A DNA stretch of 30,158 bases from positions 1 through 30,158 of the forward strand of contig JBBQPO010000038.1 in the NCBI GenBank assembly GCA_038217285.1, written 5' to 3'. Numbering within the stretch: the first letter of the stretch is position 1; the number at the start of each line of letters is the position of its first letter. Both the position numbers and the translations under genes were made by a program. This DNA is from Chthonomonadales bacterium. GTDB taxonomy: Bacteria > Armatimonadota > Chthonomonadetes > Chthonomonadales > Chthonomonadaceae. Positions 1-30,158 of this stretch are shown in pieces. The notes beneath the pieces are model-generated. The model saw only the letters and a list, made by a program, of their open reading frames with translations, was not told the DNA's origin and ran no database searches.

Positions 1-139
1 CGTGGGAGATTTGCTCTGCCACCAGATCGCTCCTGCGCCGTTGGTTCCTCCGAAACGAAGAGGGCGTCCACCTGGAAAAACAGGGGCCAGGGAAACGAAA
101 GGAGGTATGGCCAGTGTCACCGTTTAATGCAGCACTACC
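1..139 (+). mobile_element. 3' (right) end of a probable IS1-family insertion sequence, truncated by the window start
   Basis: Read inward from 139 the end is GGTAGTGCTGCATTAA (139-124), resembling the IS1 terminal repeat GGTGATGCTGCC. Bases 68-141 are the exact reverse complement of 30085-30158, so the element is multicopy. Confidence 0.7.
2..127 (+). CDS. C-terminal fragment of a probable IS1-family transposase (partial)
   Basis: Frame 2 reads VGDLLCHQIAPAPLVPPKRRGRPPGKTGARETKGGMASVTV*. The TAA stop (125-127) lies inside the terminal repeat. The VxxLL...PPKRRGRP tail resembles C-termini I associate with IS1-like transposases. No catalytic residues are visible. Confidence 0.55.
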   Translation: MGDLLCHQIAPAPLVPPKRRGRPPGKTGARETKGGMASVTV

Positions 140-169
140 GCTGCAAATAGCGACCATAAGGTAATCAGC

Positions 170-198
170 ATTATAGCGCACCCGCCTACGTGCGTCAA
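170..198 (-). promoter_or_regulatory. sigma70-type promoter pointing left into the IS end
   Basis: Minus strand TTGACG (198-193), 17-bp spacer, TATAAT (175-170). Confidence 0.75.
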
Positions 199-500
199 GT
201 ATTTCCGGACAGGGCTCAGGGTCAGCGCATCTAATTTTTCGCATCTCGTGAGATCAAAGCCGGACTCCAATTGGTGATTTCTCGCGAAACTCAGGGAACT
301 GTCTAAACCGATTTTTTGAGATTAACAGACCATGTCTAGCGACCAATTTTACTTGTTGATACTCACTAAATCGAATTTAGATGCGCCAGCCCTGCACATC
401 TACCGAAACGTAGCGGCAAACGTCTCGTATTGCATGATGAGGCGCTGTGTTTGCCGCGCTGTGAAATAGCGTTGTCCGCTCCTCAGAAAGCGATGACGCT

Positions 501-1403
501 GTGCAAAACCAACTTCTGACCGAAGAAGAAACCATCCCCGAACAGATCGCGACCGCTCCTACAGCGACACCGGTGGAACTGGCAACCGACGCGACGCAAA
601 CCACGCAGCACACGCAGGCTGTTCAGGAGTGGCTGGCGAAAATCCAGAAGCAGGCCTATCGCGATAAGAAGATGTTCTGGGGGTTCTTCGCCTTCTTTCA
701 AATGTTCCTCTTCGTTCCCATCGCCCTGAGCAATACCCTTGCAAGCGTACGGAACGATCACCTCAATATGGCGTGGCTCGCGATGCTATGTCTGCCCACA
801 TTCGGGATGGTGGCTCTGGGTCTGAGGTTCGCGTTTAGGAAGCCGGAGTGGAATGCCGAGGAGATGACGCAGATCGGCGGAGTGCGGGCCGTCGGGGCGT
901 TGCTGGAACTCCTTGGCACGCCCAAAGGACCGAGGCAATTAAAGCCGCTGTTTGTCGCACTCATCCAACTGCTGCCGCAAATGAAGGCCAGCGACGCCGG
1001 ACTGCTGACAACAGGACAGCGGAAACTACTCTACACCTTACTCAAAAGCGGGCTGAATATCTACGCAAAGCCCGATCTCCTGCTCCAGTATCGCCTCGCA
1101 ATTCTCAAAGCGCTGGAACAGATCGGCGACGCCGACGCCATCCCGATTGTCGAGCATCTTGCGAATGGGAAAGCACATACTCCCTATCAAAAGGAGCTCA
1201 AAGCGGCGGCAATCGAGTGTCTGCCCCTATTGTTGATTAACTTTACCGAGGTGGAGGCCACGAAGTCGCTGCTGCGCCCCTCCTCGTCGGAAAACCCCGC
1301 GCCCGAAACACTGTTGCGTCCGTTCGCATTTACGCCCGATGCGAACCCCAAACAACTTCTCCACTCTGCAGAGATGCCTTCTCCATTGCCACCAACGTCG
1401 TGA
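501..1403 (+). CDS. Membrane-anchored HEAT-repeat-like hypothetical protein
   Basis: 300-aa ORF with GTG start. Two hydrophobic segments (MFWGFFAFFQMFLFVPIAL; MAWLAMLCLPTFGMVALGL) precede HEAT-like helices (AILKALEQIGDADAIPIVEHLA). The tail has a repeated LLRP motif. Confidence 0.7.
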   Translation: MQNQLLTEEETIPEQIATAPTATPVELATDATQTTQHTQAVQEWLAKIQKQAYRDKKMFWGFFAFFQMFLFVPIALSNTLASVRNDHLNMAWLAMLCLPTFGMVALGLRFAFRKPEWNAEEMTQIGGVRAVGALLELLGTPKGPRQLKPLFVALIQLLPQMKASDAGLLTTGQRKLLYTLLKSGLNIYAKPDLLLQYRLAILKALEQIGDADAIPIVEHLANGKAHTPYQKELKAAAIECLPLLLINFTEVEATKSLLRPSSSENPAPETLLRPFAFTPDANPKQLLHSAEMPSPLPPTS

Positions 1404-1468
1404 GACCGCACCTGAGGCGGCCAAGACCTCTACGCCCTCTGCCAACCACACGAAAATCTGTATCGGTC

Positions 1469-1497
1469 TTGACAGTCCAGCATGGGTGTGCTAAGAT
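1469..1497 (+). promoter_or_regulatory. sigma70 promoter of the LacI-PhyH operon
   Basis: TTGACA (1469-1474), 17 bp, TAAGAT (1492-1497), with extended -10 TG. Confidence 0.75.
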
Positions 1498-1509
1498 GAC
1501 GTCACTTAG

Positions 1510-1534
1510 TGAAATGTTTCAGTGAAATGTTTCA
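1510..1534. promoter_or_regulatory. Tandem LacI-type operators
   Basis: Two identical copies of TGAAATGTTTCA (1510-1521, 1523-1534). Each is one mismatch from the LacI-family palindrome TGAAACGTTTCA. They lie just downstream of the promoter and upstream of a LacI gene. Confidence 0.75.
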
Positions 1535-1562
1535 TGTCTGTTTTTGGCAAGGAGGGGCGAGA

Positions 1563-2678
1563 GTGCGGCAGTTCCGAAAATCGACGATCAAAGAGGTGGC
1601 AGCGCGTTCCGGAGTTTCTACAACGACTGTCTCCAACTTCGTCAGCGGCAACGTCAGCGTCTGCTCGCCGGAAACCGCAGAGCGCATCCGCGGAGCGATT
1701 GCGGAGTTGCAGTACGTGCCCAGTTCCCTCACACGCGGCTTGCGTCAGCGTACTGCCAGGACCATTGGCGTCTGCCTGCCCAGTCCGCTGGATCCGGACG
1801 TCTCCTTTGGGTTTTCCTTCCTGGAAGGCCTGTGGCGCGGCATTGTGAAGGCCGCCGACCTGGCCGACTACGCGCTTCTCCACTACCCTGTCTCCGTTCG
1901 GGAGAGCGAAAGCAGCAACGCGTTTTTGGACGGACGCGTGGATGGAGTTCTCCTCGGCGCACGGGACAATATTCGGGCAGCGCAACTCGCCGCCGCCGGA
2001 ATGCCGACGATTCTGCTGACCCGATCCGTGGATATCTCGGAGGGATGCGGCGCCGTCTGGGCGAATGAGGCGGATACGCTCGCATTGTCGCTCAACAGTC
2101 TCTGGAAAGGGGGGCACAGACGTATCGCCCACATCGCGGGGCCGGTAGGCTCGATGGCGGGCAGCTATGCGAACGATACCCGCCCTGCGGCAGATATCGC
2201 TGTCAGGCGGCTCGAGGCCTATATGGTATGGATGCGGGCGCATGACGCCTATGACCCGTCTCTGATCGCCTTCGCACAGGGATGGTCCGCACCCCGAGCA
2301 GGAGAGAGCCTTACCCGGTGGCGCGCGCAGGCAGTTCCGCCTACGGCAGTCGTCTGTGCGAACGATGCCCAGGCTCTGGATCTCATGGCGGCAGCGCACC
2401 ACGCGGGCATGACGGTGCCGGACGATCTTTCGATTGTCGGGGTGGATAATTCGCCGGAAGCCTGCCGCGCGCGCCCTGAACTTGCCAGTGTCGAAGTGCC
2501 GCTGGAGGCCATTGGCTCCGAATCGGTGCGAGCGCTGATGCGACTCTTCGAGGGGGCCCCGGTGGAACAGTGCCGCATCGCGATTCCGGTCACGGAGTTT
2601 CTGATGCGTGGAAGCATCGCCCCGGTCTCATCCGAATCGAAGGGGCACAAGGGAGGAACAGCAGATGTCGTTAAATGA
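1563..2678 (+). CDS. LacI-family transcriptional regulator
   Basis: HTH motif TIKEVAARSGVSTTTVS and periplasmic-binding-like domain (PPTAVVCAND, VPDDLSIVGVD). Start moved to GTG 1563 because of the AGGAGG SD. Confidence 0.93.
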   Translation: MRQFRKSTIKEVAARSGVSTTTVSNFVSGNVSVCSPETAERIRGAIAELQYVPSSLTRGLRQRTARTIGVCLPSPLDPDVSFGFSFLEGLWRGIVKAADLADYALLHYPVSVRESESSNAFLDGRVDGVLLGARDNIRAAQLAAAGMPTILLTRSVDISEGCGAVWANEADTLALSLNSLWKGGHRRIAHIAGPVGSMAGSYANDTRPAADIAVRRLEAYMVWMRAHDAYDPSLIAFAQGWSAPRAGESLTRWRAQAVPPTAVVCANDAQALDLMAAAHHAGMTVPDDLSIVGVDNSPEACRARPELASVEVPLEAIGSESVRALMRLFEGAPVEQCRIAIPVTEFLMRGSIAPVSSESKGHKGGTADVVK

Positions 2679-3546
2679 GGAGCAGATACGAGCCTTTCGC
2701 GAGGAGGGCGTTCTCGTCGCCGAAGGGCTGTTGACCGAGGCGGACATCGCGCCGATGATCTGCGAATACGCGGACTGGATTGATCGGCGCGCCCAGGTAC
2801 TGTTGGCGGAGAGCAAAATCACCGACCTCTGTGAACAGGAGCCCTTCGCCAGGAGGACGGCCTGCCTTTACGCGCAGTCACCGGAGATTATCCGTGGCAT
2901 GGACATCATGCAGGCGCGCGGGAGCGCCACCTTCGCTTTTCTGAGCAATGCGCGCCTGCTGGACGCGGTGGAGGCGCTCATTGGGCCCGAGATCACCTGT
3001 AATCCGATCCAGCATATTCGCGCCAAGCCGCCTGCCTCCCATTCCGGCGCGGGCACGGGGTTCTTCAACGTTCCCTGGCATCAGGATGCAGGCGTCGCTT
3101 GGGAAGAGGCAGACGCCTCGGACATCCTGACCTGCTGGGTCGCGTTGACGGATGCCACGGTCGAGAATGGGTGCATGGAGGTTTTGCCCGGTGTCTGGAA
3201 GCAGGGCTACCTGGAGCACCTGGCGGAAGGCGGCACGACCATCCGTCCGGATCTCATGCCGGACGTGACGCCGCGTCCTGCCTCAGTGCGCAAGGGCGGC
3301 GTCGTTTTCATGCACCGCTACACGCCTCATCGCTCCACACCCAACTACAGTGAAGACGTACGCTGGAGCATCGACCTGCGCTACCAGCCAACCGGACAGC
3401 CGACGGGCCGCCCCTTCCATCCGGATTTTGTTGCCCGGAGCCGCCGCCGTCCCGAAACTGTTCTCACCGATCATAGCGAATGGGCGCGTCGATGGGAAGA
3501 GGCGCTCGTTGCGTCCGAGGGCGTAAAGTGGCACCGAACGAAGTAG
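2665..3546 (+). CDS. Phytanoyl-CoA dioxygenase (PhyH) family Fe(II)/2-oxoglutarate oxygenase
   Basis: PWHQD (HxD), WVALTDATVENGCM, distal His in PHRS..N...RWS. ATG 2665 follows a GGAGG SD and overlaps the LacI stop. Confidence 0.9.
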   Translation: MSLNEEQIRAFREEGVLVAEGLLTEADIAPMICEYADWIDRRAQVLLAESKITDLCEQEPFARRTACLYAQSPEIIRGMDIMQARGSATFAFLSNARLLDAVEALIGPEITCNPIQHIRAKPPASHSGAGTGFFNVPWHQDAGVAWEEADASDILTCWVALTDATVENGCMEVLPGVWKQGYLEHLAEGGTTIRPDLMPDVTPRPASVRKGGVVFMHRYTPHRSTPNYSEDVRWSIDLRYQPTGQPTGRPFHPDFVARSRRRPETVLTDHSEWARRWEEALVASEGVKWHRTK

Positions 3547-3689
3547 AGAGGCAGTTAACTGGTCTGCGGCATCGGGTTCTTCTGCAAAGCCGCGACTTGA
3601 CCGACCGCAGCCGAACTGTTTGCGTCGCAATCGCGGCACCGCCTGCGTGTCTATCACTACCGGCGGCAGCGATAACTTAGGAGGGATGA

Positions 3690-5825
3690 ATGCACACGAG
3701 ACAGAGTGGTTTGCTGCACCGTTCGCTTCTGGCATCTCTTTGGTCGGCTCTCGTGCTGATGCCTGCCCTTTTGCCCGTGGCGGGACGCGCGCAGAGCAGC
3801 CCGCCGCCAGCCGGGTACGACGATCATCAGAATATGATGGAGCAACTGGGCCTCAAGGCGATCCGGCGGGGACCCAATCCCAACGACCAGTCCACCTTCG
3901 ACGAAGCGAACGCGAACCCCTACAAGGAGAGCATGCCAGTTGTGCTTCTCTTGAAGGACGGAACGAAGGTGACGAAAGCCAGGCAGTGGCCGAAGCGCCG
4001 CGCGGAGATTCTGGATGATTTCGAGCGTGAAGTCTATGGCAGAATTCCACAAAACGTCCCGAATGTGACCTGGGAAGTCACCTCCACAACCCCTGGCCAA
4101 TCCGGCAGCATCGCTACCGTCACCAAGACTCTCATTGGGCATGTCGATAACACTGCTTACCCGCAAATATCCGTCAACATTCGCGCGAGCTTCACCGTTC
4201 CTGCCAGCGCCAGGAAGTCCGTTCCGATCATGATCGAGTTCGATTTCGGGTTCGGTCGCCCTGGATTCGTGCCCGCCTGGAAGCAACTGGCGATCTCCAA
4301 AGGCTGGGGATATGGACAGATCGTCCCGACTAGCATCCAGCCTGACAACAATCAGTTGAGAACCGGTATTATTGGATTGACCAACAAGGGCCAGCCACGG
4401 AAGCCGGACGACTGGGGAGCGTTGCGCGCATGGCAGTGGGGCGTGAGCCGCATGATCGACTACTTCGAGCAGCATCGTGACTCCGGCGTCGACCCGAAAA
4501 AGGTGGGCATCGAGGGCCTTTCTCGTTATGGCAAGGCTGCCATCGTCACAGAGGCGTTCGATACGCGGATTGCTGTCGGCTTGATCGGCTCCTCCGGCGA
4601 AGGAGGCGTCAAACTGCACCGGCATCTGTTCGGCGAGGCGGTTGAAAACCTGGCCGGAGGCGAGTACTACTGGATGGCGGGCAACTTCATCAAGTACGGC
4701 GCTTCCGACCCTGCGCACACGGCTGCCGATCTACCGGTGGATTCACATGAACTGATCGCTCTGTGCGCACCGCGGCCATGTTTCATCAGTTACGGAACGG
4801 TAGAGCATGGCGATGCCAAGTGGGTGGATGCCCACGGCAGTTTCATGGCGGCGGTTCTTGCCGGACCGGTCTATCGGCTCCTGGGCAAGAAAGACCTCGG
4901 CACTTCCGGCGACTATTTGACCGATCCCATGCCTCCGGTGAAGACGCAGATCGGAGGCGAACTGGCCTGGCGGCAGCATGAAGGCGGCCATGAAGTGACG
5001 CAGAACTGGCCCGCATTTTTCGACTGGGTGCAGCGCTATGTGAAGGCTCCGCCCGTTCGAGAAGGGCCCGCCGACCGTACCCGTCGGGCTGCGACGGAAA
5101 TTCCCACACCGCGCAACGATGCGAATTCGGCGCTCGCGCATGCCCAGCTTGTTGCGAAAGCCCGACAGGGTGGGATCGATGTTTACTTCGTCGGCGATTC
5201 CATTGTACGACGTTGGGGAGCCAGCGATCCCCAGTACGCAGAGTTGCTGCGGAACTGGAACGCGAACTTCTATGGCTGGAACGCAGGCGACTTTGGCTGG
5301 GGAGCGGACAGAATCGAGAACGTCCTGTGGAGGCTGGAAAACGGCGAACTGGATGGCGTGAACCCCAAAGTCATCGTCCTTCTAGCGGGAACCAACAACA
5401 TCGCGACGATGCCGGCCGATGCCTCAAAAGCCCCCGAAGTTACCCAGGGAATCATGGCCATTCTGCGCCTATGCAGAGCGAAAGCTCCACGGGCCACAAT
5501 CATTGTCACCGCTCTGTTTCCCCGCAACGACAACATGGCTCTGCTTCCGATCATAGATCGCGTCAATACGAGCCTGACACAACTGGCGGATGGAAAGACC
5601 ATCCGCTTTCTGAATGTCAACGACAGGCTGGCGGACAGGGAAGGGCGACTGTTTGAAGGCATGATGAACGCTGGAGACAAACTGCATCCTACCGTCAAGG
5701 GATATCAGGTGTGGGCAGACGGTCTGAAGCCGATGCTCATCGAACTGTTGGGACCGCCCGCTTCCACGGACCATGCCCCTCCACCCACCGGGGAGCCGAG
5801 CGTTTTAACGATTCTACGTCGCTAA
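3690..5825 (+). CDS. Secreted esterase: CE15 glucuronoyl-esterase-like domain fused to an SGNH/GDSL hydrolase
   Basis: Signal peptide. GLSRYGK nucleophile elbow, GALRAWQWG, LIALCAPRP and HEGGH in the N-terminal domain. FVGDS, GTNN and DKLHP SGNH blocks in the C-terminal domain. Confidence 0.8.
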   Translation: MHTRQSGLLHRSLLASLWSALVLMPALLPVAGRAQSSPPPAGYDDHQNMMEQLGLKAIRRGPNPNDQSTFDEANANPYKESMPVVLLLKDGTKVTKARQWPKRRAEILDDFEREVYGRIPQNVPNVTWEVTSTTPGQSGSIATVTKTLIGHVDNTAYPQISVNIRASFTVPASARKSVPIMIEFDFGFGRPGFVPAWKQLAISKGWGYGQIVPTSIQPDNNQLRTGIIGLTNKGQPRKPDDWGALRAWQWGVSRMIDYFEQHRDSGVDPKKVGIEGLSRYGKAAIVTEAFDTRIAVGLIGSSGEGGVKLHRHLFGEAVENLAGGEYYWMAGNFIKYGASDPAHTAADLPVDSHELIALCAPRPCFISYGTVEHGDAKWVDAHGSFMAAVLAGPVYRLLGKKDLGTSGDYLTDPMPPVKTQIGGELAWRQHEGGHEVTQNWPAFFDWVQRYVKAPPVREGPADRTRRAATEIPTPRNDANSALAHAQLVAKARQGGIDVYFVGDSIVRRWGASDPQYAELLRNWNANFYGWNAGDFGWGADRIENVLWRLENGELDGVNPKVIVLLAGTNNIATMPADASKAPEVTQGIMAILRLCRAKAPRATIIVTALFPRNDNMALLPIIDRVNTSLTQLADGKTIRFLNVNDRLADREGRLFEGMMNAGDKLHPTVKGYQVWADGLKPMLIELLGPPASTDHAPPPTGEPSVLTILRR

Positions 5826-6068
5826 TTCCGCGTGATTCATCCATCGGGATACAGCGACATCCTATTTTTAAGCCGCCCTTTGTCTTCGTACCGCGCATGA
5901 CGCTGCGCGCTTTCACCGATCCAGAGGCGGCACAGAAGGCTGCCCCCTATATTTTACCGCGTTGTCGGAGGCGGTTCATCACCGGGCTGGCCAGATGGCC
6001 CTGACGTTCGACTCGGTCAGCTTGTATGGCTTTACGCACGTAACACGGGTCTTTAAGCTCAAAACCTA

Positions 6069-6097
6069 TTGACGTTACGCGTTTTTTAGCCTATAAT
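6069..6097 (+). promoter_or_regulatory. sigma70 promoter giving a probably leaderless PBP mRNA
   Basis: TTGACG (6069-6074), 17 bp, TATAAT (6092-6097). The ATG starts at 6104 after a 6-bp gap, with no SD. Confidence 0.8.
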
Positions 6098-6103
6098 GAC
6101 GGT

Positions 6104-8569
6104 ATGGCAAACCGTACTTCCCGCTCGAATGCCAGTACATCCGGCACCCGTTCCCACACTCGGCGCAACGTCACCGTGAGTAGTCCCAAGAAGCGGATCA
6201 AAAATCTGTTCGCTCTGGTTATGCTCGCTCTGATGACGCTTGTCGCGCTGGGGTTGGTCGGATTCCTCGTCGTATTCTGGCGTTTTTCGGCCGAACTGCC
6301 GGGCATCGAAGCCGTAACCGCCGAGATCAAAGGCCCCGTTCCCACGACCGTTTTTTCGGAGGACGGAGTGCTGCTGGCGAAGTTGGATGTCGTCAATCAG
6401 CAGCCTGTCGCTCTGGGCCAGATCCCCAAAAATCTGATCGATGCGACAGTCGCGATTGAGGATCACCGTTTCTGGGATCACCCCGGCATCGATATACAGG
6501 GTATCGGCAGAGCGGTCGTCGCCAACCTGCGCGGCAGCGGACTGCACCAGGGCGCGAGCACCCTCACCCAACAGTTCGTGCGGCAGCCGGAAGTCTCTCG
6601 CTCTCTCAACCCCACCGCCTCTCAGGACAACCGGTTCGGTCTGTCCGGCGACAAGAAATACTCCCGGAAAATTCGTGAAGCGCTGATCGCCCTCCGAATC
6701 GAACAGATCTATTCGAAAAAAGAGATCCTTCAACTCTATCTCAACAATGTCTACTACGGCTCCGGGGCCTACGGCGTGGAAGCCGCCTCTCAGACCTATT
6801 TCGGGAAAGCGGCGGAGAAACTTACGCTGGCCGAAGCTGCCCTGCTGGCCGGCCTCCCGCAGCGCCCGAGCCGATTTACGCCTTTCGATCACCTCAAGTC
6901 GGCGCTGAAGCGCCGGGATGAGGTTCTGAACGCCATGCAGACCTACCGCTACATCACCCCCGTGGACTGCGAAGAGGCCAAAGGCGATACTCCGAAACTC
7001 GCGCCGCAACCGGATCATAAGCTTCAGGTGTTCAAAGCGCCTTACTTCACCACCTACGTGCTCGAACAGATACGCAAGAAGTATGGGCAGGACTATCTCT
7101 ACAGCGGCCTCAAAATCGAAACCACGCTGAATTTCAAGATGCAGAAGATGGCGGAAGCGGCGCTTGAACATGGGATCAAGAACGCCAACAACGGCGCCAA
7201 TCAGGGCGCCATTGTCTCGCTGGACAACAAGACAGGCTATATTCGGGCGTTGGTCGGCGGCCGCAGCTATCGTGCCAGTCGTTTCAACGCCGTCACCCAG
7301 GGGCGGCGGCAGCCGGGTTCCGCCTTCAAAGCCTTTGTCTACAGTGCGGCTTTCGACACCGATACGTACAAACTGGAAGATTCACTGCCCGATACCTATT
7401 TCGCCTATCCGGGGGATCCGAAACATCGCGGCGTGAAAGGGGAGACAGACCGGACGCTCGACTTCGCCACGGCGATCGCCCTCTCCTCCAACTCGATTGC
7501 AGTGCAGGTGGCCTCGAAGGTAGGCATTCGCACCGTGATCCAGTATGCGCACAAAATGGGGATCACCACACGCCTCGATCCGTACCTGCCGACGGCCATC
7601 GGCGCGAGCGCCGTGCGCCCGCTCGATATCTGCTCCGCCTATTCTATCTTTCCCATGAACGGCAACCGGGCGCATCCGATGTCGGTCGTTCGCATCACCG
7701 ACGGCAACGGCAACATCATCGAAGAGAACACGCCGGACATCGAAACCAATATCCTCAAGCAGAGCACTGTCGATCAGATAAACACGGCGTTCGACGCGGT
7801 GGTCCAGCGTGGGACCGGTGTGGCGGCGCGCGGCAACGAACAGAGCGGGATCGTCGAGAATGCGCGGGGCAAAACAGGCACGACCAATGACAGCCGTGAT
7901 GTCTGGTTTGTAGGCTATACGCCGGAATTGACGACCGCCATCTGGGTTGCGAACGTGAAAGTCGGGGGCAAGGGACGGAAGCGGTACCTCTACCGAGAGA
8001 TGCCCGGAGCGTTCGGAGGCACGGTATGCGCTCCAATCTGGCACGACTTCATGCTCAAAGCCGTGCCCGAAGAGCGTAAGTTCCGCCTGCTGGTCACGGA
8101 CGCGACGGTAGGGCCTCCGGAAGACCCGAATCAGACCGTGGGTGACGAGAAGCCGCGACCTCCACGGATAAAAAAGAAGCCGATCATCGTCAAACCAACT
8201 CCTTCCACAACAGGCGACACTGGATCTACAAACCCGGACAACAGTGGAGACATGATGCCGGACCCTCCCGGTACCGGCGAGACGGCGCCTCCGACGACCC
8301 CCGTCGATCCCCTGCCGCCGGACGGAGGAACCGATCCGGCGCGCGGTGGCACGGCCGAACCTTCGACGCCGTCTCCACCTACGACCCGTAACGCTGTTCC
8401 GCCGCGTTCGACGCAGCCGGAACTGGTGAGTGTCCAGGTCTGTGTCGAGAGCGGAGCAAGAGCTGGAAAGTGGTGTCCGACGTCGAAGGTTGTCCGAGTC
8501 ACCGCAGCCGAAGCCGCGAAAATGCACCGATGTACCCTGCACAAGCCACCGCCGGGTGAAACAGAATAG
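6104..8569 (+). CDS. Class A penicillin-binding protein (PBP1A family, transglycosylase-transpeptidase)
   Basis: N-terminal TM. GT51 motifs EDHRF, GASTLTQQ, RKIRE, YLN. Transpeptidase SAFK, SSN, KTG. Pro/Thr-rich linker and Cys/His C-terminal motif. Confidence 0.95.
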   Translation: MANRTSRSNASTSGTRSHTRRNVTVSSPKKRIKNLFALVMLALMTLVALGLVGFLVVFWRFSAELPGIEAVTAEIKGPVPTTVFSEDGVLLAKLDVVNQQPVALGQIPKNLIDATVAIEDHRFWDHPGIDIQGIGRAVVANLRGSGLHQGASTLTQQFVRQPEVSRSLNPTASQDNRFGLSGDKKYSRKIREALIALRIEQIYSKKEILQLYLNNVYYGSGAYGVEAASQTYFGKAAEKLTLAEAALLAGLPQRPSRFTPFDHLKSALKRRDEVLNAMQTYRYITPVDCEEAKGDTPKLAPQPDHKLQVFKAPYFTTYVLEQIRKKYGQDYLYSGLKIETTLNFKMQKMAEAALEHGIKNANNGANQGAIVSLDNKTGYIRALVGGRSYRASRFNAVTQGRRQPGSAFKAFVYSAAFDTDTYKLEDSLPDTYFAYPGDPKHRGVKGETDRTLDFATAIALSSNSIAVQVASKVGIRTVIQYAHKMGITTRLDPYLPTAIGASAVRPLDICSAYSIFPMNGNRAHPMSVVRITDGNGNIIEENTPDIETNILKQSTVDQINTAFDAVVQRGTGVAARGNEQSGIVENARGKTGTTNDSRDVWFVGYTPELTTAIWVANVKVGGKGRKRYLYREMPGAFGGTVCAPIWHDFMLKAVPEERKFRLLVTDATVGPPEDPNQTVGDEKPRPPRIKKKPIIVKPTPSTTGDTGSTNPDNSGDMMPDPPGTGETAPPTTPVDPLPPDGGTDPARGGTAEPSTPSPPTTRNAVPPRSTQPELVSVQVCVESGARAGKWCPTSKVVRVTAAEAAKMHRCTLHKPPPGETE

Positions 8570-8658
8570 GCAAAGACTCCGGGTGCCCCTGGTCGACCGT
8601 CTTACCGCGCAGTAATCGCGGCGTATAGCCCCTAGAGATAAGATGTTAGGAAAATGGA

Positions 8659-9813
8659 ATGGCAATCGTGGACGTTTTGGTCCCACAGATGGGAGAAGGA
8701 CTCACCGAGGTTCGGATCCTCGAACTCCAAAAGCAGCCTGGAGATCGCATTCGGCGCGATGAGCTTCTCTACAGTATGGAGACAGACAAGGATACGCTGG
8801 ATGTCGAGGCACCGTTCGACGGCATTCTGACCGAATGGTTGACCGAACCGGGTGCCATTCTGCCTGTCGGAGCGCCGATTGCGCGTATCGAGACGGAGAC
8901 TGTGGAGGCCTCTGCTCTCTCAAACTCCACCGATACCGCGATCAAACAAGGAGAGGGAAGCAAGTCCGAGAATCCCCTTTCAGGTTCGGTAACGAGGCCG
9001 GTCGTTGTGCCGCCGAGAACGCGCGCCTACTGCCGTGAGCGAGGAATCGCGGAAGAGGAGATGCTGCGCATTCGGGCTCCTTCCGGTAAACTGATGCCGG
9101 CGGATGTCGACGCCTATCTCGCTGCAAAAACCAGTCCCACGCCGCTCTCGGCAGCAGAGTACGTGGAGTATACACTCTCCGCACAGCAGCGGACATTCGC
9201 CTATCGTCTACGCCGCAGCGCACAGGTCGTCGTCGCAGGAACGATTCGCCGCCCGGTCGCCTGGAATGCCGTCCGCGATTTTGTCGTGGCGGAACGAGCG
9301 CGCGGAGCCGAACCGCGCCCAACCGAGTTTCAGACGTTCGCCTACTGCGTGGCCCAGGTGGTCCGGGAGTTTCCGAAATTTCGGTCTACGCTGATCGGCG
9401 AAGAAGTTGTTCGCGAGTCGGCGCATATCAATCTTGGCATCGCGGTCGCTCGCCCGAACGAAGAGCTGACGACGGCGGTGGTGCCGGCGGCGGATACGCT
9501 GGACTTCGCGACGTTTCTGCAGAGCGTAAAGGCACACATCCATGCGGCCCGAAATGGCGAAGACCAGATCGATTCCGACACGCAACTGCTGTTGACCTAT
9601 CTCGGGGCGACCGGAATCGAAGACGCGATCCCTGTGCTGGTTTCGCCTGCCATCGGTATTCTGTTCCTGGGCGCCCCTTATGTGCAAGACGGCGGCCTGA
9701 AAGCGAACCTGGTGCTGACGTTCGATCATCGCCTTATCTACGGTATCGAGGCCGCGAACTTTCTGAACAGTCTCGCCGACCGCATCGCGCAGTGGAGTGG
9801 ACCCGCCGCCTGA
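8659..9813 (+). CDS. 2-oxo acid dehydrogenase E2-like dihydrolipoamide acyltransferase (divergent)
   Basis: Lipoyl domain (PQMGEG...METDK), peripheral-subunit-binding-like segment, and a catalytic domain ending LTFDHRLIYG. Confidence 0.85.
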   Translation: MAIVDVLVPQMGEGLTEVRILELQKQPGDRIRRDELLYSMETDKDTLDVEAPFDGILTEWLTEPGAILPVGAPIARIETETVEASALSNSTDTAIKQGEGSKSENPLSGSVTRPVVVPPRTRAYCRERGIAEEEMLRIRAPSGKLMPADVDAYLAAKTSPTPLSAAEYVEYTLSAQQRTFAYRLRRSAQVVVAGTIRRPVAWNAVRDFVVAERARGAEPRPTEFQTFAYCVAQVVREFPKFRSTLIGEEVVRESAHINLGIAVARPNEELTTAVVPAADTLDFATFLQSVKAHIHAARNGEDQIDSDTQLLLTYLGATGIEDAIPVLVSPAIGILFLGAPYVQDGGLKANLVLTFDHRLIYGIEAANFLNSLADRIAQWSGPAA

Positions 9814-9836
9814 CCTTACCGGACGGAGTAAAGGCA

Positions 9837-9870
9837 CCACCGGCAGCAACTTTCGTGCCGGTGGCGTTTT
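9837..9870 (+). terminator. Intrinsic terminator after the E2-like gene
   Basis: CCACCGGCA/TGCCGGTGG 9-bp stem followed by CGTTTT. Confidence 0.6.
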
Positions 9871-9903
9871 GCGTAGGGATGGCGAAGGTTTGGGGGAGGA
9901 GCT

Positions 9904-9946
9904 AAAAAGAAGGATAGCCCGGATACGCTTGCGCGTACCGGGCTAT
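9904..9946 (-). terminator. Intrinsic terminator of the small minus-strand transcript
   Basis: Minus strand ATAGCCCGG-TACGC-GCAA-GCGTA-T-CCGGGCTAT (14 bp, GNRA loop, one bulge), then CCTTCTTTTT. Confidence 0.8.
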
Positions 9947-9997
9947 TGCAGGCGGGTCAGGACGGTTGCCCGTTCATAACCCGATGGCTAAAACAGG

Positions 9998-10033
9998 CTA
10001 GACCGCCTGCCCACCTCGTTGACTATCATTCAT
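9998..10033 (-). CDS. Putative 11-aa peptide MNDSQRGGQAV
   Basis: ATG AAT GAT AGT CAA CGA GGT GGG CAG GCG GTC TAG, preceded by AAAGGAGGT (10052-10044). Translation is unproven. Confidence 0.45.
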   Translation of the reverse strand: MNDSQRGGQAV

Positions 10034-10064
10034 GAAAGCCACCACCTCCTTTCAAGTCAAGACT

Positions 10065-10093
10065 ATTATCGCAGGTAGAATTGCGGATGTCAA
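10065..10093 (-). promoter_or_regulatory. sigma70 promoter of the small transcript
   Basis: Minus strand TTGACA (10093-10088), 17 bp, TG-c-GATAAT (-10 at 10070-10065). Confidence 0.75.
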
Positions 10094-10147
10094 GCCCTTT
10101 TTTACAAATGTTTCGAAGGGCCATAAACCGGTTCAAAGGAGACGACA

Positions 10148-11326
10148 GTGGAGTTACGTGAGATTACCGATGCGGAGCTGCAAGAGGCATTTGTGCTGGG
10201 AACGCAGGCGTTTAATCAGGGCGCACGGGATGACGATTTCGCCCGGGATCGCCTCAAAGATCCGAACCGTCTGCCCGCGACCTCCTACGGTCTTTGGGAC
10301 GAACACGGGCTGCAGGCGAAGGTGAATATCATCCACTACCGGCAGCATTTCGGGCCGGACTGTGTCTTCCCGATGGGTGGCATCGCCGGTGTGGCCTGTC
10401 TGCCTGCAAGCCGGGGGCGCGGCTATGCGGGCATCGTCTTGCGGCATGCGCTGGAGAAGATGCGCGATAATGGCGAGTTCGTCTCTACTCTCTTTCCCTT
10501 CAGTTGGGAGTTCTATCAGCGCCTGGGCTGGGCCTGGGTCGGGCGGCGCAACGACTATGTCGTTAAGACCGGCATCCTGAAGGCAGACAAGGAGACGGAA
10601 AACGTGCGCGCGGCTGTGCAGGCGGACCGTCCGGCGGTTAAGGCGTGCTACGTTGCCTGGGCAGGGCGTTATCGCGGCCTGGTCGAGCGCGATGACAAGA
10701 TCTGGAACCGGATACTGGACGACAGTGACAAGGAGTTCACCTATACCTTTCTGTATGAGCGCGAGGGCACCGTGGAAGGCTATCTCACCTTCAAGGGCTG
10801 GAAACGCGAAGAGACCTGGCTGCGCGAGTTCGTCGCGCTCACCTCACGCTCCCAACGCGCGCTCCTCGGCCTGCTGCGTCGGCACGAGATGCAGGTGGAA
10901 AACTTCGGTTGGCGCTCGCCCGAAGACGATGGTTTGTGGCATCAGATCTACCATTGGGATCTCAAGACACAGGTTCGGCCAGTGACGATGGCACGCATCG
11001 TCGATGTCCCTGCTGTGCTCATGGCCTGGAAGCCGAACGCCTCTTTCTCTGGCAAGGTCACGTTGCAGGTCCACGACGAAACTGCGTCGTGGAACAACGG
11101 AACGTGGCAGGCCGATTTCAGCGAGGGATCGGTAGAGGTCAAGGCTGTCATAGCCTCACCGGACATCACTCTGGATATTCAGGCTCTCACCCAGGCTTTC
11201 TACGGAACGCCGGATACGAGGAGCCTGCGCAGCGGCGGACGACTGGACGTTCATTCCGAGGCAGGGTTTGCGGCCCTATGTCAGTTGTTGGAGGGTCCGC
11301 CGATGTGGATGAACGACTCCTTCTGA
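10148..11326 (+). CDS. Eis-like GNAT acetyltransferase with C-terminal SCP2-like domain
   Basis: GGIAGVACLPASRGRGYA acetyl-CoA motif, LFPFSWEFYQRLGW, MARIVDV, WNNGTW and C-terminal Phe (NDSF). AAGGAG SD before the GTG. Confidence 0.9.
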   Translation: MELREITDAELQEAFVLGTQAFNQGARDDDFARDRLKDPNRLPATSYGLWDEHGLQAKVNIIHYRQHFGPDCVFPMGGIAGVACLPASRGRGYAGIVLRHALEKMRDNGEFVSTLFPFSWEFYQRLGWAWVGRRNDYVVKTGILKADKETENVRAAVQADRPAVKACYVAWAGRYRGLVERDDKIWNRILDDSDKEFTYTFLYEREGTVEGYLTFKGWKREETWLREFVALTSRSQRALLGLLRRHEMQVENFGWRSPEDDGLWHQIYHWDLKTQVRPVTMARIVDVPAVLMAWKPNASFSGKVTLQVHDETASWNNGTWQADFSEGSVEVKAVIASPDITLDIQALTQAFYGTPDTRSLRSGGRLDVHSEAGFAALCQLLEGPPMWMNDSF

Positions 11327-11415
11327 TGGGAAAAGCGATCGCGTTGGTTTGTCGGCAGTATGGAAAGTCTGCGGCGATGAAGGCGACGGGCATGGTAGGC
11401 GACAGTCCGCGCTTC

Positions 11416-11552
11416 CTCTAAAAATCTATATCGGAAGCGGCGCTGTCGTGCCGCTGCTGGCACTGCAGGCCCTCTGGGCGGCGCTGCTGTGGCCGGTCGC
11501 GATCTGGCTTTGGCAGCGCAACCGCGAAAGGATGGTCGCGTATGGAGGCTGA
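11416..11552 (+). pseudogene. C-terminal remnant of an ABC-2 family permease
   Basis: PLKIYIG...LLALQALWAALLWPVAIWLWQRNRERMVAYGG* resembles the typical C-terminus of the first permease in ABC-2 (DUF990-type) pairs and overlaps the next permease start. Only about 45 recognisable codons are present. The left boundary is approximate. Confidence 0.7.
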
Positions 11553-12390
11553 GAAACCGCAGCCGGTCCTGATACGGCTGCTGCGTCTCTGGGGGGTCTA
11601 TGCGCGCCTGGACTTTCTCTTCTTGACCCGCGACCTCAAGTCCTTTCTCGTCTGGACGCTCTCCGATACCATCACGAACGTTGCGGCGGTGACCGGCATG
11701 CTATTTCTGGCGGCGCGGTTTCAGGGCATTGGGGTCTGGAGCCAGGCCCAGATCGTCTTCATGCTCGGCTATGCCGCGCTGGTCCAGAGCTTCGGTGGGC
11801 TGTTTTTTGGCTACAATGTGCTGTTCATCAGTCGCCGCATCGGACGGGGCCAGATCGATCATCTGCTGGTTCAACCGCAGCCTCTCTGGATGGCGCTGCT
11901 GACAGAGGGGTTCAGCCCCGCCTTTGGGCTCCCGACGCTCTTGCCGGGCGCAGGAATGCTGATGTGGGCGTCCGCGCGGTTGACGCCGGCTGTCTCCCCT
12001 ACGGCGCTGGCCCTCAACCTGATGGCCTCGATCACCGTGCTGCTGGGATTTCAGTTTCTGTGGGGATGTCTTGCGTTTACCGCACCGCGCGCTGCCGAAG
12101 AGATCAACATGTCCACTCTCGAGATGATGTCCCAACTGAAGCAGTATCCGCTGAACGGGGCCGGAGGACTGCTGCGGTTCGGACTGCTCACCGTGCTGCC
12201 CGTCGGGTTTCTCGCCTGGATACCGTGCAGGGCGCTTCTGGGAATGGATAGAGCCGGGTGGGGAATCTACAAAACGCCGTTGGCCGCACTGGGTTTCGGC
12301 CTGCTTGCCGCAGCGGCCTTTAGAAAGGGAATGCGTTACTATGCCCGCAAAGGCTCCCAGCGCTACAGCGACTTCGGACATCGTAGTTGA
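11542..12390 (+). CDS. ABC-2 family (DUF990-type) permease
   Basis: About 6 hydrophobic helices, GQIDHLLVQPQP and QYPL motifs, adjacent to an ABC ATPase. Confidence 0.85.
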   Translation: MEAEKPQPVLIRLLRLWGVYARLDFLFLTRDLKSFLVWTLSDTITNVAAVTGMLFLAARFQGIGVWSQAQIVFMLGYAALVQSFGGLFFGYNVLFISRRIGRGQIDHLLVQPQPLWMALLTEGFSPAFGLPTLLPGAGMLMWASARLTPAVSPTALALNLMASITVLLGFQFLWGCLAFTAPRAAEEINMSTLEMMSQLKQYPLNGAGGLLRFGLLTVLPVGFLAWIPCRALLGMDRAGWGIYKTPLAALGFGLLAAAAFRKGMRYYARKGSQRYSDFGHRS

Positions 12391-13360
12391 GCTGTCAGGC
12401 GTGCATAAATTGTTTCGGCAGACGCAGCGTTCCGAACGACTGAACGAAGTGTTTCGAAATCTCTTGCGACCGAAGATCAAAGAGGTTCACGCGCTGCGTG
12501 ACATCTCGATGCGGATCGAGCGGGGCGAGATCGTGGCCTACGCGGGGCCAAATGGAGCGGGGAAGAGCACGACGATCAAGCTCTGCTCCGGGATGCTTGC
12601 TCCGGATCAAGGCACGGTACGAGTGCTGGGTTTTGACCCACTGCGGGACCGTGTGCGGTTCGTCGGTCGAATCGGCGTCGTTTTCGGGCAGCGGACGGAG
12701 TTGTGGAGCGACCATCCCGTGGCAGCCAGCTTCGAGTGGAAGCGGGTGGTTTGGAATATAACGCGCGAACGTTACGACCGTATGCTGGGCTTCGTGAAGG
12801 AAGTGCTCGGTATGCAGGAGTTTTTTCAGAGCCTGGTCCGAGAACTCAGCCTCGGGCAGCGCATGCGGGCTGATCTCGGGTTGGCTCTGCTCCACGAGCC
12901 GGAGATCCTCTTTCTGGACGAGCCGACGCTGGGCCTTGACGTGCTGGCGAAACGAAACATTCTCCAGTTTATCAAGGAGATCAATCTGGAGCGGCGGATG
13001 ACGGTCATGGTGACGAGCCACGATATGGCCGAGTTGGAGCAGTTGGCAGGCCGCATCGTGCTCGTGGATAAGGGGCGCATCGCCTACGACGGCGACTTTG
13101 TGCGCCTGCGCCGTGAATTCGCCGACCGCCGGAGTCTGACCATAGAGACGGAGACGGAGACCGCGCCGCATCTGACCGGCGCGGAGCATCTGAAGAGCGA
13201 AGCCAATCGCCACGAGTACGCTTTCGATGCCGGGCAGATCGGGATCGCTTCGCTGCTGCAGCAGGCCGCCGAACAGACGCGTCTGCTAGACGTCGAAACG
13301 CACCGCGCGCAGATCGACAACGTCATCGCGGACATCTACGAGCGCTGGCAGAAGACGTAA
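12341..13360 (+). CDS. ABC transporter ATP-binding protein
   Basis: Walker A GPNGAGKS, signature LSLGQ, Walker B ILFLDE, H-loop SHD. Start uncertain; ATG 12341 chosen. Confidence 0.93.
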   Translation: MPAKAPSATATSDIVVELSGVHKLFRQTQRSERLNEVFRNLLRPKIKEVHALRDISMRIERGEIVAYAGPNGAGKSTTIKLCSGMLAPDQGTVRVLGFDPLRDRVRFVGRIGVVFGQRTELWSDHPVAASFEWKRVVWNITRERYDRMLGFVKEVLGMQEFFQSLVRELSLGQRMRADLGLALLHEPEILFLDEPTLGLDVLAKRNILQFIKEINLERRMTVMVTSHDMAELEQLAGRIVLVDKGRIAYDGDFVRLRREFADRRSLTIETETETAPHLTGAEHLKSEANRHEYAFDAGQIGIASLLQQAAEQTRLLDVETHRAQIDNVIADIYERWQKT

Positions 13361-13458
13361 GAGGGGTTTCTGAAGAATACTTCGCCGTTGTGGCGCGCAG
13401 TTGTTATCAGGGAGTTGCAGGGAACGCAAGTGGGTGGGGTAGATAGAAATTTGTCTGC

Positions 13459-13487
13459 TTGTATGTTGGCGTTAAAGGGGATAGAAT
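13459..13487 (+). promoter_or_regulatory. Possible dnaE promoter
   Basis: TTGTAT (13459-13464), 17 bp, TAGAAT (13482-13487). Confidence 0.5.
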
Positions 13488-13593
13488 AGCGGTTAACTCC
13501 TAAATGTAGGGCACGATACGCCGGTTCACGCTAGATAAGTGGGCGAGCCGGGTAAACGTGTCTACACCTATTTTCTCTAAGGCCGCCCCTCTT

Positions 13594-16500
13594 ATGACCG
13601 ACAGCAGCGATTTTGTACACCTGCAGTGCCACTCCGAGTTCAGCTTGCTCGACGGAGCCAACCGGCTGGACTCGCTGGTTCATCACGCCGCTGAAATGGG
13701 CATGACCTCGCTGGCCCTCACCGATCACGGCGTCATGTACGGTGTGGCGGACTTTGCTTCGAAATGTAAGGGTGCGGGCATCAAGCCGATTCTGGGTGTG
13801 GAAGCTTATGTCGCCCCGCGCAGTCACCGCTCGAAAGAGGCGCGTGTCGATCAATCTTCGTACCACATGGTCCTGCTCGCCCGCAATCTCGACGGCTACA
13901 AGAACCTGCTCAAGCTCACCACCATCGCTGCCGTAGACGGGTTCTACTACAAACCTCGCATCGACCGCGCGTTGTTGGAACAGTACCACGACGGCATCAT
14001 CGCCACTACCGCCTGCCTTGGCAGCGAGATCAATCAACATCTGATGCGCGGCGACTACGAGGCCGCACGGAATGCCTGCGGCTACTATCGGGACCTCTTC
14101 GGCAGCGAAAACTACTACGTCGAGCTGCAGAACCATAACCTGCCCGAACAGATCCAGTGTAACGAACAGCTCATCAAGATCGCGAATGAACTCCACCTCC
14201 AGATGATCTGCTCCAACGATGTTCACTATCTCCAGGACAAAGACGCCGACGCCCACGACATTCTGCTCTGCATCGGGACTGGCGCGAACGTCAACGACAC
14301 CGACCGCCTGAAATATGCCACGCAGGAGTTTTACCTCAAATCCTCCCAGCAGATGAAGGAGCTGTTCGGGCATGTGCCGGGCGCTATCGAGAACACCCTC
14401 GGTATTGCGGAGCGGTGCGATGTCAAGCTGGAGTATGGCCGTGTGCCCATGCCCGCGCCCGGTATACCGGAGGGCCACGATGCCCACTCCTACCTGACGC
14501 AGTTGGCGCAGGAGGGCCTGCTTCGCAAGTACAACGGCAACCCTCCGCAGAAGGTAATCGAGCGGCTGGAGTACGAACTCGGGATTATCCAGTTTACGGG
14601 ATTTTCCCAGTATATTCTCATCGTGCGGGACTTCGCGAAGTTCGCAGAGCAGAAGGGGATCTTCTACGGGGTGCGCGGCTCGGCTGCCGGCTGCCTCGCC
14701 TCCTATCTCGTAGATATCACGGACATCGACCCGGTCGAATATGGCCTGACGTTCGAGCGTTTCCTCAATCCCGAACGTATCCAGATGCCCGACGTCGATA
14801 TGGACTTCGAGGACACGCGCCGTCAGGAAGTCATCGAATACGTCACCCAGAAATACACGCCGCCGGAAGCGTACAACGATCCCGACGATCCCAAGAAGAT
14901 CGATCCGACTCAGGCGCGTGTCGCGCAGATCATCACCTTCGGGACGCTGGCGGCTCGGGCCGTTCTCAAAGACGCCGGACGCGCGCTGGGGATGCCCGGC
15001 CCGGATGTGGCGCGCCTCTGCAGCATGATCCCCACCATTCCGGTCGGTATGACCATCGATAAGACGATGGAGGCCAACCCGGAGTTCAAGAACGCCTATA
15101 TACGCGACCCCCAGGCCCGCAAGCTGATAGACACCGCAAAGCGCCTCGAAGGCATCTCCCGGCACGCCAGTGTGCATGCCGCCGGCGTCATGATCTCCCA
15201 CTACCCCCTGACCTACTATACGCCTCTCAGCCGATCGGCAGAAGGCGGACTCGTCACGCAGTACATCGCCGGAACGCTCGAGAAGATCGGGCTGTTGAAG
15301 ATGGACTTCCTCGGCCTGATCAACCTCTCGATCCTGGGACAGGCCGTCAAGAACGTGCAGATGACGACGGGTGTCACCCTCGACGTGCGCAAGCTGCCGC
15401 TGGAGGGCGATACCCCGGACGTCCGCAAGACTTACGATCTGCTCGGGGCTGGCGAGTGCGTGGGTGTCTTCCAACTGGAATCGCCTCAGATGCGGCGTTA
15501 TGTCCAGGAGCTGAAACCGACCAGCGTGCGCGATGTGGCGGCTATGGTCGCGCTCTACCGACCCGGCCCAATGGCGCATATTCCCCGGTTCGTGCGGTGT
15601 AAACATGGTTTGGAGAAGATCGAATACCCGCATCCCTGGCTGCAAGAGCTGCTGGGGGAAACCTACGGCGTCATCGTCTATCAGGATCAGGTCATGCTGA
15701 TCGCGCAGATCATCGCCGGATACACCCTGGGCGAAGCCGACATGCTGCGGCGCGCGATGGGTAAGAAGAAGAAAGAGGAGATGGCGAAGCAGCGCGAGAA
15801 GTTCCTCGCGGGGGCGAAAGAGAAGGGCGTCAGCGAGAAAAAAGCCAACGAGATCTTCGACATGATGGAGCCCTTCGCCGGCTACGCCTTCAACAAGGCG
15901 CACGCGGTCTGCTACGCCATGGTCGCCTACCAGACCGCCTACCTGAAGGCCAACTATCCCGTCGAATATATGGCGGCGCTGCTGGCCTGCTTCATCGAGA
16001 AGCCGGACAAACTGCTGACGGCCATGGACGAGTGTAAGCGCATGGGAGTTCCAGTCCTGCCGCCGGATGTAAACCACAGTAGCGCGGATTTCGCGGTGGA
16101 GATGCGGGAGCAGGACGGCAAACAGGTGGCCTACGCCATCCGGTACGGACTGGCCGCGATCAAGAACGTCGGACGGGCGGCGGTCGATGTCATTTTGCGG
16201 TCGCGCGCCGAGGGGGGGGAGTTCGATTCGCTCGGCGAGTTCGTGCAGCGCGTCATGGCGAACGAGACGGGGGTCACCCGCAGCACCATCGAAAACCTGA
16301 TCCATGCCGGAGCGTTCTCGGCGCTGCCGGGCCACGGCAATCGGCGCGCCCTCGTGCAGATCCTCGACGAGGCGCTGCAGGCCGCCGTACGCGCGCAGCG
16401 CGATAAGAAGTCGGGGCAGGCCTCCCTGGCCGATATGTTTGGGGACGAGGACGCCGGGGCGGGCAAGGTCGTCGTGATCGCCATCCCCACGATGCCCGAC

Positions 16501-17166
16501 TTCCCACGGGAGCAACTGCTCGGATTTGAGCGTGAACTGCTCGGCCTCTACATCTCCGATCATCCCCTACAGGCCCATGTGGCGTTGTTCGAACGGCGCG
16601 GAGCGCTCCGAATCTCAGACCTCTCCGAAATGCCGAATCGCGCCGAGATCACCCTGGCGGGAATCGTCACGAGCATCAAACCTTTCACGTCGAAAAAATC
16701 TGGTGAACCGATGGCGTTCTTCAACCTGGAAGATATGTCGGGGACCGTGGCCTGCACGATGTTTCCGGCGGTCTACGCACTACAGGGGCAGCATCTGGAG
16801 AAAGACAAAATCGTCATCTTGCGGGGCAAGGCCAACCATCGTGACCGGGTGCGCGAAGACGATGACGGCAGTCACATCGTCGAGGTGCTGGCAGATGAGC
16901 TGACTCCCGTCGGCGGCGGCAGCGGCAGCAACGGCCCCAGTCGGATCGTCATTCGCCTCGACCCGTCGCATCGCAGCGTACTACGGTTCGTTCGGGAGAC
17001 CGTGGAACATCATCGGGGCAACGGCAACGCGCAGCCCGTCTTCCTGCATGTGCCCGAGAGCGGCAAACTCAACGTCGTCCGCACGAACCTGGTCGCGGAG
17101 TTCAGCGATCCTTTTCGCAACGCACTCGAACGCATGCTGGGCCGTCAGTCCGTCTGGCAGGAGTAG
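13594..17166 (+). CDS. dnaE: DNA polymerase III subunit alpha
   Basis: PHP domain (HLQCHSEFSLLDG, TDHG, NDVHY), RGSAAG, catalytic PDVDMD, KMDFLGL, YAFNKAH, OB fold. Start ATG 13594 (alternative GTG 13558). Confidence 0.97.
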   Translation: MTDSSDFVHLQCHSEFSLLDGANRLDSLVHHAAEMGMTSLALTDHGVMYGVADFASKCKGAGIKPILGVEAYVAPRSHRSKEARVDQSSYHMVLLARNLDGYKNLLKLTTIAAVDGFYYKPRIDRALLEQYHDGIIATTACLGSEINQHLMRGDYEAARNACGYYRDLFGSENYYVELQNHNLPEQIQCNEQLIKIANELHLQMICSNDVHYLQDKDADAHDILLCIGTGANVNDTDRLKYATQEFYLKSSQQMKELFGHVPGAIENTLGIAERCDVKLEYGRVPMPAPGIPEGHDAHSYLTQLAQEGLLRKYNGNPPQKVIERLEYELGIIQFTGFSQYILIVRDFAKFAEQKGIFYGVRGSAAGCLASYLVDITDIDPVEYGLTFERFLNPERIQMPDVDMDFEDTRRQEVIEYVTQKYTPPEAYNDPDDPKKIDPTQARVAQIITFGTLAARAVLKDAGRALGMPGPDVARLCSMIPTIPVGMTIDKTMEANPEFKNAYIRDPQARKLIDTAKRLEGISRHASVHAAGVMISHYPLTYYTPLSRSAEGGLVTQYIAGTLEKIGLLKMDFLGLINLSILGQAVKNVQMTTGVTLDVRKLPLEGDTPDVRKTYDLLGAGECVGVFQLESPQMRRYVQELKPTSVRDVAAMVALYRPGPMAHIPRFVRCKHGLEKIEYPHPWLQELLGETYGVIVYQDQVMLIAQIIAGYTLGEADMLRRAMGKKKKEEMAKQREKFLAGAKEKGVSEKKANEIFDMMEPFAGYAFNKAHAVCYAMVAYQTAYLKANYPVEYMAALLACFIEKPDKLLTAMDECKRMGVPVLPPDVNHSSADFAVEMREQDGKQVAYAIRYGLAAIKNVGRAAVDVILRSRAEGGEFDSLGEFVQRVMANETGVTRSTIENLIHAGAFSALPGHGNRRALVQILDEALQAAVRAQRDKKSGQASLADMFGDEDAGAGKVVVIAIPTMPDFPREQLLGFERELLGLYISDHPLQAHVALFERRGALRISDLSEMPNRAEITLAGIVTSIKPFTSKKSGEPMAFFNLEDMSGTVACTMFPAVYALQGQHLEKDKIVILRGKANHRDRVREDDDGSHIVEVLADELTPVGGGSGSNGPSRIVIRLDPSHRSVLRFVRETVEHHRGNGNAQPVFLHVPESGKLNVVRTNLVAEFSDPFRNALERMLGRQSVWQE

Positions 17167-17226
17167 GCTTTTCACTCGACGATGTCGAAGCTGAAAACAG
17201 GGTTGCTACACACGCTCAACACGAGA

Positions 17227-17260
17227 ACCGGCCCGGAACGCTCTTACGTTCCGGGCCGGT
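17227..17260. terminator. Hairpin between convergent genes, probable bidirectional terminator
   Basis: Perfect 14-bp stem ACCGGCCCGGAACG/CGTTCCGGGCCGGT with a 6-nt loop. No clear U-tract. Confidence 0.6.
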
Positions 17261-17305
17261 CGGCTGTCCGGTTCGATACGGATCTGCTCCGGAGAGGAGT
17301 CCGAT

Positions 17306-17887
17306 CTACGGACCTGGCATACTACCGCCGCTGGGTACCGCTTCGGGTCGGACGGGCGTCTTGCCGCCCATCCCACCGCCGGAACCTCCCATGCCTCCGC
17401 CTGGACGGTTCTTTGGCATGACGGGCGCACCCCCGCCTGCGCCCCCGCCAGGACGCATCGCCGCCATTTGAGCGCGGCGCTTCGCCTGCAGGGCATCGTA
17501 TTTCGTCTGTTGGTCCGGCGAGAGGAGCGCCTTGATTTTCATGTCCGCCGCCGCCCGGTTCGCTGTCATCTGCGCCCGTCGCGTCTCACGCGACATATCC
17601 TTGGGGAACGCTTTTCTTTTGGCGGCGAGATCGTCCTGAATGGCCGAAATCTGAGTCTTCTGCGCGGGAGTCAGACTTACCTCCTTGGCCATCTCATCCA
17701 TCCTCTGGGCAGGCGTCGGACCCTGGCTCTGCGCCTGTGCCCCCCCGCCGCCGGAACTTTGACTCCTCTGCGGGCCTGCACCCGCTGGCTCCGGCGCAAG
17801 TGTGGAGCGATAAGACCGGTAGGCGAGGAAAAGTGCAATGAATACGACGGGCACCATGATGATTCCGGACAGTTTCTGTTTGTCCAT
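17306..17887 (-). CDS. Membrane-anchored Spy/CpxP-like (LTxxQ) helical protein
   Basis: N-terminal hydrophobic anchor, LTPAQ and LSPDQQ motifs, Gly/Met-rich tail. ATG lies a few bases after the rsgA stop. Confidence 0.65.
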   Translation of the reverse strand: MDKQKLSGIIMVPVVFIALFLAYRSYRSTLAPEPAGAGPQRSQSSGGGGAQAQSQGPTPAQRMDEMAKEVSLTPAQKTQISAIQDDLAAKRKAFPKDMSRETRRAQMTANRAAADMKIKALLSPDQQTKYDALQAKRRAQMAAMRPGGGAGGGAPVMPKNRPGGGMGGSGGGMGGKTPVRPEAVPSGGSMPGP

Positions 17888-17892
17888 AACGA

Positions 17893-18930
17893 TTATTCCT
17901 TTTTGAGTTCGCGCGCGAGGAGGAGGAAGCTGTCGTAACGCCGCTGGGAAACCTGGCCTGCGGCGACGGCGGCTTTCAGACTGCACCCAGGCTCGTTTTC
18001 GTGCTGGCAGTTGCGGAATCGACAGGGAGTCTCCAGCGGAACCGCGAACTCAATGAAACCGTTCTGTAGCTCTTCCCGGCTCATGGCGAGAAGCTCGAGA
18101 CTGCGCAGACCTGGCGTGTCGGCTACCCATCCGCCGGTTTCCAGAGGGATCAGCTCACGGACGGTCGTGGTGTGGCGGCCTTTGAACGTGACGAGACCGA
18201 TCTCGCCGGTATTCAGCTTGAGTTCGGGCTGAACCGAATTGAGGAGGCTCGATTTCCCGACTCCGGACGGTCCGGTAAAGGCAGAAACGCGGCCGCGCAG
18301 CGCTGCGCGTAGTTCGGTGATCCCGATGTCCTGTTTGGCGCTTGTCGCCAGCACCCTGTAACCGATCCGCGCATACTCGCTAAACCGCTCCTGAAAGGTC
18401 GCTTCGTCCGTGCGGTCTCGTTTGTTGGCGATGATCATGGGTTCGAGCCCATTGCATTCGGCGGCGACGATCCAGCGGTCGATACGCCACAGGTCGGGAT
18501 TCGGCTCGACACAGGCGAACACGATGACGAGTTGATCCAGATTGGTGACCATGGTCTGCTCACGGCCTCGAAATGCGGATCTTGCAAAGCGGGTAGTACG
18601 GGGCAGAACCTCTTCGATAATACCGGTCTGCTCATCTTCGGAGGTATAGAGAACACGGTCACCGATGGCGACGACGTCGGAATGCAGGGGTTGTTTGGCG
18701 CGGGTGACGCGGCGAGGCTGGCTGCCGCTGGAGGAGTACGTAAAATTCTTCTTAAGGTTGCCGCGCAGGGTGCAGATGACGGTATGCGGGTGAACCTCTT
18801 TGTCGGCATCGGCGTGGACGACAAATTTTCCACTATGCACTTTCAGTACCAGTCCCTCATGCGTCCCGACACGAGGAGCGGTGGCGAATGGGGAGGGTTC
18901 AATCTCGGTTACAGGCGAAGTTTTCCTCAC
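17893..18930 (-). CDS. rsgA: Ribosome small subunit-dependent GTPase A
   Basis: OB fold (IGDRV), circularly permuted GTPase motifs NKRD, GPSGVGKS, GRHTT, DTPG, and zinc finger CRFRNCQHENEPGC. Confidence 0.95.
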   Translation of the reverse strand: MRKTSPVTEIEPSPFATAPRVGTHEGLVLKVHSGKFVVHADADKEVHPHTVICTLRGNLKKNFTYSSSGSQPRRVTRAKQPLHSDVVAIGDRVLYTSEDEQTGIIEEVLPRTTRFARSAFRGREQTMVTNLDQLVIVFACVEPNPDLWRIDRWIVAAECNGLEPMIIANKRDRTDEATFQERFSEYARIGYRVLATSAKQDIGITELRAALRGRVSAFTGPSGVGKSSLLNSVQPELKLNTGEIGLVTFKGRHTTTVRELIPLETGGWVADTPGLRSLELLAMSREELQNGFIEFAVPLETPCRFRNCQHENEPGCSLKAAVAAGQVSQRRYDSFLLLARELKKE

Positions 18931-19000
18931 GATAGGTGGATTCTCCTTGTCCGCGTCGGACGCGGGCGGTACACGGTTCGAATGGGATGCACGGTGTCAT
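18899..19000 (-). CDS. Putative rsgA leader peptide (33 aa, MTPCIPFEPCTARVRR...)
   Basis: AGGAGG (19014-19009) 8 nt before ATG 19000, inside the rsgA 5' UTR. Overlaps rsgA by 32 nt in another frame. Confidence 0.5.
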   Translation of the reverse strand: MTPCIPFEPCTARVRRGQGESTYREENFACNRD

Positions 19001-19099
19001 TTTGCGGCCCTCCTTCCCAGTAGATCGGACCAACCATCGAAATGGTTCGTCGTAGGGTGTTCGTCCGTGCCGAATACGGCACGAAACGACTTCTAACGA

Positions 19100-19128
19100 A
19101 GTATACAACTGTGCTGTTTGTTTGTCAA
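19100..19128 (-). promoter_or_regulatory. sigma70 promoter of rsgA
   Basis: Minus strand TTGACA (19128-19123), 17 bp, TATACT (19105-19100). Confidence 0.8.
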
Positions 19129-19171
19129 GGCAAGGTTGCCGCCTGTTTGCCGACGCGAATCGGGCGATTTC

Positions 19172-20443
19172 TCATCCGACGTAGGGAATGACGTACGGAC
19201 CGCGGGGAATGGCCAGCACGCTCGCGTCTTGTCCGTGTCGCGCGAAGGCGGCCGACAGCGCCTCTTCGACCGTGGCGGCGGGACGCACGAAACATTCGGA
19301 GAGGCGCTCTGCCGAAATACCCCCCGCGATACAGGTGATTTCAGCCTGACGCACGACTTTTGCAAGCTCTTCCACCTGCCACTCCTCCGGCAAAAACACG
19401 TCGGGCTGGGAGATATGCGCGACGAACTGCTGCAGGTCACCGGCTTCCAGAAGGGTGCGCGTAAAGAGGGGACTGCCGATTCCCTCCGCACACTCCGCTA
19501 CAATAATGATCGTGCCTCCCTGTTTTACCACCGGCAGGGCGCCGACCATGCCCTTGACCGCCTGATAGAAGGTGGTGTCCAGAGGATAGCCCGCACAGGA
19601 GGTGACCACGATGTCGGCCCGCTCCGGCGCTTCGGCGCGGACATGCCGTGCCGCGAACTCCACCCCGGTCCTCCATGCCTGTTCCAGCTCTCCCGCGAAC
19701 ACGCCGGTGATACGGTTCGCCTCGTCCAGAGTTACGTCCAGGATCATATCCGGCGGCATCATGCGCGTGATCGCCAGCGATTCGGCATGGACCGGGTTGC
19801 CGTCGACAACTCCGTTGGTCGCCAGGGGCGATTCGAGAAAGCGGGGGCAGTGCCAGCGCTGCACGGTCTCGAAATCTGCGACCCCCGGCATGACGAGCTT
19901 GCGTCCGCCGGAGTAACCAGCCATAAAGTGCGGTTCGATCAGGCCGACCGTGATTTTCAAGTCGGCGGCACAGTAGGTCTCGTCCAGGCGAACCGGAACT
20001 CCATTAGGGGAGAGACCCAGATAGCGCTGCGCCGCGCGGTCGTGGGAATCGTGGTTGACGACGCGATAGCGGGTCGCGATCTCCTCTCCGATCAGATGAT
20101 GCAGCTCGTCGCCTTCGTTGGGACGGTGGGTGCCGGTGGCGATGAGGATGGTGATTCGCTCCGCAGGGATCCCAGCGGCCTCCAGCGTCCTCAGAATCGG
20201 CGGCAGCAGCATCTTGTTGGGAACAGGACGCGTAATGTCGCAGATCACGATCACGGCGTCTCGCCGGCCGCGAGCCAGTTGCGCCAGAGGCTGCGTTCCG
20301 ATGGGAGCGGCCAGGGCAGCCTCGACCGCCGCCTGCGGATTCGCCAGGGATGGTGCCGGTGACAGGCCCAACACTCCGATAAGGTTGGCATCCGGCAGGT
20401 CCGCGATCAGTCCTGTTTTGCCATAATCGAGTCGTACGCGCAT
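19172..20443 (-). CDS. larA: LarA-family nickel-pincer-dependent racemase/epimerase
   Basis: DITRP, ATGTHR, PHFMAGYSGGRK and YQAVKG motifs. The substrate cannot be determined from sequence alone. Confidence 0.9.
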   Translation of the reverse strand: MRVRLDYGKTGLIADLPDANLIGVLGLSPAPSLANPQAAVEAALAAPIGTQPLAQLARGRRDAVIVICDITRPVPNKMLLPPILRTLEAAGIPAERITILIATGTHRPNEGDELHHLIGEEIATRYRVVNHDSHDRAAQRYLGLSPNGVPVRLDETYCAADLKITVGLIEPHFMAGYSGGRKLVMPGVADFETVQRWHCPRFLESPLATNGVVDGNPVHAESLAITRMMPPDMILDVTLDEANRITGVFAGELEQAWRTGVEFAARHVRAEAPERADIVVTSCAGYPLDTTFYQAVKGMVGALPVVKQGGTIIIVAECAEGIGSPLFTRTLLEAGDLQQFVAHISQPDVFLPEEWQVEELAKVVRQAEITCIAGGISAERLSECFVRPAATVEEALSAAFARHGQDASVLAIPRGPYVIPYVG

Positions 20444-20464
20444 TTTGTTCGTCCTCTACGGTCG

Positions 20465-21745
20465 TCAATTCTCAAGGGTTGTTTCGAGCGTTCGCAGCAG
20501 TTCACGGGCTCTGGCGCGAAAGGGGCTTTCGGGATAACGTTCCAGGAATAGCCGGGCCAGAATTTGGGCCTCTTCGTGACGGTTCAGGTAGGTCGCGTAG
20601 AGCGAAGCAACCCGTAAGAGCGCCGCTTCCGCCTCCGGGGATTCCGGGGCATAAACGGTGACGGTGCGCAGAACGTCCGCCGCCATGTCGTAGTCGCCTG
20701 CCTCCTGAAGGGCGTTGCCTAGCGTCAACAACTGTGCGGCCCCGAGTGCGAGCGCGCGGAGGCTCTGTGTGCCCTGTCGCGCGCCTCCGATCTCCCGAGC
20801 GCCGATGCCCTGACCGAGCATCTCCGCAAAAAGGCGGGCCGCCTCCTGGCGCTCATTACGCGTCAGCCGTATTCGCAACGCTTCCGTGAAGTGGTCGGCG
20901 GCATGGGCGCGGTCGTCGAGCTGCAGCCAGGCCCGCGCGATATCTCGGTGGGCATCGGCATTGTTCGGGTCATGGGCGAGCAGCGCCTCGCAGCGCCGGA
21001 TCGCTCCGCCCGGGTCCGTTCGGTCCAGAAGGAGCTTTGCATCCGACTGGAGGTAGGCGCGGCTGCCGACGTCGTCCAGGCGCAGCAAAAGACCGCAGGC
21101 CAGTCCGACCACGAAGCCCCCGGTGTGGGCCCAGTGCGCCACGCCGTCCGCCACCGCGCCGACCACGAGGGCATACACGCCTGTGCCGATTTCGACCGTC
21201 AGAAACAGCAGCACGACGAGCGTCACCTGCGGCTGAAACGGCACGCCTACGAACGCCAGTCGCGCCCGGTAGTAGCGCACCGCGAAGAGGCCGATCAGAC
21301 AGGCGCAGGCTGCCGAAGCCCCCACGATGGGTTGACCGGCTTCGAGAGGGGAGAGGGCACGCAGACTGAAGAGAACCTGAAAAATGCCGCCGACCACGCC
21401 GCCGGTCAGATAGAAAAACAACAGGCGTTTCCGCCCTACTGCCGCCTCGACCCCGGCTCCAAACACCCACAGGTAGAGCAGATTGACGAGCAGATGGGCG
21501 AAACCGTCGTGGAAGAACGAGTAGGTTAGCAGATTGAATAGGCGAAAATGCGTGGGTATCAGGCCGAAGACCAGAAGCAGGGTATGCCCCGAAGGCAGAT
21601 GGGTCGAGTGGCCGCTCGCCGTGGTAACGACGGTAACCATCGCCGTGACGACGAGCAGGCCAACGGTCACGGCGGGAAACTGTTTTGGACGACAATCACT
21701 GGCATACGGCAGCAACACAGGCGACCCACTCCCTGACGCGCTCAA
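20465..21745 (-). CDS. Rhomboid intramembrane serine protease with C-terminal TPR-like domain
   Basis: FFHDGFAHLLVNLLYLW, catalytic GAS and AHWAHTGG, followed by TPR-like helices. Start uncertain. Confidence 0.9.
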   Translation of the reverse strand: MSASGSGSPVLLPYASDCRPKQFPAVTVGLLVVTAMVTVVTTASGHSTHLPSGHTLLLVFGLIPTHFRLFNLLTYSFFHDGFAHLLVNLLYLWVFGAGVEAAVGRKRLLFFYLTGGVVGGIFQVLFSLRALSPLEAGQPIVGASAACACLIGLFAVRYYRARLAFVGVPFQPQVTLVVLLFLTVEIGTGVYALVVGAVADGVAHWAHTGGFVVGLACGLLLRLDDVGSRAYLQSDAKLLLDRTDPGGAIRRCEALLAHDPNNADAHRDIARAWLQLDDRAHAADHFTEALRIRLTRNERQEAARLFAEMLGQGIGAREIGGARQGTQSLRALALGAAQLLTLGNALQEAGDYDMAADVLRTVTVYAPESPEAEAALLRVASLYATYLNRHEEAQILARLFLERYPESPFRARARELLRTLETTLEN

Positions 21746-21851
21746 GAGTTAGACTAGACTGTGTTTGTACTTACCGTGCTGGTTTTCCTCCGTCTGTGGT
21801 CGTCTGCGCCGAAATCCGACAGGGCGGCACCAGGCCATCCTGCCCTATTCC

Positions 21852-21957
21852 CGGCAATGAATTGCCGTTCTGAGAGGGCAAGTCCGCCTTCGCGGACTCG
21901 CTGCATTGAGTCTGCGAAGGCGGACTTCCCGTTTCAGCGCGGGGCTTGAGCCCCGTG
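21852..21957. repeat. REP/REPIN-like palindrome cluster
   Basis: CGGCAAT-GA-ATTGCCG (21852-21867), 20-bp inverted repeat 21880-21899/21908-21927 with one mismatch, and CGGGGCT-TG-AGCCCCG (21940-21955). Confidence 0.65.
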
Positions 21958-22018
21958 AACAGTTTCGAAATCCGACAGCGTGGTGCCAGGCTGTCCTGCG
22001 ACAGGACGACGGTCGCGC

Positions 22019-22047
22019 TTGACCATTCGGGTTGCAGCGACTATAAT
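22019..22047 (+). promoter_or_regulatory. sigma70 promoter
   Basis: TTGACC (22019-22024), 17 bp, TATAAT (22042-22047). Confidence 0.7.
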
Positions 22048-22161
22048 GATGGCGGCCTGGTCGGCTTCTTCCAGCGGCAGAGCCATTCGGCGCGGTCGGA
22101 CTGTGTACTCTCTATTCTGGTCGCCGCAAACACGGATTGTTCTTGGGAAGGAGACGATGGA

Positions 22162-22944
22162 ATGCCTCGGTCTTTATCTGCACTGTTCGGGTTGGCGCCA
22201 CGCCGCAAAGCACGGCGCTGGGCCGTGCCCGCTCTGCTGTTAGTCTCCGGCTGCGCGGCGTTCGCGCTGGCGCAGGGGAGCCTGAAGAAACTGGTACTCA
22301 ACGGCAAGGTCGCCTCAACTCGCCTCAAAATGATCGATGGAACGGCCTATGTGCCTGTAGCCGACGTGGCACTGGCGCTCGGTCAGCCGTTGCATACGAC
22401 GGCGGACGGCTATGAAATTTCAATGCCTGGCGGCGCCAATCAGGTGAATGGACTGCAAGGCAAGTTAGGGGACGTGGTTTTCGACGGCACATGGCGGTTT
22501 CAGGTGACCGGTGTCACGGAAGCCGATAGGTACCAGGAGCGCTATACGGCGATCAGTCCATTAGAGCAGAAGCCGGGCGATAATCAGAAGCTGATTCTGG
22601 TGGACATCGTTGTGAAGAACGGCGCGAACGAGAAAAAGTATCTGCTGATGCGGGATATTCCGGAGAATCTGACCGCGCTCGCGGGCGCTGATGGTTCGTC
22701 TGTCAAGGTGGCGACCTACGATATGCGGACCGGCAGCGGTCAGCACTTCGGCGGCGGCGGCGACTGGGACAGCACGCCGGATATGCTGCCGGGCTCGCAG
22801 GCAAAGCTGACAGCCATCTTTCGTGCACCGCAGGACTTCAAGCCGAAGGATCTGATCTTCACGCTGAACTACGAGCCGAAGCGGTTCGCAAACCTGAAGC
22901 ACGTCACCCTGCGAATCTCGCTGACGCCCGCAGAGAAGCCATAG
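22162..22944 (+). CDS. Secreted hypothetical protein with a DUF4352-like beta-sandwich
   Basis: AAGGAG SD, signal-like segment, N-terminal IDGTAYVPVADVALALG motif, then a beta-rich domain (ILVDIVVKN, MLPGSQAK). The domain call is tentative. Confidence 0.6.
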   Translation: MPRSLSALFGLAPRRKARRWAVPALLLVSGCAAFALAQGSLKKLVLNGKVASTRLKMIDGTAYVPVADVALALGQPLHTTADGYEISMPGGANQVNGLQGKLGDVVFDGTWRFQVTGVTEADRYQERYTAISPLEQKPGDNQKLILVDIVVKNGANEKKYLLMRDIPENLTALAGADGSSVKVATYDMRTGSGQHFGGGGDWDSTPDMLPGSQAKLTAIFRAPQDFKPKDLIFTLNYEPKRFANLKHVTLRISLTPAEKP

Positions 22945-22988
22945 GCTTCGACCTGCCTCGCGGGGGCCGTTCTGGGGCGGCATTCGCC

Positions 22989-23033
22989 CGGAGGTGGGTG
23001 GCTCTTGCATCGGCTTGCAACCCCTCCGTTTTT
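22989..23033 (+). terminator. Possible intrinsic terminator
   Basis: CGGAGG...CCTCCG with an inner TTGCA/TGCAA helix, followed by TTTTT. The stem is interrupted. Confidence 0.4.
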
Positions 23034-23143
23034 GGGGTACTCTGTGTTGGAACATGGTCGCTCACCGATGTAGCTTGCAGCGTCGAATTTAGCAGTTTGT
23101 ACGAGCGTACGTCTCGTACTGCCGTCATGTCAGGGGAACCCTA

Positions 23144-24868
23144 ATGTCCGATTTTGCTGCTCTATCCGGTTCGCAATCCTGTGTTGAGGCTGTGCTCGCG
23201 TGCCCCTTCGATCTTGTGGCGAGGGCACAACTGGCCCTCGGTGGCTGCACCGGACTGATGAATTTGGATCGAGGAGGACAGCCTTATACCTATGCTGAGC
23301 TGCACACGGAGCCCCCGATGGCATTTCATGCCCCGTGGGACTATGCCGATGTCGCCGGCCGCTTGTTGGAAGCGCTGACCTTCGTCCATATTATGACGGG
23401 AACCACCCCGAGCGAAGCCGATGCCGCGTTCGCCTCCCTCGTGGCGTCGTGTCAGCGTGAGGACGGCCTGATCGTCTTGCCCGCAGAGGCATGGACACAC
23501 ACGGCGCCGGTCGTCGAACTCGACTGGTCGCAGCGCGGTGCGCTGATGGCCTGGACGACACGCTATCTGGCCCTCGACGACAAGGATTCCCTGCAGCGCG
23601 CCACTCGGCTCGTCCATGCTCTCTACAAGACGGTGGTCTGGGAGGGCGATACCTGCTGGTACCCGGCGTCGTTTCTGCCGGAAGGGGGCTGGACGGATCG
23701 CAAGCCTCCGATAGGCCGAATGACCGACCTGCTCATCGGCGCGCAGATCGTGTTTCCGCTCGCCCGTTTCGCAAGCGCCACGGGCAACAGCGAGGCTCTG
23801 CAGTTGGCAAAAGGGCTCATTCGCTTCCACCGCGAACGCTCCGGAGCGTTTACCGACGATGGCAAAATGACCAACACAGCAGGACGTTATCTGCATAGCA
23901 CGACCGGATTTCTGCTCGGAACCCTGAAATATGGCGTTGTCACCGGGCGTACGGAGATGGTCGATTGGGCGGAGGCTGCGTACAAGCATGTTCGCGAGTT
24001 AGGGACGGAGTTCGGATTCTTCCCGCACCGAACGCACGGCAAAGACCGCTGGAACGGTGACCTGTGCGCGACCCAGGACATGATCGAGATCGCCACCCTA
24101 CTGGGTGTGCATCGGGACCATACCTATTTCGGAGATGCAGAACGTTTCGGACGCAATCACCTGCTGGAAAGCCAGATCCTGAATCTGGACTGGGTCGATT
24201 GTAGACAGGAGGCCCCGTTCTGCCAGGATGTATGGGGCGCACGACATCCTGCGGAAGGCGTGACAACCGATGCCGTGACACAGCGGGCGGTCGGCGGTTT
24301 CGCTGGCTGGACCCGCTTCAACGATGCCTTCGATCCTGACAATCCGCGCCTGATGCAGCGCTGCAACGGCGCCGGCACTCGGGCTCTCTACGACCTCTGG
24401 CACCACTCTATCTGCCGTACCGAGAGCGCCGTCATGGTCCACGAACACTTCTCCCGCGATACCCGCTGGGCTAGCGTCACCTCCTACGTTCCTCAGACGG
24501 GCCGCGTCGAAGTGCTCATGAAGACGCGTGGCGTTCTGGCTGTGCGTGTTCCGCCCCATCTGACTACCGACCAGATCCAGGTGCATGTCAACAATGTGCG
24601 CCCTCGGCACGAGGTGCTGCGCGGGGGATATGCGTGGCTGGAAGCGCTGCAACTCGGGGATGTCGTTACGGTCGATTGGCCGCTCGAGGAGCGGGCGACG
24701 TTCTATGAGATGGATCAAGAGCGCCTGCTCGCCAACTGGCGTGGAGACACCGTCTTACGGATGGACCCCCCCGGTTCTCTGACGCCCCTCTATCGGCGCA
24801 CCACGCAGATGACGCCTGCGCCTCCGCGCGGGACGACCGGCCCGGTGAAAGAGATCGATCCCCTCTGA
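23144..24868 (+). CDS. GH127/GH146-like (alpha/alpha)6-barrel protein, divergent
   Basis: 574 aa. DLCATQDM, DAERFGRNHL, MQRCNG and a C-terminal beta region (LAVRVP, GDVVTVDWPL) resemble beta-L-arabinofuranosidase-like architecture. Confidence 0.55.
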   Translation: MSDFAALSGSQSCVEAVLACPFDLVARAQLALGGCTGLMNLDRGGQPYTYAELHTEPPMAFHAPWDYADVAGRLLEALTFVHIMTGTTPSEADAAFASLVASCQREDGLIVLPAEAWTHTAPVVELDWSQRGALMAWTTRYLALDDKDSLQRATRLVHALYKTVVWEGDTCWYPASFLPEGGWTDRKPPIGRMTDLLIGAQIVFPLARFASATGNSEALQLAKGLIRFHRERSGAFTDDGKMTNTAGRYLHSTTGFLLGTLKYGVVTGRTEMVDWAEAAYKHVRELGTEFGFFPHRTHGKDRWNGDLCATQDMIEIATLLGVHRDHTYFGDAERFGRNHLLESQILNLDWVDCRQEAPFCQDVWGARHPAEGVTTDAVTQRAVGGFAGWTRFNDAFDPDNPRLMQRCNGAGTRALYDLWHHSICRTESAVMVHEHFSRDTRWASVTSYVPQTGRVEVLMKTRGVLAVRVPPHLTTDQIQVHVNNVRPRHEVLRGGYAWLEALQLGDVVTVDWPLEERATFYEMDQERLLANWRGDTVLRMDPPGSLTPLYRRTTQMTPAPPRGTTGPVKEIDPL

Positions 24869-24914
24869 TAGCGACGACCCCTCTACAGGTGGATCTGAGA
24901 TCCCTGAAATACCG

Positions 24915-24943
24915 TTGACAGATGTGCTGTCCTATGGTATCTT
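24915..24943 (+). promoter_or_regulatory. sigma70 promoter of greA
   Basis: TTGACA (24915-24920), 17 bp, TG-g-TATCTT (-10 at 24938-24943). Confidence 0.75.
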
Positions 24944-24950
24944 AACTACG

Positions 24951-24996
24951 GTGCGAACACTTGCGCGTGAGCGAGTGCGTTCGCACTCTGTTTTTT
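24951..24996 (+). terminator. Terminator-like hairpin in the greA 5' leader (attenuator candidate)
   Basis: GTGCGAAC-ACTTGC-loop-GCGAGT-GC-GTTCGCAC followed by TCTGTTTTTT, located between the promoter and ATG 25029. Confidence 0.6.
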
Positions 24997-25028
24997 GCAC
25001 CCTAACCTCAGCGAACCGGGAGAACGGT

Positions 25029-25508
25029 ATGGAACAAGGCCAACTTATATTGACCGCCACCACCAAAAGGCAGAAGGAAGAGGAGCTTAATCGCCTCCGT
25101 TCCGTAGAGCGCCCGCTGGTGACCGAGCAGATCAAACGCGCCCGCGAGTACGGTGACCTGTCCGAGAATTTCGAGTATCAGGCGGCGCGCCAGTCGCAGG
25201 CGATATTGAATGGCAAGATCGCCGAGATCGAGGCGCTTCTGGAGCGAGCCACGATCGTAGACGATCCGGTCGGAGGCAGCGATAAAATAGGCATCGGGTC
25301 GATTGTCACCGTGAAGGATCTGGAGACGGAGGACGAATGGGAGTACATCATTGTGGATGCGACTTCCGCCGACCCGGCCAACGACCGCATCTCCTACTCC
25401 TCTCCCGTCGGGAAGGCCCTGATGAAGCGCAAGGTAGGGGAGATCGTGGAGGTCGCCATTCCGGCGGGAACGGCGAAGTACGAGATTGTGGCGATGCGAT
25501 TCGTCTAA
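25029..25508 (+). CDS. greA: Transcription elongation factor GreA
   Basis: AREYGDLSENFEYQAA acidic tip and ISYSSPVGKAL. 159 aa from ATG 25029. Confidence 0.95.
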   Translation: MEQGQLILTATTKRQKEEELNRLRSVERPLVTEQIKRAREYGDLSENFEYQAARQSQAILNGKIAEIEALLERATIVDDPVGGSDKIGIGSIVTVKDLETEDEWEYIIVDATSADPANDRISYSSPVGKALMKRKVGEIVEVAIPAGTAKYEIVAMRFV

Positions 25509-25532
25509 TCGTGGACCGAGCAGAATGGATGG

Positions 25533-25570
25533 GAATGGGGCCGGAGAAAAGCTTTTCTCCGGCCCCATTC
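25533..25570. terminator. Perfect 38-bp palindrome between convergent genes
   Basis: GAATGGGGCCGGAGAAAAG|CTTTTCTCCGGCCCCATTC. Confidence 0.6.
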
Positions 25571-25597
25571 TGCATTCGGTTCACGGCGATGCGCGAC

Positions 25598-25981
25598 TCA
25601 GGCTTCGACGAGACTGCGCGACGGCATCAGGGTACGAACGCTTTCGCTGCGTTGGCGTCGTGGGGCGGTTCGATCTGTCGGCATCTCGCGGCGAGAGCGA
25701 AGCGGCGCGACGGGCGGCAAACTCTGGTGAACCACCACTGCTGCCTGCTTGCGGCGCTGCGTCTCACGTCCGAGGTTCAGGATCTCCTGAAGGGCGCGGT
25801 GAGTCCGGGGGCCTTGCGAGAGCTCGGCGGCCTGCTCCAGGGTCCAGAACCGGGTACCGGCAGGACAGGATTCGACGACCCAGATATTCTGCTCGAGGTC
25901 GGCGACCAGGGCATAGACCATGCCGGGCGGCACCCGCAGGGTGCGTAAAACTTGTGCGATGATGGGTTTGGGCGTTACCAT
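25598..25981 (-). CDS. Hypothetical protein (127 aa)
   Basis: ATG with upstream GAGGA. The ORF fills the gap and converges on the palindrome. Globular-looking N-terminal part and Arg-rich tail; no family recognised. Confidence 0.55.
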   Translation of the reverse strand: MVTPKPIIAQVLRTLRVPPGMVYALVADLEQNIWVVESCPAGTRFWTLEQAAELSQGPRTHRALQEILNLGRETQRRKQAAVVVHQSLPPVAPLRSRREMPTDRTAPRRQRSESVRTLMPSRSLVEA

Positions 25982-26323
25982 TCTTCTATTTCGTCCTCAC
26001 AGGGGAGGACGCTCCTCTTCTGCCGTTTTTTTGTTGCGGCAGGATGTCGGGACAGGTTTTGCCTGTCAGGGACGGCGATCGGTCTGCGCGGATTGGCGCA
26101 TTAGCAACAGGAAGCGCTATTTGCTACGAGTTGCAACCGGTGCGGATAATCGGCATCTAATCCCCGAATTCCGACTTTGGTGACTGTTCTGGCTTCTTAC
26201 AATCAATTAGACGGGTAGAGGCGGGAAAAGGTTTCGCGTTTCTCGCCGTTCGACATGTGATTTTTTTCACAGTGTTGCGGGAAGGTGCCAAAAGCACCGC
26301 ATCCCTCCCCTTGCGACTTATCT

Positions 26324-26530
26324 TGTCCCTTAAGACCGCCGCCCCTAAAGGAGCGGCCTGTGGGGAAGGTAAAGGCCCATAAATGGGCCTGCGATGGTTG
26401 AAAGAGAGAAAAAATCTCTCCACTGGCGATGGCTGACAGCCTGTTTCCTTGCACCTTCCCCCTGCTCATGTCCGACCCAGCCCCCTTTAGGGGGCTTACC
26501 GCTCCTTGAGGGCGGCGGTCTTAAGGGACA
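26324..26530. repeat. REPIN/MITE-like element with about 32-bp terminal inverted repeats
   Basis: 26324-26356 and 26499-26530 are near-perfect inverted repeats with the outer 21 bp identical. Inner palindromes are AGGCCCAT-AA-ATGGGCCT (26373-26390) and AGCCCCCT-TT-AGGGGGCT (26479-26496). Confidence 0.7.
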
Positions 26531-26656
26531 GAGGCGGCCCGGAACCTCTCGCCCAGCAATGGTGTTCGGCTAGATAACGGAACGCAGTCCGGTCCATACT
26601 TATTGGCCTGCCCCGATTCTCAGCGACATCTTCGACGCAACACAAGGAGCCGCAAT

Positions 26657-27490
26657 ATGAAACCTGGACGCCTCTCGGGCGGGATCAGCATCGCCGTTAT
26701 CACACTGGTCGCCGTCGTCACGCAAGGCTACATGCGCGCCGACGAACGCAAGTCGCAAGGGCACCGATCCGCATCTGCAAAGACAGGGCGCACCCCGATA
26801 CTGGTGGAGTTGTTCACTTCGGAGGGCTGTTCGAGCTGTCCGAGCGCCGACAAACTGCTCACGAAGTTGGCGACGACCCAACCCGTTGAAGGGGCGGAGA
26901 TCATCGCCCTGGAAGAGCATGTGGACTACTGGAACCGCATCGGCTGGACCGATCCATTCTCAGCAGCGAAGTTCACGCAGCGGCAGTACGACTACGGGGC
27001 GCACTTTCATCTGAACAGCGTCTACACCCCCCAGGCTGTCGTCGATGGACAGCAGGAGTTCGTCGGGAGCGATACAGACAGCGCTCTCTCCGCCATCACC
27101 AGGGCTGCCGCGCAGCCGAAGGTCGGCGTGGGCTTGCGGGTGACCGCAGAGGATGCGACACAGCTCCACCTGAACGTTTCGGTCGAGAAGCGATCCGGTC
27201 GGAACGAGGCCGCAACGGTCGTCCTGGCGGTCGCGGAAGACGATCTGGCGGTTCATGTGAAGAGCGGCGAAAACGCGGGCCGCAATCTGGTTCATCATGG
27301 GGTCGTGCGGTGGTTCATGACGCTCGGCAAGGTTCAGGACAACGCGGCATTCACGACCCAGGTGACCGTGCCTCTAGAGCGGCACTGGCGTCGGGAGAAC
27401 CTGCGCCTGGTCGCTTTCGTGCAGTCTGAAACGAGTCGGCGCATTGTGGGCGTCGGTACCCTGCCTCTGGCGGAGCTGCCAAAAGGTTAG
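26657..27490 (+). CDS. DUF1223 thioredoxin-like secreted protein
   Basis: VELFTSEGCSSCPSAD, HVDYWN.IGWTDPFS, YTPQAVVDG, GENAGR. AAGGAG SD before ATG 26657. Confidence 0.9.
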   Translation: MKPGRLSGGISIAVITLVAVVTQGYMRADERKSQGHRSASAKTGRTPILVELFTSEGCSSCPSADKLLTKLATTQPVEGAEIIALEEHVDYWNRIGWTDPFSAAKFTQRQYDYGAHFHLNSVYTPQAVVDGQQEFVGSDTDSALSAITRAAAQPKVGVGLRVTAEDATQLHLNVSVEKRSGRNEAATVVLAVAEDDLAVHVKSGENAGRNLVHHGVVRWFMTLGKVQDNAAFTTQVTVPLERHWRRENLRLVAFVQSETSRRIVGVGTLPLAELPKG

Positions 27491-27652
27491 CGCCGGACCT
27501 GTCCGACGTTCCACCAGTTCAGGATACCGCAAAGATTGCCACCATGATCAGTCCTTCTGCTCCGCATTTCGTGCAGGATAGCCCGAGTGCTTTCGCGAAA
27601 CGAGCGCAACAGAACATCCCTGCGGTGAAGCAGGGCAGAAGGATATACGACG

Positions 27653-28672
27653 ATGCTGAGACGACTACGCGCTTTCGCACAACTATTGAGTCCGGTGACG
27701 ATGACGCTCGTGCTGGTTTGCCTCCAAGGCTGCCATAAGACCGATACACCGGCCCCCGGTACCGATCCGACAGGCGGAGCCGCAGATACTGGCTCCTCCG
27801 CGCCCGCTGCCAAGAAGACGATCGGCGTCTCTCTGCTCACGCTGGAGAATCCGTTCTTCAAGATCATGGGCGACGCAATGGTGGAAGAGGGCAAGAAGAA
27901 CGGATTCGATGTCATCATTACCGCCGGAGAGAAAGACGCCGCCCGTCAGAAGGATCAGGTCAACGACTTCATCGTCAAAAAGGTGAGTGCGATCATTCTC
28001 TGCCCGTGCGATTCCCGTTCCGTCGGAACCGCGATCTCAGCGGCCAACACCGCGGGCATCCCCGTCTTCACCGCCGACATCGCCAGCCTCGACACGGCGA
28101 GCAAAGTCGTATCGCACATCGCCACCGACAACCTCGAGGGCGGCAAACTGGCCGGGAAAGCCATGATCGAGGCGCTGAACGGGAAGGGCAAGGTCGCGAT
28201 TATCGATTTCCCCGAAGTCGAATCGGTTCTGCTGCGCACCAAGGGCTTTAAAGAGGTTCTGGCGGGAGCGAAAGGCCTTCAGATCGTGGCGCAGCTCGAC
28301 GGCAAAGCGCAGCGCGATGAAGCGTACAAAACGGCACAAGACATTCTGCAGAAGAACCCCGACCTGGCCGGGATCTTCTGCATCAACGATCCGACGGCCT
28401 TTGGAGCCATCGCCGCCATCGAAAAGGCGGGCCAGCAGGGCAAGATCAAGATCATCTCATTCGACGGGCAGTTGGAGGCCAAACAGGCGGTCAAGGATGG
28501 TAAGATCTATGCCGAGCCGGTCCAGTATCCGGATAAGATCGGGCAGATGAGCATCCAGGCCGTCGCAAAGTACATGGCGGGCGAAAAGGTGGAGGCGCAG
28601 ACTCTTATCCCGACCACCCTCTACACCAAAGCCGATGCCGACAAAGACCCGGCGCTCGTGAAAGCGAAGTGA
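27653..28672 (+). CDS. Sugar ABC transporter substrate-binding lipoprotein (RbsB-like)
   Basis: Lipobox LQGC, TLENPFF, AGIPVFTAD, IATDN..GG, INDPTA, SFDG. Confidence 0.9.
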   Translation: MLRRLRAFAQLLSPVTMTLVLVCLQGCHKTDTPAPGTDPTGGAADTGSSAPAAKKTIGVSLLTLENPFFKIMGDAMVEEGKKNGFDVIITAGEKDAARQKDQVNDFIVKKVSAIILCPCDSRSVGTAISAANTAGIPVFTADIASLDTASKVVSHIATDNLEGGKLAGKAMIEALNGKGKVAIIDFPEVESVLLRTKGFKEVLAGAKGLQIVAQLDGKAQRDEAYKTAQDILQKNPDLAGIFCINDPTAFGAIAAIEKAGQQGKIKIISFDGQLEAKQAVKDGKIYAEPVQYPDKIGQMSIQAVAKYMAGEKVEAQTLIPTTLYTKADADKDPALVKAK

Positions 28673-30060
28673 ACGACCGTCCGACCGCAACTGCGGAGGC
28701 AGCAGGAACGCGCCCTCCTGCTCTGCCGGCGCTGCTGGCCCGCTATGGGATGGCAGGCGTCCTGCTGCTGCTCGGCGTCTTCTTCACCTGGGCGACGGTT
28801 CATGAGGAGAAACCGACAGGCAAAGCGGGCGCGGAGTCGCTGTTCCGCGCGCTCAACGCAGCCGACCGGCAGTCCCATGTCGTGATCGTTGGACAGACGG
28901 ACGTGGAGGATGCCGAATTCGCGAAGACGTTGGAGTCGCTCTTGAAAGGTGCGGGCTATACGCATGTCCGGTCGATCCAGGGGGATCCGCCCACGGTGCG
29001 GCCGGGCCTGGAGCGGGCAGCGCGGGAGGATGGGGCGGTCGATCTCATCGTCACGACGCCGACCTGCCGCCAGTGGACGTTTTTCGACGCGCTGAAGGCT
29101 GGCAACCCCAGCTTCGCGCACACGCGGATCGAGATCCCTCCGTCCGGGCGAAGCTCGGCCTTTCTCTCGGCCAACAATCTGCGCAACGTCTCCGATCAGA
29201 CCGCCGTTATCGCGATCATCGCCATCGGCATGACGATGGTGATTCTCACGGGAGGCATAGATCTCTCTGTGGGCAGTCTGATCGCGCTCTCTGCGGTCGT
29301 GACGGCCTGGCTCATTCGAGCCTGGGGCGGACCTTCCGCCTCCGGTGCGGTGCTGGTCGTCGCCTCGCTGATCGCGATTGCGCTGTGTGGCCTCGTCGGA
29401 CTGTTCTCCGGGCTCATGATCACCCAGTTCAAAATCCCGCCTTTTATCGCGACACTGGCGATGATGCAGGTGGCGAGTGGAGCGGCCTTTATCGTGGCGC
29501 AGGGGCAGTCGATCAACGATATTCCGCCCTCCTTTATCTGGCTGGGACGTGGCGCTAATCTCGCCTCTCTCCCGAACGCCGTCGTTCTGATGCTCCTGCT
29601 CTACCTGGTCGCGCATCTCTTCATGACTCGCACCACCAGCGGGCGTTACATCTATGCCGTCGGCGGAAACCCGGAAGCGGCCCGTCTGTCCGGTATTCGA
29701 ACCAAACGGACGCTGCTGTTCGCCTATATGGTTTCCGGCCTATGCGCCGGCCTCGGCGGCGTGATCACCGCGTCGCAGCTCAATGCTGGCTCTCCCACCT
29801 ATGGTCAGGCCTACGAGCTCTATGTCATCGCATCGGTGGTGGTCGGCGGCACCAGTCTGGTCGGTGGCGAAGGCTTCATCTTCGGAACGCTTATCGGCGC
29901 CTTCATCATCGCGGTGATTCGCAACGGCATGAACCTGACCAACGTCGAACCCTATACCCAGAAGGTGGCGCTCGGACTCGTTATTCTCGGCGCAGTCATG
30001 CTGGACCGTCTCCGGCGCGCCTCCGGTCAGAGATGGTTTCGCCGGAAAGAGACAATGTAG
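28669..30060 (+). CDS. Sugar ABC transporter permease (RbsC-like) with an extra N-terminal soluble domain
   Basis: GMTMVILTGGIDLSVGS, IPPFIATL, GRYIYAVGGNPEAARLSGI, YELYVIASVVVGGTSL. GTG start overlaps the upstream stop (GTGA). Confidence 0.92.
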   Translation: MNDRPTATAEAAGTRPPALPALLARYGMAGVLLLLGVFFTWATVHEEKPTGKAGAESLFRALNAADRQSHVVIVGQTDVEDAEFAKTLESLLKGAGYTHVRSIQGDPPTVRPGLERAAREDGAVDLIVTTPTCRQWTFFDALKAGNPSFAHTRIEIPPSGRSSAFLSANNLRNVSDQTAVIAIIAIGMTMVILTGGIDLSVGSLIALSAVVTAWLIRAWGGPSASGAVLVVASLIAIALCGLVGLFSGLMITQFKIPPFIATLAMMQVASGAAFIVAQGQSINDIPPSFIWLGRGANLASLPNAVVLMLLLYLVAHLFMTRTTSGRYIYAVGGNPEAARLSGIRTKRTLLFAYMVSGLCAGLGGVITASQLNAGSPTYGQAYELYVIASVVVGGTSLVGGEGFIFGTLIGAFIIAVIRNGMNLTNVEPYTQKVALGLVILGAVMLDRLRRASGQRWFRRKETM

Positions 30061-30086
30061 AAATAGAGGAAGAGAGGCTAGCTGGC

Positions 30087-30158
30087 GGTAGTGCTGCATT
30101 AAACGGTGACACTGGCCATACCTCCTTTCGTTTCCCTGGCCCCTGTTTTTCCAGGTGG
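30087..30158 (-). mobile_element. Second copy of the same IS1-family 3' end, inverted, truncated by the window end
   Basis: Starts GGTAGTGCTGCATTAA. Exact reverse complement of 68-139. Confidence 0.7.

Follow-up and report, generated by a model that had tools for sequence, protein, structure and literature searches.

The window, the whole stretch of 30,158 nucleotides analysed here from a Chthonomonadales bacterium, carries a compact transcription unit on its minus strand. A −35 hexamer TTGACA (10088–10093) is followed, after a 17-nt spacer, by an extended −10 element TG-C-GATAAT (10065–10073), an 11/12 match that a first-pass annotation, made from the letters alone, had already picked out. 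In our promoter scan this is the single sigma-70-like site in 9000–11000, a region in which 0.7 ± 0.8 sites are expected by chance. The predicted RNA, with its +1 placed from the −10 element and its 3′ end from the U-tract, is approximately 155 nt long (9904–10058, minus strand). It closes with the intrinsic terminator that had been proposed (9904–9946), in which a GCAA loop caps a singly bulged 14-bp stem (9946–9914) and CCUUCUUUUU follows down to 9904. A simple terminator scan of the window listed none, this one included, because the stem carries a bulged U. The further claim that no gene lies downstream on the same strand holds as well: the open reading frame at 9208–9849 (minus strand) has no Pfam match and overlaps the plus-strand E2 acyltransferase gene, which is the next gene in the window and convergent with the RNA. 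An apparent long downstream frame in the L040 clade corresponds, as read from the sequence, to the end of a convergent opposite-strand gene.

Both boundaries recur across the family. Among 78 distinct members, 68 have a promoter matching at least 10 of 12 positions at the same relative place, 34 of these with the TG extension, and 76 have a GC-rich hairpin followed by a U-rich stretch, 65 being credibly placed by inspection. Sequence words of the stretch are present in 18 RNA-library runs. Metatranscriptomes with the RNA come from soil, litter and moss, and their contigs, 86–181 nt long and from four runs of four studies, all fall inside 9895–10084 (9895–10084, 9906–10084, 9911–10060, 9902–9976 and 9947–10040). 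Contig ends near the terminator lie at 9895–9911 and two contigs extend 16–26 nt upstream of the predicted +1, but the contigs fix neither strand nor RNA ends and so are weak evidence for the ends of the unit; as they derive from relatives, the flanks that they leave uncovered are no evidence. Comparison of promoters and terminators on the one hand and the RNA contigs on the other thus back a stand-alone transcription unit, and the locus is very probably a real gene that is both conserved and expressed.

A second copy in the same genome has 88–91% nucleotide identity to the first, whereas the proteins flanking the copies share 68–70% amino-acid identity; by this measure the RNA has diverged less than the genes beside it. 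Within the order, BLAST finds the RNA in 46 of 61 genomes. Across the phylum, covariance model R1, whose 90 positions represent the 5′ part of the RNA, matches 33 of 151 genomes, in families f1–f3, f7, f11, f14, f16, f20, f23 and f29. When 185,579 species genomes were scanned for an exact pattern that required GGTGGTG, ATG, AGTCAAC and GTTTTA.C, the source of 57 of the family loci, the scan returned 57 contigs, 52 of them titled Armatimonadota or a subgroup and five only ‘bacterium’. None bears the name of another phylum, which goes against an earlier impression that similar elements occur in other Terrabacteria. In the subset found by this pattern the invariance of those letters is circular, because the pattern required them. 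The family appears, as far as searched, to be confined to Armatimonadota. Its members are 150–240 nt long and are present in one or two copies per genome, including in metagenome-assembled genomes titled Chthonomonas calidirosea. The flanking genes differ between clades and the downstream genes vary across the family. A phage origin was rejected, there being no matches to the RNA in viral contigs.

The RNA falls into none of the known classes that we checked. Rfam 15 yields no match in the window at gathering thresholds; at E values up to 10, only COG2908 (11.7 bits, threshold 58.7) and CC2171 (10.7 bits, threshold 75) appear, and searches of 20 member loci return only two tRNAs, elsewhere in the loci. 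The first-pass annotation had recognised no tRNA, tmRNA, 6S RNA or SRP RNA, and the dedicated searches agree: ARAGORN finds no gene in the window, the only 6S candidate of the genome lies elsewhere (RF00013, G000:C75:5750–5934, 44.9 bits against a cut-off of 46.4), as does the SRP RNA match (RF00169, G000:C81:2490–2588, 46.6 bits). Nor does the RNA, read directly, contain the multiple loop GGA motifs of a CsrB/RsmZ-type sponge; GGA occurs only in the Shine–Dalgarno (SD) site, and the loop of hairpin P1, described below, is AUGAAUGAU. Many relatives have AUGGAU in this loop, a feature that is not kept family-wide. A literature search found no relevant description of this RNA and no paper on small RNAs of Armatimonadota, and the family is, as far as searched, previously undescribed.

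Near the 5′ end, the SD site AAAGGAGGUG (10043–10052, minus strand) forms a 10-nt Watson–Crick complement to GGAUCACCUCCUUU, the 16S 3′ end, as had been noted. This end was read in all five relatives with an assembled rRNA, the window’s own assembly being without 16S. Within the site, GGAGGUGGUG is invariant in alignment A3, GGTGGTG having been a search-pattern requirement for part of the set. The frame that follows runs from ATG at 10033 to TAG at 9998 (9998–10033, minus strand) and codes for MNDSQRGGQAV. The annotated second SD-like element, GAGGTG, is present inside the frame (10012–10017), where it forms the outer end of the P2 5′ strand and is paired in the minimum free energy (MFE) fold.

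Frame length is tightly held among the 78 distinct members, with 11 codons in 67, 10 in seven, 12 in two, 14 in one and 18 in one, the last two having lost the usual stop. The stop codon itself varies (TAG in 56, TAA in 16, TGA in six) but keeps its place and is never TGG. The two spacers that flank the frame, 9–13 nt from SD to AUG and 0–5 nt from the stop to GUUUUA, vary in 1-nt steps, and length changes within the frame are of whole codons only; in the 10- and 12-codon members the stop lies at most 3 nt before GUUUUA, as in the 11-codon members. The conservation of frame length and stop position, between spacers that vary by single nucleotides, is a comparative signature of translation and fits the proposal, made in the first-pass annotation, of a small RNA that also encodes a micropeptide. 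On this comparison, the frame is likely to be truly translated.

The peptide is another matter, as only S-Q-R(-G) is kept across the family. Codons 4–7 (AGU CAA CGA GGU) are nearly invariant in their nucleotides and are minor codons in this genome (12, 14, 9 and 12% of their families). Because they double as the 3′ strand of P1 and the beginning of P2, RNA constraints alone could account for their invariance. There are hints in the sequences of amino-acid selection, since Arg is encoded by CGA, CGG or AGA across members and Ser by UCC in L118. In genus g52, Ser is replaced and the Gln position holds Q, K or E.

These observations bear on two rival explanations. In the first, the RNA is a non-coding structured molecule with an incidental frame, whose SD-like and AUG letters serve structure or factor binding without productive translation. 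Codons 4–5 are indeed invariant at the nucleotide level, with one synonymous change (L030) among 31 BLAST-found members; the conserved codons are all minor, most of the frame is covered by P1, P2 and P3, and the fixed distance from AUG to stop could partly stem from fixed helix lengths. The interchange of three stop codons at one position, the restriction of in-frame length changes to whole codons between spacers that drift by single nucleotides, and an SD core perfectly complementary to the 16S tail at a 9–13-nt spacing all speak against such a reading, which we regard as rather improbable.

In the second, the RNA is nothing but a very abundant, stable mini-mRNA similar to mccA, made for high-yield synthesis of an 11-residue peptide M-x-x-S-Q-R-G-x4, with the hairpins providing stability and termination. 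The strong SD, the short frame of conserved length and poorly conserved sequence and the terminator right behind it are as in mccA, S-Q-R is kept through other codons in L118 and L097, and short frames of the mccA type are reported to be translated reiteratively (PMC6495379). This explanation sits badly with a peptide of which only two to four residues are conserved, with even Ser and Gln yielding in g52, and whose C-terminal residue is variable and is Asn in only two of 78 members. No MccB-like or maturation gene occurs among the 14 Pfam-matching open reading frames of the window (19 scanned), and the flanks vary by clade. A mere mRNA also needs no sequence invariance in P3 beyond the stop codon. 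We consider a micropeptide as the sole product unlikely.

The 155-nt RNA has an MFE of −82.5 kcal/mol, compared with −50.2 ± 3.7 kcal/mol for shuffled sequences (z = −8.8; 0 of 200 shuffles as good). The first-pass annotation had described a three-way junction; the MFE fold and an unbiased RNAalifold analysis of 22 members, which recovers P1, the inner part of P2 and a long P3, both give one long hairpin instead. In P1 (10017–10044, minus strand), placed by RNAalifold, UG.UGGCU pairs with AGUCA.CG and the AUG sits in the loop. The 5′ strand of P2 (10002–10016) consists of codons 6–11 and its 3′ strand (9950–9966) reads ACCG-U-CCUG-A-CCCGCCU, both placed by the MFE fold and the partner test below. 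P3 (9968–9998), present in the MFE fold and in RNAalifold, pairs GCCUGUUUUAGCC with GGUUAUGAACGGGC around the loop AUCG. The stop codon, previously assigned to a helix, falls in the internal loop that separates P2 from P3, with only its G paired. The window sequence allows a proposed 5′ hairpin, GACU-UGAAAG/CUUUCA-AGUC, to be drawn, but this hairpin is absent from the MFE fold and is not kept even in the second copy in the genome.

Three MFE folds share this plan of P1, P2/P3 and terminator: those of the window RNA (z = −8.8), of L040 (z = −7.75) and of L010 (z = −4.55). The plan is not recovered in the MFE fold of L105. The GCAGGCGG/CCGCCUGC helix of the earlier model is an alternative register of the long hairpin, and this register, that helix together with a P4 hairpin, has 87.7% of cells paired on alignment A2. 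As a family structure, the three-way junction with P4 was rejected: it fails in the L029/L031/L040 clade, is broken by L007 and gives way to the long hairpin in the folds. The modelled pairings suggest that the main clade can adopt both registers, with the earlier one as a putative alternative conformer there.

Conservation of the long hairpin was assessed on A5, an alignment of 76 distinct rows that is model-fitted and so leans towards structure; on it, 92.4% of cells are paired overall, compared with 31–52% when the partners are slid, and nine pairs have changes on both sides compared with 5.0 in shuffles. P1 has 96.4% of its cells paired and P3 91.9%, with six of the 12 P3 pairs changing on both sides. 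For P2, the frame pairs with its own 3′ strand at −28.0 kcal/mol compared with −21.7 kcal/mol for the strands of other members; in 33 of 55 members its own strand is among the five best partners, and in 42 of 55 it beats all 50 shuffles. P3 is a sequence-invariant module, GUUUUAGCC/GGUYAUGAAC, in which the sequence is kept and not the pairing alone. Its tip carries a 36–86-nt insert in most genera, and its motif occurs twice in genus g52. A possible second frame, with the conserved AUGAAC as its start, was considered and dropped, as it stops after six codons in the window and, by eye, is not kept.

Two ways in which the 3′ part of the RNA might mask the SD site found no support. A closing helix between the 5′ and 3′ ends forms when the window RNA and L040 are folded by MFE but is not a family feature: in 65 members, the own tail pairs at −4.81 kcal/mol and other tails at −4.79 kcal/mol, with ranks evenly spread. 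Self-limiting initiation through pairing of the SD with the freed 3′ strand was likewise set aside; such pairing forms in 32 of 65 members compared with 28.6 expected after strand shuffling. With a ribosome mask, 47 of 65 members have a paired SD core; without it, 33 of 65 do.

A further explanation is a ribosome or 30S sponge in which the 10–12-nt SD, the minor codons and an approximately 28-bp roadblock hold ribosomes on an abundant RNA, for example as a reserve during slow growth. The SD site is unusually long, four minor codons follow in succession and a stable hairpin begins approximately 17 nt past the A of AUG; the near-consensus promoter also fits. A fixed in-frame stop nevertheless argues for ribosomes that finish and leave, the invariance of P3 would go unexplained, and each genome has one or two gene copies. 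We give this explanation little credence.

Short frame, hairpin and terminator together also have the layout of a leader peptide, and the RNA could be an orphan of a ribosome-dependent attenuator in which translation of the frame controls read-through of the terminator, for example into greA in some clades. Eight loci in other families have greA-lysS on the same strand, 150–280 nt downstream of the RNA, and in L027, L028 and L053 a gene starts approximately 10–20 nt past the terminator. By contrast, the next gene in the window is convergent, downstream genes differ across the family and the peptides of its members contain no run of codons for a repeated residue. In addition, greA is not adjacent to the RNA in the window or in the whole order Chthonomonadales, and the greA paralog of the window has a separate leader terminator of its own. 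When the 5′ end was masked up to 13 nt past the stop, the terminator hairpin was unchanged in 65 of 65 members; no antiterminator therefore forms in silico, and ribosome-driven antitermination was rejected on that basis. Attenuation is very improbable as an account of this RNA.

We favour, with a probability of roughly 0.5, a stand-alone translated, dual-function small RNA containing an RNA module that is gated by ribosome transit; the best reading is that frame geometry and the RNA module matter more than the peptide. In this model, the RNA would be a mini-mRNA joined to a structured domain. A free SD site of 10–12 nt, located 8–10 nt from the 5′ end, would load ribosomes, and the start codon would be presented in the P1 loop. 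The last five to six codons would form the 5′ strand of an approximately 28-bp hairpin (P2 plus P3), and ribosomes could reach the stop codon only by melting P2 together with the lower half of P3. The conserved module would therefore open transiently whenever the frame is translated, freeing the 3′ strand, which would refold locally. Selection would act on the act and geometry of translation and on the RNA module, more than on the peptide. We infer gating of P3 because P2 starts approximately 17 nt after the A of AUG, the stop lies directly after P2 and P3 is invariant in sequence. The existence of a partner for the module, and the gating of the module by translation, are tentative parts of the model. 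More speculatively, the RNA could be a constitutively made, trans-acting ‘translation sensor’, with P3 as a sequence-specific module binding a cellular partner only while the hairpin is closed. If so, a ribosome running the 11-codon frame would open the hairpin, the pool of free partner would track translation-initiation capacity, and the RNA would represent a class of riboregulator whose input is a complete round of translation as opposed to a ligand or a base-pairing RNA.

Constraint stronger than that on the flanking protein genes, a near-consensus promoter and presence in metatranscriptomes together indicate that the RNA probably does something central in a poorly studied phylum. Its design is unusual, with the second half of a fixed-length frame forming one strand of a long hairpin and the stop placed in a loop beside an invariant module. 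It offers a clean, testable case for asking how a stand-alone RNA could use the passage of a ribosome as a signal, and why a tiny frame would be conserved in length and not in sequence, the latter a question so far raised mainly for mccA. The cultured Chthonomonas calidirosea may provide an experimental entry point.

Parts of this design have counterparts in known systems. In Sinorhizobium meliloti, two reports describe rnTrpL, an attenuator-derived small RNA, and the 14-residue leader peptide peTrpL as both acting in trans (PMC7968998, PMC7298713). Here, too, a small terminated RNA carries a leader-size frame, in this case putatively translated, but the sequences are unrelated and the window RNA has no Rfam match, does not precede a biosynthetic operon, lacks sensing codons and showed no antiterminator. 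The trp, his and pheA attenuators have a short translated frame followed by hairpins and an intrinsic terminator. The window RNA shares the short, here probably translated, frame, the hairpins and the terminator, and differs in having no regulatory codon run, alternative antiterminator or constant downstream operon.

GraL, the greA leader of Escherichia coli, is described as giving rise to short terminated transcripts of 40–60 nt upstream of greA (PMC2836576). The eight loci of other Armatimonadota families with the RNA upstream of greA on the same strand resemble this arrangement; in the window and the order Chthonomonadales the RNA is not beside greA. To our knowledge, GraL has no conserved frame. 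Dual-function small RNAs include SgrS/SgrT, RNAIII/delta-haemolysin and SR1/SR1P, and those known to us all have frames longer than 11 codons. The window RNA likewise combines a small frame with independent transcription from its own promoter to its own terminator, but here the coding sequence is built into the main structural helix. The class of dual-function small RNAs is treated in reviews (PMC12310071, PMC12612679).

mccA, from the microcin C operons of E. coli and Helicobacter pylori, resembles the RNA in its strong SD, its tiny frame of conserved length and the terminator directly after it. According to two reports, the mccA transcript is short, very abundant, ribosome-bound and ribosome-stabilised, ends at an intrinsic terminator and combines a strong SD with a frame conserved in length and not in sequence (PMC4231749, PMC6495379); one of them describes reiterative translation without the ribosome leaving, with an 11-codon variant still undergoing approximately 30 rounds (PMC6495379). 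Unlike mccA, with its seven codons, the window RNA has 11, only two of 78 members encode a C-terminal Asn, and the Pfam-scanned open reading frames of the window include no mccB or other cluster gene near the RNA. In silico, the ribosome leaves termination of the RNA unaltered, and its frame, unlike that of mccA, enters an approximately 28-bp hairpin with an invariant module.

The RNA forms a compact transcription unit on the minus strand. In the sequence of 9700–10300, a −35 element TTGACA (10093–10088) and an extended −10 element TG-C-GATAAT (10073–10065), 17 nt apart, precede the SD site AAAGGAGGUG (10052–10043), the frame MNDSQRGGQAV (ATG at 10033, then ten codons, TAG at 10000–9998) and a terminator, whose GC-rich hairpin is capped by a GCAA loop (9946–9914) and followed by CCUUCUUUUU to 9904. 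A promoter scan of 9000–11000 finds this promoter alone as a sigma-70-like site, with an 11/12 match and the TG extension, where shuffles lead one to expect 0.7 ± 0.8 sites. A simple terminator scan of 9000–11000 lists none, because the stem carries one bulged U, which that scan disallows; the GCAA-capped hairpin is nevertheless present in the fold. The first-pass annotation is thereby partly confirmed: the promoter, SD site, frame and terminator it claimed are right by sequence, promoter scan and fold, and the fold it proposed is not. The unit is convergent with a gene for a lipoyl-bearing 2-oxoacid dehydrogenase E2 (8659–9813) and divergent from one for an Eis-like double-GNAT/SCP2 acetyltransferase (10148–11326). 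Since both flanking genes lie on the plus strand and the minus-strand ORFs 9208–9849 and 10154–10447 have no Pfam match, the RNA unit stands alone. Between its terminator and the E2 gene lies a second hairpin, GCCACCGGCA...UGCCGGUGGU (9835–9872), which probably terminates E2 transcription, because TTTTG comes next on the plus strand.

At gathering thresholds Rfam 15 gives no match in the window, placing the RNA in none of its families, and at E up to 10 it adds two chance-level matches and nothing else; an Rfam search of 20 member loci returns just two unrelated tRNAs. ARAGORN finds neither tRNA nor tmRNA in the window, and the genome's 6S candidate and SRP RNA sit on different contigs, in keeping with the earlier view that the RNA is none of these. 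The 6S candidate (G000:C75:5750–5934) is full-length and scores 44.9 bits, just under the Rfam cut-off of 46.4. A full-text literature search for noncoding RNA in Chthonomonas or an RNA motif in Armatimonadetes gave nothing relevant. Neither Rfam nor the literature searched contains the family, which by type is a variant of the small RNAs that carry an sORF.

The same genome holds a second copy with 91% identity (G000:C2:67802–67992, locus L002) in the same gene order as in the window: PBP1, E2, RNA, Eis-like GNAT. The proteins beside it are only 67–70% identical to the window's counterparts, and the copy stems either from an old segmental duplication or from the contig of a co-binned relative. 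BLAST with 201 nt matches 46 of 61 genomes of the order Chthonomonadales, its own included (families f1, 32/36; f2, 2/2; f3, 11/22). An exact degenerate pattern, scanned against 185,579 species, each represented by a single genome, matches 57 contigs, 51 of them titled Chthonomonas, Chthonomonadaceae, Chthonomonadales, Chthonomonadia, Armatimonadota or Armatimonadetes, one Fimbriimonadaceae and five just ‘bacterium’; viral contigs contain no match to it. Model R1, a covariance model built on the 90 nt at the 5′ end, has matches in 33 of the 151 genomes that sample the phylum Armatimonadota, in families that include f7 (1/1), f16 (9/13), f20 (3/3), f23 (5/6), f11 (1/12), f14 (1/6) and f29 (1/7). 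The other sampled families gave no match in this search, which may miss weak members because Infernal's stricter filters were in use. The interpretation first offered, an unannotated dual-function small RNA and micropeptide locus or, alternatively, an RNA that would capture 30S subunits or ribosomes, is partly supported; the accompanying impression of occurrence in other Terrabacteria gains no support from the pattern scan of 185,579 species genomes.

Words of the RNA stretch occur in 18 runs recorded as RNA libraries. Contigs mapped from four runs of four studies (soil, leaf litter, moss) are 86–181 nt long and all confined to the RNA unit: 9895–10074 (a whole contig, 180 nt), 9906–10084 (181 nt), 9911–10060 (163 nt), 9902–9976, 9905–9976 and 9947–10040. 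They differ from the window at 5–7 positions, that is, they derive from relatives, and because of this the lack of contigs on the less conserved flanks is no evidence. Neither strand nor RNA ends can be read off assembled contigs; their 3′ limits cluster at the terminator, and one 5′ limit, 10060, agrees with the predicted start at about 10058. Two contigs (RNA-library runs X3 and X4) reach 16–26 nt further upstream than the start that the −10 element predicts (10059–10084), which may reflect read-through, DNA carry-over or an alternative start site.

For the predicted 155-nt RNA the folding energy is −82.5 kcal/mol, compared with −50.2 ± 3.7 for 200 dinucleotide shuffles (z = −8.8; 0/200 as good). 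The first-pass annotation had put forward a three-way junction with GCAGGCGG/CCGCCUGC as its closing helix; in 31 BLAST-found members, this register and the neighbouring hairpin are paired in 87.7% of cells, against 31–41% with slid partners. Comparison of a wider member set shows the common fold to be a different one. The strand immediately 3′ of AUGAACGG is the frame's pairing partner, over 14–16 bp, in the clade that comprises L029, L031 and L040, and L007 has two uncompensated mismatches in the proposed register and gains an A-U pair in the longer one. These loci, the MFE folds and RNAalifold all favour a long hairpin, which is common to the MFE folds of the window, L040 (a MAG titled Chthonomonas calidirosea; z = −7.75) and L010 (z = −4.55) and is recovered by RNAalifold from a plain MAFFT alignment of 22 insert-free members; the MFE fold of L105 does not reproduce it.

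The plan starts with P1, a small hairpin formed between the letters after GGAGG and codons 3–6; the AUG lies in the P1 loop. P2, of about 15 bp, pairs codons 6–11 with a downstream strand (10016–10002 with 9966–9950), and an internal loop containing the stop codon separates it from P3, where GCCUGUUUUAGCC pairs with GGUYAUGAACGGGC (9998–9986 with 9981–9968). The tip is a UUCG-like loop or, in most genera, a 36–86-nt insert, and the terminator comes last, after the long hairpin. In an alignment of 81 matches (76 distinct rows), which is fitted to the model and hence leans towards it, P1 and P3 are 92.4% paired, against 31–52% when slid; changes on both sides affect nine pairs, where shuffles give 5.0 ± 1.1, and as many as five pair types occur at the basal positions of P3. 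Because MAFFT aligns the partner strand of P2 inconsistently, the 3′ half of each frame was compared with its own and all other members' partner strands, leaving out two rows with a mislocated anchor. Mean pairing energy is −28.0 kcal/mol with the own strand and −21.7 with the others; the own strand is in the top five for 33/55 members and beats all 50 shuffles in 42/55. In eight loci of genus g52 (L110–L115, L117, L119), the GUUUUAGC/AUGAAC motif is present twice in the long hairpin, the inner copy with its strands swapped.

The 115 loci reduce to 78 distinct sequences, of which 67 have a frame of 11 codons, seven have 10 (all g52), two have 12, and one each has 14 and 18; L098, L103 and L105, outside this set as the anchor demanded GTTTTA, have 11 codons each when read by eye. 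Stops are TAG (56), TAA (16) and TGA (6), with variable flanking letters. The SD-to-AUG spacer has five lengths (9–13 nt) and the stop-to-GUUUUA distance is 0–5 nt, so 1-nt indels are tolerated on either side of the frame; members with 10 or 12 codons (L030, g52, L116) keep the stop beside GUUUUA, so length changes are whole codons. The 16S 3′ end reads GGAUCACCUCCUUU in five relatives, making the SD site a perfect 10-nt complement. This pattern is that expected of a translated frame, though indirect: frames are whole codons by definition, the informative point being that the stop is held at one structural place, 57 loci came from a search pattern that itself fixes part of the sequence, and helix lengths could contribute to the fixed AUG-to-stop distance. 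The peptide is weakly conserved, M-x-x-S-Q-(R/Q/P)-(G/R/E)-x4, or M-A-D-(Q/K/E)-R-G in g52 (for example MADQRGDSEG, one codon shorter). AGU, CAA, CGA and GGU are near-invariant in nucleotides, yet minor codons (12, 14, 9 and 12% within their families, counted in ten window genes with Pfam support), so the codons are under RNA-level constraint, exerted by P1 and by the beginning of P2. Arg is spelt CGA, CGG or AGA among members, and the most distant, L118, spells S-Q-R as UCC CAA AGA, which hints at selection on amino acids.

The surroundings vary. In Chthonomonadales the constant neighbour is the divergent Eis-like acetyltransferase (37/88 loci, not de-duplicated; directly adjacent in 20), and in other Armatimonadota families greA-lysS lies 150–280 nt downstream on the same strand in eight loci (L049, L050, L051, L096, L100, L103, L105, L107), with greA immediately upstream instead in L043. 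Attenuation is not supported: no downstream gene is constant across the family, and the terminator hairpin stays intact in 65/65 members when masking in silico covers the RNA from its 5′ end through the 13 nt that follow the stop. The window and L040 have, in their MFE folds, a 5′–3′ closing helix that would hide the SD site; as a family feature it fails, each leader pairing at −4.81 kcal/mol with its own tail and −4.79 with other members' tails. SD capture by the strand freed from P2 (32/65, against 28.6 expected with that strand shuffled) has no support either. P2 starts about 17 nt downstream of the A of the AUG, so an initiating ribosome would have the hairpin at its entry, and the stop directly follows P2, so a terminating ribosome would already have opened P2 together with the lower part of P3. 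Ribosome transit might in this way open a partner-binding RNA module, a gating model to which we give about one chance in three. That P3 is recognised by something is suggested by its conserved sequence and by the doubled motif in g52.

Our conclusion is that the RNA represents a new family of small RNAs that stand alone and, judging by comparison, are apparently translated, and in which the existence, length and position of the frame are under selection together with the RNA module. The nearest described system in mode of working is the mccA mini-mRNA of microcin C operons. According to PMC4231749 and PMC6495379, mccA has a strong SD site, an intrinsic terminator and a 7-codon frame of conserved length and variable sequence, its transcript is ribosome-bound and very stable, and its reiterative translation still works with 11 codons. 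The Armatimonadota RNA lacks two features of the mccA family and falls outside it: the peptide ends in Asn in just 2 of 78 members, and no MccB gene was seen among the window ORFs scanned with Pfam. It also resembles dual-function sRNAs in general and rnTrpL/peTrpL, an attenuator-derived sRNA with its leader peptide. Ahead of a greA paralog in the window (ATG at 25029), a leader region (24915–24997) carries a promoter-like TTGACA-17-TATCTT, then a hairpin GUGCGAAC...GUUCGCAC and UCUGUUUUUUG; the other paralog (G000:C180) has a promoter and possible leader hairpin, then a U-run. The terminator of the window's leader recalls E. coli GraL, the greA leader RNA, whose position upstream of greA is that of the Armatimonadota RNA in the eight loci of other families.

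Follow-up and report, generated by a model that had tools for sequence, protein, structure and literature searches.

An open reading frame overlapping the weak rsgA start in a Chthonomonadaceae leader: a tentative case of control by ribosome traffic

Does a short upstream open reading frame (uORF) that runs across the start of rsgA regulate the synthesis of this 30S maturation factor and, if so, does it act through its peptide or through the act of translation? To our knowledge, little is known about how bacteria control the levels of their ribosome-assembly factors, and our literature search found no paper describing a leader, a uORF or a non-AUG start for rsgA. Here we analyze the rsgA leader in a 30,158-nucleotide contig of a Chthonomonadales bacterium (JBBQPO010000038.1, assembly GCA_038217285.1; hereafter the window, meaning the whole stretch at its full length). 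Relatives came from a search of 31 related genomes, of which 30 carry rsgA, from the family as a whole (41 of its 42 genomes), and from public genome contigs and metagenome contigs. The genus-level set comprises seven non-redundant loci (L001, which is the window, L002, L003, L004, L016, L074 and L075), to which strain-level contigs from three public DNA runs (X2, X3 and X4) were added, each with 13-17 differences from the window over 381 nt.

The rsgA coding sequence occupies positions 17893..18930 of the minus strand (345 codons as called from GTG), is present in a single copy in the assembly and is identified by a Pfam RsgA_GTPase match (E 8e-52); its codon periodicity indicates translation from at least the first codons past the start. 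On its 3′ side, an open reading frame at 17306-17986 of the same strand encodes an LTXXQ (Spy/CpxP-like) domain with a Gly/Pro-rich tail. The GTG start called for this frame creates an overlap of about 90 nt with the end of rsgA, and the true start therefore probably lies further in. The 5′ neighbor, a gene for a LarA-like protein, ends at 19172, leaving a gap of 241 nt. A sigma-70-type promoter (19100..19128, minus strand), consisting of TTGACA (19128-19123), a 17-nt spacer and TATACT (19105-19100), matches at 11 of 12 positions and is the sole promoter-like site in 18600-19500, where shuffled sequences give 0.4 ± 0.6. Its boxes (TTGACA or TTGACG, and (T)GTATACT) are kept in all seven genus loci, including L004 and L016, in which the 5′ neighbor gene is a different one, and so promoter and leader move together with rsgA.

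From the predicted transcript start at about 19093, the leader would extend for about 163 nt up to the start codon, all of its elements lying on the minus strand. About 5 nt past this start, folding predicts a stem-loop, H1 (CGUGCCG/CGGCACG plus an outer stem, 19061..19089), followed by H2, a hairpin with a UUCG loop (19028..19051, inner part 19047-19032). The Shine-Dalgarno (SD) sequence SD1, GGGAAGGAGGG (19008..19018, core AGGAGG at 19014-19009), forms a duplex of -12.8 kcal/mol with a generic anti-SD, and 8 nt separate its AGGAGG from the ATG (19000-18998) of a 33-codon uORF, MTPCIPFEPCTARVRRGQGESTYREENFACNRD (18899..19000), that ends with TGA at 18901-18899. Relative to rsgA, the uORF is shifted in frame by one base in the 5′ direction, and it traverses a GC hairpin, H3 (18951..18965, predicted by folding and RNAalifold), the rsgA SD that H3 adjoins on the 5′ side (SD2, AAGGAG, 18943..18948) and the rsgA start, stopping 32 nt beyond the first base of the GTG (18930). 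Two candidate rsgA start codons follow SD2: an in-frame, non-canonical ATC 9 nt past it (18931..18933) and the canonical GTG 12 nt past it (18928..18930). The rsgA frame is itself open from 4 nt past the uORF ATG. On all these points of anatomy, the first-pass annotation was accurate: it had described the TTGACA-17-TATACT promoter, a leader of about 160 nt with nested and UUCG hairpins, an AGGAGG-8nt-ATG uORF of 33 amino acids, a GC hairpin immediately before the rsgA SD, a uORF that crosses this SD and the rsgA start to end 32 nt into the gene, and an rsgA frame open just after the uORF ATG.

As a whole, the leader is of ordinary stability (z -1.0; 37 of 200 shuffles fold equally well). The 78 nt at its 5′ end fold well (z -3.4 against mononucleotide shuffles), and the segment from SD1 to the start is less folded than its shuffles in the window (z +1.6) and under-structured in all seven genus loci (z +0.7 to +1.9). 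At the place of H1, a 5′ hairpin is predicted in each of the seven with a different sequence each time, and a second one, likewise built from different sequences, at the place of H2; because both shift in register across the seven leaders, H1 and H2 rest on single-sequence folds. Among the strain variants, a C>U change at 19067 keeps an H1 pair as G-U, a change at 19081 breaks one H1 pair, and those at 19037/19038 fall within the H2 loop. An H3-like GC hairpin stands beside SD2 in all seven loci, and H3 is the only helix recovered when the seven leaders are aligned (MAFFT plus RNAalifold), with 6 pairs showing mostly one-sided changes and one pair changed on both sides, in two sequences. The predicted unpaired probability of SD1 is 0.43 in the window and 0.30-0.78 over the six uORF-bearing loci, and that of the uORF AUG is low in L074, L075 and L004 (0.04-0.22). 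For SD2, no stable or alternative helix is predicted: H3 ends 5′ of it, and its unpaired probability is 0.25-0.59, so that translation of rsgA need not depend on the uORF. No Rfam family matched the window at its gathering score, and in 18700-19400 even E <= 10 brought only chance-level matches. No intrinsic terminator (GC hairpin plus U-run) was found between promoter and start in the window and five other genus loci; the leader of L004 has only a weak, irregular terminator-like hairpin, inside the uORF.

Within the genus, SD1 and the ATG are found in six of the seven loci, exactly at -145 from a conserved anchor codon of the RsgA core, and the GGAG(R)G of SD1 is likewise kept in six of seven. 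The distance from ATG to SD2 is 51 nt without an indel in all six uORF-bearing loci, whereas indels in H1 and H2 are frequent, and the uORF stop lies 26 or 32 nt inside rsgA. The seventh locus, L016, has no uORF, its SD1 being degenerate and lacking a start codon. The three strain-variant contigs keep SD1 and ATG without indels, and the ATG is thus invariant in six species and three strain variants while the adjoining bases vary. When the leader was shuffled with its dinucleotides preserved, an SD (dG <= -9) with an ATG and an ORF of 30 codons or more appeared in 7 of 1000 sequences. The uORF-only part has diverged nearly as much as the wobble sites of rsgA (0.36 versus 0.42 differences per site-pair), so the survival of ATG and SD1 is not merely a matter of low divergence; it offers modest evidence for selection on initiation itself. 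The uORF, conserved in the genus, is probably translated. No equivalent uORF was found in other genera, where only unrelated ORFs occur, of 74 codons in L008 and of 4 codons in L005. The latter, in the closest other genus, reads ATG GAG TTG GCG TGA behind a strong GGAGGGG, about 15 nt before the rsgA GTG, which its TGA overlaps (GTGA); this is a classical coupling arrangement, unlike the 33-codon uORF of the window. An alignment of rsgA upstream regions had been proposed in the first-pass annotation to look for a conserved SD-ATG and conserved EPCTA codons, and of these the SD-ATG held within the genus, in the six loci, and failed outside it, while the EPCTA codons are not conserved.

The peptide shows a different pattern from its start site. 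Pairwise differences in the uORF-only part (codons 2-17) are distributed over the three codon positions as 82/99/81, that is, without codon periodicity, compared with 152/37/53 in the rsgA-only part just downstream, and the synonymous fraction of codon differences is 0.13 in the uORF frame versus 0.10 and 0.22 in the other two. The stretch that reads FEPCTA in the window is LIPCTD, LILIRD (twice), LVPRND or LVPFLS in the other species of the genus, and even at strain level F7L and T11A occur in all three variants, and C4R, V14A and N31D in one. Judged from these substitutions, the uORF peptide is without selective constraint. The same would be expected of a meaningless ORF, which counts against the reading preferred below.

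The rsgA start region, AAGGAG-N9-ATC-GTG, is the most conserved element of the leader. In local alignments of the window leader with other genera, only the SD2-ATC-GTG region beats shuffles (L041, L083, L008, L084 and L088), and the region alike across genera can be written as CGCGGAC-AAGGAGAAUC.A.C.AUCGUGAGGAA, the 3′ arm of H3 together with SD2 (CGCGGAC..AAGGAGAA) also being alike. With an SD2 of -8.3/-7.8 kcal/mol against -12.8 kcal/mol for SD1, and AUC or GUG against AUG, the rsgA start is weaker than that of the uORF. The ATC is predicted to be unpaired with a probability of 0.81 in the window, compared with 0.25 for the GTG; the range is 0.62-0.93 for the ATC in all seven genus loci and 0.02-0.53 for the GTG in the six that have it, L016 having TTG at this position. 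In other genera, the GTG position is occupied by GCA, GCC, GCG, GAA, GAG, GTC or ATA, which look like ordinary second-codon changes rather than start-codon swaps; L088, on the other side, has AAC GTG, so a GTG here can serve as the start.

Across the family, 40 genomes were evaluable for the rsgA start by a fixed candidate-codon rule, one locus being cut by a contig end, and an in-frame ATC, ATA or ATT stands behind an SD in 25 of these 40. Nine genomes from 6 genera have ATC/ATT/ATA behind the SD and no canonical codon with an SD dG <= -4.5, the criterion used for canonical codons; in 12 genomes from 7 genera, the window included, ATH (ATC, ATT or ATA) is directly followed by GTG or TTG; four genomes from 4 genera have ATH behind the SD and a canonical codon with an SD elsewhere; and 15 genomes from 10 genera have a canonical start only. 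L013, a member of the third class, clearly starts at a strong ATG, and its ATH is probably spurious. L014 has an in-frame TAG within the SD, and from there to the conserved GIVLK strand no ATG, GTG, TTG or CTG occurs; the next ATG would delete that strand. An AUC start of rsgA is therefore likely in the ATH-only genera; in the window, where the GTG directly behind the ATC makes the start ambiguous, we put the chances of AUC at about even. A classifier based on the strongest SD in the region was dropped in favor of the candidate-codon rule, being confounded by SD1 and by purine-rich codons. A far-upstream in-frame TTG behind GGAGG in L006 and L008 was rejected as an unlikely rsgA start, since it lies inside the U-run of a terminator-like hairpin, has an out-of-frame counterpart in L039, L041 and L015, and would be followed by an unconserved reading. 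Outside the family, the best-SD start candidate of Oscillospiraceae rsgA loci (L048-L066 and L080) is mostly TTG, several with an in-frame ATT directly before it, and weak rsgA start codons may thus reach beyond Chthonomonadaceae.

A start of this kind recalls infC, for which a non-canonical AUH start is generally expected, IF3 discriminating against such starts, less so in the cold (PMC5499595). In the same genome as the window, infC (L105:1231-1233, contig C128) has GGAGGGG, an 8-nt spacer that contains an in-frame TGA, and then the ATC, and infC starts with ATC, ATT or ATA in all 29 evaluable family loci (L106-L135 and its own), with ATC in 20, ATT in 5, ATA in 3 and ATC one codon earlier in 1. 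Like infC, rsgA here has a good SD with an AUC in frame behind it and, in some cases, a stop codon of the same frame within the spacer. Unlike infC, the window's rsgA has a GTG directly behind the ATC; in 9 of the 40 family genomes, no credible canonical alternative is present. The autoregulation of infC works through an AUU/AUC start discriminated by IF3, whereas IF3 dependence of rsgA is a hypothesis. Immature 30S subunits of E. coli lacking RbfA or KsgA escape IF3 scrutiny and non-AUG initiation goes up, which is not the case in E. coli lacking RsgA (PMC6868393).

Taken together, our preferred reading, tentative and with a probability of roughly 0.4, is that ribosome traffic on the uORF, irrespective of the sequence being read, gates a weak rsgA start. 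In this scheme, rsgA would be transcribed from its own sigma-70 promoter with a leader of about 163 nt, in which H1 and H2 are followed by a comparatively unfolded stretch bearing the strong SD1 and the AUG. The uORF would be translated, the act of translation rather than the peptide being what matters, and its ribosomes would melt H3, cross SD2 and the rsgA start, and stop 32 nt inside rsgA. RsgA output would then depend on how ribosome loading at SD1-AUG competes with that at SD2, a dependence expected from the weakness of a start with AUC 9 nt or GUG 12 nt behind its SD. The net effect would most likely be damping, as SD1-AUG is much the stronger site, although some hand-over of terminating ribosomes to SD2 may occur. 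This gating is weighed down by the absence of the uORF from L016 and by the low unpaired probability of the AUG in L074, L075 and L004, and also by a stop placed 32 nt into rsgA, much deeper than the overlaps of 1-4 nt usual in coupled genes (PMC3592434).

The leaders of sister genera bear on what SD1 may be. At nine loci from at least seven other genera (L005, L006, L008, L039, L041, L078, L083, L087 and L091), a promoter is followed by a leader of about 300 nt that contains a conserved hairpin, GCCCCGG...CCGGnGGCG, and then UUUUGCGUUU; in most of the nine, this terminator-like hairpin lies about 60-110 nt before SD2. When the nascent leader is folded without the 3′ arm of the hairpin, a purine-rich, SD-like strand (for example CCGGGGAGG, GGAAGGAG or GGAGGAGGGAG) pairs with the 5′ arm in eight of the nine loci, the flanks of this helix being completely different between genera. 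The layout is that of an SD-containing antiterminator opposed to a terminator, a candidate rsgA attenuator not described before. RNAalifold-type alignment of these leaders recovered the terminator alone, with 9 pairs, none of which has a two-sided change, and not the antiterminator helix, and Rfam gave only chance-level matches at E <= 1 in the nine leaders. Moreover, the motif CCGGNGGCGTTTTG occurs at 35 places in 19 of 42 family genomes, compared with 13 for its reversed control, and only 6 of these places lie before rsgA; the terminator type is thus generic in the family and not a signature of rsgA. The window itself has an ordinary intrinsic terminator with the same CCGGTGGCGTTTTG 3′ arm at 9837-9876 of the plus strand, after the ORF at 8659..9813. 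No terminator of the GCCCCGG type was found in the rsgA leaders of the window's genus. Three further genera (g7, g13 and g2) have short rsgA leaders of about 40 nt. In L014, L098, L018, L012 and L093, a -10 box, GGTATACT, precedes the rsgA start by no more than about 40-50 nt, so that leader length and design vary widely within one family.

The long leaders of the nine sister loci lend some credit to a somewhat unlikely alternative in which SD1 is a functional 30S-binding, SD-like site, either an mRNA stabilizer or the relic of an RNA switch, and the ORF behind it is incidental, tolerated and non-regulatory. No start codon consistently follows the SD-like motifs of these loci, L016 retains SD1 in degenerate form without one, and the unconstrained peptide would agree with an incidental ORF, as would the predicted pairing with the terminator 5′ arm with a switch-derived SD. 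Yet the homology of SD1 to the sister motifs is not significant (local alignment against shuffles), the invariance of the ATG amid variable neighbors speaks against an idle start codon, and an AUG placed 8 nt behind a strong SD in an open region should lead to translation, useful or not.

A broader idea is that the synthesis of RsgA may follow how well ribosomes or initiation perform, through start-site competition or initiation fidelity rather than through peptide arrest. This is an inference, to which the infC-like ATC behind SD2 and the antiterminator/terminator leaders with their SD-like strands in sister genera lend indirect support, and it draws on the IF3 and immature-30S findings cited above. 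A bolder form of it, which we hold to be unlikely, is that Chthonomonadaceae rsgA is wired like infC: an IF3-discriminated AUC start would be combined with a leader SD whose occupancy lowers output, either through the overlapping uORF (in the window's genus) or through a broken antiterminator that lets the terminator form (in sister genera), giving feedback from the pool of competent 30S and IF3 to RsgA synthesis.

That the uORF instead serves as an activator seems quite improbable. Its ribosomes would open H3, terminate 32 nt downstream, be recaptured by SD2 and reinitiate at AUC or GUG, so that RsgA would rise with uORF translation. H3 adjoining SD2, with both inside the uORF, suits this idea, as do the 4-codon ORF of L005, which ends in GUGA on the rsgA GUG, and E. 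coli reporters in which reinitiation provides about half of second-cistron translation and doubles the output of the infC AUU site (PMC3592434). Against it, a stop 32 nt past the start would require recapture by backward movement, SD2 is not covered by H3, and reinitiation efficiency falls with distance (PMC3592434). Least credible, to the point of being very nearly dismissed, is the proposal of the first-pass annotation that the uORF is a sensor, either by nascent-peptide arrest at FEPCTA (ermC/SecM/TnaC type) or by a prfB-like programmed +1 slip into an RsgA fusion: the anatomy of an SD-led uORF in a structured leader would fit, and the fusion frame is open behind the uORF ATG in five of the seven genus loci, but FEPCTA varies between species and strains in a uORF without codon periodicity, an ermC-type switch is contradicted by an SD2 that no alternative helix buries and by a uORF that overruns the start, and the slip is contradicted by stops in the rsgA frame 5′ of the start in L004 (the GTG has one just two codons ahead of it), by an upstream extension that is not conserved as protein and by the lack of any SD-like or slippery element before the uORF stop in the window.

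If the uORF and the AUC/GUG start truly gate RsgA, this leader would offer a simple and testable example of how initiation capacity can tune a factor of 30S maturation; with an incidental uORF, it is an ordinary long 5′ UTR. The leader designs of the sister genera hint that control through the rsgA leader may be recurrent.

Several known systems resemble parts of this arrangement. The STAB-SD of cryIIIA is a 5′ mRNA stabilizer, a strong SD-like sequence far 5′ of the gene's own start. The window shares with it a strong SD-like sequence far upstream and a leader with 5′ hairpins, and differs in having an AUG at optimal spacing behind SD1, so initiation would be expected there and not the mere parking of 30S subunits. 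Another relative is ermC, a ribosome-mediated leader attenuator. Both ermC and the Listeria hflXr leader rli80 (PMC6310831) have, like the window, a short SD-led ORF in the structured leader of a ribosome-related gene, and the sister genera add a terminator-like hairpin. Unlike ermC and rli80, the window has no conserved leader peptide, no terminator and no helix sequestering SD2, and its uORF does not end ahead of the main start but overlaps it. In overlapping-cistron coupling or interference, as here, ribosomes of the upstream ORF traverse the downstream SD and start; the overlaps typical of coupling are 1 or 4 nt (AUGA, UGAUG; PMC3592434 for both points), whereas the upstream stop of the window lies 32 nt inside the downstream gene and its upstream ORF has 33 codons and is unconstrained. 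Set beside these systems, a probably translated, overlapping uORF before a weak and possibly non-canonical rsgA start would represent a new form of a known type of leader and uORF control.
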